DNA of 62,852 nt from Bacilli bacterium (GTDB lineage: Bacteria; Bacillota_I; Bacilli_A; RF39; UBA660). The notes beneath the pieces were generated by a model. The model had not been told where the DNA came from, did not search any database, and saw nothing but the letters and a program-made list of their open reading frames with translations. A program made the translations under genes and the position numbers. The DNA is taken from positions 1 through 62,852 of the forward strand of contig JAEDKN010000004.1 of assembly GCA_016295795.1 (NCBI GenBank), read 5' to 3'. Shown here one piece after another: positions 1 through 62,852 of the stretch (position 1 is the first letter of the stretch; every line of letters begins with the position of its first letter).

Positions 1-28
1 AGTAAACAAGAGGAGGTACTAAATTACT

Positions 29-439
29 ATGGAATTTATAAGTAAGAAAAAATATGATAATAAGAAAAATAAAACATTAAAAGATAGCTTTTTACATGCA
101 TATGAAGGAATAGTGTATGCAATGATGAAAGAAAGAAATATGCATATACATATAACTATGGCTCTTTTAGTAATTGTTTTCGGAATAATATTGGAGCTAT
201 CTTATGTAGAGTGGTTGATATGTTTAATTTTAATTGCATTAGTAATATCGTTAGAACTTATAAACACTTCGATTGAAGCTGTTGTAGATTTAGTTACTAC
301 TAATGATAGTGCTTTAGCAAAAATTGCCAAAGATTCTGCTGCGGGTGCAGTGTTGTTTACTTCTATCGTTGCTGCATTTATAGGAGTTGTTATATTTTTA
401 CCGAAGATAATTAATTTTATAATTAATATAGGAGGATAA
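29..439 (+). CDS. dgkA: Diacylglycerol/undecaprenol kinase family membrane protein
   Basis: 136 aa with three hydrophobic helices. Motifs 'SFLHAYEGI' and 'ELINTSIEAVVD' are typical of DgkA. GGAGG RBS upstream. Sits in Bacillus-like dgkA-cdd-era order. Confidence 0.85.
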   Translation: MEFISKKKYDNKKNKTLKDSFLHAYEGIVYAMMKERNMHIHITMALLVIVFGIILELSYVEWLICLILIALVISLELINTSIEAVVDLVTTNDSALAKIAKDSAAGAVLFTSIVAAFIGVVIFLPKIINFIINIGG

Positions 440-440
440 T

Positions 441-827
441 ATGAAAGAAGAACTTATTAAACTTATAAAAAATTCGAAGAGTAATTATTATAATTTTCCA
501 GTTGTTTCAATTTTAGAATGCCATGATGGTAAAACCTTTAACGGGGTTAATATAGAAACCTCATCCCCTCAAGCAGGCATATGTGCAGAAAGATGTGCAA
601 TATATTCAGCTATTGCTAATGGATATGACACCAAAGATTTTAAAGCATTACATATAATGGCTGCTTCTTGTAATATAGTATACCCTTGTATGATTTGTAG
701 GCAAACACTTATAGACTATTGCCCAAGAGATTTAGATATAGTTTTATATGATGCAGATAGTAATAATATAGTTCATACAACAATAGATAGCTTAACACCG
801 AATGCATTCAGCAGTGAGGATTTATAA
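441..827 (+). CDS. cdd: Cytidine deaminase
   Basis: 128 aa. Zinc-ligand motifs 'CAERCA' and 'PCMICRQ'. GGAGG RBS. Confidence 0.9.
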   Translation: MKEELIKLIKNSKSNYYNFPVVSILECHDGKTFNGVNIETSSPQAGICAERCAIYSAIANGYDTKDFKALHIMAASCNIVYPCMICRQTLIDYCPRDLDIVLYDADSNNIVHTTIDSLTPNAFSSEDL

Positions 828-1714
828 TGAAAAGTGGTTTTGTTAGTTTAGTAGGAAGGCCCAATGTTGGTAAAAGCACACTTCTTAATAATATTTTAGG
901 TATGAAAATTGCTATAACTTCTGATGTTGCGGGTACTACTAGAAATATTATACAAGGAATCTATAATGATTCTGATAGTCAAATTATTTTCGTAGATACA
1001 CCGGGCATACATAAACCTAAAAATAAATTAGGTACATATTTAAATAGAAAAGCCTATACTATGGCTGATGATGTTGATATAATTCTCTTTTTAGTTGATG
1101 CAGAAGCCGGTTTTGGAAAAGGAGATAATTTTATACTTGAAAGACTAAAAGAAATGAATAAACCAGTATTTTTACTTCTAAATAAAGTAGATAAGATTAA
1201 AAAAGAAAAATTATTAGAGCTAATTAATGAATATAAAGATCTGTATGATTTTGATGAAATTATACCACTTTCCGCATTGAAAGGTGATAACATTGAAGAA
1301 CTCTTAAAAACTGTAAAAAAATACTTGAAGAGTGACATTAAATATTATGAAGATGATACTATAACCAATGTAAGTCGTAATTTTATAATTGCAGAGATGG
1401 TTAGAGAGAAAATTCTTTACCTAACTAAAGAAGAAGTGCCTCATTCAGTAACCTGTTTGGTTGAAACTTACGAAGAAGAAGATGATGTTATAAATATTGG
1501 TGTACTTATAATAGTAGATAGAGATAATTTAAAGAAAATTATAATAGGAAAACAAGGTAGTATGTTAAAACAAATAGGTAGAGAAGCAAGACTTGATATA
1601 GAAAATTTTCTTGGTAAAAAGGTTTATTTAGAAACATATGTAAAATCTATTAAAAATTGGAGAGATAAAGAAAAATATTTACAAGAATTTGGGCTAGATG
1701 AGTTGGAATTTTGA
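827..1714 (+). CDS. era: GTPase Era
   Basis: G1 'GRPNVGKST', G3 'DTPG', G4 'NKVD', C-terminal KH-like region. ATG overlaps the cdd stop (TAATG). Confidence 0.95.
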   Translation: MKSGFVSLVGRPNVGKSTLLNNILGMKIAITSDVAGTTRNIIQGIYNDSDSQIIFVDTPGIHKPKNKLGTYLNRKAYTMADDVDIILFLVDAEAGFGKGDNFILERLKEMNKPVFLLLNKVDKIKKEKLLELINEYKDLYDFDEIIPLSALKGDNIEELLKTVKKYLKSDIKYYEDDTITNVSRNFIIAEMVREKILYLTKEEVPHSVTCLVETYEEEDDVINIGVLIIVDRDNLKKIIIGKQGSMLKQIGREARLDIENFLGKKVYLETYVKSIKNWRDKEKYLQEFGLDELEF

Positions 1715-1758
1715 TTAAATTTTAATAAAATATATCACTATATAATAGGTGATATATA

Positions 1759-1881
1759 ATGAAGGACTTAGTTTGGGAAATATTTAAAAAAACTGGTGAT
1801 ATTAAATATTATTTGTTAGCTAAAAGACTTGAAGGTGATATAGATGCACACAAGAAAACTAGAGGGAATAATAATAAGTGA
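1759..1881 (+). CDS. yqzL: YqzL-like small protein (40 aa), absent from the ORF track
   Basis: ATG at 1759 after AGGTGA RBS. Translates MKDLVWEIFKKTGDIKYYLLAKRLEGDIDAHKKTRGNNNK. The 'W..F..TG.I..YLL.K' pattern and the position between era and recO match the Bacillus YqzL family as I recall it. Confidence 0.55.
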   Translation: MKDLVWEIFKKTGDIKYYLLAKRLEGDIDAHKKTRGNNNK

Positions 1882-2578
1882 GAGTAATTATAGTGAATCT
1901 AGTAAAATATTGAATCTTTATACTAAAGAACTAGGTATAATAAGTGTTATATCTAAAGGTTGTAGAAGAATTAAGAGTAATCTTAGAAGTGTTAGTTCAA
2001 AACTTACTTATGGCAATTTTATAATCTCATATAAAGAAAATGGATTATCTACTCTTATTTCGGTAGACATTTTAGATAATTTTAAAAACATATTAACAGA
2101 TATTAAAAATATAAGTTATTCAACCTATATTTTAGAACTTGCAAGTCAAGTTGCCAAACAAAATGATAATGAAGATGTTTTTAATTTACTAATATCTTCT
2201 TTAAAAAAAATAAATGAAGGATTAGATGCATCTATTATAACGCTTATACTTGAAGTAAAATATTTAAAATATTTAGGAATAGATATTAGTATAGATGGTT
2301 GTAGCAATTGTGGAAGTAGCGAAAATATTATTACATTAAATAGTGAAAAGGGCGGTTATATATGTAGAGAATGTTATACTAATGAAAAGATAGTAAGTGA
2401 AAAAACTATAAAAGTAATGAGATTGTTTTATTATGTTGATATAGATAAAATAACAAAGTTAGATTTAGCAGCTAATACTATAAAGGAAATAAATTCCTTC
2501 TTAGAAGAATATTATGATAGATATAGTGGCTTATACTTAAAAAGCAAACATTTTTTAAGCATTTTGAACAACAAATGA
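1844..2578 (+). CDS. recO: DNA repair protein RecO
   Basis: 244 aa. N-terminal OB-fold pattern 'EGIIISESNYSESSKILNLYTKELG'. Cys4 zinc motif 'CSNCG...CRECY'. GAAGGTGA RBS. Confidence 0.85.
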   Translation: MHTRKLEGIIISESNYSESSKILNLYTKELGIISVISKGCRRIKSNLRSVSSKLTYGNFIISYKENGLSTLISVDILDNFKNILTDIKNISYSTYILELASQVAKQNDNEDVFNLLISSLKKINEGLDASIITLILEVKYLKYLGIDISIDGCSNCGSSENIITLNSEKGGYICRECYTNEKIVSEKTIKVMRLFYYVDIDKITKLDLAANTIKEINSFLEEYYDRYSGLYLKSKHFLSILNNK

Positions 2579-2672
2579 GTTGTTCTTTTTAAATTTATAT
2601 TAATGAAACAACGTGGCATTGCAAAATTATAAAATATTACTGTATAATAATTATAGAAAAGAGGATTATAAA

Positions 2673-3140
2673 ATGAAGGAAATAATAGAAATTTTAACTA
2701 AAAATAACAAAACTGTTTCAACTATGGAATCATGTACGGGTGGGGGAGTAGTTAATGCTATTACAAATATAGAAGGTGCAAGTGAAGTCTTAAAGTTTAG
2801 TGCAATTACCTATTCCAATGAATTCAAGATTAAAATGGGTGTAGATAGTAATATTATAGATAAATATAGCGTTTATAGTATTGAAACTGCTATGGAAATG
2901 AGTAAAAATATAAGTAAATTTTCTAATTCTAATTATGGTATTGGAATAACAGGTAAATTAAATAGGGTAGATAAAAATAATCTTTTTGGTCAAGATAATG
3001 TAGTATTTATAAGCATTTATGATAAAGATAATGATAAATTTTATAATTTTAATAAAACAGTTTCTGCTTCATCTAGAGAAGAAAACAAACAAATTATCAT
3101 AGATTTAATAGTATCGAAATTTAAAAACATAATAAAATAA
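2673..3140 (+). CDS. pncC: CinA C-terminal-domain protein / nicotinamide-nucleotide amidase (PncC-like)
   Basis: 'ESCTGGGVVNAITNIEGASEV' is the CinA_C signature. Start moved to the ATG at 2673 (GAGGA RBS) from the GTG-extended ORF at 2613. Confidence 0.8.
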   Translation: MKEIIEILTKNNKTVSTMESCTGGGVVNAITNIEGASEVLKFSAITYSNEFKIKMGVDSNIIDKYSVYSIETAMEMSKNISKFSNSNYGIGITGKLNRVDKNNLFGQDNVVFISIYDKDNDKFYNFNKTVSASSREENKQIIIDLIVSKFKNIIK

Positions 3141-3154
3141 GAAGAAAATTCTTC

Positions 3155-4039
3155 TTATTTTATTTTATCTGAGAATTCGTCGATAATTCTGATTAATATA
3201 TCTTTTGTTATTAGTTCTGTTTTGCTTTCGATGTCGTTTTTAGGATTAAACTCAACAATATCAAAAGACTTAATTTTATCTTTATACTTTAATAATGCAG
3301 ATAATATCTCTTCTACATTTTTTTTACTAATTCCATTTTTAAATCCTACTGATATTCCGGGTGCGATAACTGGATCTATTACATCAATATCAAAACTTAT
3401 ATGTAGACCGTTTGTATTTAAAAGAGCAATAGATACTGCTTCATCTATAATTTTTTCTATATTTTTAGTTTTAACGTCATTGGTAGAAAAGATTTTTATA
3501 TTTGCCTTTTCTAAGTTCTCTTTTTCAAGCGGATCTATGTCTCTTGCACCAATAATTACTGTATTTTCATTTTTATAAAAATTACCATTGTGGAATTTGG
3601 TTAGTTTTGTCTTATTATTACCAGTAATAGTCGCAAGCGGCATACCGTGGATATTTCCAGTTGTAGTAGTCTCAAAAGTATTAAAATCAGGATGAGTATC
3701 TATCCAAATGATACCTAGTGAATTTTCATGTTCTATGGAAGCTAAAGCAGAAGATATCGCTATGCTGTGATCACCACCAACTGTGATTGGAAAGATTCCT
3801 TCTTTCTTAGTTAATTGAACAGCTTTATATAGTTTTTCATTGAATTTATTTAACTCACCTAAATTTTTTGCTAAATCATTTTTATCATTGCTTTTGGTTA
3901 CATTCTCATATTTAACATCTATAATATCATTTATTTTATCATTATTTATAATATGTTTTTTTAATACTTCAGGTCCAAGATTGCTTCCATATATATTAAC
4001 ACCCAAGTCGCTACATGCATTAATTATGTTTAATCTCAT
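3155..4039 (-). CDS. rocF: Arginase-family ureohydrolase (arginase most likely)
   Basis: Mn-binding motifs 'GGDHSIAIS', 'WIDTHPDFNT', 'SFDIDVIDP'. Start trimmed to 'MRLNIINA' (ATG at 4039). Confidence 0.75.
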   Translation of the reverse strand: MRLNIINACSDLGVNIYGSNLGPEVLKKHIINNDKINDIIDVKYENVTKSNDKNDLAKNLGELNKFNEKLYKAVQLTKKEGIFPITVGGDHSIAISSALASIEHENSLGIIWIDTHPDFNTFETTTTGNIHGMPLATITGNNKTKLTKFHNGNFYKNENTVIIGARDIDPLEKENLEKANIKIFSTNDVKTKNIEKIIDEAVSIALLNTNGLHISFDIDVIDPVIAPGISVGFKNGISKKNVEEILSALLKYKDKIKSFDIVEFNPKNDIESKTELITKDILIRIIDEFSDKIK

Positions 4040-4144
4040 TTTAACCACCAAATTAATAATAATGTAAATATTTGTATAATGCAACGATATTTCTAACTTT
4101 TTGTTAATATTTATTGTATAATTTAGTATAGTGGAGTTGATATA

Positions 4145-5587
4145 ATGAAAAAATTAAATGAACTATTTGATTGTGATTATGACATAGAAATAAAAGGAAT
4201 AAAAATAAATTCCAAAGAGGTTGAAAAAGGGGACTTATTTGTTTGTACTAAAGGCGTTAATGCAGATAGACATGATTTTATTAATGATGCAATAAAAAAT
4301 GGTGCAAGCGCTATAGTAGTTAGTCGTGATGTTAATTTCGATATACCTACAATCAAGGTAGAAGACACTAATAAAGAGTTGCCACTTATTTGCTCTAAAT
4401 TTTATGATCATCCAGAAGAAAAATTAACTATAATAGGAATAACTGGCACAGACGGTAAAACTTCAACTGCGACTATAATACAAACTTTAATTGGAAATGA
4501 TAAGTGTGGTTATATTGGAACCAATGGGAGAAGCTGTTACAAATTTAATAAAGAAATAAATAATACAACACCAGATAGTGATAAATTATATAAATATTTC
4601 TATGATTTTGTAGAAGCTGGATGTAAATATGTAGTTATGGAAACTTCAAGCGAAGCATTTTTTAGACATAGATTAGATAATTTAAAATTTGATGGAGGAA
4701 TTATTACCAACATTACAAGAGAACACTTAAATATTCATAAAACATTTGAAAACTATATAGACTGCAAATCCAATTTATTTAGACAAGTAAAAGAAAATGG
4801 ATTTTCTATATTAAACATCGATGATGAATATTATGATCAAATATTAAAAGCAACTCATACAAAAGTTTTTACATATGGTTGTAATAAGAATGCTACAATC
4901 CAAATATTAGAAACTAATATAAAGAGTTATAAAACTGATATTAAATTTAAATATTTAGATAAAATATATAATATTGAAAGCCCTCTTCTTGGTAATTTCA
5001 ATGTTTATAATCTGATTGCTGGTTTATTATGTGCAATATCACTAGGATTTAAATTAGAAGATATAGAAAAGAATATAAAACATATTAAAATCTCAGGAAG
5101 ACTTGATATTTTGCCAAATATTGGTCAAAAATTTACTGTAATGGTGGATTATGCACATACACCAAATGGTATTAAAAACTTACTAGATTTTGTTCATACA
5201 TTAAATATAAATCGTAGCATTGTTGTTATTGGTTCTGCAGGAGAACGTGATTATTTAAAACGACCTATAATGGGGAAATGTGTTACTGATAATGCAAGTT
5301 ATGCTATATTTACTTATGAAGATCCCAGAAGCGAAGATCCGCGTGATATAATAAATATGATGATAAGTGAAATTAAAGATAGAACTAATTATGAAATAGT
5401 AGTAGATAGAAGAGAAGCTATACAGAAAGCAATAAATATTGCGAAAGAAAATGATATAGTTCTAATTCTTGGAAAAGGTAATGAAACTTATCAAAAATTA
5501 AAAAACGAGACTATATATTTTAACGATATAGAAGAAGCAATGAGGGCATTAAATAGTAGACTAGCGAAGAATAAAATATCTATATAG
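4145..5587 (+). CDS. murE: UDP-MurNAc-L-Ala-D-Glu:diamino-acid ligase MurE
   Basis: Mur ligase P-loop 'GITGTDGKTS'. C-terminal 'EDPRSEDP' aligns with the DNPR specificity motif with the Arg retained, which suggests a meso-DAP type. Confidence 0.9.
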   Translation: MKKLNELFDCDYDIEIKGIKINSKEVEKGDLFVCTKGVNADRHDFINDAIKNGASAIVVSRDVNFDIPTIKVEDTNKELPLICSKFYDHPEEKLTIIGITGTDGKTSTATIIQTLIGNDKCGYIGTNGRSCYKFNKEINNTTPDSDKLYKYFYDFVEAGCKYVVMETSSEAFFRHRLDNLKFDGGIITNITREHLNIHKTFENYIDCKSNLFRQVKENGFSILNIDDEYYDQILKATHTKVFTYGCNKNATIQILETNIKSYKTDIKFKYLDKIYNIESPLLGNFNVYNLIAGLLCAISLGFKLEDIEKNIKHIKISGRLDILPNIGQKFTVMVDYAHTPNGIKNLLDFVHTLNINRSIVVIGSAGERDYLKRPIMGKCVTDNASYAIFTYEDPRSEDPRDIINMMISEIKDRTNYEIVVDRREAIQKAINIAKENDIVLILGKGNETYQKLKNETIYFNDIEEAMRALNSRLAKNKISI

Positions 5588-5647
5588 AATTTTACTTTAT
5601 TTTACTATTGCATATAATATGATATAATAAACTTAGGATGTGATTGA

Positions 5648-6739
5648 ATGAGAGTAATTGTAAGTGCAGGTGGAACGGGTGGTCATATTTTTCCTGCTTT
5701 AGCAGTTATCAACAAAATAAAAGAAAACGAACCAAATAGTGAAATTCTATATATAGGAACAACAGATAGAATGGAATCTACTATAATTCCAGATTTAAAA
5801 ATTAAATATATTGGAATAGAAATGAAAGGGTTGAATAGAAAAAACGTATTAAAAAATATAGAAGTTTTATCTTCTTTGAATAAAGGAATTAAAAAGTGCA
5901 AATCAATTATAAAAGAATTTAATCCAGATATAGTCTTAGGAATAGGAGGCTATATCACTTTTCCAGTTATAACCGCTGCTTCATCTTTGGGTTATAAAAC
6001 ATTTATTCATGAGCAAAATTCAATACCAGGACTTTCTAATAAAATTCTAAAAAATAAAGCAACAGTAATAGGAGTTTCCTTAGAAGAATCTCTAAAATAC
6101 TTTGATAAAAATAAAACGTTTTTTACAGGAAATCCTAGAAGTGAAGAGGCAGTAAATGCTAAGCCTGTATTAAAAAGCAAATACGGTCTATCAAAGAATA
6201 AAAAAACTGTTTTAATAGTCATGGGAAGTTTAGGTAGTTTAACCATAAATAATATCATGAAAGATATATTACCTAAATTTAAAGATAAAGAATATGAGGT
6301 CTTATTTGTAACCGGAAAAGGTTATTTTGAAGATTATAAAAACTTAAACTTGCCAAAAAACGTTAAGATAGTAGAATTCTTAAATGATATGTTAGGGGTT
6401 ATGAAAAGTATTGATTTAATAGTTTCTAGGGCGGGAGCATCAACTATTTCTGAGATAACAGCATTAGAACTTCCTAGTATACTTATTCCTTCTCCTTATG
6501 TTACCCATAATCATCAATATAAAAACGCCAAAGTATTGTCTGACAGTGGTGCATCAATATTGATTGAAGAGAAAAATTTAAATGATAAAACTTTGATTAA
6601 AGAGATAGATAAAATATTAAATAATGATAAAATTTATGATAAAATGAAAAAGGCAAATGCTAAGTTAAGTATTAAGAATAGCGCTACAAAAATATACGAG
6701 ATTATAAGAAAAACAATAGATGGTGATAAAAATGAATAA
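5648..6739 (+). CDS. murG: Lipid II synthase MurG (UDP-GlcNAc transferase)
   Basis: 'GGTGGHIFPALA' N-terminal G-loop, 'SRAGASTISE' motif, 363 aa. Confidence 0.95.
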   Translation: MRVIVSAGGTGGHIFPALAVINKIKENEPNSEILYIGTTDRMESTIIPDLKIKYIGIEMKGLNRKNVLKNIEVLSSLNKGIKKCKSIIKEFNPDIVLGIGGYITFPVITAASSLGYKTFIHEQNSIPGLSNKILKNKATVIGVSLEESLKYFDKNKTFFTGNPRSEEAVNAKPVLKSKYGLSKNKKTVLIVMGSLGSLTINNIMKDILPKFKDKEYEVLFVTGKGYFEDYKNLNLPKNVKIVEFLNDMLGVMKSIDLIVSRAGASTISEITALELPSILIPSPYVTHNHQYKNAKVLSDSGASILIEEKNLNDKTLIKEIDKILNNDKIYDKMKKANAKLSIKNSATKIYEIIRKTIDGDKNE

Positions 6740-7637
6740 ATATATAGACTTCATAAAAGAAAAACAAATTGGAAAATATATAGAAAATGCAAGTCTATCT
6801 GAATTTACTACTTATAAAGTAGGAGGAAAGGCTAATGTAATAGTCTATCCTAAAGATATAAAAAAATTAACTGAGTTATTAAAATATATAAAATCAAATT
6901 CTATAAAACATAAAATACTTGGAAACGGTTCTAATACCGTTTTTAGTAGTAAAACATATGAGGGTATAATAATAAAGTTAGATGAGCTAAATAACTTAGA
7001 AATCGTTGGAAATAAGGTTGTTGTTGGTGCTGGATATAATTTGATGAAACTTTCAGCTTTAGCAACTAGGAAGTCATTATCTGGTTTGGAATTTGCATCA
7101 GGTATTCCTGGAACTATTGGTGGGGCAGTATACATGAATGCTGGGGCTTATAAAAGCGATATGGGTTATATTGTAAAGAGTGTAAAAGTACTGACTCCAG
7201 ATTTTAAAATTATAACAATGACAAATAAAGAGCTTAAATTTCATTATAGGGACTCTTTTTTACAGCATAATAAAGATTATATTTGCTTAGAGGCAACTTT
7301 AAAACTAAAGCCAGGTAAAAAAAGCGAAATAACCGAAATAAACAACGAAAGAAAAAAGAGACGATTAGAATCTCAGCCACTTGAATATCCTTCAGCAGGA
7401 AGCGTTTTTCGCAATCCTGAAGGAATGTTTGCTGGAAAACTAATAGAAGATATAGGTTTAAAAGGTTTGACCAAGGGTGGCGCTCAAGTAAGCAATAAAC
7501 ACGCTAATTTTATAATAAATTTAGGTAATGCAACTGCAGAGGATGTAAAAGAATTAATAGAATTTGTCCAGACTGCAGTTGAAGATAATTATGGTATAAA
7601 GTTAAAAGTAGAACAAGAATTTGTTAATTGGGAGTAG
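6732..7637 (+). CDS. murB: UDP-N-acetylenolpyruvoylglucosamine reductase MurB
   Basis: FAD-binding 'GNGSN' and 'IPGTIGGAVYMNAGAY'; 'AGSVFRNP'. ATG at 6732 overlaps the murG stop. Confidence 0.95.
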   Translation: MNKYIDFIKEKQIGKYIENASLSEFTTYKVGGKANVIVYPKDIKKLTELLKYIKSNSIKHKILGNGSNTVFSSKTYEGIIIKLDELNNLEIVGNKVVVGAGYNLMKLSALATRKSLSGLEFASGIPGTIGGAVYMNAGAYKSDMGYIVKSVKVLTPDFKIITMTNKELKFHYRDSFLQHNKDYICLEATLKLKPGKKSEITEINNERKKRRLESQPLEYPSAGSVFRNPEGMFAGKLIEDIGLKGLTKGGAQVSNKHANFIINLGNATAEDVKELIEFVQTAVEDNYGIKLKVEQEFVNWE

Positions 7638-7642
7638 GTAAT

Positions 7643-8314
7643 ATGCCAAAAAAGTTAAAAAAGAAAATAAGATTTAAAATAATTCCAATTTTGATCTTCT
7701 TAGTTATATGTGTAGGATTATATTTTGCAATTACTTATCTAGCTGATACTAAAATTAAAAATATATACATATATGGTAATAACATATTAACTGATCAACA
7801 AATTATAGAATTAGCTAAAATAGAAGAGTATCCTAGCTTTTATAAAACTTTTTCTAGAACTATGAAAAAAAATATAAAACAAAATCCAATAATAAAAGAT
7901 GTAAAAATAAAAAAGAGATTTTTTAATGTTTTGAAGATATATGTAACTGAATATAAACCACTATTCATAAAAGATAATAAATTAATATTAGAAGAAGGAA
8001 TAATATCTGAAATGGTAAATGTAAAAGTTCCAGTTCTCACTAATGAAGTTGACCCTGAAATATATGAAAGTTTGATAAAAGAGTTATCTAATATAGATGA
8101 TTTAATAAGAAGTCAAATATCAGAGATAATATATTCTAAAAGTGAGTACGACAACACTAGATTTTTACTTTATATGGATGATGGAAACCATGTATATGTA
8201 AATATAAGTAAGTTTTCAAAGCTTAACTATTATAATGAAATATATCCAACATTAAATAATAAAAAAGGAACACTATATCTAGATTCTGGGAATCATTTTG
8301 AAGTATTTAGTTAA
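7643..8314 (+). CDS. divIB: Cell division protein DivIB/FtsQ
   Basis: Basic N-terminus, single TM, then POTRA-like 'IKNIYIYGNNILTDQQI'. Position after murB. ATG at 7643 follows a GGGAG RBS. Confidence 0.8.
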   Translation: MPKKLKKKIRFKIIPILIFLVICVGLYFAITYLADTKIKNIYIYGNNILTDQQIIELAKIEEYPSFYKTFSRTMKKNIKQNPIIKDVKIKKRFFNVLKIYVTEYKPLFIKDNKLILEEGIISEMVNVKVPVLTNEVDPEIYESLIKELSNIDDLIRSQISEIIYSKSEYDNTRFLLYMDDGNHVYVNISKFSKLNYYNEIYPTLNNKKGTLYLDSGNHFEVFS

Positions 8315-8330
8315 GAATTAAATTATTTAT

Positions 8331-8358
8331 AAAAAAAGAGAATTATTTCTCTTTTTTT
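8331..8358. terminator. Bidirectional intrinsic terminator (divIB and Tyr-rich gene)
   Basis: Hairpin agagaa-ttat-ttctct (8337-8352) flanked by an A-run and a T-run. Confidence 0.6.
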
Positions 8359-8584
8359 AATAGTAATATGGATAGTAATAATTATTGTAGTAAACTGGAT
8401 AAGGTGCTGGATAAGGATAATAGTTTGGTCTTCCTATGGCATATCCTGCAAGTCCTCCTAATAGTAGAGGTCCGACAAATCCTGCACCTATTAGACGATC
8501 ATTGCTTTGATTACTATAAACACTACTACTTGGCCTATAGTACATATTTTGACTATATCTTGGCATACTATTATAAGAATACAT
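8357..8584 (-). CDS. Tyrosine-rich small protein with central glycine-zipper hydrophobic segment
   Basis: 75 aa with 19 Tyr. Ends 'YYNNYYYPYYY'. Central 'GAGFVGPLLLGGLAGYAIG'. Strong AGGAGG RBS and its own terminator. Confidence 0.6.
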   Translation of the reverse strand: MYSYNSMPRYSQNMYYRPSSSVYSNQSNDRLIGAGFVGPLLLGGLAGYAIGRPNYYPYPAPYPVYYNNYYYPYYY

Positions 8585-8641
8585 AAATTTCTCCTCCTAG
8601 AGTATTTTATGTATAAATATAATTAATGTGAGGTGTTTATA

Positions 8642-9754
8642 ATGGATACTAAGGAAAAACAACTAGCAAAAACAATAGTAGATTATAGTCTAAATATTAA
8701 AAAAGGAGATAGAGTGCTTATTACTTATCAAAGTCTTGATGCAAATAACTTTGTAAAAGAATTAATAGCATCTATTTCCTCTAAAGATGCTATTGCGATG
8801 GTTAGTTATGAAGATGTGAGTTTATCTGCTTATTTAAAGCAAATAACAACCAGCAAAAGAATAGAACTAATTAAAAAATATAAAGAGTTTGAGCTTTCTA
8901 ATTTTGATGTGTTTATAAATATTAAATATAACATAAATGATTATGAAAATAAGTTGATTGATCCTAAAATTACACGAGAAATTCTAGAAAAAACATATGA
9001 ATCACATAATAAACTTGTAAATGAAAGACGATGGGTGCTCCTTAATTATCCATCTATTGTAGATAGTTACAAAGCAAAAATGACAATAGATGAATTTAAA
9101 AATTATTCTTTAGATGTAATGAATATAGATTATAGAGAATTAAGCAAAGATTTAAAACCACTAAAGAGATTAATGGAACAAACTGACAAAGTACGCATAA
9201 CTGCCCCTAATACAGATATTACCTTTTCAATTAAAGGAATGCCTATTATTCCATGTGTTGGAAATAGTAATTTACCAGATGGAGAAATTTATACTGCTCC
9301 TATAAAAAATAGTGTTAATGGTTATATTACTTATAATACTACAAGTACCTATAGAGGCGAAGTTTTTAAAAATATAAAATTAGAATTTAAAAACGGTAAA
9401 ATAATTAATGCTTATACTGATAAAGATAAACAAGAAAAATTATTAGATATATTTCAAACTGATGAGGGAGCTAGATACATCGGAGAGTTTTCTCTTGGAT
9501 TAAATCCTAAAATTTTAAATCCTATGGGAGATATATTATATGATGAGAAAATAATAGGAAGCATTCATTTTACTCCAGGAGCAGCATATAAAGATTGCTA
9601 CAACGGAAACGATTCATCGGTTCATTGGGATTTAGTTTTAATTCAAAGAAGTGAATATGGTGGAGGAGAAATATATTTTGATGATAAATTGATTAGAAAA
9701 GACGGATTATTTGTTTTAGATGAATTAAAGAAATTAAATTATGATTTGAAATAA
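8642..9754 (+). CDS. pepS: Aminopeptidase, M29 (AmpS/PepS) family
   Basis: Family-typical 'LAKTIVDYSLNIKKGD', 'LPDGEIYTAP', 'GEFSLGLNP', 'IHFTPG'. ATG at 8642 after GAGGTG. Confidence 0.85.
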   Translation: MDTKEKQLAKTIVDYSLNIKKGDRVLITYQSLDANNFVKELIASISSKDAIAMVSYEDVSLSAYLKQITTSKRIELIKKYKEFELSNFDVFINIKYNINDYENKLIDPKITREILEKTYESHNKLVNERRWVLLNYPSIVDSYKAKMTIDEFKNYSLDVMNIDYRELSKDLKPLKRLMEQTDKVRITAPNTDITFSIKGMPIIPCVGNSNLPDGEIYTAPIKNSVNGYITYNTTSTYRGEVFKNIKLEFKNGKIINAYTDKDKQEKLLDIFQTDEGARYIGEFSLGLNPKILNPMGDILYDEKIIGSIHFTPGAAYKDCYNGNDSSVHWDLVLIQRSEYGGGEIYFDDKLIRKDGLFVLDELKKLNYDLK

Positions 9755-9785
9755 ATAAATTAAAAAAATAAAAGAGTAGTTTCTT

Positions 9786-10664
9786 TTATTTTTTTCTTAA
9801 TCTATAAAAATTTATACTTGGATGATTAAACAAACGAATAGGGTAGTTATTTGTTCCAATCCCGCCTGTTATATATAAATTTGTATCTTCTAATTTATAA
9901 TATTCCTCATAATAATTCTTACTTCCATCAGGTTTTATCAATCCTCCCATATAAGGAAGTCTTATTTGACCATTTAAAGAGTTGCCTGACATTATTATCT
10001 CTGGTGAATTATATTTTATTATTTCTTTTGCTTTATCTGATTCATGTACAATATTTATTTTAAATAGTTCTTTATTATCTTTATAATCTATATCATATTT
10101 TTCTCTTATTCCTCTTAGAAGTATTGGAGTATTACTATTAAAATATATAAGTTCATCTTCCTCATCTAAAATCTTAAAACCGGATTTGTTTAATATATCA
10201 ACAACGGTTTCATCATCATATGATCCAACCACATAATATTTACCAACAGTTGAGTCAAGTTTTGTTAATGACTTTATTAGACTATCAATGTCGTCTTTTG
10301 TGAATGTATAATTCTTATGTTTTAATCCTCCGGTAAAAACTATTAAATCTGGTTTTAATTCATTTATTTGAAATATTAGTTTATCTATATTTATAGTGTA
10401 CTTATTATAATAAACATCTCCAAATTGAACTATTTTAAAGCCATGAAAGGATTCTGGCAAAGTAGAAAAATCAGGTGAATATTCTCTTACTGTAATATTG
10501 TTAGTTGCGATATACCTAATATAAGTTAAAAAACCGATAATTAATATAGCAAGTACAAAAATTATTTTAAAAAACTTTATAAGAAACTTTTTTCTTTTTT
10601 CTCTCTTTTCTAATTTATTAATTTTTTTTCTCGTCTTTTTATTCTTTTCTGTACGACTCAACAT
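9786..10664 (-). CDS. Membrane-anchored calcineurin-like metallophosphoesterase homolog with degenerate metal ligands
   Basis: Lys-rich N-terminus plus TM. YkuE/YkoQ-like layout 'PDLIVFTGGL ... GNSLNGQIRLPYMGG ... LYITGGIGT', but the canonical D-x-H, GD, GNH and GHTH positions are substituted. Confidence 0.7.
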   Translation of the reverse strand: MLSRTEKNKKTRKKINKLEKREKRKKFLIKFFKIIFVLAILIIGFLTYIRYIATNNITVREYSPDFSTLPESFHGFKIVQFGDVYYNKYTINIDKLIFQINELKPDLIVFTGGLKHKNYTFTKDDIDSLIKSLTKLDSTVGKYYVVGSYDDETVVDILNKSGFKILDEEDELIYFNSNTPILLRGIREKYDIDYKDNKELFKINIVHESDKAKEIIKYNSPEIIMSGNSLNGQIRLPYMGGLIKPDGSKNYYEEYYKLEDTNLYITGGIGTNNYPIRLFNHPSINFYRLRKK

Positions 10665-11356
10665 ATAATCAACCCTACAACTAAAATATTCATAACAGTA
10701 ATTATAAAGTTATGTATCATATGCATAATTATCGGAATACAAATATTATCTGTTTTATAGTACATATAACTAAGTGAAATTCCTAGACTACAGTATGGAA
10801 TTAAATATAAATAGTCATATACATTCTCTATGGATAATACAACATGAAGTCCACCAAATACTATACCTGATACTATGACAAACAATAAATTATTTTTAAA
10901 AACTGTCCTAAAGGATTTTCTAAATACTAATTCTTCTACAATAGGGGCAAGTATCGCAGTATTTATAAGCATTAAATAAGGAGAAACAGAAATCATAGAT
11001 CTAATTGATTCTTCATTATTCGCAATTTCATTTGGAGATATCTTATTTATAATAACATTTGACGAAGCCATTAATATTAATCCAATCACCCAAATTTTAA
11101 AACCGATTTCTAAAAGTTCTGATTTATTTTCTTTAAATTTCTTTATATCATTTTTAATATCCTTGAAATAAAAAAGTATTAATATAAATGCGATTATTGT
11201 ATTTGAAAACAAAGTTAAGAGTATTTTCGTATTTCCTCCAATATTATTCGCATCAAGATTAAATATAAGAATTGGTATAACTTGAAATATCGAACCAAAG
11301 AAAAACAAAAGAAGCGCCAATACAAACTTTGAATATTTATTATATATATATTTCAT
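10658..11356 (-). CDS. CPBP family intramembrane glutamic endopeptidase (CAAX protease-like)
   Basis: Polytopic. Motif 1 'PIVEELVFRKSF', 'FGGLHV', motif 'HMIHNF'. Confidence 0.85.
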   Translation of the reverse strand: MKYIYNKYSKFVLALLLFFFGSIFQVIPILIFNLDANNIGGNTKILLTLFSNTIIAFILILFYFKDIKNDIKKFKENKSELLEIGFKIWVIGLILMASSNVIINKISPNEIANNEESIRSMISVSPYLMLINTAILAPIVEELVFRKSFRTVFKNNLLFVIVSGIVFGGLHVVLSIENVYDYLYLIPYCSLGISLSYMYYKTDNICIPIIMHMIHNFIITVMNILVVGLIIC

Positions 11357-11501
11357 CTTATCATCCTACCTTATATTAATTGTAAGATTAACTTTTTAAA
11401 GTGTCAATAAATATCTCTTTTTTTTCATTTTATTTGTAAATATTAACATATCTTAAAAACAATATGTTATAATGTATGAGTAATGGTTTATGAGGTGAAG
11501 T

Positions 11502-12056
11502 ATGAAAAAACTATTTAGAACTCTAATAATTGCTGTAATGTTAATTTTAATAGTAGGATGTGGTAAAAAGGATGCTACTAAAACAGTAAGTTATGATTAT
11601 ATTAAAGAAAATAATGGTGTTGTTTTTGGAGAATATGCAATCGCAATAGATGAAAAATATCAAGAAGGTCCTAGTTATGCTGTTTTTAAAGAAAAAACAT
11701 ATAATAGATATCAAAGAATTTTTAAATTAGAGAATTATGATACAAGTTATAGATTACTAGCAAGCGACAAATATTTATATACTATAAATAATTGTAGCAT
11801 TAGTGCTTATAATTTGAACAGCAATTTAAATAAAGTTAAAATGTTTATTGCTGATTTTGATATTCTAAAAGAAACTACATGTAATATAAATAAAATATAT
11901 GGCTTTTATGAAGGGTATATATATTTAGATTTATATAAAAACCAGGATGCTAATGAAATTACATGTTTAAAAATCAAGGAGGATTTGTCTTCCTATGAAA
12001 TTTTAGAAAATAGCGAGTCTTTACCAGAGGGATTGGATAATTATATTGAAAAATAA
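11502..12056 (+). CDS. Lipoprotein, unknown function
   Basis: Signal peptide with lipobox 'LIVGC' (Cys20). No recognised domain. Confidence 0.65.
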   Translation: MKKLFRTLIIAVMLILIVGCGKKDATKTVSYDYIKENNGVVFGEYAIAIDEKYQEGPSYAVFKEKTYNRYQRIFKLENYDTSYRLLASDKYLYTINNCSISAYNLNSNLNKVKMFIADFDILKETTCNINKIYGFYEGYIYLDLYKNQDANEITCLKIKEDLSSYEILENSESLPEGLDNYIEK

Positions 12057-12083
12057 TAAAATTATTATGAAAAGAGGGATTTT

Positions 12084-13388
12084 ATGAAATATTATTGTAT
12101 AGGTATTAAAGGTGCTGGAATGAGTACTTTAGCTAACATTTTAAGTGATTTGGGTAATGAAGTAAGTGGATATGATGATACAGTCAAATATAAATTTACT
12201 GAAGAAGGTCTAAATAAAAGAGGAATAAAAATATATCACGAAGCACATGATATTGATAAAGATACTATAGTAACTTATTCTAAAGCATTTTCCCAAAATC
12301 ATCCAGAAATTAAAAGAGTAAAAGAACTAGGACTTACTATGAAAGATTATAATCAAGTAGTAGGTGAAGTAACAGCTATGTTTGAGACAATTGGTATTAG
12401 TGGAACACACGGAAAGACTACCACAAGCCTTTTGGTAAGTAATATTTTAAATAACACAATAGGTTGTAATTATTTTGTTGGAGATGGTACCGGATTTGCT
12501 AATAAAGAAAATAAATTGTTTGTAATTGAATCAGATGAATTCAATAAACACTTTTTAGCATATCATCCTACTATAGCTGTTATAACAAATATAGAACTGG
12601 ATCATACCGAGTGTTATGATGGACTTGAAGATATAATAAATACTTTTGAAAAATTTGCTAATAAAGCTAATTTAGTTATTGCATGTGGAGATGACTCTAA
12701 TGTAAGAAAAATAAAATTTAAAAAAGATGTGATTTACTATGGATTTGATGAATCTAATAATGTGGTCGCAAAAAATGTAAAGCTAAATGATATGGGATCT
12801 AGTTTTGACGTTTATATAGATGGTAAATTCTTCGATACCTATGAACTTCCACTTTTTGGTAAGCACATGATATTAAATGCTTTATCTGCAATTATAATCG
12901 CAAATAAATATAATATAAGTAAAGAAGATATTAAGAAATATATTAAAGAATTTAAAGGTGCTAAAAGACGATTTAAAGAAGAAATATTAAGTGATTACAT
13001 AATAATTGATGATTATGCTCATCATCCTACTGAAATTAGTGTAACTATAGATGCAGCTCGTCAAAAGTATCCAGATAAAGATGTAATCGCAATATTTTTA
13101 CCAAATACTTATTCTAGGACAGAAGCATTAATGGAAGATTTTGCTAGTGCATTATCAAAAGCTGATAAAGCTTATATAATGGATATATATTGTGATAGGG
13201 AACAACAAAGTGATTATCCTGGCGTAAATTCTGACACATTGATAAGTAAAGTCCCTTCTTCTGAAAAAATAAGTATAGAAGACGTATCAAAATTATTAAA
13301 ACATAAAAATAGTGTGTTATGTTTTATGAGTTGTACTAACATATATATACTTTTAGATAAATTTAAAGAAATTGTTAGGAAGAATTAA
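12084..13388 (+). CDS. murC: UDP-N-acetylmuramate--L-alanine ligase MurC
   Basis: 'GIKGAGMSTLA' N-terminus, P-loop 'GISGTHGKTTT', 'DDYAHHPTEI'. Confidence 0.95.
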   Translation: MKYYCIGIKGAGMSTLANILSDLGNEVSGYDDTVKYKFTEEGLNKRGIKIYHEAHDIDKDTIVTYSKAFSQNHPEIKRVKELGLTMKDYNQVVGEVTAMFETIGISGTHGKTTTSLLVSNILNNTIGCNYFVGDGTGFANKENKLFVIESDEFNKHFLAYHPTIAVITNIELDHTECYDGLEDIINTFEKFANKANLVIACGDDSNVRKIKFKKDVIYYGFDESNNVVAKNVKLNDMGSSFDVYIDGKFFDTYELPLFGKHMILNALSAIIIANKYNISKEDIKKYIKEFKGAKRRFKEEILSDYIIIDDYAHHPTEISVTIDAARQKYPDKDVIAIFLPNTYSRTEALMEDFASALSKADKAYIMDIYCDREQQSDYPGVNSDTLISKVPSSEKISIEDVSKLLKHKNSVLCFMSCTNIYILLDKFKEIVRKN

Positions 13389-13451
13389 TTATAATTCTTT
13401 CTTTTTCTTTATGTAAAATTATGATAATATAAGTGTGAAAGACGTGATTTT

Positions 13452-14327
13452 ATGAAAAATATTATTGTAATAGCTGGCCCAACTGGGGTAGGCAAAACTA
13501 AACTTAGTGTAGAACTTGCGAAAAGAATAAATGCAGAAATAATCAATGCTGATTCCATGCAAGTATATAAAAGATTAAACATAGGTACTGCAAAAATTAC
13601 TGAAAATGAAAAAGAAAACATTCCTCATCATTTATTTGATATAGTAAATCCTGAAGATATGTATACTGTTTTTGATTATCAAATAGATGGAAGAAATAAA
13701 ATAAAAGAAATATTAAATAGAGGCAAGAAAGTTATCATAGTAGGTGGAACCGGATTATATATAAAAGCACTTCTTTATAACTATGAGTTTAAAAAAGAAG
13801 ATAAAACTTACGACTTTAGTAATATGACAAATGAAGATTTGTTTTCTAAAATAGAAGAATATAATCCAGATATCAACATTCATATAAATAATAGAAAACG
13901 TTTAGAAAGATATCTTACCAAACTATTAAATAACAACATAGATTCTAATAATGGTAATGAGAAAGTTTATGACTTTTCTATTATTGGATTAACTACAGAA
14001 AGAGAAAATCTATATAATATAATTAATTCTAGAGTAGATAAGATGATAGACTCTGGTTTAATAGAAGAGGTAAAATCATTATATGATGATAATATACGTT
14101 CTAAGGCAATAAATACAGGAATAGGCTATAAAGAACTTTATCTATATTTTGACGGTAAAATCACTTATGATGAAGCAATAGACTTAATAAAAAAGAACTC
14201 TAGGAGATATGCAAAAAGACAATATACATTCTTTAATAATAAATTAGATGTAAACTGGTTTAAAACTAATTATGAAGATTTTTCTAAGACTATAGAAGAA
14301 GTCATAAAATTTTTAGAAGGAGAATAA
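13452..14327 (+). CDS. miaA: tRNA dimethylallyltransferase MiaA
   Basis: P-loop 'GPTGVGKT', 'DSMQVYK', 'IPHHL', 'VGGTGLY'. Confidence 0.95.
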   Translation: MKNIIVIAGPTGVGKTKLSVELAKRINAEIINADSMQVYKRLNIGTAKITENEKENIPHHLFDIVNPEDMYTVFDYQIDGRNKIKEILNRGKKVIIVGGTGLYIKALLYNYEFKKEDKTYDFSNMTNEDLFSKIEEYNPDINIHINNRKRLERYLTKLLNNNIDSNNGNEKVYDFSIIGLTTERENLYNIINSRVDKMIDSGLIEEVKSLYDDNIRSKAINTGIGYKELYLYFDGKITYDEAIDLIKKNSRRYAKRQYTFFNNKLDVNWFKTNYEDFSKTIEEVIKFLEGE

Positions 14328-14328
14328 T

Positions 14329-15045
14329 ATGCAAAGATATTTTGTTAAAGTAAGAAACAACGATAATAGTTTTACTCTTTCTTCTGAGGATAGTTATCAT
14401 ATCACAAAGGTTATGCGTGCTAAATTAAAAGATTTAGTTGAAATAGTTAATAATAATACTGTCTATATATGTGAAATTTCAACTATAGATAATAATGTTA
14501 AATGTAGAATAAAAGATTCTCTTATAGACAATACTAATAATATTCCAAGTGTAACTGTCGCACAAAGCTTAGTAAAAGAGCAAAAGATGGATTATATATT
14601 ACAAAAATCTACCGAGCTAGGTGTAAATAAAATAATTCCTATAGAAGCAGAAAGAAGTATAATAAAAGCTAATGGTAAATCGGACAAAAAAATAGAGCGT
14701 TGGAATAAGATAGTAAAGGAAGCAAGCGAACAGAGTAAAAGAATTAGTATTCCAAAAGTATCAGAAATAAAGAATATAAAAGAACTAATTAAAGAGGAAT
14801 ATGACTATAAAATATTATGTAGTGTAAATGAGACGTCAACCACAATAAAAAAGGTATTACAAAATGCTACTATTAGTGATACAATATTAGTTGTAATTGG
14901 TCCTGAGGGCGGTTTTACAAAAGCAGAAGAAGAAACGTTAATAAATAATGGCTTTATATCTACTTCTTTAGGTAATAGAGTATTAAGAACAGAAACAGCT
15001 TCTTCATTTGTATTAAGTATTATTAATTACATATTTATGAGGTGA
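14329..15045 (+). CDS. rsmE: 16S rRNA (uracil1498-N3)-methyltransferase RsmE
   Basis: 'MQRYFV' N-terminus, 'KMDYILQKSTELGV', 'IGPEGGF...E', 'LGNRVLRTETA'. Confidence 0.9.
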   Translation: MQRYFVKVRNNDNSFTLSSEDSYHITKVMRAKLKDLVEIVNNNTVYICEISTIDNNVKCRIKDSLIDNTNNIPSVTVAQSLVKEQKMDYILQKSTELGVNKIIPIEAERSIIKANGKSDKKIERWNKIVKEASEQSKRISIPKVSEIKNIKELIKEEYDYKILCSVNETSTTIKKVLQNATISDTILVVIGPEGGFTKAEEETLINNGFISTSLGNRVLRTETASSFVLSIINYIFMR

Positions 15046-15049
15046 AATT

Positions 15050-15931
15050 ATGGATTTTATTATCAACTTTATATCAGAGAACGAATTTCTAATTATGGCT
15101 AGCTTATTTGGGATAATAGTCCTATTAACAATTATAATAACAATTACAGATGCAATTAATAGAAAAAGAAGCTTAAAAGCCGCTCGTGAATTACTAAAAG
15201 ATAGAAAAATCGATGTTATAGACGCTTTTAAAGAAAATATAGAAGAAGAGAAAAATCTTGAATATACCGATGATTTATCTCAATATAAAGATGTTTTAGT
15301 CGTTGAAGGTGAAGATAAAGTAGAAGAAATTAAATACGTAGAAGATGACGAAGAATTAGAAAAAACTAAAGCACAATTAGAACTTAAAAATTTAAAGGAA
15401 GAATTATTAAAAGCTGAGCTTGAAGAAAAAAATCAAATGCAAGAAAAAGAAAATATTCAAGAAGAGACAAAAGAAAAAGAAGAAATAATAGATGCATTTG
15501 AATCGAGCCAAGAAGAGAATGCTATTATAAGTTTAGAACAATTTAGTAAAGTAAGTGGTAAAATTTATGATGAAAATGAAGAGATTCAATATAAAGATGA
15601 GGGAAATGAGCCCATTTCTATTCAAGAATTAGAAGAATTATATAACACAAAAGAAATAAAAACACTTCCTTTAGATCAAGATTTCATAAGTGTTGATACC
15701 ACTGAAACTGGAAAAGAAGAAGATATAATAAAAACAGAAGATAATAAAGAAGAAACAACAAAATTCAAAAACAGTCCTATTATATCTCCTGTATTTGGAA
15801 TTAACACTGATGAAAGTTTAAACAATATCGAAGTAGAAAATACTGCAAATTTAGATAAATTAAGTGAAGAAATAAGAAAAACAAATGAAGTACTGAACAC
15901 TTTAAAAGAGTTAAGAAAAAATCTACAATAA
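15050..15931 (+). CDS. Membrane-anchored, highly acidic coiled-coil protein, unknown function
   Basis: One N-terminal TM ('LIMASLFGIIVLLTIIITI') followed by about 250 aa of Glu/Lys-rich sequence. Short conserved-looking 'SPIISPVFGI' near the C-terminus. Confidence 0.6.
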   Translation: MDFIINFISENEFLIMASLFGIIVLLTIIITITDAINRKRSLKAARELLKDRKIDVIDAFKENIEEEKNLEYTDDLSQYKDVLVVEGEDKVEEIKYVEDDEELEKTKAQLELKNLKEELLKAELEEKNQMQEKENIQEETKEKEEIIDAFESSQEENAIISLEQFSKVSGKIYDENEEIQYKDEGNEPISIQELEELYNTKEIKTLPLDQDFISVDTTETGKEEDIIKTEDNKEETTKFKNSPIISPVFGINTDESLNNIEVENTANLDKLSEEIRKTNEVLNTLKELRKNLQ

Positions 15932-16019
15932 CTATTTATAAGAAGATTAGTATCTTCTTATTTTTTTCATAATTTTATGATATAATAAGCTATATTTATT
16001 TGAGATAGGAAGTAATAGT

Positions 16020-17288
16020 ATGAAATTTGGAATATATACACTTGGATGTAAAGTAAATACTTATGAAAGCGAATTTGTTAAAAGTTTATTAGAAAATCAT
16101 GGCTATGAATTTAGAAATTTTGATGATATTTGCGATATATATATTATAAATACATGCACAGTTACCAACACAAGTGATATTAAAAGTAGAAAAATAATAA
16201 GACAAGCTAGAAGAAGAAATAAAGATGCTTGTATTGTTGCAATGGGATGTTTTATACAAGCTAGTAGCGATAATATAATAGAAGATATAGATATAGCTTT
16301 AGGAAATAAGGACAAAAGTAGAATAGTAGATCTTATAGAACAGTATTTTGAAACAAAAAATAAAATAGTGGATTTAAAAGAAAATTTCGATGAAAAATTC
16401 GAAGATATGTTTATAGAAAAATATCAAAATAGAACGAGGGCATTTGTAAAAATACAAGATGGATGCGAAAATTTCTGTAGTTATTGCATAATACCTTATG
16501 TTAGAGGAAAATGTAGATCTAAAAATTTTGATCTTGTCATAAAAGAAATAAAAACACTTGTAGGAAATGGTTTTAAAGAGATTGTATTAACCGGAATTCA
16601 TACAGGAAATTATGGGGTAGACATTAATACTAATTTTGCTAGTTTATTAAATAGCATTGTACAGATTGAAGGATTGAAAAGACTTAGAATTTCCTCGATA
16701 GAAATAAATGAATTAACTGATGAGGTTTTAGAAATAATAAAGAATAATGATGTGATAGTTAATCATTTACACATCCCAATACAAGCAGCAAGTGATCATG
16801 TTTTAAAAATAATGAATAGAAAATATGATTTGGAATTTTTCCAAAATAGAATTAAAAAAATAAGAGAAATTAAAAAAGATATAAGTATAACTACAGATAT
16901 AATAGTTGGGCATCCTCTTGAAAGTGACGAAGATTTTAATTCTAGCATAGAAGTAATAAAAGAAATAGGATTTTCAAAAATACATGTTTTTCCTTATTCT
17001 AAAAGAAATGGTACTAAAGCTGCTGAAATGTTACAAGTTGATGAATCTATTAAAAAGGCTCGCGCTAAAAAATTGCTTGAACTATCAAAAGAATTAGAGA
17101 TTAATTATATGAATAAGTTTATAGGTAAAAATTTAGAAGTTCTAATAGAAACTTGTAATAGTGAATATTCTATTGGACATACAACAAACTATTTAAATGT
17201 AAAGATATACTCTAAAAAATATAAAAGTGAAGATTTAATAACTGTTAAATTAACCAAAATAGAATATCCATTTATAATTGGAGAATAA
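16020..17288 (+). CDS. mtaB: tRNA t6A37 methylthiotransferase MtaB (radical SAM)
   Basis: UPF0004 cysteines 'GCKVN...NTCTVT...GC', radical-SAM 'CENFCSYC', C-terminal TRAM-like region. No MiaB-type N-terminal extension. Confidence 0.88.
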   Translation: MKFGIYTLGCKVNTYESEFVKSLLENHGYEFRNFDDICDIYIINTCTVTNTSDIKSRKIIRQARRRNKDACIVAMGCFIQASSDNIIEDIDIALGNKDKSRIVDLIEQYFETKNKIVDLKENFDEKFEDMFIEKYQNRTRAFVKIQDGCENFCSYCIIPYVRGKCRSKNFDLVIKEIKTLVGNGFKEIVLTGIHTGNYGVDINTNFASLLNSIVQIEGLKRLRISSIEINELTDEVLEIIKNNDVIVNHLHIPIQAASDHVLKIMNRKYDLEFFQNRIKKIREIKKDISITTDIIVGHPLESDEDFNSSIEVIKEIGFSKIHVFPYSKRNGTKAAEMLQVDESIKKARAKKLLELSKELEINYMNKFIGKNLEVLIETCNSEYSIGHTTNYLNVKIYSKKYKSEDLITVKLTKIEYPFIIGE

Positions 17289-17293
17289 AAGGC

Positions 17294-18592
17294 TTATTTT
17301 AAGGCCTTTTTTACGTGCTTATAATGAAGAAAAGTAACCACTATTATATTTACACATATCGAGATTAAAAAGCCATATATACCCATAAAATAACTTCCTA
17401 CGAATATTATTAAACATTTAATAATTATTGAAACTGCATTATCCCACATAATATATTTTGCTTTGTTAATAGATTGAAGAGTAGAGGAGAGCGGAGCTTG
17501 GATATAATAAAGTAAGAAAAATGGAGCAATTAATCTTAAATATACTACACCTTCATTAGTATTATAAATTATCTTTAAAAATATCTCAGGAAATATAAAT
17601 AAAATTATAGTAATAGGTAAGCCTATTAAAAGAGAAAATAATATAGCTTGCTTTAGTTTTTTCTTCACATAATCAATTCTCTTATTATAATAAGCATTTG
17701 ATATAACCGGTAGTAGTGCACTACTAATAGCATTAGTAAAAAATCCAGGAAGTAATAATAGAGGCATTACATAACCCTCTATAATCCCATATTGAGTTAT
17801 TATATTGCTACTACTAATACCTGCTAGTACAGCTGCACTAGTTAAAAAAATAGGTTCAAAAAAATATCCAATTGATCCAACAAGTCTACCCCCTGTTGTT
17901 GGTAGTGCAATTCTTAAAACCTCTTTTACGTTCATTACATCGGGTTTTATATCCTCACTAGTGATTCTAAAGTTCTTAGGAATAAATAAAAACAAAATAA
18001 GTATAGATGATAATTCACTTACTATATTAACCGCAATCAATCCCGAAACTGCCAAAACTAAACTTTTTTCTAATATTTTAGGTATCAATATAATTATGAG
18101 TATAAGCCTTATTATTTGTTCAAAAATATTTGAAAAAACATGTGGGAACATCTTTTGTTTACCAAAAAAATACCCTCGTAATATACTAGATAAACTGTCA
18201 AATGGAAGTACAAGCGCTATAGCTAATATAGGATAATAACATCTAGGATCTTTCAAAAGGTCAAATGCAAGAGTTGGTGCTATTATTAATATTAGAATCA
18301 TTAAAATAATATTCCAAATAAGTGAAAACGGTATCACTGAAAAAACAACATTCTTATTGTTATGATTATCTTCTGCAATCAATTTACTTATCGCAACTGG
18401 AAATCCTAATTGAGATAACGTCATAAATAAAGAAAAAGTAGGAAAAATAAGCATATAAAGACTAATACCTTCTGTTCCTACAATTCTGGTCATAACTATT
18501 CTTATAACCATTCCCAATATTTTTGTTAATGCACCACCTATAATTAAAATAATTGTAGATATTAAAAATTTTTCTTTTTTCATATTCATCAC
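17294..18592 (-). CDS. MOP-superfamily flippase, SpoVB/MurJ-like
   Basis: About 12-14 TM segments. N-terminal 'GGALTKILGMVIRIVMTRIVGTEGISLY...GFPVAISKLIAE' is typical of SpoVB and polysaccharide-biosynthesis proteins. Confidence 0.75.
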   Translation of the reverse strand: MMNMKKEKFLISTIILIIGGALTKILGMVIRIVMTRIVGTEGISLYMLIFPTFSLFMTLSQLGFPVAISKLIAEDNHNNKNVVFSVIPFSLIWNIILMILILIIAPTLAFDLLKDPRCYYPILAIALVLPFDSLSSILRGYFFGKQKMFPHVFSNIFEQIIRLILIIILIPKILEKSLVLAVSGLIAVNIVSELSSILILFLFIPKNFRITSEDIKPDVMNVKEVLRIALPTTGGRLVGSIGYFFEPIFLTSAAVLAGISSSNIITQYGIIEGYVMPLLLLPGFFTNAISSALLPVISNAYYNKRIDYVKKKLKQAILFSLLIGLPITIILFIFPEIFLKIIYNTNEGVVYLRLIAPFFLLYYIQAPLSSTLQSINKAKYIMWDNAVSIIIKCLIIFVGSYFMGIYGFLISICVNIIVVTFLHYKHVKKALK

Positions 18593-18632
18593 TTATCAAG
18601 AAATAATATGAAAAATCTCAAAAATAATGAAT

Positions 18633-18656
18633 AAAAAAAACAATGAATATTCATTG
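18633..18656 (-). terminator. Intrinsic terminator after the 30-aa micro-ORF
   Basis: Perfect 16-bp palindrome caatgaatattcattg (18641-18656), 1 nt after the stop codon, followed on the minus strand by T8. Confidence 0.5.
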
Positions 18657-18657
18657 C

Positions 18658-18750
18658 TTACATAAAGTATGATAAAATTGCTGCAACTGATGTACCAATC
18701 ATCGCAATAAGTAATATTATTGTTACTACTTTAATAAATGTTTTATTCAT
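18658..18750 (-). CDS. 30-aa hydrophobic micro-protein (MNKTFIKVVTIILLIAMIGTSVAAILSYFM), absent from the ORF track
   Basis: GAGGTG RBS 6 nt upstream of the ATG. Has its own promoter (18769-18797) and terminator. Single TM helix. Confidence 0.45.
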   Translation of the reverse strand: MNKTFIKVVTIILLIAMIGTSVAAILSYFM

Positions 18751-18768
18751 TTTATACACCTCTATACA

Positions 18769-18797
18769 ATTATAATAAATTTGTTGGCTTTTGTAAA
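18769..18797 (-). promoter_or_regulatory. Sigma-A-type promoter for the micro-ORF
   Basis: Minus strand reads TTTACA-17 nt-TATAAT. Confidence 0.5.
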
Positions 18798-18851
18798 ATG
18801 AAATTATCATAAAAGATTTAAAACTTAATATTATTTATTAGGTGAACAATA

Positions 18852-19484
18852 ATGAATAGAAAACTTAATGCAGCAAAAAATGAGTACTTAAAGCAAAAGA
18901 AATTTTATGTTTTCCTACTTACTTTTATATTAGTGGGAATTATATCAGGAATAATATTTATATTTTTTATAAACGAATCAGATAAAATTAATGTTATTAA
19001 TGAAATCAAGTCTTTTTTTAATCTTGTTAAAACAAGTGATGGAATAAATTACAGCAAATCTCTAGTTAATTCCTTACTAGTTAATATTGGCTATGTTGTA
19101 TTAATATGGTTACTAGGAATATCCATTATAGGATTACCACTTATTATTATCATATTATTCATGAAAAGTTTTATTTTTGGATTTTCAATATCTAGTATTA
19201 TTACATGTTATGGGTTTAAAGGCGTTTTAGGAGCCTTTTTATACACTTTTCCTCATCAAGTAATAGTTTTAATCATATATTTGCTTCTAAGCTTTTATTC
19301 AATGGCTTTTTGTTTCAAATTATTTAGCTATTTATTCCTAAAGAAAAACATCAATTTTAGAAGTGCTATGAAAAAATATGTAAAAATACTTATAATTTCT
19401 TTAGTAATAGTAATTTGTGTATCATTTTATGAGGTGTTTTTATCTACATATTTTATTAAACTTTTTACTTTACTTTTAAAATAG
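18852..19484 (+). CDS. spoIIM: Stage II sporulation protein M-like membrane protein
   Basis: 210 aa with 5-6 TM segments. Overall SpoIIM architecture ('FPHQVIVLIIY' corresponds to the conserved 'PHG..E' helix). Bacillus-like neighbourhood (spoIIM ... xerD ... deoB). Confidence 0.65.
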   Translation: MNRKLNAAKNEYLKQKKFYVFLLTFILVGIISGIIFIFFINESDKINVINEIKSFFNLVKTSDGINYSKSLVNSLLVNIGYVVLIWLLGISIIGLPLIIIILFMKSFIFGFSISSIITCYGFKGVLGAFLYTFPHQVIVLIIYLLLSFYSMAFCFKLFSYLFLKKNINFRSAMKKYVKILIISLVIVICVSFYEVFLSTYFIKLFTLLLK

Positions 19485-19509
19485 TGTATAATTATTCAAG
19501 GTGATGCAA

Positions 19510-20616
19510 ATGAAAAAGGTTGTAATAGGAATGAGTGGGGGAGTAGATAGTAGTGTCGCAGCTATTTTATTGAAACAAGCAGGTTATGAAGTAATTGGAC
19601 TTTTTATGAGAAATTGGGACAGTTCTATTAATAATGATTTTTTAGGTAATCCAAATTTAAATAATAATATATGTCCTCAAGAGCAAGATTACAATGATGC
19701 AGTAGAAGTATGTAAAAAACTTGATATCGAACTTCATAGAATAGATTTTGTAAAAGAATACTGGGACAATGTTTTTAATTATTTTTTAGAAGAATTAAAA
19801 CTAGGTAGAACTCCTAATCCAGATATTATGTGCAACAAATATATAAAGTTTGATGCTTTTGTAAAAGAAGCGAAAAGATTAGGCGCAGATTACATTGCTA
19901 CTGGACACTATGCTAAAATTAAAGACGGCAAATTATATAAAAGTTTTGATACTAATAAAGACCAAACCTATTTCTTATCACAGTTATCAAAAGAACAATT
20001 AAGTAATGTATTATTTCCACTTGGTGATATTGACAAAACTAATGTTAGGAAGATTGCTTCAGAATATGGTCTTATTACTGCTAAGAAAAAAGATTCTACC
20101 GGGATTTGCTTTATTGGAGAGAGAAATTTTAAGGAATTCTTAAAAAATTATTTACCCAATATCCCCGGTGATATAGTAAATATAGAAACAAACGAAAAAA
20201 TTGGTAAACATATTGGACTTATGTATTATACAATTGGTCAAAGAAGAGGCCTAGATATAGGTGGTAATAACGAAAGATTATTTGTTGTAGGTAAAAATCT
20301 AGAAAATAATATTCTGTATGTAGCACTTGGTGAAGATAGTGAATATCTATATTCAGATAGTTGCATAGTAGATAATTTAAACTTTAATTGTGATATAAGG
20401 CCAACAAAATGTTGTGCAAAATTTAGATATCGTGCTAAAGATTATCCTGTAGAATTAGAATATTTAAATGATAAAGAAATACTTGTAAAGTACAATCACA
20501 TAAAATCTGTTACCCCTGGACAAGCATGTGTATTTTATCTAGAAGATCAATGCTTAGGTGGAGGAATCATAAAAGAGGTTAGAAAAGAAAATAAAAAATT
20601 ATGGTATCTATTATAA
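19510..20616 (+). CDS. mnmA: tRNA 2-thiouridine(34) synthase MnmA
   Basis: PP-loop 'GMSGGVDSS', 'NPDIMCN', 'ATGHYA', 'DQTYFL', 'DSTGICF'. ATG at 19510 after AAGGTGA. Confidence 0.95.
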   Translation: MKKVVIGMSGGVDSSVAAILLKQAGYEVIGLFMRNWDSSINNDFLGNPNLNNNICPQEQDYNDAVEVCKKLDIELHRIDFVKEYWDNVFNYFLEELKLGRTPNPDIMCNKYIKFDAFVKEAKRLGADYIATGHYAKIKDGKLYKSFDTNKDQTYFLSQLSKEQLSNVLFPLGDIDKTNVRKIASEYGLITAKKKDSTGICFIGERNFKEFLKNYLPNIPGDIVNIETNEKIGKHIGLMYYTIGQRRGLDIGGNNERLFVVGKNLENNILYVALGEDSEYLYSDSCIVDNLNFNCDIRPTKCCAKFRYRAKDYPVELEYLNDKEILVKYNHIKSVTPGQACVFYLEDQCLGGGIIKEVRKENKKLWYLL

Positions 20617-20749
20617 AAGGTAAAAGTTAATTATAACATTTATCTTTTTTTTTGTCTTATATTAGATATTAAAAAATATGTAAATTTACACTTGTTTTTT
20701 GTAAATGAAAGTGTTAAACTGAATATAGCATGAAAGGTAGGTAAGTGGT

Positions 20750-21517
20750 ATGAATAAATTAAATGTATTATTGAGTGATTTAGGAATTTCAAAAGTTAGA
20801 TTAGCCAAATATTTAGGTGTTTCCAGACAAATGTTATATAACTATTTAGCGTTGGACAAACTAAGTGATTGGCCTAAAGAAAAAGCCACAAGATTATTTA
20901 GTTTATTAAATATAACCTCAGAAAAGGAACTAGATAAAATTAAAATAGATGGAAACTATATAATCGAAGTTGAGGGAAGACTAAATGAAGGCGTAAAAGA
21001 TGTAACAGAAAGAGAAATCTTAACTGATTTAAAAGGATTTAATAAGAAAGAGCAAGAATTACTTACTGATATTATTAATTTATTAAAAGAAAAACTTGCT
21101 GAAGACAATACTAAGGATACATATAATGCTTTTGTTTATCTATATCATTATTTACAATCAATGGAAACAACAAAAGAATTAAAGTATATACTAGCATATA
21201 TGTCTAAAGCTATGGGATTTACTGATCCAAATGAATTTGTATTTAATCCAGATCAACAATTTATTTTTGAAAGTATTTTATTTTCTGGCATGACTATTTA
21301 CAACAACGGTACAGCTTCTAAAGTTAAACTTGCAGAGTCACACAGAAGATTCGTACAAGATATTGAACATAAAAATGAGGAAAAACTAAGTAGAACCCAA
21401 GAGTTAAATACTGCTAAAGTTCAAGCCTTAAGAGAATTAGGATATACAGAAATAAATGAGAATAATGCAAAAGAAGTTTTAGAAAAGATTGCTGAAATAC
21501 AATCTAGAAAAGTTTAA
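20750..21517 (+). CDS. Helix-turn-helix (XRE-like) domain protein with uncharacterised C-terminal region
   Basis: N-terminal 'LGISKVRLAKYLGVSRQMLYNYL' HTH. The remaining roughly 190 aa are helical with no recognised domain. Confidence 0.6.
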   Translation: MNKLNVLLSDLGISKVRLAKYLGVSRQMLYNYLALDKLSDWPKEKATRLFSLLNITSEKELDKIKIDGNYIIEVEGRLNEGVKDVTEREILTDLKGFNKKEQELLTDIINLLKEKLAEDNTKDTYNAFVYLYHYLQSMETTKELKYILAYMSKAMGFTDPNEFVFNPDQQFIFESILFSGMTIYNNGTASKVKLAESHRRFVQDIEHKNEEKLSRTQELNTAKVQALRELGYTEINENNAKEVLEKIAEIQSRKV

Positions 21518-21545
21518 AATTATTATTTTTTTAATAGAGTAGAGT

Positions 21546-21571
21546 AGTAGTAGAAGTATTACTACTTTTTT
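21546..21571 (+). terminator. Intrinsic terminator after the HTH gene
   Basis: agtagta-7 nt-tactact hairpin followed by T6. Confidence 0.55.
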
Positions 21572-21594
21572 ATTAGATAAAGAAAGGAATATTT

Positions 21595-21717
21595 ATGAAG
21601 ATAATAAAACTAATAATAAGAGAATTCTTAATCTTTCTGGGCATCATAAAAGAGGAAGAAATGAGTAGCGTTTCAAAAGAAAAAACTATGTATAAAAAAG
21701 AAAAAGTTAATGAGTGA
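21595..21717 (+). CDS. 40-aa ORF with hydrophobic N-terminus; possibly the detached N-terminal TM segment of the downstream DUF2726 gene
   Basis: ATG after an AAAGGA RBS. 'MKIIKLIIREFLIFLGII...'. Overlaps the next ORF by 8 nt (ATGAGTGA) in another frame. A-rich tract just upstream of the junction. Confidence 0.35.
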   Translation: MKIIKLIIREFLIFLGIIKEEEMSSVSKEKTMYKKEKVNE

Positions 21718-22081
21718 TTATGAATATAAATTTTATCTCATTTTAGAAGAATTAGAAAAATATAATTATAAAGTTATTCCTCAACTTAATTTGGCAACAG
21801 TAATAGAAAAAGTAAATAATAATAAATATTATAGCGAGTTGTTTAGAAATATCGATTTTGCAATATTTGATAATAAATTAAATGAATTATTGCTTTTGAT
21901 TGAAATTAATGATTCAACACATAATACTAAAAAAAGAAAAGCTAGAGATATTAAAGTTAAGAATATATGTGCAAATGCTGGTATTAATTTAATTACTTTT
22001 TATACAAAATATGCTAATGAGAAAGAATATGTTTTGAATAGAGTTCTTAAAATATTAGAGCTTAATAATAAAAAAGAATAG
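21710..22081 (+). CDS. DUF2726-like (restriction-endonuclease-fold) protein
   Basis: 'E..FY..L......Y.V.PQLNLA' then 'IDFAIFD...LLLIEINDSTHN...RD..V...C..AGINLITF' matches the DUF2726 / PD-(D/E)xK pattern. Confidence 0.65.
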   Translation: MSDYEYKFYLILEELEKYNYKVIPQLNLATVIEKVNNNKYYSELFRNIDFAIFDNKLNELLLLIEINDSTHNTKKRKARDIKVKNICANAGINLITFYTKYANEKEYVLNRVLKILELNNKKE

Positions 22082-22145
22082 ATATTATAAAAATATAAGT
22101 TTATAAAATATATCAATTATAATCATAAATTATGTTACTTATTCA

Positions 22146-22173
22146 ACTTCCGATAATTGATATTATGTTGCCT
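22146..22173. other. dif-like XerCD recombination site candidate
   Basis: ACTTCCGATAATTGATATTATGTTGCCT matches the B. subtilis dif (ACTTCCTAGAATATATATTATGTAAACT, from memory) at 21 of 28 positions, including ACTTCC and ATATTATGT. Lies at the point where gene orientation converges. Confidence 0.4.
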
Positions 22174-22540
22174 TTTAAAAATAAAAATCTTTTATTACAT
22201 ATAAATAAACAATATCCTCTATCATTTAATAACGTTATTTTCATTTGTTATTAATATACCTCTCCTATCTATTATTAATAACAAATTGCTATAAAGAAAG
22301 ATAATTGTATTTTAAGTATTATTAATTAATAGATCATTATAATTAATTTAATTTTTATATAATACTAATATATGTATATTACATTTTATGTTTTAAATGA
22401 AAGATATAATTATTGGTTACATTTATCTTGCATCGAGATGAATAATTATCTTACTTTTAAATTCTCGATGCAAAATATAATTTATAATTTTATGTATAAA
22501 TCTCCCCTTTTGAGGCAAAATTATAGTAGGAGGGGAATTT

Positions 22541-22768
22541 ATGAATAAAAATAAAGAAAACGAAAAAAATCAAAAGATTAAATGCGATGTTTCTAGCTGC
22601 GATTACAATAATTGTGATGATGAGTGCTGTACACTAGAGGAAATTAAAGTAAGCTGCAAGTGTGGAAGTGATGAAGCAACAGAAAAAAAAGAGACTATCT
22701 GTGATAGTTTTAAATGCAAATCTGATTGTGAAGAATTCGAAGACGATGAAGACACAGAAGAAGAGTAG
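22541..22768 (+). CDS. DUF1540 cysteine-rich small protein with acidic tail
   Basis: 'IKCDVSSCDYNNCDDECCTLEEIKVS' and 'ETICDSFKCKS' fit the DUF1540 pattern (C.V..C.yN....C.a..I.V ... tC.tF). GGAGGGG RBS. Confidence 0.7.
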   Translation: MNKNKENEKNQKIKCDVSSCDYNNCDDECCTLEEIKVSCKCGSDEATEKKETICDSFKCKSDCEEFEDDEDTEEE

Positions 22769-22793
22769 GAATCCCCTACTCTTTTTACATACC

Positions 22794-23966
22794 CTATTTT
22801 AATTTGTCCAAAAAGCTAGTACCAATTCCAGGATTTATTACTCCGAAATTATCAGCAATGGTTGCCCCAACGTCTGCTAATGTATTTAAAATATCAAGTT
22901 TAGATGGATTTTGAAGACATCTATTATAAACAATTACAGGTACGTTTTCCCTTGTATGGCTATTTGATAATGTAGGATCGTTTCCGTGATCTGCAGTTAT
23001 TATTAACAAATCATCATCGGCTAATTTATTTAAAATAAGTGGAATTTCAACATCTAATTCTTCAATACATCTAGCATATCCTTCGACATCTTTATTATGA
23101 CCATATAATTGGTCAAAGTCATTTAAGTTAATCATACATAAACCAGTAAAATTCTTCTCCATTATGTCCATCAATTTATTAATAGCTTCTGCATTATTAT
23201 TATTTGATTTAACAACTTTAGTTATTCCTTCGCTATTAAAAATATCATTTATTTTACCTATAGATATAACACTATAATTTTTATCTTTAAGAGAATTTAA
23301 AATACTACGAGATGGTGGATTTACGGAATATTCACACTTTTCATTAGTAAATCTATATTTACCATTTTTGCCAGTAAATGGCTTAGCAATAATTCGCGCT
23401 ATTTTCCAATCCTCTTTGCTTGTTAATTGCCTAATGATTCTACAATATTCGTTTAGCTTAGATATTGGAATAACATCTTCATGTGCTGCAATTTGCAAAG
23501 TGGAATTATATGAAGTAAATAGAATCAGCGAACCATATTCCATATGTCTATCACCAAGTTCTGCAAGAATATCTCTACCATCATTTGTAGTAACTTTATT
23601 TCCGATAATTCTTCTTTTTATAAGGGATTCTATCTTATCAATAAGTTCAGTAGGAAAACCTTTTTCAGTAAAAGTATGGAAAGGAACATAGTTTTCTATA
23701 CCAACCAATTCATAATGACCAACTAAGCTATCTTTACCCGCATTTTTAGGCCTTGCGATAGTATAATAAGCTTCTACATTCTCATTATCATTCATATTTA
23801 TCGTATCTAATATTCCTAACTTTTCTAGATTAGGAATAAACAATTTATAATTATCATTTATATTTTTTAATGTGTTTGCACCAGAATCCCCGTATTCTTT
23901 TGCATCTATCGCTTCCCCTACTCCTAAGGAATCCAAAACCATTAAAAAAATTCTTTTATATTTCAT
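22794..23966 (-). CDS. deoB: Phosphopentomutase
   Basis: 'IFLMVLDSLGVGE', 'GHYELVG', 'ITADHGNDPT', 390 aa. Confidence 0.95.
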   Translation of the reverse strand: MKYKRIFLMVLDSLGVGEAIDAKEYGDSGANTLKNINDNYKLFIPNLEKLGILDTINMNDNENVEAYYTIARPKNAGKDSLVGHYELVGIENYVPFHTFTEKGFPTELIDKIESLIKRRIIGNKVTTNDGRDILAELGDRHMEYGSLILFTSYNSTLQIAAHEDVIPISKLNEYCRIIRQLTSKEDWKIARIIAKPFTGKNGKYRFTNEKCEYSVNPPSRSILNSLKDKNYSVISIGKINDIFNSEGITKVVKSNNNNAEAINKLMDIMEKNFTGLCMINLNDFDQLYGHNKDVEGYARCIEELDVEIPLILNKLADDDLLIITADHGNDPTLSNSHTRENVPVIVYNRCLQNPSKLDILNTLADVGATIADNFGVINPGIGTSFLDKLK

Positions 23967-24876
23967 TATTACTATCTCCTTCTATACTACTTTTACTACT
24001 TCGTGGATGATATTTTTTGTAATCATTTTTTATTCTATTATTAGAAATATGTGTATATATTTTTGTTGTTGCAATATCACTATGACCTAACAACTCTTGT
24101 ATAGTTCTTAAATCAGCTCCATACTCTAACATATGTGTAGCAAAAGAATGTCTTAAAGTATGTGGCGAAACATCTACATTAATATTCTTTTCTTTTAAAA
24201 GCCTTTTTAATATCTTAAAGAAACTAAATCTGCTTAGACCACCACCTAAATTATTTAAAAAGAGATATTCAGACTTTTTATTTTTAGATAATTTAGGACG
24301 ATATTTCAGATATTCATTAATATAATATAATACATATTCTCCAATAGGAACTATTCTTTCTTTATTACCCTTTCCGACACATCTTATTATACAGTTTTCC
24401 AAATCAATATCAGAAAGTTTTAAGTTTAATAATTCACTTATTCTAAGTCCAGTTCCGTATAATAATTCTAACATAGCTTTATTACGATAGTCAAATGCGG
24501 TCTTACACTCAATATTAAGAAGTCTGTCCACCTCATCTACTGTCATGACTTTAGGAAGTGACTTTTTTGTTTTTGGCCTTTCTATCGTCTGTGAAACATC
24601 ATGTTTTATTATTCCTTTTTGAAATAGATAATTATGAAAGTTTTTAATAGTTGTTAATTTTCTAGCTATCGATGTTATAGTATATTCATTTTGCTTTAAA
24701 TATATTAAATAATTAGAAATATCTTCTTTTGTTATATCTTCAGCTTTAAAGACTTTTAAAGTTTCGAGATAATCACGATATTTTATCAAATCTTCGTGAT
24801 ATGAGTAAATTGTATTTTCCGTTAATCTTCTTTCAAATCTTACATAATTTATATAGTCTTCTATTTCATTATCCAT
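23956..24876 (-). CDS. xerD: Tyrosine recombinase XerD
   Basis: N-terminal SAM-like core-binding domain. Catalytic 'GLRISEL', 'HTLRHSFATHML', 'LGHSDIATTKIYTH'. xerD-deoB adjacency as in Bacillus. Confidence 0.85.
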   Translation of the reverse strand: MDNEIEDYINYVRFERRLTENTIYSYHEDLIKYRDYLETLKVFKAEDITKEDISNYLIYLKQNEYTITSIARKLTTIKNFHNYLFQKGIIKHDVSQTIERPKTKKSLPKVMTVDEVDRLLNIECKTAFDYRNKAMLELLYGTGLRISELLNLKLSDIDLENCIIRCVGKGNKERIVPIGEYVLYYINEYLKYRPKLSKNKKSEYLFLNNLGGGLSRFSFFKILKRLLKEKNINVDVSPHTLRHSFATHMLEYGADLRTIQELLGHSDIATTKIYTHISNNRIKNDYKKYHPRSSKSSIEGDSNNEI

Positions 24877-25007
24877 TATATCAACTCCATCAAATTAGTA
24901 AAAAATATTATCTAATCTAACAATGATTATTATATCATATTATTTTCCTATTTAATAGACGGATTATTTTTCATATGTTAAAATATATATGAGAAAAAGG
25001 TGATAAT

Positions 25008-26231
25008 ATGGAAAAACCATTGGCTTTAAAACTGGCACCAAAGTCATTGAAAGAAGTATATGGGCAACAGCATTTGGTAGGAAAAGATAAAGTGCTAACT
25101 AACATGGTTAAAAATAAAAAAATATTTTCTATGATTTTATATGGTAAACCTGGTATAGGAAAAACATCTATCGCAAATGCAATAGTAAATGAATTAGGAA
25201 TCAGATATAGATTTTTAAACGCTACAATTAACAATAAACATGACTTTGATGTAGTTGTAGAAGAAGCAAAAATGTATGATGGAATAGTACTAATAATGGA
25301 TGAAATACACAGACTAAATAAAGACAAACAAGACTTATTACTTCCACAACTTGAGAGTGGACTTATAACATTAATTGGAATGACAACATCTAATCCTTAT
25401 CATAAAATAAATCCAGCAATAAGGAGTAGATGCCAACTTTTTGAACTTAAAGATTTGACTACAAAAGATATAGTAAAAGCATTAAATCATGCAATTAAAA
25501 CAGAATATCTAAAAGGAATAACTATAAAAAGTGATGCAGTAGAATATATTGCCTCTTTAGCTGGAAACGACCTTAGATTTGCATATAATTTATTAGAGGT
25601 TGCCTACTCTACTAGCAAAGATAAAAACATAACAATTTCGCATATAAAAGAAATAAATAGTAAACCCGTATTTGTACACGATAAAAATGAAGATGGTCAT
25701 TATGATGTTTTAAGTGCATTTCAAAAGTCTATAAGGGGAAGCGATGTTGATGCCAGTCTTCATTATCTTGCAAGATTAATTACTGCAGGTGATTTGGATA
25801 GTATATATAGAAGAATGACTGTAATTGCATATGAAGATATAGGATTAGCCAATCCTTCTATTGGTCCTAAAGTTATGGCTGCAATTGAAGCTAGTGAATT
25901 AGTAGGTTTACCAGAAGCTAGAATTCCACTTGGTACAATAGTTGTTGAAATGGCACTCTCTCCAAAATCAAATACTGCCCATATTGCATTAGATAAAGCT
26001 TTAGAGGACGTAGAAACAGGTAGATCTGGAAGTGTCCCTGACAATATCAAAACATCTTCTACTACTTATAAATACCCTCACGATTATCCAAACAGCTATG
26101 TGGTCCAACAATATTTACCAGACAACTTAAAAAACAAAAAATATTATATTCCAAAAGACAAAGGATATGAAATAAACCTAAAAGAAGTATATAACAAATT
26201 AGAAAACATAAAAAAAACTACTTTAGATTAA
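25008..26231 (+). CDS. rarA: Replication-associated recombination protein A (RarA/MgsA AAA+ ATPase)
   Basis: 'LAPKSLKEVYGQQHLVG', Walker A 'GKPGIGKTS', Walker B 'LIMDEIHR', MgsA_C motifs 'HYDVLSAFQKSIRGSD' and 'YEDIGLANP'. Confidence 0.95.
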   Translation: MEKPLALKLAPKSLKEVYGQQHLVGKDKVLTNMVKNKKIFSMILYGKPGIGKTSIANAIVNELGIRYRFLNATINNKHDFDVVVEEAKMYDGIVLIMDEIHRLNKDKQDLLLPQLESGLITLIGMTTSNPYHKINPAIRSRCQLFELKDLTTKDIVKALNHAIKTEYLKGITIKSDAVEYIASLAGNDLRFAYNLLEVAYSTSKDKNITISHIKEINSKPVFVHDKNEDGHYDVLSAFQKSIRGSDVDASLHYLARLITAGDLDSIYRRMTVIAYEDIGLANPSIGPKVMAAIEASELVGLPEARIPLGTIVVEMALSPKSNTAHIALDKALEDVETGRSGSVPDNIKTSSTTYKYPHDYPNSYVVQQYLPDNLKNKKYYIPKDKGYEINLKEVYNKLENIKKTTLD

Positions 26232-26253
26232 TACTAAAGCAGTTTTTTTTATG

Positions 26254-29200
26254 TTAATTTTCTTGTTTTCTTCTAGAGATAGCTACTATTAACGCACCAG
26301 CTAGATATATAAGTGGAAGATAATTAGTTGAATTAATTCCAGTATTTGGTGGAGTTATATCTCCTTGTGGAACTGTTTCATAATAAACTCTTATTACATT
26401 ATCTTGTGAATCTTGAATTGTTAAAGGTGCATTATCACTAACAAACTTGTATCCTTCTGGAAGCTTATCTTTATAATTAGTTATAACTGTACCAAAAGTC
26501 ACATTTTCAAAATATTCAGTTTTACTACTGTCTATTTCTCCATCATAATAGTACTCTACTCTATAAGTAAGATCATCTTTTATAGAATATACAACATTAA
26601 TTACGTTTTCTCCATCGATTATTGTATATGGCATATCAGTTGCGATTATACCATCTTTATAACCATTTGGTCTAAATGCATTTACATCTATCTCATCAGC
26701 AGTTACTTGTTCTTCAAAAGTTTTTCCATCTATTGTAGAATTTCCTAATAGCTTACCATCTAAACTATCTTGATAGTAATTTACTGTATAAGATAAATCA
26801 GTTTTCTTTTCATAGTAGAATTTTACTACTTTATTTTCTTCATCTACTTTTACTTCTTGTGTAGATTCTCCAACTAATTTATATCCATATGGAGCAGTTT
26901 TTGCAGTCTCTGTATAAGTCTCTTCATATGTCTTTCCTGTTCTAACTTCAGAATCCAATAACTCTTTTTCTGTATCTTTTTCTAAATACTTAACTGTATA
27001 AGACATATCAGTTCTTTTTACATAACATACTGTTATTATATTTTCTCCATCAATTATTGTATATGGCATATCTGTTTCAATAGTACCATCTGTATATCCA
27101 AGAAGTGGTTTATATTTATTTTTACTTATCTTATCTTCAGTAATCTTATTACCAAAAGTTTGACCAGTTACAGTATTTTCACTATCATTAGATATTTTTT
27201 CTCCATCTTTATAATACTCAACTGTATAAGATAAATCATTTTTCTTAGAATATACAACATTGATTACGTTTTCTCCATCGATTATCACATATGGCATTTC
27301 AGTTACTATAACACCATCTTGATATCCTGATGTTGGTTTAAATTTGTTTGTTTCGATATTTTGTGGAAGAATTTGAGTTCCAAATATTTGTTTATCAAAC
27401 TCTTCGCTTCCTAGTAATTTACCATCAAGACTATCTTGGTAATAATTTACTGTATAACTTAAATCATCCTTTATAGAATATACAACGTTGATTACGTTTT
27501 CTCCATCGATTATTGTATATGGCATATCAGTTGCGATTATACCATCTTTATAACCATTTGGTCTAAATGCATTTACATCTATCTCATCAGCAGTTACTTG
27601 TTCTTCAAAAGTTTTTCCATCTATTGTAGAATTTCCTAATAGCTTACCATCTAAACTATCTTGATAGTAATTTACTGTATAAGATAAATCAGTTTTCTTT
27701 TCATAGTAGAATTTTACTACTTTATTTTCTTCATCTACTTTTACTTCTTGTGTAGATTCTCCAACTAATTTATATCCATATGGAGCAGTTTTTGCAGTCT
27801 CTGTATAAGTCTCTTCATATGTCTTTCCTGTTCTAACTTCAGAATCCAATAACTCTTTTTCTGTATCTTTTTCTAAATACTTAACTGTATAAGACATATC
27901 AGTTCTTTTTACATAACATACTGTTATTATATTTTCTCCATCAATTATTGTATATGGCATATCTGTTTCAATAGTACCATCTGTATATCCAAGAAGTGGT
28001 TTATATTTATTTTTACTTATCTTATCTTCAGTAATCTTATTACCAAAAGTTTGACCAGTTACAGTATTTTCACTATCATTAGATATTTTTTCTCCATCTT
28101 TATAATACTCAACTGTATAAGATAAATCATTTTTCTTAGAATATACAACATTGATTACGTTTTCTCCATCGATTATCACATATGGCATATCAGTTACTAT
28201 AACACCATCTTGATATCCTGTTGATGGTTTAAATTTGTTTATTTTTACATCGCTTGTAGCAATTTGAGTATCTTTTACAGCCTTACCTGTAACACTACCT
28301 AATTTAGTACCATCAAGACTATCTTGATAATAATTTATTGTATAATCATATTCTTGTTGAACCCAGTAAACTTCAGAACTATCTGTAATAGTCTTTGGCT
28401 CATCAGATTCATCATAAGATATACTTGCGATATCATTTGTTCTGTGCCATCCAGTTTCTAAATCTTTATCAATCTTAATTTTGAATGAAACTGTTGTACC
28501 TTCCTTAGTTAAAGTTCCAACGTCGAAAGATATTGTTTGTCCATTTACTGTTGCAGTATCTGGATCTGCGCTTCCTTCTACATAAGTAAATCCATCAGCG
28601 ATTACATCTGTAATAGTTGCATTTGTTGCAGCAGGAACAGACACTTCTATACTACCAGCAATATCAGAGAACTTTTGTGCAACATCTGCACCATTTGCAT
28701 CAGAATAATGATCTAGACTACTTGCAACTCCTTGTAGTAATGCTTTGGTTTCATTATTAGTATCATATCCTATTGTATATATTTCAATTCCTGTAGTATT
28801 TTTTGCGTGATTTGCTGCTGTTGTATGATTAACTGTTTCTCTTTCAGGATAACCATCACTTAGTATAACCATATATAATTTAGCATTAGGATTATCTTTT
28901 TTCTTAGCTTCTAACATTTGATCAGCTTTTTGTATTGCAGCTCCCAAATTTGTTAGACCATCTGGATCTGGATAGGTAACATCGTCAAAGTTTTTGTTAT
29001 AAAATACTCTTTTTTCTGTTACATCAGTTGAGAAAGTTAATAGTGCAAGTTGTGCATTAGGATATTTATCAAGTAATGTGTTAGCAAAAACTTTAGTACC
29101 TTTCACTGCTTCGGGGTATTTTATGTCTTCATATTCTTTACAAAGAAACAATCCCCATTTAACACAAACCTTATCTTCCATACTTCCAGAAGTATCAAGT

Positions 29201-29496
29201 ACTACTACTGTGTATATGTCTGCAGTTTGCGATTCTGTTGTTACTTTATCTTTACCTTTTGCGGTTAAAGTAACATTATAAATTCCTTCTTCATCTGTTT
29301 TTGTTACTGTTTTCTTTAACTCTACATCACCGGCATTAGTGATAGATCCAACAGTATTCTCTTCATTTTTCACATCGCCCTTTTCTGGAGCATTAGCAAA
29401 AACTGAAGTTGAATATCCGAAGCTAGTAAATAGAATAGTTGCTGCTAATATTATTCTAAGTGTTGCTTCTAATTTTTGTTTTATTGTTTTTCTCAT
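26254..29496 (-). CDS. Sortase-anchored surface protein: signal peptide, vWA (MIDAS) domain, Ig-like stalk, nine MucBP-like modules, PPNTG sorting signal
   Basis: MIDAS 'LDTSGSM ... TNLG ... LSDG'. Nine modules of about 74 aa starting 'DLSYTV.YY'. C-terminus 'PPNTG' plus hydrophobic helix plus 'RRKQEN'. Confidence 0.85.
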   Translation of the reverse strand: MRKTIKQKLEATLRIILAATILFTSFGYSTSVFANAPEKGDVKNEENTVGSITNAGDVELKKTVTKTDEEGIYNVTLTAKGKDKVTTESQTADIYTVVVLDTSGSMEDKVCVKWGLFLCKEYEDIKYPEAVKGTKVFANTLLDKYPNAQLALLTFSTDVTEKRVFYNKNFDDVTYPDPDGLTNLGAAIQKADQMLEAKKKDNPNAKLYMVILSDGYPERETVNHTTAANHAKNTTGIEIYTIGYDTNNETKALLQGVASSLDHYSDANGADVAQKFSDIAGSIEVSVPAATNATITDVIADGFTYVEGSADPDTATVNGQTISFDVGTLTKEGTTVSFKIKIDKDLETGWHRTNDIASISYDESDEPKTITDSSEVYWVQQEYDYTINYYQDSLDGTKLGSVTGKAVKDTQIATSDVKINKFKPSTGYQDGVIVTDMPYVIIDGENVINVVYSKKNDLSYTVEYYKDGEKISNDSENTVTGQTFGNKITEDKISKNKYKPLLGYTDGTIETDMPYTIIDGENIITVCYVKRTDMSYTVKYLEKDTEKELLDSEVRTGKTYEETYTETAKTAPYGYKLVGESTQEVKVDEENKVVKFYYEKKTDLSYTVNYYQDSLDGKLLGNSTIDGKTFEEQVTADEIDVNAFRPNGYKDGIIATDMPYTIIDGENVINVVYSIKDDLSYTVNYYQDSLDGKLLGSEEFDKQIFGTQILPQNIETNKFKPTSGYQDGVIVTEMPYVIIDGENVINVVYSKKNDLSYTVEYYKDGEKISNDSENTVTGQTFGNKITEDKISKNKYKPLLGYTDGTIETDMPYTIIDGENIITVCYVKRTDMSYTVKYLEKDTEKELLDSEVRTGKTYEETYTETAKTAPYGYKLVGESTQEVKVDEENKVVKFYYEKKTDLSYTVNYYQDSLDGKLLGNSTIDGKTFEEQVTADEIDVNAFRPNGYKDGIIATDMPYTIIDGENVINVVYSIKDDLTYRVEYYYDGEIDSSKTEYFENVTFGTVITNYKDKLPEGYKFVSDNAPLTIQDSQDNVIRVYYETVPQGDITPPNTGINSTNYLPLIYLAGALIVAISRRKQEN
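26581..28362. repeat. Head-to-tail 891-bp (297-codon) tandem duplication inside the surface-protein gene
   Basis: I compared the two copies line by line. 26600-27297 is identical to 27491-28188 (698 bp, period 891). The flanks are similar but diverged. Confidence 0.95.
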
Positions 29497-29505
29497 AGTT
29501 TCCTC

Positions 29506-30228
29506 CTATTTAATTTTTTTCGCATTTATAATCAAATAAGAATCATCAGGTTCATAATAACAAGTCTGAAGAGTAATGATCCTATCATTTAAACTTGCTT
29601 CAACATCAGTATTATAAATCGAATTATTCTTCATCCAATCTAAATGCTTTATCCACTCTGAATCATTAAAAGTTATTTTCATGTGTCTATTATCATTTTT
29701 TTCTAATATCATAACAGAAAATATCTCCCAAGTGCTTTTTTCATCGTTTAGAGTAAGTTCAACATATTTATTTTGCTTATAAAAGCTTTCATTTAAATAT
29801 TTCTCTAAATCATGAAAGGGCGCACTTTTTAATGTTTCAGAGTTATGCCCATAAATCAATAACTTTCTGTCATTCATGTTGTTTCTATAATCCATAAAGA
29901 TAGTACCTCTAGAATCCTTTTTCCCATTTGGAAGATGGTTCAAATAATATTCATTGTTATCAGTTTGAACTAGTATATTATCGATATTAGTCCCATCAAT
30001 TTTGATTCTACCAATAATATCTTTATTGATTTCACTCGCAACTTCTTTTTGTGTTGTTTTAGTATCTTCCTTTTCTTCTTTGCCTTCTAAATTATTTATA
30101 GTATCATAATTATTAAAAGTTGAGCTTGTAACAATCTGCCCTCCTTTTTCAAATATCGTTATAAATAGTATTAGAAATAAAATAATTACTAAAGCAACCA
30201 CTCTTATTATTTTTTTTGGCTTATTCAT
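29506..30228 (-). CDS. srtB: Class B-type sortase
   Basis: TM anchor, 'NKDIIGRIKIDGTNIDNILVQ', 'YYLNH', 'GTIFMDYRN', 'LLIYGHN', catalytic 'ITLQTC'. Start trimmed to MNKPKK after a GGGGG RBS. Confidence 0.85.
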   Translation of the reverse strand: MNKPKKIIRVVALVIILFLILFITIFEKGGQIVTSSTFNNYDTINNLEGKEEKEDTKTTQKEVASEINKDIIGRIKIDGTNIDNILVQTDNNEYYLNHLPNGKKDSRGTIFMDYRNNMNDRKLLIYGHNSETLKSAPFHDLEKYLNESFYKQNKYVELTLNDEKSTWEIFSVMILEKNDNRHMKITFNDSEWIKHLDWMKNNSIYNTDVEASLNDRIITLQTCYYEPDDSYLIINAKKIK

Positions 30229-30428
30229 AATCATAACCCCCAAATTAACTATGATAACCTTCTTTTCCCGAGTACGGCTTACTATAATAATGGAAAGAGG
30301 AAATTTTGTCAATAATTTTTTCGTTTCACATTGTTATTATGTTCCAAAAATAATTTTTTTATATAAGAAATATTAAAAAAACTAATTTATGGGCACTATA
30401 TTATATTATTTATAATAAAAAATAGGAC

Positions 30429-30452
30429 AAAAAAAAGAGTAGATATCTACTC
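30429..30452 (-). terminator. dnaJ operon terminator
   Basis: Perfect palindrome gagtagatatctactc (30437-30452) followed on the minus strand by T8. Confidence 0.7.
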
Positions 30453-31573
30453 TAATGATTATTTCTTACAAATTTGTTAAAGTTATTCAACTCACTATTA
30501 CCTAAATCCGTTTTATTTAATTCTTCTAATAATTTCTTTTGATCTCTAGATAACTTTTGAGGACTTATTACTTTTAATACAGCATACATATCTCCAGTTC
30601 TTCTATCTGATTCATTAATTATACCTTTTCCTCTTAGTCTGTGCTTATCTCCATTATTTGAACCAGCTGGAATTGTTAATGTTACGTTACCATGAATAGT
30701 TGGAATTTCCTTTTTACATCCTAATATCGCTTCTGTTATTGTTAATGGAACTTCAATATAAATATCATTGCCTTCTCTTTGATAGAACTTATGGTCTTCC
30801 ACTATGAACTCTAAATATAAATCTCCTGGTGAACCACCATTACTTCCAGCTTCACCTTTTCCTGAAAGTCTAAGCCTATTACCATTATCAACTCCACTTG
30901 GAATACTTACAGTTATAGTTTTCTTTTCTTTAGTATATCCCTTACCATTACAAGAATTACATTTTTCCTTATATGTTTTACCTTTTCCTTCGCATGCTGG
31001 ACAAGTAGTTTTTGTCATAAAAGAACCTAAAATAGTTCTTTGTTCAGAGGTAATACTACCACTTCCATGACAAGTATTACAAACTTCTTCTCCAAATCCA
31101 CCTTTGCCATTACATTTATCACAAGTATCATTAATTTCTAATGAAAGATCTTTTTTACATCCATATGCAGCTTCTTCAAATGAAAGTCTAATTCTCATTA
31201 ATCTGTCAGCACCTCTAGTTGCTCTAGACCTAGATCTATTTGACCCTCCAAAACCGAAACCACTACCAAAAATATTATCAAATATATCGCCAAAGTCAAA
31301 ATCAGAAAAATCAAATCCACCAAATCCTGATGAGGAACCCCCTCCCCCATTATCAAATGCTGCATGGCCAAATTGATCATATTGGCGTCTTCTTTGTTCA
31401 TCTGATAAAACAGCATAAGCTTCTTGGACTTCCTTAAATTTTTCCTCAGCATCAGGTTCTTTACAAACATCTGGGTGATACTTCTTAGCTAACTTTCTAA
31501 AAGCACTTTTTATTTCATCTTGACTAGCAGTTTTAGAAACACCTAAAACCTCATAATAATCACGTTTTTCCAT
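30452..31573 (-). CDS. dnaJ: Chaperone DnaJ
   Basis: J-domain 'DYYEVLGV...KYHPD', G/F-rich linker, four CxxCxGxG zinc motifs. ATG at 31573 after GAAGGTGA. Confidence 0.97.
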
Positions 31574-31585
31574 ATACTTCACCTT

Positions 31586-33403
31586 CTATTTATTATATGT
31601 TTCATTATATAGTTTTTCAAATTCTTCTATTACATCATCGAACATTTTAATAGAACTTTCTATAACTTCTTTCTTATTCATATCAACACCTGCAATTTTT
31701 AATTCTTCAATAGGATAATCTCTTCCACCTGTTTTTAAGAATTCTAAATAGTCACTAACAGCGTTTTCTTCATTATTTAATATACGATTTACTATATGAC
31801 AAGCAGCTGCAAGTCCAGTTGCATACTTATAAACGTAGAAATCATAATAGAAATGAGGAACTTTCTCCCACTCATATTTAATCTTATCATCTATTACTAC
31901 ATCTGGACCAAAATATTTTTTATTTAAATCATAATATACGTCATTTATAACTTCAGCGGTTAATACTATGCCATTTTGTTCTTTCTCATAGATTTGCTTT
32001 TCAAAACATGCAAACATAGTTTGACGATATATTGTTGTTCTAAAAAGTTCCATCATACGATTTAGTATATCTAATTTTTCTTTGTTATCATTACTATTTT
32101 TCAACATATATTTAGCAAGTAACAATTCATTTACTGTAGATGCAACCTCAGCTACAAATATCTTATACGAAGAATATTGATAAGGATTATTTAACCTAGA
32201 ATAATAACTATGCATAGAATGTCCAAGTTCATGCGCAAGTGTTGAAACATCAGTTAACTCTCCTTGATAATTAAGTAATATATAAGGATTTGTAGAATAA
32301 CTACCACTTGAATAAGCTCCACTTACTTTACCAACATTTGGATATATATCTATCCACCTCTCGGAAAATGCTTTATCTAATACTTTAGAATAATCATCTC
32401 CTAGTACAGAAAGTGCATTTTTAACTAAAGTCTTTGCCTCATCAAAAGAATAGTGTTTATTATTAGAATCATCCAACATTGAAACATAAACATCATATAA
32501 ATGTAATTCATTTAGTTTGAGTATCTTCTTTTTTAAAGCAAGATATTTATATAGAACATTAAGATTGTCTTCTACAGTCAAAATCAAATTATTATATACA
32601 GCAATATCGATATTATCAGAGAATAATGATGCTTCAAGAGCACTATTATATTTTCTTATTTTACTGATAGTGGTATTAGCTTTAACATCGTTTGCAAGCA
32701 TTAAAGATATAGTGTTTTTATATTTAGAATATCCATCATATAATGCATTAAATGCATCTCTTCTAACTCTTCTATCCTTAGATTTAATAAATATAGAAAA
32801 ATTAGAATCAGTAATCTCTACATCATTTCCGTATTCATCTTTTATAGTATCAAACTTTAATTCAGCATTTGTAAACATATCATATACGTCTTCAGGAAAA
32901 CCTATAGTCTGAGATAAACTAGATATTATTCTTTCTTCATTTTCACTTAAAATATGCTTTTTATTTCTATAAATATTTTCAAATACAAAACTATACTCTT
33001 TAAGCTTAGGATTATCTATATAAAATTTCTCTATTTTTTCATAATCACATTCCAATAATGTAGGAATTATAAATGATGATATTTCGCTGTAGTTTGTCAT
33101 TAAATTATGTACTTTACCATAAAGTGCTTGATACGATTGATTAGTAGTATCGCTATCTTTATTTAGATGTGCATACATATAAAGTTTATCTAATAAAATA
33201 TTGATTTTTTTGTCACTTTCTAAAACTTCGTATAAATCATTCGCACTATTCATCATAGTATCTTTTAATTTAGAAAATTCATTTATTAAACTACTAGTCA
33301 ATTCGTAATCATTCTCAAAATCTTCGATACTTTTGTATATAACTGACAAATCCCATTTATATTCATCTGATATTTCACTTCTTGTTTTAAGTATATTATC
33401 CAT
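31586..33403 (-). CDS. pepF: Oligoendopeptidase F (M3B)
   Basis: 605 aa. Zinc motif 'HELGHSMH'. Overall PepF pattern. Its stop lies inside the dnaJ RBS region. Confidence 0.9.
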   Translation of the reverse strand: MDNILKTRSEISDEYKWDLSVIYKSIEDFENDYELTSSLINEFSKLKDTMMNSANDLYEVLESDKKINILLDKLYMYAHLNKDSDTTNQSYQALYGKVHNLMTNYSEISSFIIPTLLECDYEKIEKFYIDNPKLKEYSFVFENIYRNKKHILSENEERIISSLSQTIGFPEDVYDMFTNAELKFDTIKDEYGNDVEITDSNFSIFIKSKDRRVRRDAFNALYDGYSKYKNTISLMLANDVKANTTISKIRKYNSALEASLFSDNIDIAVYNNLILTVEDNLNVLYKYLALKKKILKLNELHLYDVYVSMLDDSNNKHYSFDEAKTLVKNALSVLGDDYSKVLDKAFSERWIDIYPNVGKVSGAYSSGSYSTNPYILLNYQGELTDVSTLAHELGHSMHSYYSRLNNPYQYSSYKIFVAEVASTVNELLLAKYMLKNSNDNKEKLDILNRMMELFRTTIYRQTMFACFEKQIYEKEQNGIVLTAEVINDVYYDLNKKYFGPDVVIDDKIKYEWEKVPHFYYDFYVYKYATGLAAACHIVNRILNNEENAVSDYLEFLKTGGRDYPIEELKIAGVDMNKKEVIESSIKMFDDVIEEFEKLYNETYNK

Positions 33404-33420
33404 ATTTTCTCCTATCTGGA

Positions 33421-33448
33421 AGAAAGTCCTAGATAACTAGAACTTTCT
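33421..33448 (-). terminator. Stem-loop between dnaK and pepF (partial terminator or processing site?)
   Basis: agaaagtcctag-ataa-ctagaactttct: 12-bp arms with one mismatch and no clear T-run. Confidence 0.35.
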
Positions 33449-33463
33449 TTTATTTATTATTTT

Positions 33464-35296
<1,833 letters not shown>

Positions 35297-35313
35297 TCAT
35301 CTCTCCTTTATTA

Positions 35314-35895
35314 TTAATCTATTTTATTTACTTTTACTTTTGATGCTCGTATAACTCGACCTTTTAACATATAACCTTTATTAAATACTTCAAGGATTAT
35401 ATCGTTTTCTTTCTCTTCATCAGAACCAATCATTACTGCCTCATGAAGATTAGGATCAAATTCTAATCCTAAAGCTGGTATTTCCTCAACACCAAATTTC
35501 TTTAAAGTATCTACTAAATGATTATATAATAACTTATAACCTTCTGTATATTTGTCGAAATCTTTAAATTCACTCTTCATATTAAGAGCTCTTTCAAAAT
35601 TATCTAAAACAGGCAATAGCTCAACTATTAAATCCATGTTAGCATATTTAAGCATATTTGAAGTTTCTTCATCTTTTCTTTTTCTATAGTTTATAAGTTC
35701 TGCTTGTGTCAACTTAATTTTTTCCTCTAAATTTTCTATATTGTTCTTCAATATTAAGATTTCTTCTTCACTTTGATCACACAAATTATCATTATCACTG
35801 CTAACTTTCTCTAGATTTTCATCTACATTAATATCTGGATTTTCACATTCATCACAGTGCTGTTTCTTATCTTTTTCTTCTTTGCTTTTTTTCAT
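35314..35895 (-). CDS. grpE: Nucleotide exchange factor GrpE
   Basis: Coiled-coil N-terminus, 'RKRKDEE', 'LLPVLDNFERAL', 'GYMLKGRVIRASKV'. Confidence 0.95.
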   Translation of the reverse strand: MKKSKEEKDKKQHCDECENPDINVDENLEKVSSDNDNLCDQSEEEILILKNNIENLEEKIKLTQAELINYRKRKDEETSNMLKYANMDLIVELLPVLDNFERALNMKSEFKDFDKYTEGYKLLYNHLVDTLKKFGVEEIPALGLEFDPNLHEAVMIGSDEEKENDIILEVFNKGYMLKGRVIRASKVKVNKID

Positions 35896-35902
35896 AAAAT
35901 CC

Positions 35903-36886
35903 CTATCTTTCTATATTTTCTTTAATAAACTCAAGAAGTTGAACAACACGATCATATTCCATCCTCTTAGGGCCTATAATCGCTATAGTTCCTTCTTCGA
36001 TTGGAGTTTTATATTTAGTTTTAATTATTGTCATATCTTCATCAAGATTGTTTTCTTTTCCAATGTAAATCTTAATATTATTATCCTGTGCTTCAACAGT
36101 ATTTATCAAATCATCATCTTCAAATTTATCAAATATTTTACTTACTTTATTTATGTCATTAAACTCAGGCTGTTTTAACATGTTTCTTCTTCCAACAATA
36201 TCTACATTTTTATTAGTAAAATTAGTAAAAACATTATAGAAAACATTATATAATCTTTCGTGTTCTTTTACATATCTACCTATTATAGGTTTCACTTCAA
36301 ACTCAAGCTTAGCACCCACTTCATCAATAGGAGTACCAGATATCATGTTATTTATAAGATCTACTGTTTTCTTAATTTCATCAGAACTAATATTAGAAAC
36401 GTTTATTCTCTTATGTTCAACATATCCTCTATCTGTTATTACAATTACTATCATGTTATCAGAATCAAGTGGTACTACTTGTATTTCTTTTAAATTGTTT
36501 TCATGAGAAGTTTTTCCTAATTTTATAGATGTACAATTTGTTATATCAGAAACTATCTCTAAGCTCTTTTTAATACAGTCATTTAATTCCAATTGATTGT
36601 TTTTAAATATTATTTGAAGTTTTAACATGTCTTCTGCACTCATCTTTTTTAATTCCATTAGATTATCTACATAATATCTATATCCTGCCTCTGATGGAAT
36701 TCTTCCTGATGATGTATGTGTTTTTTCAAGAAGTCCCAATTCTTCTAACGAAGCCATTTCACTTCTTACTGTTGCACTAGAACAATTAAGTTCATCACAT
36801 ATTAAATTTGAACTAACAGGTTTAGCTAACTTTATATATTCTAAAACGATAATCTTTAAAATTTCGTTTTGGCGTTTAGTTAGCAT
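35903..36886 (-). CDS. hrcA: Heat-inducible transcription repressor HrcA
   Basis: 'LTKRQNEILKIIVLEYIKLAKPVSS', 'SSATVRSEMASLEELGLLEKTHTSSGRIP'. ATG at 36886 after GGAGGTGG. The track ORF is GTG-extended. Confidence 0.95.
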   Translation of the reverse strand: MLTKRQNEILKIIVLEYIKLAKPVSSNLICDELNCSSATVRSEMASLEELGLLEKTHTSSGRIPSEAGYRYYVDNLMELKKMSAEDMLKLQIIFKNNQLELNDCIKKSLEIVSDITNCTSIKLGKTSHENNLKEIQVVPLDSDNMIVIVITDRGYVEHKRINVSNISSDEIKKTVDLINNMISGTPIDEVGAKLEFEVKPIIGRYVKEHERLYNVFYNVFTNFTNKNVDIVGRRNMLKQPEFNDINKVSKIFDKFEDDDLINTVEAQDNNIKIYIGKENNLDEDMTIIKTKYKTPIEEGTIAIIGPKRMEYDRVVQLLEFIKENIER

Positions 36887-36897
36887 ACTACCACCTC

Positions 36898-36924
36898 CTA
36901 GCACTCTTGATTTCCGAATGCTAA
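36898..36924. promoter_or_regulatory. CIRCE operator, proximal copy
   Basis: CTAGCACTC-N9-GAATGCTAA versus the consensus TTAGCACTC-N9-GAGTGCTAA. Abuts the hrcA RBS. Confidence 0.7.
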
Positions 36925-36943
36925 TATCATTATAATATTATGC

Positions 36944-36971
36944 TTAGCACTTGTCAATATATGAGTGCTAA
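36944..36971. promoter_or_regulatory. CIRCE operator, distal copy
   Basis: TTAGCACTT-N10-GAGTGCTAA. Arms are near-consensus; the spacer is 1 nt longer than canonical. Confidence 0.7.
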
Positions 36972-37075
36972 TTTTTTTTAATTTTTTTTTAGATAATGTA
37001 AATTTACATAACTATTATGGTTTATTTTAGGAAATTTTAAGCATGTTTGTTATAATTAGATTGAGGTGAAAAAAG

Positions 37076-37984
37076 TTGAGCAATATTGTATTAAAATGCG
37101 AAAATTTAAATAAAAGTTTTGGCAAAAAGAAAATATTAACAGATGTCTCTTTTGAAATAAGCAAAGGAGATATACTTGGTTTTATTGGGCCTAATGGCAG
37201 TGGAAAAACTACCACTATCAAATTGATATTGGGCCTTAATAGTATAAACAGTGGTAAAGTTACAATTAATGGCTTTGATATTGAAAAAGATTTTGAAAGA
37301 GCAATTCAAAAAGTTGGTGCAATAGTAGAAAATCCAGATATGTATATGTATTTATCAGGATATGAAAATTTGAAGTTGATTGCTAAACTCTACAAAGGAA
37401 TTTCTAAAGAAAGAATCGATGAAGTTGTAAAACTAGTCAAATTAGAAGGAAGAATTAAAGACAAAGTATCAAAATATTCATTAGGAATGAGACAACGATT
37501 AGGTATTGCACAAGCACTTCTTAACCATCCTAATTTACTCATTCTAGATGAGCCCACTAACGGACTAGATCCAGAAGGTATTAAAGAGTTAAGAGATTTA
37601 CTAAAAAGCTTAGCTAAAAAAGAAAATATAGCGGTATTAATATCTAGCCACAACCTTGCCGAATTAGAAAATTTTTGTAATAAAGTTTGTATAATTCAAA
37701 ATGGCAAAGTTATAGAAACAAGCGAAGTTAAGAAATTAAAAAAAGAAATTATAGAATCTAGCTATATTTTCGAAGTTGAAGATACTTCTAATATAAATAA
37801 CATAATTAAAAATGCTAATGTAATCGATGATAGTCATTTTATTGTTAATATTCAAAGAGAAGAAATACCAGAGGTAATTGCTAATTTAGTAAATAAAAAA
37901 ATACCAATTTATGAAGTAAAAGAAAATATAGTATCCCTTGAAGAAGCCTTCTTAAACAAGACTGGAGGTAATAAAATTGATTAA
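37076..37984 (+). CDS. ABC transporter ATP-binding protein (ABC-2 / bacitracin-type subfamily)
   Basis: Walker A 'GPNGSGKTT', signature 'YSLGMRQR', Walker B 'LLILDEP'. TTG start after GAGGTGA. Confidence 0.9.
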   Translation: MSNIVLKCENLNKSFGKKKILTDVSFEISKGDILGFIGPNGSGKTTTIKLILGLNSINSGKVTINGFDIEKDFERAIQKVGAIVENPDMYMYLSGYENLKLIAKLYKGISKERIDEVVKLVKLEGRIKDKVSKYSLGMRQRLGIAQALLNHPNLLILDEPTNGLDPEGIKELRDLLKSLAKKENIAVLISSHNLAELENFCNKVCIIQNGKVIETSEVKKLKKEIIESSYIFEVEDTSNINNIIKNANVIDDSHFIVNIQREEIPEVIANLVNKKIPIYEVKENIVSLEEAFLNKTGGNKID

Positions 37985-39458
37985 TCTAATTAAAAATGAA
38001 TTAACTAAAATCTTTAAAAAGAAGAGCATTTATATTTTACTTGCAATAATGCTTGCTTTTATAACATTAAATACATTTTTAATCAATAAATATGGTATAG
38101 AAACTGAAAGTGATATACAATATTCAGAAGAAAATGATATTGAATTTATAAAAGAAAACTTAGAATCATATAATAAAGAAAATATTGAAGAAAAGAAACA
38201 ATACTATTATGATCTTTCAGAAATAGAAATATATGATCTAGCTAAAAAATATAAAGAAACTTGGAAGTCTGCACTCATAAAGGAAAAGCTTAGTGATGTT
38301 ATACATAACATGAATAATTCTAAATATATAGAAAAAGATGAAGAATCATATAGAAAGTACAAAAAAGAATATGACACCTTCTTAAATGAGCTTGATTCAC
38401 ACGATTGGAAGTATTTTGCTAATAAAGAAATAAAAGATTTTGAAAATCAAATAGCTAACATTGAAAGTCAAAAAAAAGATGCTTCTAAGGAGGAAAAAGA
38501 AGAATATGATGGATTAATTCAAATATTAAAGAATAAAATTGAAAAAGTAAAATTAAGAATCGAGAAGAATATTCCCTACTCTAATACTTACTTAGAAGAT
38601 GCACTACGTAATTATCAGGTTAATTTTCAAACATATGACGAATATAAAAAATCAGTATCTGAAAATAGTGAAAAAACAACTTCTAAAAACGAATACAAAA
38701 TTAAAGGTGAATATATCGCACAAGCAACTGAAAATGCTGAAGCTAAATATATGATTGATAACAAAACAAATTTAAACAATAGTAAAACAGTAAGAAATAT
38801 GTTAATAAATACAGTAAGTGATAATTTCTTATTCATAATCATAATAATAGCATCAATCGCAGGTTCTATTGTTTCATCAGAATTTGATAAAGGTACTATA
38901 AAATTGTTACTTGTAAGACCTTATAGTAGAACAAAAATTCTTCTATCAAAATATATAGTTACACTATTTACAATTTTATTTTCAATATTAGCTGCACTAA
39001 TAATGCAATTAATAATTGGTGGAATATTCTTTGGTTTTGATAGTTTATCTATCCCAGTTGTTGTATATAACTTTACAGCTGATAAAGTAATGTATATTAA
39101 TTTATTTAAATATATATTTGATAATATACTAGCAATACTACCAGAATTTATATTGCTTGCAACACTTGGATTTGCTATATCAGTAATTACAAACGTTTCA
39201 ACTCTTGGAGTTGCAATTCCTATAGTTGGTTCTGGCGCTGCCGATATAATTAATGCATTTGCTAGTTTAGAAAACATTGAATCATTTAAATATTTTGTTA
39301 CACTAAATTGGAATTTTAGTAGTTACTTATATGGTGGAGTCGAACCATTTTGCGGAGTATCAATACCATTTTCTATTATAATCTGCATAGTGTATTTCTT
39401 ATTAATGATAATACCTACATTCTTAATATTTAAAAAAAGAAATATTAAGAACATATAA
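37977..39458 (+). CDS. ABC-2 type permease with large extracytoplasmic helical insert
   Basis: TM1 (aa 17-37), a soluble Lys/Glu-rich region of about 245 aa, then 5 TM segments. TTG start overlaps the ATPase stop. Confidence 0.75.
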   Translation: MINLIKNELTKIFKKKSIYILLAIMLAFITLNTFLINKYGIETESDIQYSEENDIEFIKENLESYNKENIEEKKQYYYDLSEIEIYDLAKKYKETWKSALIKEKLSDVIHNMNNSKYIEKDEESYRKYKKEYDTFLNELDSHDWKYFANKEIKDFENQIANIESQKKDASKEEKEEYDGLIQILKNKIEKVKLRIEKNIPYSNTYLEDALRNYQVNFQTYDEYKKSVSENSEKTTSKNEYKIKGEYIAQATENAEAKYMIDNKTNLNNSKTVRNMLINTVSDNFLFIIIIIASIAGSIVSSEFDKGTIKLLLVRPYSRTKILLSKYIVTLFTILFSILAALIMQLIIGGIFFGFDSLSIPVVVYNFTADKVMYINLFKYIFDNILAILPEFILLATLGFAISVITNVSTLGVAIPIVGSGAADIINAFASLENIESFKYFVTLNWNFSSYLYGGVEPFCGVSIPFSIIICIVYFLLMIIPTFLIFKKRNIKNI

Positions 39459-39486
39459 AAGCGATATCAATTGATAATTTAAACAC

Positions 39487-39524
39487 CAAAAAATACAAAT
39501 TATATGATTAATTTGTATTTTTTA
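39487..39524. terminator. Bidirectional intrinsic terminator
   Basis: 12-bp perfect arms aaatacaaatta / taatttgtattt (39491-39502, 39509-39520) flanked by A- and T-runs, between convergent genes. Confidence 0.7.
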
Positions 39525-39569
39525 TTTTTATATATTAAACAATAAACTCTTCTAAGCTTTATACTCCAT

Positions 39570-41264
39570 TTATTTTACAATGTATGGATTATCAATGGTT
39601 CCATCCCCACTAGTTATCTCAACATAAGATGCAAGATTTATTACTGGACGAACACTAATCATAACATTCGAACAGCCAACTCCCACACGATCACTATCGG
39701 GATCCGAACCGAAATCACAAGTCGCTTCACCATATATTGCGCCAAGGCTAACGCCACCTCCATTGAAGTCATAAGGAGTCATTGTCCAATAAAAGGTTTT
39801 GTTATTTAAATAATAACTTGGATTTGCATCACCAAAAAACACACCTCCAGCATATACAACTTCATCCAACGTTATTAATCCAACCGGATACGTTAAGGAT
39901 TTGTTTCCCTTTAAACTAGTACTTGTTGTAAACAAATCATTTGTCTGAGGACAAGCAAATTGTGGCTGTATTGCTCCTGTTAATAATCTCCCTATAACAC
40001 CATAATGAACATCGCCATCGCTAAGACGACTTCTATCATTACAGAAACCAGCATCAAGCGACATATATGATAAATAACTTAATAAATTTTCTTGATACCA
40101 ATTATCTAAATAGGTTTTTATTGTACTATTATTTGTATTTGCATGTGTTTCTTCATATGTTGATGAACCCGCAGTTCCATACATATATCCCACATATGCA
40201 TTATCATCAGAATTAGTATTAAACGCACTACTTCCTACTGGGTTTTCAGTAATTAATCTTGTACTTCCATCTTCGTTTATTCTTACTATTCTCCATAGTA
40301 TATCTTCTGTTACATTTGCTGTAAATGTTGCTTTTTCTCCTGTTGGTGTTCCTCCTATATCTGTACAAGCATTTTCATCAAATCCTACACTTTCATCTAT
40401 TACAAAAGTTCCATAATAAGTAGAATTTGCACAGACATTACCAGATAAACATTGTTCTTCTGTTGGATTATATAAAAATTCTACATTCTCTCCCACAGAC
40501 ACATAAACCACGTCTGTTCCGTTATACTTGCATGTATTTTTAGTTTGACTTCCAAATTTAACATAGTTGTTAGCTACATCACCCCTAAAGTAATATGTAG
40601 TAGCGTTACCTTCAGTGTTTGTACTTGTATAATATAATCCTTTTCCATTTGTATCACTACTTATTTGTGAGAAATTAATTGATGAATCTGACTGTGCTGT
40701 ATTATCAGCTAGTATTTTATCTGATAAAGTGCCTATTGATTGTGCTGGTGGAGTATATTCTCCTCCGTTATATTGAATATATACTAATTCTATCTTATAT
40801 TCTGTTTTTTCTATATCTGGTATTGCTTCTGCACTTTCTAAAAACTCTACTTTCATTGTAAATGTCATTGTAGATCCTGCAGTTAATACCTCTGTTCCAA
40901 TTAGACTATTACTAAATTTTATATCTTTATGTTGATTTGTTTTTGTTTGTTTTATATCGTTTAATACTGCATCTATATTTCCATTATTTGTTACTGTTAC
41001 TTCATATTCTATTGAATCCCCTGGCATATACAAATCTGCTTCAAATGATGCGGTTGTTGCAGTATATGAACTACTTACCTCTGTTGCTCTTCCTGTTTGA
41101 CTTTTTAATGTAATGCTAGTTATTTCTACATTCCAATTACCTTTTACATTTCCTATTCCATTAATAGTTAGTGTTTGGCTTAGTATTGCATATCCTATTC
41201 CCATGAATACTAATAAACAACACAATACTCCTATTATAGTGTTTCTCTTTTTCCTATCTCTCAC
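39570..41264 (-). CDS. Secreted or membrane-anchored protein: TasA/camelysin-like N-terminal beta-sandwich plus C-terminal beta-rich domain
   Basis: GTG start after GAGGTG. Signal anchor 'IIGVLCCLLVFMGIGYAILSQTLTINGIGNV'. 'DLYMPGDSIEYEVTVTNNGNIDAVL' resembles the TasA/M73 'PGD...f.v.N.G' motif. C-terminus 'YWTMTPYDF...VRPVINL' resembles the recurrent 'WLRSP...VRPA' Firmicute surface domain. Confidence 0.6.
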   Translation of the reverse strand: MRDRKKRNTIIGVLCCLLVFMGIGYAILSQTLTINGIGNVKGNWNVEITSITLKSQTGRATEVSSSYTATTASFEADLYMPGDSIEYEVTVTNNGNIDAVLNDIKQTKTNQHKDIKFSNSLIGTEVLTAGSTMTFTMKVEFLESAEAIPDIEKTEYKIELVYIQYNGGEYTPPAQSIGTLSDKILADNTAQSDSSINFSQISSDTNGKGLYYTSTNTEGNATTYYFRGDVANNYVKFGSQTKNTCKYNGTDVVYVSVGENVEFLYNPTEEQCLSGNVCANSTYYGTFVIDESVGFDENACTDIGGTPTGEKATFTANVTEDILWRIVRINEDGSTRLITENPVGSSAFNTNSDDNAYVGYMYGTAGSSTYEETHANTNNSTIKTYLDNWYQENLLSYLSYMSLDAGFCNDRSRLSDGDVHYGVIGRLLTGAIQPQFACPQTNDLFTTSTSLKGNKSLTYPVGLITLDEVVYAGGVFFGDANPSYYLNNKTFYWTMTPYDFNGGGVSLGAIYGEATCDFGSDPDSDRVGVGCSNVMISVRPVINLASYVEITSGDGTIDNPYIVK

Positions 41265-41374
41265 TTTTACACCTCTTCTATTTTCTTATATCTTTATTAT
41301 ACTATTAATCTAACATTTTTCAACCTTAACTTTTGCGAAACTTTACAAAATTTGGTATGTAGAAAGTTAAAGTA

Positions 41375-41408
41375 TAAAAAAACAAACTATGTATTTATTA
41401 TAGTTTGT
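41375..41408 (-). terminator. Intrinsic terminator after the 103-aa ORF
   Basis: acaaactat-9 nt-atagtttgt hairpin immediately after the stop, then T7 on the minus strand. Confidence 0.6.
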
Positions 41409-41720
41409 CTACTTAAAACCAATAATTGTCTTACGTTTAGGTACTAATTTCTTTGTGATATTCTTTTCGTTTTCTATGTAAAACTTTTTTAATTTCTTTC
41501 TAGAAATAGTCTTATTCATATCTTCTGGAGATAGAAATAAAGAAAGTGGTACTGGATCTCTTGGATCAAAATAATATATATTTCCAGTAAATACACATTT
41601 GAATTCTCTTGGATTTCTCCTTAAAATAGAATCTTCAAAAAAGTTATTCTCTTTTACAATTAATAGTTTATTTTCATCATTAATATTTTCTAATACTACT
41701 CTTAAATTCTTTACAAGCAC
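41409..41720 (-). CDS. Hypothetical 103-aa basic protein
   Basis: GTG-initiated ORF with its own terminator. No recognised motif. Confidence 0.4.
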   Translation of the reverse strand: MLVKNLRVVLENINDENKLLIVKENNFFEDSILRRNPREFKCVFTGNIYYFDPRDPVPLSLFLSPEDMNKTISRKKLKKFYIENEKNITKKLVPKRKTIIGFK

Positions 41721-41806
41721 ACTAATTCCCCCAAAAAATTAACATTATAATAAATAAATCATTTAATTTTGTCAAGAGATTTTTCCAAACCTTATAATAT
41801 TTATTA

Positions 41807-42808
41807 TTATTTCCTGTTTTTTATAACAAAGTTATATGAATCTCTACACATATCTTCAATAGTTTTAGTAGCGTGCCAATGTAGTTCATTTGATGCTTTA
41901 GTAGTATCTGCATAGCACTTTGCGATATCCCCTGGTCTTCTATCTACTATTTTATAATTAACATCAACATTGTTTACCTCTTTAAAAGTATTAACAAGTT
42001 CTAAAACACTGTATCCTTTTCCCGTACCCAAATTATAGGTAAATAATCCATTACTTTTCTTTAATTTATCTATTGCCGCGACATGTCCTAGTGCTAAATC
42101 AACTACATGAATATAATCTCTAACTCCTGTTCCATCAACAGTGTCATAGTCATTACCAAATATACTTAAACACTCTAATTCTTTTGTTGCAACCTTTACT
42201 ATATAAGGCATTAAATTATTAGGAATACCATTTGGATCCTCTCCTATTAAGCCTGAAGAATGTGCACCAATCGGATTAAAATATCTTAGTATAACAATAC
42301 TCCAAGAATTATCTGACTTATATAGATCTTTTAAAATACCTTCTATTACCAATTTAGTAGTCCCATAAGGATTAGTAGTAGAAAGAGGGAAACTCTCTTT
42401 TATAGGTAGTTCTTTTGGTAATCCATACACTGTGGCTGAAGAGGAAAACACAAGTTTCTTACAATTAAATTCTTTCATAATTTCGCATAAAGATAAAGTT
42501 GAATCTAAATTGTTTCTATAATATTTAAGAGGCATAGAAACGCTTTCACCAACAGCTTTATATCCTGCAAAATGTATAACAGCGTCAATTTTATTTTCTT
42601 TAAAGACTTTTCTTAATAGTTCCTTATCACATACATCCCCTTTATAAAAACGTACGTCTTTAGAAGTAATATCTTTAATCTTGTCAATAACCTCAACTTT
42701 AGAGTTTGATAAATTATCAATAATTACAACTTCATAATCTCTTTCTAACAACTCACAACAAGTATGATTTCCAATATAACCACACCCACCTGTAACTAAT
42801 ATTTTCAA
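41807..42808 (-). CDS. galE: UDP-glucose 4-epimerase GalE
   Basis: 'KILVTGGCGYIGNH', 'SSSATVYG', 'YGTTK' (YxxxK). Start reassigned to the TTG 5 nt after a GAGGTGA RBS; the track ORF is extended. Confidence 0.93.
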   Translation of the reverse strand: MKILVTGGCGYIGNHTCCELLERDYEVVIIDNLSNSKVEVIDKIKDITSKDVRFYKGDVCDKELLRKVFKENKIDAVIHFAGYKAVGESVSMPLKYYRNNLDSTLSLCEIMKEFNCKKLVFSSSATVYGLPKELPIKESFPLSTTNPYGTTKLVIEGILKDLYKSDNSWSIVILRYFNPIGAHSSGLIGEDPNGIPNNLMPYIVKVATKELECLSIFGNDYDTVDGTGVRDYIHVVDLALGHVAAIDKLKKSNGLFTYNLGTGKGYSVLELVNTFKEVNNVDVNYKIVDRRPGDIAKCYADTTKASNELHWHATKTIEDMCRDSYNFVIKNRK

Positions 42809-42872
42809 TCTATTCACCTCACAATTATTATAACTCATTTCCTAAATAAAAGAAATAAATATCAAAGAGTAT

Positions 42873-43202
42873 TTATTTCGTAGATTCTTCAACTTTTTCG
42901 ATTTTTATATCTCCAAGAGACTTAAATAATTTACCCTCTAATATTTTATATAAAAAGTCAGCCCCTAGGAAGCTAATTAAACCACTCCACGCAGAGGCAA
43001 TAAAGCTAAGATTAGAGAAAGTTAATGAAAATAATGTACTAATAACAAGAGATATGCCTAAAGAAATAAAAATACATATATTACTACATTTTATGTGAAA
43101 ACTTTCTTTAACTTTTTGTACTAAATTGATAACAATTAAACTATTAATAATTGCCATAGCTAAGACATTTCTTATTAAATCATAATTTATTATAAACAAC
43201 AC
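42873..43202 (-). CDS. Small 3-TM membrane protein, holin-like (weak call)
   Basis: 'IINSLIVINLVQKVKESF' followed by two TM segments and a charged C-terminal tail, which resembles phage holin families of Firmicutes. Start codon uncertain. Confidence 0.4.
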   Translation of the reverse strand: MLFIINYDLIRNVLAMAIINSLIVINLVQKVKESFHIKCSNICIFISLGISLVISTLFSLTFSNLSFIASAWSGLISFLGADFLYKILEGKLFKSLGDIKIEKVEESTK

Positions 43203-43258
43203 CTCATAATATAATATGAATTAAAAAAAGATATAGACATTGCATATATCTATATCTT

Positions 43259-46200
43259 CTATTCTACACTCTTTAAAGATTCAATCATATCGACTTTTTT
43301 AAGAGAAAAATAAGTTGTTATGTTAACAATTATAGTAAATAATGTTGTAAGTAATAAAGAATAAACATAACTTGTTAATTTTATAGTATTGTCAAACATA
43401 ATCGGATCCAACTCACAAGTTTTTAGAATAAATATTGTAAGAAGCTTTCCTATTAAAACTCCAAAAATCATACCTATAACAGTTAATATAGTTGTTTCTC
43501 TTCCTATATATTTATAAACTTCTCTATCATTAAATCCTAAGACTTTTATAGTAGCTAATTCTCTTTTTCTTTCACTAATATTAACATTTGCCAAATTATA
43601 TAGAACAACAAATGCAAGTAAACCAGCAGAAACTATTAATACAACCGCAACGTAACCAAAGTTTTTCATAGTCTTATCAAATACTCCACTCATCGATGAA
43701 GTAAAACTAATATTTGCAATAGCGTCCTTTTCTTTTATATAAGTTGAAAGAGATTTTTCTTCTTCTTCAGTTAATTCATCTGTTTTAATAAATAGAGTAT
43801 TATAATAATTACTATCATACGTATCTTTACTCATGTATATATAATGATAAAAATAATTTTCTGTTATAGCTCCTATTTCAACATCATAAGTTTTATCTGT
43901 TTTTAATGTTATTTTATCTCCAACTTCCAAATCTAGTAATTTTGCAATTTTTTCTGTTACTATTACTTTATCGTTCAAAGTATATTTCACACCTGTAGTT
44001 CTATTTGCTAAGTTTATAATTCCCTCGGGATTTTCAAATGGAACTATTAATTGTATAGATTGAGTTGTATTTTTGTTTTCTATTGTTACGGATTCTTTAT
44101 TAAGTAATAAAACATCATTTATCATACTAGATTTCTTTATTCGTTCTACTTCACTATTTTTTTCTTCTAAAGTTACATCATCTTTAAATGTAACTTCTAA
44201 TTGATAATCAAACACCTTTCCATACTGAGCAGGAACCATTCCAGTTATACAATCTCTTAATCCAAAACCTGCTATAATAAGTCCAGTACATCCAGAAATA
44301 CCAATAACTGTCATTAAAAATCTTTTTTTATACCTAAATACATTACGTACTGTTACTTTTCTTGTAAACGATAATCTCTTCCAGATGAATCCTATTCTTT
44401 CTAATAATACTCGCTTTCCAGCCTTTGGTGATTTTGGTCTCATTAGTGAAGCAGGAGATTCTTTTAACTCCTTATAACATGCGAACAATGTAGCAACCAC
44501 AGTACAAAAAATCGCAATCAATGTACCGGATAAAGCATAACCAATATTAAAATCGTAAACTATATCACCAATATTATACATCATGCTATACATACTAAAT
44601 ATTATACTAGGAAGAATTCTAAATCCTATATAAACTCCGATTACAGATCCTATAATAGTTGCAAGAAGAGCATATATAACATATTTAGAAATTATTTGAA
44701 AGTTACTATATCCAATTGCTTTAAGCGTCCCTAGTTGACTTCGTTCCTCTTCGACCATACGAGTCATTGAAGTAAGACAGATAAGTATTGCGACAAGGAA
44801 AAATACCATTGGAAATATCTTACCAACATTTTTGATTCGCTCTGTATCCTGACTATATTGATAGAAACCAAGATTACTATTCCTATCTAGGATATACCAT
44901 GTTGGCTTTTCAAGTTCAGATACTTTTTGTTTTGCATTTTTTATTTGTATTTCTGCGTCTTCAAATTTTCCCTCAGCTTCTTTTTTCTTTTCATCTAGAA
45001 TTTTCTGACTATTTATAATTTCAGAATAAGCTTTTCGTAATTCTTTCCTAGCATTTTCTATTTCTTTATTAGCCTTATCCTTAGTAATATCCAATTCTTT
45101 TTGATTAGCTTCTATCTCTTCTTCTGCATTTTTTATGGTAATAGATGCATTTTCTAATTCATTTCTATAATTATCAATAGTATTATTTATTTCATCAATA
45201 CTGTTATTTACTAATAATAAATTAGATTCTGCCTCTTCTTTTTTAGTAGTTAAATCATTAATCTTCTGATTTATTTCATTAAGAATCAAAGTGTTTTTTT
45301 CTATTTCTATACCGTTATTTATAAGAATTTCTATGTCCTCTTTTTGATTATTTAGAGAATTCAAATTTGTATTGATGGTATCAATAGTAGAAATAAGTAA
45401 ACTTTGTTTTTCTTCTAATTGTTTAAGATTTGCCTGCAAAAGTTCGTTATTAGAATTGAACTGTTCTTGTGCAACCTTAAATTCTTCTTTTTTTGAATCC
45501 AATTCTTTTCTAGCTTTATCTAATTTAGCATATGCATTATCAAATTCACTATATACATCTTTGCTTTTCTTATTAAGTTTATCTAAGTTTGTTCTATATA
45601 AACTTTTTGCGTTTTTTATCTTTAACTCTGCATCTTGTATTTCTTTGTTGTATTTTTCTTTTTCTTCCTCTAACTTTTTTGTTTGCTTTTCTATTTCATC
45701 ATTAGCTTTTTCTATTTCAGTAGTATATCTTTCTTCCCCAATTTGACTTGTTAATTCTTCAAAATATTTTGTTTTTTCTTCTATTAAATCTTCATATTCA
45801 TCAGAAAATGTACTTAAGTCTGTATTAAGAGAGACAGCTGCGCTTGTATAATAATCAATATCAAAATTAGATATTGGAACATACATATAGAAATTTATTT
45901 TACCAGATAGAAGTTTTGTAGTTCCTCGTTCTAGAGATGTATATATAGGACTTTTGATAATTCCTACAATAGTAAGATTTTGTTCCTTTAAAGTATCATC
46001 TTCTACTAGTATCTTATCTCCAATTTTATGTGATTTTGTATATTGATTTTGTTCAATAACACACTCGTTATCTTTAGTAGGTAACTTTCCTTCTAACAAA
46101 ATCAAATCATTTATTTTAGAGTTTTCATCATATGAAATGATTTTTATTACCTCTTCTGTTTCTCCTTTTACTATTGCATCAAATTCGTATGATGGTTCTA

Positions 46201-46450
46201 TGTCATAACCTTTTCCCTTTAGTTTATCTATGTCAGAGTCCTTTAGCCCCCAACTAGACATTATATTAAGATCCATAAAATTATTATCTTCATAACACTT
46301 GTCAATTGTCTTTTTCATATTAGGACTTGTAACCCTAATACCTGCAAAGAAACCAACTCCAAGTAGTACAATCAAAAGAATTGATAAAAACCTCTTAAAG
46401 TTTCTTTTTACAGAGACAATACTTTCTTTAAATAAAGTCTTCATTACCAT
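43259..46450 (-). CDS. MacB/FtsX-type ABC permease (two FtsX modules) with coiled-coil insert of about 280 aa
   Basis: 1063 aa. TM1, extracytoplasmic domain, long heptad-rich region (about aa 225-505), FtsX 3-TM bundle, second extracytoplasmic domain, second FtsX bundle. Confidence 0.85.
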   Translation of the reverse strand: MVMKTLFKESIVSVKRNFKRFLSILLIVLLGVGFFAGIRVTSPNMKKTIDKCYEDNNFMDLNIMSSWGLKDSDIDKLKGKGYDIEPSYEFDAIVKGETEEVIKIISYDENSKINDLILLEGKLPTKDNECVIEQNQYTKSHKIGDKILVEDDTLKEQNLTIVGIIKSPIYTSLERGTTKLLSGKINFYMYVPISNFDIDYYTSAAVSLNTDLSTFSDEYEDLIEEKTKYFEELTSQIGEERYTTEIEKANDEIEKQTKKLEEEKEKYNKEIQDAELKIKNAKSLYRTNLDKLNKKSKDVYSEFDNAYAKLDKARKELDSKKEEFKVAQEQFNSNNELLQANLKQLEEKQSLLISTIDTINTNLNSLNNQKEDIEILINNGIEIEKNTLILNEINQKINDLTTKKEEAESNLLLVNNSIDEINNTIDNYRNELENASITIKNAEEEIEANQKELDITKDKANKEIENARKELRKAYSEIINSQKILDEKKKEAEGKFEDAEIQIKNAKQKVSELEKPTWYILDRNSNLGFYQYSQDTERIKNVGKIFPMVFFLVAILICLTSMTRMVEEERSQLGTLKAIGYSNFQIISKYVIYALLATIIGSVIGVYIGFRILPSIIFSMYSMMYNIGDIVYDFNIGYALSGTLIAIFCTVVATLFACYKELKESPASLMRPKSPKAGKRVLLERIGFIWKRLSFTRKVTVRNVFRYKKRFLMTVIGISGCTGLIIAGFGLRDCITGMVPAQYGKVFDYQLEVTFKDDVTLEEKNSEVERIKKSSMINDVLLLNKESVTIENKNTTQSIQLIVPFENPEGIINLANRTTGVKYTLNDKVIVTEKIAKLLDLEVGDKITLKTDKTYDVEIGAITENYFYHYIYMSKDTYDSNYYNTLFIKTDELTEEEEKSLSTYIKEKDAIANISFTSSMSGVFDKTMKNFGYVAVVLIVSAGLLAFVVLYNLANVNISERKRELATIKVLGFNDREVYKYIGRETTILTVIGMIFGVLIGKLLTIFILKTCELDPIMFDNTIKLTSYVYSLLLTTLFTIIVNITTYFSLKKVDMIESLKSVE

Positions 46451-47145
46451 TCAATCCTTTCGATTGGAGTTGGATTATCATTAATAACAACACCTTCAAC
46501 CGTACCATTCTTAAATTTAATAACTTTATCCGCCATAGGTGCTATCGCAGCATTATGTGTAATTATAATAACAGTCATTTTATCTTTATGTGCAGTATCT
46601 TGTAGCAACTTTAATATTTGCTTTCCAGTAGAATAATCAAGTGCTCCTGTTGGTTCATCACATAATAGTATTTTAGGATTCTTAGCAATCGCCCTAGCTA
46701 TCGCAACACGTTGTTGCTCTCCTCCAGATAATTGTGCTGGAAAATTATTAAGTCTATTTCCAAGACCAACTTTTTCCAAGATTTCTTTAGGCTCAAGGGG
46801 CTTTTTACAGATTTCTGTTGCTAATTCCACATTTTCTAGCGTGGTCAAGTTTTGAATCAAATTATAAAATTGAAATACAAAGCCAATATCATTACGACGA
46901 TATTTTATAAGTTTATTCTTAGAATATTTTGTAATATCTTTATTAGCAACAATAACTTTCCCACTTGTTGCACTATCCATTCCACCTAAAATATTAAGAG
47001 CGGTAGTCTTTCCAGCACCGGATGGCCCTAGTATTACAACCAATTCACCTTTTTCAATTTTAAAGTTAGTATTATTAAGCGCTAAGACTTTTACTTCTCC
47101 GCTAGCATATTCCTTTGTAACATTTGAAAATTCTATATATGCCAT
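46444..47145 (-). CDS. ABC transporter ATP-binding protein (MacB/LolD-like)
   Basis: 'GPSGAGKTT', 'FVFQFYNL', '[14 protein letters not shown]', '[11 protein letters not shown]'. ATG at 47145 after AGGGGAG. Stop overlaps the permease start. Confidence 0.92.
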
Positions 47146-47265
47146 TTTATTCTCCCCTTTACATAAACATTTGTTATCTTTGTATTTTACCACTAATACA
47201 TTTTTTAGTCAAAAATGCTTGATATTCATTTAAAATAAAAAAGTATTAAAATTATATTTAATACT

Positions 47266-50208
47266 TTATACATTGTCCAATTTTACACTAACAAGTTTTG
47301 AAACTCCGGACTCCTGCATTGTTATACCATAAAGAGTATTAGCGTATTCCATAGTCTTTTTCTTATGAGTTATAATCAAAAACTGTGTTTTGTCTTTATA
47401 ATTGTCTAAATACTTTCCAAAATTATCAACATTAGCTTCATCTAAAGCAGCTTCCACCTCATCAAACAAGCAAAATGGTATAGTTTTAACATTAAGAATT
47501 GCAAATATAAGACAGATTGCTGTTAAGGTCTTTTCCCCTCCTGATAATAGATTTATAGAAGTTAGCTTTTTACCTGGAGGTGATGCAATAATATCAATTC
47601 CTGTTTCTAAAATATTATCTGGATCAGTAAGTTTTAATGTAGCTGAGCCTCCTTTAAATAGCTCTTTAAATACCTTTTGAAATTCTCTTTCTATGTTATT
47701 AAAAGTAGTTAAAAACTCTTCTTTCATTATTGAATCCATTTCATCTATTATTTCTAACAAAGTATCTTTTGCATTTAGTAAATCTGTTTTTTGAGTATTT
47801 AAGAAATTAAATCTTTCATAAACTTTCTTATAATCTTCTATTGATTGTAAATTTACCATTCCTATCTGTTTAATTGAATTTTTATAAGAGTTTACTTTTT
47901 GCCTAGCTTCATCTAATTCAATATCCAACACATAATTTGCTTTAGCTTTTTCATAAGTCATCTCATAGTCTTCGCTTAATATTCTTAAATAGTTATCTAA
48001 TTTAACATCCATCTTGCTTATATTTATCTCAAGAGTTTTAAGTTCTTTTTCCAATGAGTATAATTCACTATTATTCAACTTATTTGTAGCCTCTAGATTA
48101 TCTATCGAATTATTAAGTTGTTCTTTTTCTTTTGTTTTGGACTTAATTTGACGAATAACTTCTTCTTTTTGCCTAGAAGTTTCATAATAAGCTGAGATTA
48201 TTCTATCTTCTTCTTTTGAAATAGAAGAATCTATTACATTTTCTAAACTTTTCAATTCATCCACTATATTGTTGTATTCTTCGGTGACTAAGTTATTATC
48301 TTTCATTTTAGAATTTACTTTTTCTTGAATTTGAACTAAGAATATTTCTTCATTTTTCAATTCATTTTGATTAGCTTCAAGTTTAGTTTGAACAGATTTT
48401 ATATTTTGTTCAAGAGTTGATATTAGTTCAGTTAATTCATTTTTCCTAACTTTTAAAACTTCTAATTCATGTTTTTCTTCAAAAATACTTTTTGAAGTAT
48501 TGACGCTACCACCTGTCATAGTACCGCCAACATGAACTACATCTCCATCAAGTGTAACTATTTTATAACGTTGATTAATTTTTTTGCTTATTTTGTTAGC
48601 AGAATCCAAATCACTCACTAAAATAACATTACCAATTTGATTAGATACTATTCCATGATATTGTGGATCATAACTAACAACATCACTTAATATAGAGATA
48701 TAACCAGATTCACTTCTTATTAGATCTAGTGTTTGCAAATCCACTCCTCTTGGTTTAATAACACTTATTGGAAAGAAAGTTGCTCTCCCTAATTTATTAT
48801 CTTTTAAATAATTAATTGCATGTTTGGCACAATCTTCATTATCTACAACAATAAATTGTTTACTAGCACCCAATGCAACATCAACTGCTTTTAAGTATTC
48901 ACTAGAAACATTTATTAATGCTCCTAAAGTCTGATGAATTCCTTTTAATCTAGGATTATTTAATATAGACTTAATACTTCCATTTATACTACCACCATTA
49001 TTAATATAATCACTGATGATATTGATTTTATGTTCAGTATCAGCAAATACTATTTTATTATTATTATAATCATTAAATACTTCTGAGTATTCTTTTTTTA
49101 AGCTATTATTTAAAAGTGTTAAATTATTAATTTGTTCTTTTTTATTATTTAATTCATTAGTTAAGTTGTCTAAATCTATTTTGTTTAAATATAATGCGTT
49201 TTCTTTTTTTAACTTTTCCTCTTTTAACATTGCGATATTATCATGAACTTTTGTGTCGCTAGCATCATATTTTTTTCTTTCTTTTAAGATGTTTTTCTCT
49301 CCATTTATCTTTTCTTCTTTTTTAGTTAAGTCAAGTAAAGACTCATTTAAAGATTTTATTTCCTCGTCTAGTTTAGAAACTTTATTTTTTAGTTCTAAAA
49401 TCTCTGTGTCTGATTTATTAGAACTTACTCCTAAATTAATTATCTCAGTATTTAATTTTTCTATTTTTTCTTTTGATGATTGATACTCTGCATTTATTGT
49501 TGTAATTTCACTAGAAAGTAGTGCAACTTCAACATTTTTTAAATCATCTTTTAGTTTTAAATACTCTTCTGCTTTCCTGCTTTGATCTTTAAGTGGTTCT
49601 AACTGTATTTCTAACTCTCCAATTATGTCATTTATTCTTTCTAGATTATTATGTGTTCTATCTAATTTTTTAAAAGCTTCTTCTTTACGTTTTTTGTATT
49701 TTAAAACCTCTGCAGCACTTTCAAAAATAGTTCTTCTATCATAACTAGATTCGGATATGATCTTTTGAATTTCACCTTGAGAAACAATATTAAAAGAGCT
49801 TTTTCCTACTCCACTATCTAAAAACAAATCAGTAATATCTTTTAATCTACATTTTTCATTATTTATAAAATACTCATTTTCACCAGTTCTGTAAACTCTT
49901 CTTTTTACAGTAATCTCGCTAAATGGAATATTAATATAATTATCACTGTTATCAAAAGTAAGAGAAACTGTCGCAACATTTAGAGCATTTCTATTTTTTG
50001 AACCTGAAAAGATAACATCACTCATGCTTGAGTCCCCACGCAAAGACTTAACGGATTGTTCTCCTAAAACCCATCTTACAGCGTCTACTATATTACTCTT
50101 ACCACTACCGTTAGGACCAACTATACAAGTTGTCTTACCATCTAATGCAATAGTAATTTTATCCGCAAAAGATTTAAAACCAGTTGCACTAATTTCTTTT
50201 AAGTACAT
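47266..50208 (-). CDS. smc: Chromosome segregation protein SMC (short, 980 aa)
   Basis: Walker A 'GPNGSGKSN', hinge 'GALINVSSEYLKAVDVALG', signature 'LSGGEKTLTA', Walker B 'CLFDEVEAALD'. Confidence 0.95.
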   Translation of the reverse strand: MYLKEISATGFKSFADKITIALDGKTTCIVGPNGSGKSNIVDAVRWVLGEQSVKSLRGDSSMSDVIFSGSKNRNALNVATVSLTFDNSDNYINIPFSEITVKRRVYRTGENEYFINNEKCRLKDITDLFLDSGVGKSSFNIVSQGEIQKIISESSYDRRTIFESAAEVLKYKKRKEEAFKKLDRTHNNLERINDIIGELEIQLEPLKDQSRKAEEYLKLKDDLKNVEVALLSSEITTINAEYQSSKEKIEKLNTEIINLGVSSNKSDTEILELKNKVSKLDEEIKSLNESLLDLTKKEEKINGEKNILKERKKYDASDTKVHDNIAMLKEEKLKKENALYLNKIDLDNLTNELNNKKEQINNLTLLNNSLKKEYSEVFNDYNNNKIVFADTEHKINIISDYINNGGSINGSIKSILNNPRLKGIHQTLGALINVSSEYLKAVDVALGASKQFIVVDNEDCAKHAINYLKDNKLGRATFFPISVIKPRGVDLQTLDLIRSESGYISILSDVVSYDPQYHGIVSNQIGNVILVSDLDSANKISKKINQRYKIVTLDGDVVHVGGTMTGGSVNTSKSIFEEKHELEVLKVRKNELTELISTLEQNIKSVQTKLEANQNELKNEEIFLVQIQEKVNSKMKDNNLVTEEYNNIVDELKSLENVIDSSISKEEDRIISAYYETSRQKEEVIRQIKSKTKEKEQLNNSIDNLEATNKLNNSELYSLEKELKTLEINISKMDVKLDNYLRILSEDYEMTYEKAKANYVLDIELDEARQKVNSYKNSIKQIGMVNLQSIEDYKKVYERFNFLNTQKTDLLNAKDTLLEIIDEMDSIMKEEFLTTFNNIEREFQKVFKELFKGGSATLKLTDPDNILETGIDIIASPPGKKLTSINLLSGGEKTLTAICLIFAILNVKTIPFCLFDEVEAALDEANVDNFGKYLDNYKDKTQFLIITHKKKTMEYANTLYGITMQESGVSKLVSVKLDNV

Positions 50209-50310
50209 ATTATCACCCTACTCATATAGAAAAATTATACTATAACTTTTTAAATTTCACAATTAAAAATACAAAGAAAAGAACTAAAAATAGTTAGTAT
50301 AAGCTTATTA

Positions 50311-50345
50311 AAAAACAAACTCGTAATTAAACGAGTTTGTTTTTC
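50311..50345. terminator. Bidirectional intrinsic terminator
   Basis: aaacaaactcg-8 nt-cgagtttgttt (50313-50342) flanked by an A-run and a T-run. Confidence 0.7.
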
Positions 50346-50358
50346 TACTCTTATTTAT

Positions 50359-51117
50359 CTATTTATCAAAACCTGGTAATATTAGTTGTTTCACAACTGG
50401 TTCTTGAAAATTGGGATTTTCAAATGACTTACTACTTGGCAAAATTATCTTTTTTTCTACTTCTTCTTCTTTTTTCACTTTTTTATTTATATGATCTTGC
50501 AAATCAAGCGTTGCTCTAAAAAGTTCTCTATACAAATGGTATTTAGAAAAGTCATCTTTTATAGCATTTCCATAATATAAAAGTTCTCCATCATTATCTC
50601 CTTCTATACCTTTTTTTACATGTTCAAGAATTCTTTTATACTCCCTAATCTGCCATAAAAGACTACGTGTTTTAAAATATTGATCTTTCATATACAATTT
50701 ATATAATTCTTCATTATCAAACAATTCATCAAAAATTCTTTCAACTTCAGCTTCTTTAACCCTGTCATCTTTAACATACTTTTCTGAATTTTTAATTATC
50801 TCTTCTCTACCAAACGTAGGAGAAATTTTATTTACGTAACCTTTTGTATTATATCCAACAAACATATCATAAATTGGATCATAAAATTTTAAATTCCTTA
50901 AAAATTCAATTGAATCTTCATAACTATTAGTCATGTCGTCAATGTCTCTTAAAGACATTTTCTTATTATATTTGATAATTCCTTGAAAACCAGCTACCGT
51001 ATATTTATTAAAAACATAATTGCCACTTTCACCTTTTTTAAAATATATAGCGTCATAAATTCTTCCACATTCGTTATAGTTTCCTTTTCTAGAACAAACT
51101 AATACAAACTTTTTCAT
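50359..51117 (-). CDS. Hypothetical 252-aa protein
   Basis: GGGGG RBS, dedicated consensus promoter and terminator. No domain recognised. C-terminus '...QLILPGFDK'. Confidence 0.6.
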   Translation of the reverse strand: MKKFVLVCSRKGNYNECGRIYDAIYFKKGESGNYVFNKYTVAGFQGIIKYNKKMSLRDIDDMTNSYEDSIEFLRNLKFYDPIYDMFVGYNTKGYVNKISPTFGREEIIKNSEKYVKDDRVKEAEVERIFDELFDNEELYKLYMKDQYFKTRSLLWQIREYKRILEHVKKGIEGDNDGELLYYGNAIKDDFSKYHLYRELFRATLDLQDHINKKVKKEEEVEKKIILPSSKSFENPNFQEPVVKQLILPGFDK

Positions 51118-51208
51118 ATAACCCCCAAAAGCATAAAAAATCTCATTGTAACTTGAGACTAGTGAAGTGCTATATCAAACTGCATACCCATAGTTAAACA
51201 ACGAGGAC

Positions 51209-51237
51209 ATTATACCACAAATTCGCAAAAAAGTCAA
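51209..51237 (-). promoter_or_regulatory. Sigma-A promoter for the 252-aa hypothetical gene
   Basis: Minus strand reads TTGACT-17 nt-TATAAT with TG at the extended -10 position. Leaves a leader of about 85 nt. Confidence 0.65.
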
Positions 51238-51244
51238 AAATCGC

Positions 51245-52129
51245 CTAATAAGCGATTCCTTTCATACTAATATAATTTGAAACATTATCTAAAATAACCA
51301 TCTTGACTTGATTATCATAATTTCCTGAAATCATATACCAAACGTCATCAATATTAACAGCTATACCTATATGTGAGTTGTCATTAATAAGTACTAAATC
51401 TCCGTTTTTCAAAGATGATCTATTAGTATATAATCTATTATTATTCTTAGCCCATTCCATATACGAAGAAACATCATCTAAATCATCAATACCATAATTT
51501 CCTAAGTTTATAGATGCTACTGTAGCAGACCAATTTATAAATGTTGAATCCCAAACATTACCACTATTTCCAAATTTTTGATAATTATTAATACCAGGGT
51601 TTAATGTACAATCATCTGTATTTGAATCAGTTGCTTTTTCAACATATCCAACTTGGGTACATGCTGCATCAACCATATCAATTCCAACTATACATTTTAG
51701 GTTTTTATTACAAATGCTTCCAACTTGTAAATCTTTATTTAATTCCTTTTCTTCTTTTACTACTGCATATAAAATAATGTCTTTACTGACTTCTACTTTT
51801 TGCCCTACCTCATATTTAACATCATCTAAATTTTCTGAGAGTGACCATCCGGCAACTTCATATCCAACAGGTGCTTCAATAGAAGGTGTTATTACGAAAC
51901 AAGAACTTCCAGATGCATAACATTTGCTTGAAGAACTTCCAATACTTTTGGCGTTTCCTATTTCATATTTAACAGTAAGCGTGGTATTCAATGCATTCTT
52001 AGCTTCAGAAGTAATTTTCTCTTCACCATTATCTTTGTAAACAAAAATGGTTATAAATAAAGCTGTTCCAATACAAACAATAGCTAGAACTAATAAAATT
52101 ATTATAATTATTTTGTTTTTAGATTTCAT
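51245..52129 (-). CDS. Membrane-anchored protein with Listeria-Bacteroides (Flg_new) repeat and CHAP/amidase-like C-terminal domain lacking the catalytic Cys
   Basis: TM 'IIIIILLVLAIVCIGTALFITIF'. 'PVGYEVAGWSLSEN...ILYAVV' repeat. C-terminus 'GYVEK...NVWDSTFINWS...YMEWAK...GDLVLINDNSHIGIAV...ISGNYDNQV'. Confidence 0.65.
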   Translation of the reverse strand: MKSKNKIIIIILLVLAIVCIGTALFITIFVYKDNGEEKITSEAKNALNTTLTVKYEIGNAKSIGSSSSKCYASGSSCFVITPSIEAPVGYEVAGWSLSENLDDVKYEVGQKVEVSKDIILYAVVKEEKELNKDLQVGSICNKNLKCIVGIDMVDAACTQVGYVEKATDSNTDDCTLNPGINNYQKFGNSGNVWDSTFINWSATVASINLGNYGIDDLDDVSSYMEWAKNNNRLYTNRSSLKNGDLVLINDNSHIGIAVNIDDVWYMISGNYDNQVKMVILDNVSNYISMKGIAY

Positions 52130-52203
52130 AACTTGTTCTCCCATATTCTATAAACTAATATTAGTTTATTTATAATTTTTTGTCAATAAATATGGAAATA
52201 TCT

Positions 52204-54381
52204 TTAAAAATTATTTGGATTAATGTCAATATCTATCTTTATGTTTCTATTGTTCTTATAGTGATCAATTAATAATTTTAAAATCTCATCTATATGTTCC
52301 TCTTTTTTATATTTTATAATGATTCCAAATCTATATAGTCCGTTTAATTTAAATACACTACACGTAGTTGGCCCTAAAATCTGACTATTTTTTAACAAAT
52401 TCTTTAACTTATAAGCAATCTTATTTGCTTCATTTCTTATGATGTCATAATCCTTACCAATTACTTTTATCTGAACTAAGTAATAATAAGGAGGATATGA
52501 TAATTCTCTTCTTATAGACATCTCTTTTTTAAAAAATCCTAAATAATCATGCTCTTTTGCGAATTTTATTGCATAATGTTCGGGATTGAACGTTTGAATC
52601 ACAACTCTTCCTTCTTTTTCTCCTCTGCCACTTCTACCAGCTGTTTGCATAAGAAGTTGAAATGTATATTCACTACTGCGATAATTAGGTATCATCAAAG
52701 AAGTATCTGCATTTATAACACCAACTAAAGTAACTCTCGAAAAATCAAGTCCTTTTGCAATCATTTGGGTACCCAATAGAATATCGTATTTATAATCTTT
52801 AAAATCATTTATAATCGATTCATGCGAACCTTTCTTTACAGTTGTATCCAAATCCATTCTTACTATTCTAGCATTAAATAGTTTTTTTAATTCTTCTTCT
52901 ACTTTTTCGGTACCTGTTCCCAAACTTTTCATAGATTTCTCTTTACACTTTGGACAAACCTCTTGCATTTTATCACCATAACCACAATAGTGACACCTTA
53001 AAGTATTTGATGATTTATGATATGTTAATGTGATATCACAATGAGGACATTTAATAGTATGCCCACAGTTAGAACATGTAACAAAAGATGCATATCCTCT
53101 TCTATTAAGAAGAAGTATAACTTGTTCTTTCTTTTCTAATCTCAAATTTATCTCATTAATTAGCTTATCAGAGAAAATCGCACCACGACGACGTTCTTTA
53201 TTCATGTCTATTATTTCAACTTTTGGTAAAACCTTATCATTAAATCTAGTTTTTAGTTCTATTCTTTGATAAAGTCCTTTTATAGATTTTGCATATGATT
53301 CTAAAGAAGGAGTTGCACTTCCCAAAATGACTCTACAATTATGAAATTTACTTCTTTCTATAGCAATGTCTATAGCACTATATTTAGGATTATTATCTTG
53401 CTTATATGAGGTTGTGTGTTCTTCATCTATTATTATTACCCCTATATTCTTAAATGGCGCAAAAACTGCACTTCTAGCACCAACTACTATATGTACTTTT
53501 CCACTTGAAATCTTTCGATATTCATCATATTTTTCTCCTTCGCTTAACCTACTATGTAAAACAGCGACTTCATCACCAAACCTAGATTTAAAACTATATA
53601 CCATTTGTGGAGTAAGTGAAATTTCAGGAACTAAAAATATACTGTCCTTTCCTTGCTTTAACATCTCCTCAACTATCTCAATATAAACAATAGTTTTACC
53701 AGAACCAGTTACTCCATGTAATAAAAAAGTTTTAGGTAAAAACTTGGTATTTAAAATTTCCTCTTTCGCTTCTCTTTGAGAAGGAGTAAGAGTAAATGGT
53801 TCTTGTTTTATTACATCTATTTCTTTAAGTCTATACTCTTCTACTTCTTTTTCTTTAAGAATACCTTTTTTCAAAAGAGTCTTAACACTAGAAGCAGAAA
53901 TTTTGTTTAATTCATCTTTCCTTATTTGTATTTTGTTTTTTAAAAGATCAATTATCTTACTTTGAGTTGAATTTAAAATCTGATCATCTAATTTTATTTC
54001 ATCTGATATTTCTATTATTTTTATAAATTTCTTATTTATTGTAGTTCTATTTTGTGCTTTCAGTGCTTTGGGCAACATAGTTTGATACGAAGAAATAAGC
54101 GTAGAAAAATATTTCTCACTCATGAACTTACCTAGTTCTAATAATTCTTCATTTAAAATAACTTCATTATCAATAACATCTATTATCTGTTTTAATTCAT
54201 AATCCGAATCTAAAGAATCATTTATTATTTCTAAAACGAATCCTTCTAATTCTCTGGTGGCAAAAGGAACCTTTACCCTTATGCCAACTTTTATTTTATT
54301 TTCTAATTCAAAAGGCACAAAATAGTCAAAAGTTTTGTCTACATTAATATTTGAAATTTCTACTAAAACTCTTGCTACCAT
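52204..54381 (-). CDS. priA: Primosomal protein N' (PriA helicase)
   Basis: Walker A 'GVTGSGKT', 'IIIDEEH', Cys-rich zinc region 'CSNCGHTIKCPHCDITLTYH...CHYCGY...CPKC', 725 aa. Confidence 0.95.
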   Translation of the reverse strand: MVARVLVEISNINVDKTFDYFVPFELENKIKVGIRVKVPFATRELEGFVLEIINDSLDSDYELKQIIDVIDNEVILNEELLELGKFMSEKYFSTLISSYQTMLPKALKAQNRTTINKKFIKIIEISDEIKLDDQILNSTQSKIIDLLKNKIQIRKDELNKISASSVKTLLKKGILKEKEVEEYRLKEIDVIKQEPFTLTPSQREAKEEILNTKFLPKTFLLHGVTGSGKTIVYIEIVEEMLKQGKDSIFLVPEISLTPQMVYSFKSRFGDEVAVLHSRLSEGEKYDEYRKISSGKVHIVVGARSAVFAPFKNIGVIIIDEEHTTSYKQDNNPKYSAIDIAIERSKFHNCRVILGSATPSLESYAKSIKGLYQRIELKTRFNDKVLPKVEIIDMNKERRRGAIFSDKLINEINLRLEKKEQVILLLNRRGYASFVTCSNCGHTIKCPHCDITLTYHKSSNTLRCHYCGYGDKMQEVCPKCKEKSMKSLGTGTEKVEEELKKLFNARIVRMDLDTTVKKGSHESIINDFKDYKYDILLGTQMIAKGLDFSRVTLVGVINADTSLMIPNYRSSEYTFQLLMQTAGRSGRGEKEGRVVIQTFNPEHYAIKFAKEHDYLGFFKKEMSIRRELSYPPYYYLVQIKVIGKDYDIIRNEANKIAYKLKNLLKNSQILGPTTCSVFKLNGLYRFGIIIKYKKEEHIDEILKLLIDHYKNNRNIKIDIDINPNNF

Positions 54382-54392
54382 AGTGCCTCCAT

Positions 54393-55298
54393 TTATTTAT
54401 CTTTTTCTTTTTTTAAAAGTTTAATATTTTCTATACTAGATTTTATATTATCTTTCATAGAATCATCTAAAATTTTAAATGTAAAATATTTATCTATCAA
54501 ATTAATAGTCAATTCTTCATCCCTTAATATTTCCATATTAATAGTATCACTATTCTCATTTTCCATCAAATAACAAAATCTTTTATCCTGTTTGTTAACA
54601 TTACCCTTAGAATTCAAATAATTAATATATAGATAAGAATCTTTAGAGATTTCGTCCATCAACGAATTAAAACCATCAATATCATATATTGATAAATCAT
54701 ATATAAAATCAAACAATTCAGAATAAGAATAAGCCTTTCTACTTAATTCATCTACCTCTTCTGAATTCTGGTAAAAAGAATTGTACATATTTTCTAAAAC
54801 ATCTCCTGTTATATCATAACAACAATCTAATTTATCTAAAATATATATAGGAGATATCTTAGATAAATAAGAATCATAACAAGAAAAGTCAAAAAGCAAA
54901 GAACGCTTTTCAAGAAATTTTGACGAATCAAAACAACAATTCTTATCTAAAAGAGAAATCAAAAAAACAGGATTATCTGTTGCGAAAGCTATAACATCAT
55001 CAATATTAGTTATATCAGAAAGCTCTTCCTCATCATAAAAGAAACAAGAAGAATCATCTTCGCAATAATCAATATATTCCCTTTCATCATCATTTTCAAT
55101 ACTATCCAAGAGATTTTCTAAATAAAAAACAGGATATAAAGACATTAAAATAGTTTTATAAAGTGAAAAATTATTTTCTTCCAAATCATCCATATACTCC
55201 AAATATTCTATATATCCCTTATTACTTCTTTCGCTTGCAAATTCCTCAATTAAACCTCTTCTTATTTCTTGGTTGATATTATAAACTTCAAAAACCAC
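54393..55298 (-). CDS. Acidic 301-aa hypothetical protein, paralog A
   Basis: GTG start. Homologous to 58400-59305 (shared 'EV.N.N..IR', 'YPVFY', 'LEKR', 'YLS.IS..Y.LDK...C.DIT', 'MDEI..DSY.Y'). 11 nt upstream of priA. Confidence 0.65.
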   Translation of the reverse strand: MVFEVYNINQEIRRGLIEEFASERSNKGYIEYLEYMDDLEENNFSLYKTILMSLYPVFYLENLLDSIENDDEREYIDYCEDDSSCFFYDEEELSDITNIDDVIAFATDNPVFLISLLDKNCCFDSSKFLEKRSLLFDFSCYDSYLSKISPIYILDKLDCCYDITGDVLENMYNSFYQNSEEVDELSRKAYSYSELFDFIYDLSIYDIDGFNSLMDEISKDSYLYINYLNSKGNVNKQDKRFCYLMENENSDTINMEILRDEELTINLIDKYFTFKILDDSMKDNIKSSIENIKLLKKEKDK

Positions 55299-55354
55299 TT
55301 ACTACCACCACTTTAATCTAATAATAACAAATAAACAGCCATTGCACAAGAAAA

Positions 55355-55383
55355 TTGACTAATATTAAAAAAAATGTTATAAT
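55355..55383 (+). promoter_or_regulatory. Consensus sigma-A promoter for the 55410-58408 operon
   Basis: TTGACT-17 nt-TATAAT with TGt extended -10. Confidence 0.7.
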
Positions 55384-55409
55384 ATGTGCCATTAAAAGGG
55401 GCTGTTGAA

Positions 55410-56417
55410 ATGTTAAACGAAATAATATCTTTATTTTCAGATAAAGAAGGATATATAACAGATATAGAAAATGTTATATTATATTTAAAAAATAAGCAAT
55501 TAGAAAACAAAACAATTATTTTATACTTAATAGAAATATATAATTATAATCGTAAAGTATATAAAACTTTAAATGAAAAAAACGATCTAGCTACTAAACT
55601 TAAAAATGCTCAATCTTCTTCAGAAGTATCAAAATCTAAAATAAATTCAAAAGAAAAATCGAATAATACAGCAAAAACAAATATTATAGAAATAAATATA
55701 GATCATTATATTTCTTTATTATCAAATATGAAACCAAACCAAGATTTAACAGCTTTGCTTCCTAAACATACGGATAACAATTTTGATTTTGTTATAAACA
55801 AATTATTACTTCACTACATTAAAAATGAAGTTATACTAACTCAAATGCTAGAAGAAACAGATAAAACTGACAAAGAATTAATTTCATATATAAATAACGA
55901 AATTATAGAAAATAAAAAATTGATTAATGCTATTATAGATTATCGTGATTCTGGAATTAAAGATAATGTAGAAAGTGATAATTGTAATAAAATTACACTA
56001 ATATTTACAGATGACATAATTGATGATTTTGATAAAAATTCAATACCAAGAGAACTATATGGAGATTTTTCTCTTTTGTTAGAGTCTTTAAAAAATGGCA
56101 ATCCTAAAAATGCAAAATCATTCAAACCAGGAGATGGTGATTACACAATATATGAAGTAAAACATAATAAAGCCAGAATATTATTTGATATAGTAAACAA
56201 CAATACTTATTGCTTATATTTTGCATTTATAAAAGATGGTAATGACTTATATTATCATAATACATTAGTAAAAAGGTCTACAGAATATTATGAAAACAAA
56301 AATCTATTATTAAAAGATTTCTACTCTGATAAAGATAGAGAAAATTTTATAAGTGAACAGAAAACTTTAGAAAATAATATATCAAAAAAGTTAGTTAATT
56401 CAGTTAAGGGGTTGTAA
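55410..56417 (+). CDS. Hypothetical protein with helical N-terminal region and RelE/Gp49(HigB)-like C-terminal segment
   Basis: ATG at 55410 after AAAGGGG. C-terminus 'KSFKPGDGDYTIYEVKHNKARILFDIVNNNTYCLYFAFIKDG' fits the Gp49/RelE-fold pattern (yE.r....~RIl%....~~~.l..aF.K). Confidence 0.65.
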   Translation: MLNEIISLFSDKEGYITDIENVILYLKNKQLENKTIILYLIEIYNYNRKVYKTLNEKNDLATKLKNAQSSSEVSKSKINSKEKSNNTAKTNIIEINIDHYISLLSNMKPNQDLTALLPKHTDNNFDFVINKLLLHYIKNEVILTQMLEETDKTDKELISYINNEIIENKKLINAIIDYRDSGIKDNVESDNCNKITLIFTDDIIDDFDKNSIPRELYGDFSLLLESLKNGNPKNAKSFKPGDGDYTIYEVKHNKARILFDIVNNNTYCLYFAFIKDGNDLYYHNTLVKRSTEYYENKNLLLKDFYSDKDRENFISEQKTLENNISKKLVNSVKGL

Positions 56418-56419
56418 TA

Positions 56420-58408
56420 ATGGAAACACTAATAAAATCCATAGAAGAAATAAAAGAACAATTAATAGAAGAAAAAGAAAATTATAATAAAAAAGAGCTT
56501 GAATTCTTTGAAAGAAACATAAATATATTTAAAAGAAATAGTATTTTTAATATAGAATATATTCTACCTACTGATATTATACTAGCATCTATAAGATCAC
56601 TTAAGAGTAATGATTCATTTGAAGAAGACTTAAAAAAAGTTACATATATAGGTAATATAGACAACCAATCTGCTGATGATATTACAGTTCTATTTGAAAT
56701 GTTAAATCGTTTTTTGGATAAAGATGCTCTTGATGAATTAAAAAAAGAACGTCCAAATAATATCAGACTTCGTGATTTGGATTTATTAGATGCACATAAT
56801 CTTTTTATAAAAGCAATAGAAATATTCTTTAGTAGAGATAGAAAAAGTATAGATACATTAGTAGATTTATATGAAAAATATGACAAATTAGATGTATTTG
56901 CAAATTTAATACTATTTAATGATTACAAAGAAATAATAGATGAATATGATGAGTTTCAAATATTAAAAAGATCAAAAAGCTCCAAAAATTCATTAATGCT
57001 TGCAAAACATAGTATAGAAGATTTAAGTTATGCAGATCAATTATTTGAAATGTTTGATAATTTTTCTATTTATTATAATGACTTAAAAGCAAAAACTAAA
57101 CTTTACCAATCAGAACTAAATAAAAAAATAAACTCTTATGAAAAAGTGTTAAATTTTATTAAATATTATAATTTTTCATCTAAACTACCTATAGAAGCAT
57201 TATCAAATATAGATGGAAAAATCGCTATAGAAGTTTTAATAGAAACATTAGAAAAAGATAAAAGCGAATATTTAACTCTTAAAAAAGAATATGAAGCTAA
57301 CTCTTTAAATGAAATAGATGATTTAGATAGATTACTTCTTCAATACGGAATTAACTATTTTACAAATATCCAAAAACAAGAACTTTTATCTAAAAACAGT
57401 ATTGAAAATATAGAAGGTATTTTAGATTCTTTGATGAATTCAAAGTTAAATTTTATATCAAGTGATGATAATCTTATGTTAAATACTTTGTTATTTTCTT
57501 CTGAATCAATAATACAAAAGATAAATGCCCTAATAGAATCTAATCTAATACCATTATCATTTATAGAAAAGAATCTTGGAATATTATTTGATGAAGAAAA
57601 TTCAGAAACTTTGATAGATACAGAAATACAACCGAAATATAGATTGTTTTCTAGAAATTTAGAAACAATTCAAGGATATAATATAAATGTAGCTAATATT
57701 AAAAAATTCAATATTACACTATTAGTAGAAGATAATAATACTCTTGAACAGAACCTAGCCTTAGCATCAATTTATATGCTTAATTTATCAGATTCACGAT
57801 TAGACAATTTTGCTTTATTAGAAGATGAGTCGATTTTTTACACACTAGATCAACTAATAGAATTAGGCAATAAAAATATTTCTTTTGAATATTTAAAGGC
57901 TTTAAGAAAAAATGATAAAAATTTTGCAAAAAGATGTATTCTTGCAAATTACCTATCAATACCAATAATTGATAATAACGGTTATATTAATCCAACAGTA
58001 GCAAACAAAAATAAATTTTACGTTTCTGATAGTGATATAGATAAATATATATTAAATAATACACAAAATCACATATCACCAGAACATTATTCATATTTAG
58101 AGGAAAACAGTAATAATAAAATTGATGATTCGGTATTAAAAGATTCAGCTATATTATTTTTAGATTCAAATTATAAAATTGACGAATTAGCATATAACAT
58201 ATCAGGAGTAAGAATTTCTAGAAATAGAGTTTTAAGAAACTTAACTTCATTAAAAACTGCATTCAATTCTAGTGATTCAGAAATAAACTTACTTGATTCA
58301 GCACTATTATATAACTCAATACTATCAGAAGAAAAAATTCAAACATTACTAGAAGAAACTTCTAAATTTGAAAGTTTATCAAAAGAAAAGAAACAAAGAT
58401 TAATTTAA
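56420..58408 (+). CDS. Hypothetical 662-aa all-helical (repeat-like) protein
   Basis: ATG 2 nt after the upstream stop, AAGGGG RBS. No enzymatic motif. Periodic leucine-rich helical segments of about 30 aa. Confidence 0.65.
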   Translation: METLIKSIEEIKEQLIEEKENYNKKELEFFERNINIFKRNSIFNIEYILPTDIILASIRSLKSNDSFEEDLKKVTYIGNIDNQSADDITVLFEMLNRFLDKDALDELKKERPNNIRLRDLDLLDAHNLFIKAIEIFFSRDRKSIDTLVDLYEKYDKLDVFANLILFNDYKEIIDEYDEFQILKRSKSSKNSLMLAKHSIEDLSYADQLFEMFDNFSIYYNDLKAKTKLYQSELNKKINSYEKVLNFIKYYNFSSKLPIEALSNIDGKIAIEVLIETLEKDKSEYLTLKKEYEANSLNEIDDLDRLLLQYGINYFTNIQKQELLSKNSIENIEGILDSLMNSKLNFISSDDNLMLNTLLFSSESIIQKINALIESNLIPLSFIEKNLGILFDEENSETLIDTEIQPKYRLFSRNLETIQGYNINVANIKKFNITLLVEDNNTLEQNLALASIYMLNLSDSRLDNFALLEDESIFYTLDQLIELGNKNISFEYLKALRKNDKNFAKRCILANYLSIPIIDNNGYINPTVANKNKFYVSDSDIDKYILNNTQNHISPEHYSYLEENSNNKIDDSVLKDSAILFLDSNYKIDELAYNISGVRISRNRVLRNLTSLKTAFNSSDSEINLLDSALLYNSILSEEKIQTLLEETSKFESLSKEKKQRLI

Positions 58409-59305
58409 ATCTTGTTTCTTTTTTCGTAAAATCTTACTTCCTAAGTGATTTTCATTTGAATAATTATCAACCTTATTCTTATATTCATTAGTCGAATTAG
58501 AATAGTCAAAAAATTCTATAGTTAATTCAGTTAAGAAGTACATATCATCTTGTAGTGTATGTTCTAAATTTTCCTCAAAATTAGAGTTTTCAATTGAAGT
58601 TAATAATTTACTTTGTTCAATCGATAAATCTTCAATAGATGATTTATATCTTAAATATTTATAGGAATCAAATAAAATTTCATCCATTAAATTTGAATAA
58701 TCCATATAATCAAGATATGATAAATCAGATAAAAATTCAACCATTGCACTAATAGTTTCCATCTCAATATCTTCTGGATTTTCATAATACAAAGCTATAT
58801 TAGCGTAATACACCCAATATAAATTGAAAAGTTCTTCTTTTGTTATATCAAAGCAAAATTCCATTTTATCTAATAAATACAATTTAGATATATTGGATAA
58901 ATACTTATCATCACAACCTCTCTCTTTTAGCATTGCGCGTTTTTCCAAAAGAGGTGATTTCATAAAAAGAAGATTATTTCTAAAAATATCAGCTAAAATA
59001 TTCGGTTCTTCCATAATTAAAAAAGACACATCTTCAATCGATGAAGCATTTTCTAGTTCACTAGACACATCAAAAGTATCAAATTCTTCATCTTCGTTAA
59101 GATCACTAGCATAATATTTATCTACAACATAAAAAACTGGATACATGACTTTTAATATTTTAATATATTTATCATAATCTAATTTTTCTAATTCTTGCAT
59201 ATAATAAATAAATGCCATCTCATAATTAGAGCTATAATTACTCAAAAAATATTTAACAATGTCATATCTTATAGAATCATTCACATTAAATACTTCTACT
59301 TTCAT
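58400..59305 (-). CDS. Acidic 301-aa hypothetical protein, paralog B
   Basis: ATG after AAAGAGG. Homolog of 54393-55298 with identical length. Its 3' end overlaps the convergent 662-aa gene by 9 nt. Confidence 0.65.
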   Translation of the reverse strand: MKVEVFNVNDSIRYDIVKYFLSNYSSNYEMAFIYYMQELEKLDYDKYIKILKVMYPVFYVVDKYYASDLNEDEEFDTFDVSSELENASSIEDVSFLIMEEPNILADIFRNNLLFMKSPLLEKRAMLKERGCDDKYLSNISKLYLLDKMEFCFDITKEELFNLYWVYYANIALYYENPEDIEMETISAMVEFLSDLSYLDYMDYSNLMDEILFDSYKYLRYKSSIEDLSIEQSKLLTSIENSNFEENLEHTLQDDMYFLTELTIEFFDYSNSTNEYKNKVDNYSNENHLGSKILRKKKQDLN

Positions 59306-59328
59306 ACTCGTGCCTCTTTCTGAGTAAT

Positions 59329-59357
59329 ATTATACTTTTGTAGAAAAGCCATGTCAA
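59329..59357 (-). promoter_or_regulatory. Consensus sigma-A promoter for paralog B
   Basis: Minus strand reads TTGACA-17 nt-TATAAT. Confidence 0.7.
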
Positions 59358-59374
59358 TTTTTTAATTAGATTTC

Positions 59375-59400
59375 AAAAAAAATAGAACTTTGTGTTCTAT
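59375..59400 (-). terminator. tsf terminator
   Basis: atagaac-5 nt-gttctat hairpin just after the tsf stop, followed on the minus strand by T8. Confidence 0.65.
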
Positions 59401-59402
59401 TT

Positions 59403-60278
59403 CTATCCATTTATTTGACTCATAACTTCGCTTGCAAAGTCATCTACTCTTTTTTCGATTCCTTCTCCAACTTCAAAACGAACTACTTCTGTAATTTTTG
59501 AATTACTATTTTTAACATAAGTTTCTACATCAACATCTGGATTTTTAATAAATGGTTGTTCTAAAAGACAAACTTCTTTATAGAATTTATTTATTCTACC
59601 ATTTACCATTTTTTCAGCTATTTCAGCAGGTTTTCCTTCTTCGATTGCTTGTTTCTTAATTACCTCTTTTTCATGATCAATAACATCTGAAGGCACTTCT
59701 TCTCTAGAAACATATGCAGGTTTCATAGCTGCAACATGCATAGCAACATCCCTTGCAACTTCTTCATCTGAGCCATCTAAAACAGTAATAACATTTATCT
59801 TACCAAGATTTTGATGATTATACACACCAAATACTTGTGCATCAGTTTTTTCTAGTATTTTAAATCTTCTAAAACTAATTTTTTCACCTATCTTAGCAAT
59901 CAAACCAATTAATGTAGAACTAACAGTTCCATCTCTCATTGGAAGATTCATAGCAGAATCTAAATCGTTAACATTACCATTTAATATTACACTAGCTAGT
60001 TCTGAAACAAAACTAGTAAATTCAGCATTTTTAGCAACAAAATCAGTTTCAGAGTTAACTTCTACTATAACAGCTCTATTACCCTCAACTAGGATTTCGC
60101 TTAATCCTTCAGCAGCTATCCTAGATTCTTTTTTTGCAGCTTTAGAAATGCCTTTTTCGCGTAGCCAATCTATGGCTTTGTTCATATCGCCTTCTGATTC
60201 TTGCAACGCTTTCTTGCAATCCATCATTCCAGCACCAGTTTTTTCTCTTAATTCTTTTACATCACTTGCGCTAAACAT
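59403..60278 (-). CDS. tsf: Elongation factor Ts
   Basis: 'VKELREKTGAGMMDCKKAL' UBA-like N-terminus. ATG at 60278 after AAGGTGA; the track ORF is GTG-extended. Confidence 0.97.
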   Translation of the reverse strand: MFSASDVKELREKTGAGMMDCKKALQESEGDMNKAIDWLREKGISKAAKKESRIAAEGLSEILVEGNRAVIVEVNSETDFVAKNAEFTSFVSELASVILNGNVNDLDSAMNLPMRDGTVSSTLIGLIAKIGEKISFRRFKILEKTDAQVFGVYNHQNLGKINVITVLDGSDEEVARDVAMHVAAMKPAYVSREEVPSDVIDHEKEVIKKQAIEEGKPAEIAEKMVNGRINKFYKEVCLLEQPFIKNPDVDVETYVKNSNSKITEVVRFEVGEGIEKRVDDFASEVMSQING

Positions 60279-60288
60279 ATTCTTCACC

Positions 60289-61233
60289 TTATTTTAAAAC
60301 TTCAAGAAGTTCATCTTTCTTTAATTTTGAATAACCTTTAATTCCTTTTATCTTAGCCATTTCTTTTAATTCTGCTAAAGTCATATCGTTGATGTCTTTC
60401 ATAACTTCTTCAACTACTTCTACTTTTGCTGGTTCCTCAACAGGTTCTTTTACTTCTTCTTTTACTGTCTCTTTAACTTCTTTAGGCTCTTGTTTTTTAG
60501 CTTTTTTTTCTGCCTTATTCTTATCATCTTCAGTTAAATAATCAATAACTTCTTTACCATTAACTTCAGCAATAGCATTAGTTAATACACCAAGCATTAA
60601 TTTAACACTTCTAACAGCATCATCATTACCAGGTATAATATAATCAACCATATCAGGATCACAATTAGTATCAACAACACCAAATACAGGAATATTTAAT
60701 ATTCTGGCTTCTTTAATAGCATTTTCTTCTTTACGAGGATCAACAATAACAATTGCAGCAGGTAACTTCTTCATATCCCTAATACCACGTAAAAATTTGT
60801 TTAACTTATCATATTCTTTTTTAATTTTAATTACTTCTTTTTTAGGTAATAAATCAAAAGTTCCATCACTTTCCATTTTTTCAATTTGTTCTAGTCTTTT
60901 AACTCTTGATCTAATAGTTTTAAAGTTTGTTAATGTTCCACCTAGCCATCTTTCATTAACAAAGTACATGTCAGTTCTTAAAGCACACTCTTCAGCTGCT
61001 TCTTGTGCTTGTTTCTTAGTACCTACAAATAAAACCTTTCCTTCAGCTTCTGCAATAGCTTTCATTGCAGCATAAGCTTCTTCTATTTTCTTTGCTGTTT
61101 TTTGTAAATCTATTATATATATATCATCACGAGAAGTATATATATACTCTCTCATTTTTGGATTCCATCTTCTTTTTTGGTGTCCAAAGTGAACACCTGC
61201 TTCTAATAAATAATTCATTGAAACTACTGTCAT
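60289..61233 (-). CDS. rpsB: 30S ribosomal protein S2 with C-terminal extension of about 80 aa
   Basis: '[19 protein letters not shown]', 'VVDTNCDPD'. Then a K/E-rich linker and the terminal segment '[31 protein letters not shown]'. Confidence 0.97.
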
Positions 61234-61276
61234 TTCTTATTTTCTCCTTTTCGTTATACACTTATTAATTTCTAAA

Positions 61277-61304
61277 GTTTATCACCCGAAGGCACTAGAT
61301 AAAC
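61277..61304 (-). terminator. Stem-loop between rplT and rpsB (weak terminator or processing structure)
   Basis: Minus strand reads gtttat-ctag-tgcc-UUCG-ggtg-ataaac: a UUCG tetraloop hairpin with only a short T-run. Confidence 0.3.
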
Positions 61305-61320
61305 CAATTCATTAATATGA

Positions 61321-61881
61321 TTATTTTAATAAATCTAATATATCTGCTTTTTTACTTCCAGCAGGAATTGTAATATTTCTATCACTTGCAATTTTCTTTA
61401 ATTCAGCAACTGTTAATTTAGATAAATCTTCTTTTTCTGATTTTTCTTCTTTCACTTCAGCTTTTGCTGTTGCTTTCTTTGCAGGTTTTTCTGTTTTAAT
61501 AACATATGGTTTACCTGCTTTTTTGCTTTCCAAAGCAGCTTTTGCAACATTAACCATTTCTGTAAATGCTTTAGGATCATTAATTGCTATTTCTGAAGCC
61601 ATTTTTCTATTTACTTCAATTCCAGCATAATTTAATCCCTCTATAAATCTAGAATAGCTAATTTCGTTTTCACGACAAGCCGCATTAATTCTTGTAATCC
61701 ATAATTTTCTGAAATCTCTTTTCTTTTGTTTTCTATCACGGAAAGCATATTTTCCTGAATGCATTAATTGTTCTTTAGCAGTTTTATATAATCTATGTTT
61801 GCTACCAAAATATCCTTTTGCTTCTTTTAATACTTTTTTATGACGAGCTTTTGTAGCAACACCATTTTTTACTCTTGTCAT
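61321..61881 (-). CDS. rplT: 50S ribosomal protein L20 with C-terminal extension of about 65 aa
   Basis: '[24 protein letters not shown]', '[21 protein letters not shown]'. Then a K/E/A-rich linker and '[31 protein letters not shown]'. Confidence 0.95.
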
Positions 61882-61904
61882 TTTCTCTTCCTCCTAAACA
61901 CTTA

Positions 61905-62090
61905 TTAGATTAAATTTTTTAATCTGTTATGATCAGCTTTACTTAACTGAGAACCTTTTCTGTTTTTTCTATTTACATTTGTTGATTTGTAACCAGTATT
62001 ATGTCTACTTCCTGGTTTACCAATCTTATAATCATTTTTTCTTCTTTTGAATACTTTACTACTACCTTTATGAGTTTTTAACTTTGGCAT
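61905..62090 (-). CDS. rpmI: 50S ribosomal protein L35
   Basis: 'MPKLKTHKGSSKVFK', 61 aa, highly basic. Confidence 0.95.
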   Translation of the reverse strand: MPKLKTHKGSSKVFKRRKNDYKIGKPGSRHNTGYKSTNVNRKNRKGSQLSKADHNRLKNLI

Positions 62091-62106
62091 AATTTTCCTC
62101 CTACAA

Positions 62107-62631
62107 TTATTTTTTTGGTGTTAATAACATTGTCATACTTCTACCATCAAGTTTTGGTTGTTGCTCAATATCAGATAAATCTTCAAGACGTCCAGCAAAT
62201 CTCACTAAAACATCTTTACCAATCTCAGTATGAGCCATTTGTCGTCCTTTAAAACGAATGGATAATTTGATTTTATCTCCCTTTTGTAGATACTTAGTAA
62301 CTTGTTTTAACTTTGTTTCAAAATCACCAACATCTATAACAGGTGATAATCTAAATTCTTTTAATTCAGACATGTTAGCCCTTTGCTTCTTTAGAGCTTC
62401 TTTTTCTTTTTTACTTTTTTCGTATTTATATTTGTTATAATCCATTACTTTACAAACAGGTGGATTACCATTTGGATTTATAAGAACTAAATCCAACCCT
62501 GCATAACTTGATAAAGTTAATGCATCATTAATTGGCTTTACGCCTACTTGTTCTCCATTCGGACCAATTACTAAAACTTGACTAGCTTTAATTTGCTCAT
62601 TAATTAACAAATTACCTTTCGAACTTGCTAT
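62107..62631 (-). CDS. infC: Translation initiation factor IF-3, inferred AUA start
   Basis: 'INEQIKASQVLVIGPNGEQVGV', 'KVMDYNKYKYE'. GGAGGTG RBS (62638-62644) sits 6 nt before the ATA at 62631. The upstream part of the track ORF contains the RBS and an attenuator hairpin, so I rejected it. Confidence 0.88.
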   Translation of the reverse strand: MASSKGNLLINEQIKASQVLVIGPNGEQVGVKPINDALTLSSYAGLDLVLINPNGNPPVCKVMDYNKYKYEKSKKEKEALKKQRANMSELKEFRLSPVIDVGDFETKLKQVTKYLQKGDKIKLSIRFKGRQMAHTEIGKDVLVRFAGRLEDLSDIEQQPKLDGRSMTMLLTPKK

Positions 62632-62798
62632 ACAAAACACCTCCATTAAATATAAAAAAGTGGATAAATATATCCACTTTAAAGACACAATTAAAATTAT
62701 AACTAATATAATTTAATCAGGCTCTATACCTATTGCTATGTTCCAAGCTAATCAGGTGGATGTGGATACATCTCTTTCCTTTTTTAATTTATGCTGTA
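62632..62798 (-). ncRNA. infC-rpmI-rplT leader (L20-leader-type attenuator)
   Basis: Leader of about 165 nt between a consensus promoter and the infC RBS. It ends in a 10-bp hairpin aaagtggata/tatccacttt (62657-62680) plus a T-run, as expected for the L20-controlled terminator of Firmicutes. Confidence 0.6.
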
Positions 62799-62827
62799 AT
62801 TATAATATTTATTTGTTAATTTGTCAA
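62799..62827 (-). promoter_or_regulatory. Consensus sigma-A promoter of the infC operon
   Basis: Minus strand reads TTGACA-17 nt-TATAAT. Confidence 0.7.
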
Positions 62828-62852
62828 TGAATTTTTGATTTTTTACAAATTT

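Follow-up and report, generated by a model that had tools for sequence, protein, structure and literature searches.

An operon pairing a predicted RelE/ParE-fold protein with a large undescribed partner in very low-GC bacterial lineages

Introduction

Nucleases of the RelE/HigB type are familiar both as small toxins and as the effectors in defence systems controlled by ATPases. In the higBA operon, which encodes the toxin HigB and the antitoxin HigA, the toxin gene comes first, and in the Firmicutes some toxin-antitoxin pairs, such as MazEF/NdoAI, are fixed in the chromosome. Gp49-family toxins are ribosome-dependent mRNases, and their multidomain relatives are defence effectors (PMC11980606, PMC12065111). 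In NsnC (= PtuZ), the effector of the three-gene Menshen system (NsnABC, or ptuXYZ), a non-catalytic N-terminal domain is joined by a helical linker to a C-terminal BECR nuclease; the N-terminal domain is defined as an inactive PIN, Rossmann-like alpha/beta domain and its predicted role is to dock the effector on the regulator (PMC12065111).

Here we describe a locus with a predicted HigB/Gp49-type domain. It lies in a 62,852-nt stretch from a Bacilli bacterium (GCA_016295795.1, contig JAEDKN010000004.1), the whole of which is called the window below. A preliminary description had proposed a symmetric cassette of four uncharacterised genes, possibly a toxin/immunity or defence module.

Organization of the locus

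All four open reading frames are present. Gene A (54393..55298, minus strand) encodes a 301-aa acidic protein of a narrow family, gene B (55410..56417, plus strand) a 335-aa two-domain protein, gene C (56420..58408, plus strand) a 662-aa acidic partner of B, and gene D (58400..59305, minus strand) a 301-aa acidic paralogue of A. The spacing is also as first reported, with 2 nt between B and C, 11 nt between A and priA, and a 9-nt overlap where C and D converge. Because A and D both lie on the minus strand, the locus lacks mirror symmetry. No Rfam match or tRNA was found within the window.

Nor do the four genes form a cassette across relatives: the B-C pair occurs in 11 lineages, A in three and D in one species. 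Independent distribution of the genes, named beforehand as telling against a module, therefore holds in part, in that A and D are distributed apart from B-C while B and C stay paired. What is conserved is the B-C pair; that B-C, rather than all four genes, is also the functional unit we hold with about even confidence.

A RelE/ParE-type domain in protein B

The B family comprises at least 202 clusters at 50% identity, with proteins of 320-350 aa. An AF2 model from a 2-sequence alignment was unusable (pLDDT 45), and a 100-sequence alignment was used instead (pLDDT 88.8). In the resulting model residues 1-185 are all-helical with high confidence, and the C-terminal part consists of a strand (196-199), two helices (201-208 and 214-228) and three further strands (247-252, 255-263 and 266-274). 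This is the compact arrangement of N-terminal helices on a 3-4-stranded antiparallel sheet that defines the RelE/ParE (BECR) superfamily. The leading Foldseek matches were HigB (6af4), YafQ (9lew) and RelE (3g5o, 3bpq and 2khe), with YoeB and ParE also found; probabilities reached ~1.0 and target TM-scores 0.55-0.71, at E-values of only 6.6e-3 or weaker. A Foldseek search of viral structures returned small RelE-like proteins only, with no full-length match.

Family profiles point the same way. Pfam Gp49 (PF05973) matches 15 of 100 B-family members (E<=0.01). One of them, P0075, scores 25.7 bits, above the Pfam gathering threshold of 23.9, and its match falls in the C-terminal domain (residues 205-283). 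The PADLOC NsnC model matches 21 of the 100 (best E 2.7e-7), and in P0061 it covers the linker and nuclease domain. Together with the structure model, these matches bear out the earlier suggestions that the 335-aa protein has a toxin fold and ends in a RelE/Gp49-like segment. As modelled, the C-terminal domain of B (residues ~190-300; nt 55977-56309, plus strand) is of RelE/ParE fold and HigB/Gp49 type.

Several polar residues are conserved across the B family: R256 (100%), K275 (97%), E249 (91%), K236 (K or R in 100%) and Y282 (89%). By comparison with the E. coli RelE sequence, rather than by a computed alignment, these appear to take the places of its active-site residues. Most members have a basic nuclease domain, with a median pI of 8.95.

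Protein C and the B-C pairing

A C homologue lies directly 3' of B, overlapping or abutting it, in all 11 distinct lineages examined, and C is apparently translationally coupled to B. The pair is spread through many metagenome lineages of very low GC content (20-28%), human-gut ones among them. C homologues span 590-690 aa. The 662-aa C itself has neither a Walker A motif nor a membrane-spanning segment by motif and hydropathy checks, and it has no match in Pfam, PADLOC, NCBIfam, PHROG or PDB sequences and no helix-turn-helix domain match; other C-family members likewise have no PADLOC match. In keeping with the first description, we found no characterised housekeeping or sporulation family to which any of the four proteins could be assigned; across all four, Pfam, NCBIfam, PADLOC and PHROG scans were without a significant match.

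The nearest described relatives of B are the HigB/Gp49 type II toxins (PF05973; Streptococcus pneumoniae HigB, PDB 6AF4), whose fold it shares over residues ~190-300, and the gene order, B before C, is that of higBA. However, type II systems of the higBA type consist of a small single-domain toxin (~90-120 aa) and a small DNA-binding antitoxin, whereas B, at 335 aa, adds a helical N-terminal half of ~185 aa and a linker, and C-type partners reach 590-690 aa without a recognisable helix-turn-helix, against ~100 aa for HigA. Nor does the locus correspond to a catalogued anti-phage system: PADLOC-DB v2 gave no match at E<=1 for any of the four proteins, and NsnC is its only model to match some relatives of B.

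Conservation and chromosomal setting

B-C neighbours vary among lineages and are mostly housekeeping genes (priA, frr, gyrB, leuS, aspS, pssA/psd); Pfam searches of miscellaneous neighbours gave no third gene shared near distant B-C loci. In three genera the position of B-C is the same. No mobile-element genes were called in the flanks of the B-C loci examined, tblastn of A, B and C against plasmids and phages gave no match, and the A and B families were not found on viral contigs. The locus thus has none of the marks of a mobile defence island or mobile-element cargo that were sought in flanks, plasmids, phages and viral contigs, and in this, as in its mostly housekeeping surroundings, it differs from HigB/Gp49 toxins. 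Within the CAG:710-type species the B and C counterparts (B' and C') are no more variable than their neighbours, with identities of 99.4% for B', 96.3% for C' and 97.9% for PriA. Because of its housekeeping neighbours, the lack of called mobile genes, this neighbour-level conservation and its absence from the plasmid and phage collections, the locus resembles a module fixed in the chromosome more closely than it does a mobile defence island. MazEF/NdoAI is a parallel, since it too is of toxin type and passes down vertically at a constant place in the chromosome instead of on mobile elements; its folds and sizes are unrelated to those of B-C, which gives no sign of autoregulation or of an unstable antitoxin.

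A proposed effector-regulator pair

We hypothesize that B-C is a chromosomally fixed effector-regulator pair of new architecture, resembling a toxin-antitoxin or abortive-infection system, and we hold this with about even confidence. The helical N-terminal half of B would probably be an adaptor, tied by a helical linker to a nuclease domain of HigB/Gp49 type. C, made from the same transcript as B and translationally coupled to it, would bind B and keep the nuclease domain inactive until some signal, for example stress or infection by a phage, caused C to release it. The pair would then have become fixed in the chromosome across very low-GC metagenome lineages. Like NsnC, B combines an apparently non-catalytic N-terminal domain, a helical linker and a C-terminal BECR domain, and the docking of NsnC onto its regulator is the model for what we propose for B and C. 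We infer the nuclease activity of B, its interaction with C and this regulatory logic, and any part played by A or D would be inferred in the same way.

Some features argue against such a pair. Window B itself has no Gp49 or NsnC match in Pfam or PADLOC at E<=1, lacks basic residues at two family-conserved positions (I261 and D276) and has an acidic nuclease domain (pI 5.28). C is very large for a regulator of this kind, at ~six times the size of a typical antitoxin, with no detectable DNA-binding domain. The housekeeping setting, the synteny between genera, within-species variation at the level of the neighbours and the absence of B-C from plasmid, phage and viral-contig collections also weigh against it. 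These features suit a domesticated protein pair with a housekeeping function no less than they suit defence.

In the lineages examined, B-C presents a RelE/HigB domain within a 320-350-aa protein, paired with an undescribed partner of ~650 aa; inheritance appears to be vertical, in very low-GC bacteria that are uncultured and little studied. If the effector-regulator hypothesis is true, B-C would be a new regulatory architecture for the RelE superfamily and would provide a handle on stress and phage responses in organisms without genetics; if the pair is domesticated, it would offer an uncommon example of a toxin fold put to routine use. For annotation, the B family gains a fold, and C and A/D become two new families that have no Pfam, NCBIfam or PADLOC match. 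A bolder form of the hypothesis would make B-C a new two-component RNase-based immune or stress system, with a HigB/Gp49 nuclease tied through a new type of helical adaptor domain to a sensor that is helical, very large and not an ATPase. The pair would be fixed in the core genome throughout a lineage of uncultured low-GC bacteria, and A/D would have been recruited in one clade as a third, dosage-amplified component; this we consider doubtful.

Alternatives

The strongest alternative is that B-C is a domesticated housekeeping factor, neither toxin nor immune system, that uses its RelE-like fold for routine work, for instance in dormancy, in the surveillance of ribosomes or mRNA, or in translation control linked to sporulation. 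We regard it as unlikely but a real contender. The mostly housekeeping neighbours and the shared position in three genera favour it, as do an apparently strong vegetative promoter, the lack of within-species hypervariability, and the full length of all near-identical C variants in CAG:710-type assemblies (47/47). Spore genes in related contigs and the 18 of 100 B-family nuclease domains that are not basic also speak for it. However, the locus genes are only 33-41% identical between genera, compared with 73-77% for PriA and SMC, which is unusual for core machinery, and the active-site-like residues stay conserved. We also know of no characterised RelE/Gp49-domain protein with a non-toxin role, and count this against domestication.

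Two other alternatives turn on the acidic proteins A and D. They are paralogues, as first described (32% identity over 278 aa, BLASTP E 7e-33), so the absence of any significant alignment, which would have spoken against the original proposal, did not arise. Both are acidic (pI 4.12 for A and 4.30 for D), and the LEKR...DIT motif quoted for them is present. Their characterisation as Cys-containing is weak, with 8 Cys in A and 2 in D, C160 alone being invariant in the family. Orthologues of A were found in L001/L003 (33-34% identity, E 3e-41) and L014, in relatives from human-gut metagenomes, and the distribution of A takes in just three related lineages, each with B-C beside priA. The A-family HMM matched no other locus, and a metagenome scan gave only CAG:710-type loci; a word-indexed homology search with A/D and B recovered near-identical relatives only. 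A and D have no match in Pfam, NCBIfam or PADLOC, the best PHROG match of A (E 0.0079) is to a PHROG of unknown function, and searches of PDB sequences, whether the query was one protein or a profile, were uninformative, A having weak matches only. D turned up in no species but that of the window, where the conspecific contig L007 also carries it; it is absent from CAG:710-type loci and from L014, where SpoIVB occupies its position. We regard A and D as clade-specific additions whose link to B-C is only positional.

A may instead belong with priA. In three lineages it heads an apparent A-priA transcription unit, in which the gap is 11-16 nt and no terminator was detected, and it diverges from the B promoter. 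A could be a lineage-specific partner of PriA in replication restart (e.g. an acidic DNA mimic or primosome accessory), with an accidental adjacency to B-C and D as a drifting duplicate. The occurrence of A only where priA is its neighbour supports this. However, A has no homology to any known primosome protein and diverges much faster than PriA between genera (33% against 73% identity), and D has its own promoter and adjoins no replication gene; we find the proposal rather unlikely.

It is improbable that the four genes are a toxin/immunity or conflict cassette in which A and D are immunity or neutralising proteins for B. A and D directly flank B-C, the A/B-C/D order is retained in conspecific contigs, A adjoins B-C in three lineages, D arose beside B-C and not elsewhere, and both proteins are strongly acidic, as are many antitoxins. 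Against this, the fetched B-C flanks of eight lineages contain no A-family gene, D is species-specific, A looks co-transcribed with priA, and the shared strand of A and D leaves no mirror symmetry. By hhalign, moreover, the A family is unrelated to the B and C families. Of the toxin/immunity idea the toxin fold in B stands, and nothing tested supports an immunity role for A or D.

That B-C is a degenerate or variant Menshen system is very improbable and largely refuted: although NsnC matches extend in P0061 over model positions 96-291 of 294, B-C is a two-gene unit with no NsnA (ParB-DUF262) or NsnB (ABC-ATPase/DUF3696) gene adjacent in any examined locus, C lacks a Walker A motif, matches neither PADLOC nor Pfam and does not resemble an ATPase, and the N-terminal half of B is modelled as all-helical rather than PIN-like alpha/beta (AF2; PMC12065111).

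Transcription signals

The two promoters singled out in the preliminary description, for B-C (TTGACT, 17 nt, TGnTATAAT; 55355..55383, plus strand) and for D (TTGACA, 17 nt, TATAAT, a 12/12 match; 59329..59357, minus strand), are the two best of 64 sigma-70 matches between 52000 and 60500, a total no higher than in shuffled sequence. The B orthologues in L001, L014 and L015 are preceded by a comparable sigma-A promoter with an extended -10, and this conservation speaks for B-C as a pair. The D promoter lies downstream of the tsf terminator hairpin (59382-59400). An operator-like inverted repeat at the B promoter (16 nt, 81% complementary) was dropped because relatives do not conserve it. The claim that no terminator separates C and D did not hold up. 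An AT-rich 17-bp hairpin (58384..58424, both strands) spans their 3' overlap, with folding energies of -14.1 kcal/mol (z -4.3) and -13.9 kcal/mol (z -3.7), and 0 of 200 shuffles fold as well; it has U-runs on both strands and is a candidate bidirectional terminator.

Distribution and synteny of the B-C pair

The conserved unit among the four genes between priA and tsf is B-C (B, 55410-56417, and C, 56420-58408, both plus strand), because C follows B across lineages while A (54393-55298, minus strand) is clade-specific and tied to priA, and D (58400-59305, minus strand) is species-specific. Conspecific contigs keep the order priA-A-B-C-D-tsf. In the nearest other lineage, represented by Clostridium sp. 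CAG:710 (locus L003 and the 686-kb contig L001), the order is SMC, two unknown genes, a Flg_new protein, priA, the orthologues A', B' and C', then SpoIVB, xseBA and nusB. Synteny with the window thus extends to A, B and C; D is missing and tsf lies elsewhere. A third lineage (L014) has priA-A''-B-C-SpoIVB.

The contexts of B homologues were checked in eight more lineages (L008, L009/10, L011, L012/13, L015, L025, L026 and L027), and in all eight a protein of 587-693 aa directly follows B, overlapping or abutting it. This protein is a C homologue either by BLASTP (E 9e-19 to 4e-33) or, where its sequence was not part of the profile, by the C-family HMM (E 5e-34 to 6e-75). Each of these eight pairs has different flanking genes, for the most part housekeeping ones (cls, gyrB/gyrA, leuS/HU, frr/OGG, aspS, pssA/psd), with no mobile-element genes called around them; GC content is 20-28% at all loci. 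The A-family HMM matched nothing in any of the eight, and a metagenome scan for A returned CAG:710-type loci only, the two ENA records with a source in their name both being human-gut metagenome assemblies. Searches of plasmid and phage collections with A, B and C (tblastn) gave no match, nor did the A and B families match viral contigs.

Between the window and L001, identity is 77% for SMC, 73% for PriA, 51% for the two unknown neighbours, 40% for B and C, and 33% for A. Within the CAG:710-type species it is 94.4% for A', 99.4% for B', 96.3% for C' and 97.9% for PriA, so that the variability of A', B' and C' is not above that of their neighbours; 47 C variants share 96.6-99.8% mutual identity.

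Two poorly characterised genes lie between smc and priA in the window (50359-52144, minus strand), encoding a 252-aa protein without a match and a 299-aa protein that weakly matches Flg_new and NlpC/P60. CAG:710-type genomes have both genes in synteny, with about 51% identity.

A RelE/ParE-type domain in B

In Pfam, NCBIfam, PADLOC and PDB sequences, all four proteins lack significant matches; matches to PHROGs are weak, and no membrane-like segment occurs in any of the four. An exhaustive HMMER search with B (E <= 1e-3) yielded a family of 202 cluster representatives, nearly all 310-350 aa and matching over their full length. The AlphaFold2 model of B, built from a 100-sequence alignment, is confident (pLDDT 88.8). 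Its N-terminal half (residues 1-185) is helical; after a short low-confidence loop come a strand-helix-helix and then a sheet of three strands, and a long helix forms the C-terminus.

The top Foldseek match in the PDB is S. pneumoniae HigB (6af4); YafQ, RelE2, archaeal and Thermus RelE, HP0894, YoeB and ParE are also among the best, with probabilities near 1.0 and target TM-scores of 0.55-0.71. Because only one third of the query aligns, the E-values stay modest (best 6.6e-3). Window B itself matches neither Pfam Gp49 (PF05973) nor PADLOC NsnC, the Menshen effector. Among 100 family members, 15 match Gp49 (P0075 at 25.7 bits over residues 205-283, gathering score 23.9) and 21 match NsnC (best E 2.7e-7), the match in P0061 spanning the linker and nuclease domain (residues 107-301). 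On the Foldseek, Gp49 and NsnC matches, the modelled C-terminal domain belongs to the RelE/ParE superfamily, and structure comparison and family HMMs thus bear out the RelE/Gp49-like end seen in the preliminary description.

R256 is conserved in 100% of the family, K275 in 97%, E249 in 91% and Y282 in 89%, and position 236 (K236) is K or R in 100%; these residues appear to coincide with active-site positions of E. coli RelE. At positions 261 and 276, which are basic in the family, window B has I and D. It also has an acidic nuclease domain (pI 5.28 vs a family median of 8.95), a trait found in 18 of the 100 members.

C has no Walker A motif. A marginal internal similarity between residues ~304-376 and ~415-484 (hhalign E 3.8e-4, probability 36%) suggests that C-family proteins may contain a tandemly duplicated helical unit some 70 aa long or longer.

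Proposed role of B-C

Gp49-family toxins are ribosome-dependent mRNases, and multidomain relatives of the NsnC/PtuZ type are effectors whose N-terminal domain is predicted to hold them to a regulatory partner (PMC11980606, PMC12065111). By analogy with these, we hypothesize, with confidence evenly balanced, that B would serve as effector and C, translated together with it, as its regulator or sensor, in a toxin-antitoxin-like module that is chromosomally fixed. The B-C architecture is not described in either of these two papers on multidomain BECR (RelE/ParE superfamily) proteins, one of which states that many such proteins were omitted for want of an identifiable antitoxin (PMC11980606).

The main rival, to which we give a clearly smaller chance, is that B-C has been domesticated for a housekeeping role; in its favour are the conserved synteny, the predominance of housekeeping genes among the neighbours and the stability within species. 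We consider it improbable that A-B-C-D is one toxin/immunity cassette, as first suggested, because the distributions of the genes are so independent: B-C recurs without A or D. A Menshen system (NsnABC) is largely ruled out, as NsnA and NsnB are missing; moreover, C does not look like an ATPase, and B is helical where Menshen has a PIN-like N-terminal domain.

One distant genome (L026, 2515-5349, minus strand) has a second B-family paralogue that is shorter (270 aa, E 4.7e-30); an 83-aa ORF comes after it, and a Dam-type methyltransferase and a 287-aa HELGH-motif protein come before it. This layout is that of a more classical toxin with a small partner, possibly defence-linked.

A, D and transcription signals

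The preliminary description placed all four ORFs, their gaps and their overlaps correctly. A and D are indeed paralogous (32% identity across 278 residues, E 7e-33) and strongly acidic (pI 4.12 and 4.30). Both lie on one strand, which rules out a mirror-image layout, and their description as Cys-containing is weak, C160 being the sole invariant cysteine of the A family. Profile comparison shows the A family to be unrelated to B or C; the best PHROGs match of A is a weak one to a family of unknown function (E 0.0079).

The two promoters named earlier are the top two sigma-70 matches within 52000-60500, where the match total is not above that of shuffled sequence. Just upstream of the A ribosome-binding site, TAATAATAxCAAAATA (plus strand) is conserved in three lineages (window 55319-55335; L001 8940-8960; L014 ~1800-1815). 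Its minus strand reads as a TGnTATTAT-like extended -10, which makes it a possible promoter of A itself, arranged back to back with that of B.

A terminator between C and D had been thought absent. Inside their overlap we found a 17-bp AT-rich hairpin with U-runs on each strand (58384-58424, both strands; dG -14.1 and -13.9 kcal/mol, z -4.3 and -3.7), a plausible candidate for a bidirectional terminator of the convergent transcripts. The two arms of this palindrome encode the lysine-rich C-terminal tails of C and D. Another AT-rich hairpin with a U-run, immediately 3' of tsf (59371-59400, minus strand), looks like the tsf terminator; the terminator scanner missed it because its stem has too few G-C pairs. 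Genomes this AT-rich need relaxed rules in terminator scans.

Elsewhere in the window, ribosomal protein S2 (60289-61233, minus strand) carries a C-terminal Rho_N domain (PF07498, residues 281-311; 29.8 bits vs a gathering score of 24.9), and L20 (61321-61881, minus strand) a C-terminal HeH/SAP-like domain (PF12949, residues 153-185; 28.8 bits vs 28.9), so that two ribosomal proteins bear similar nucleic-acid-binding tails.
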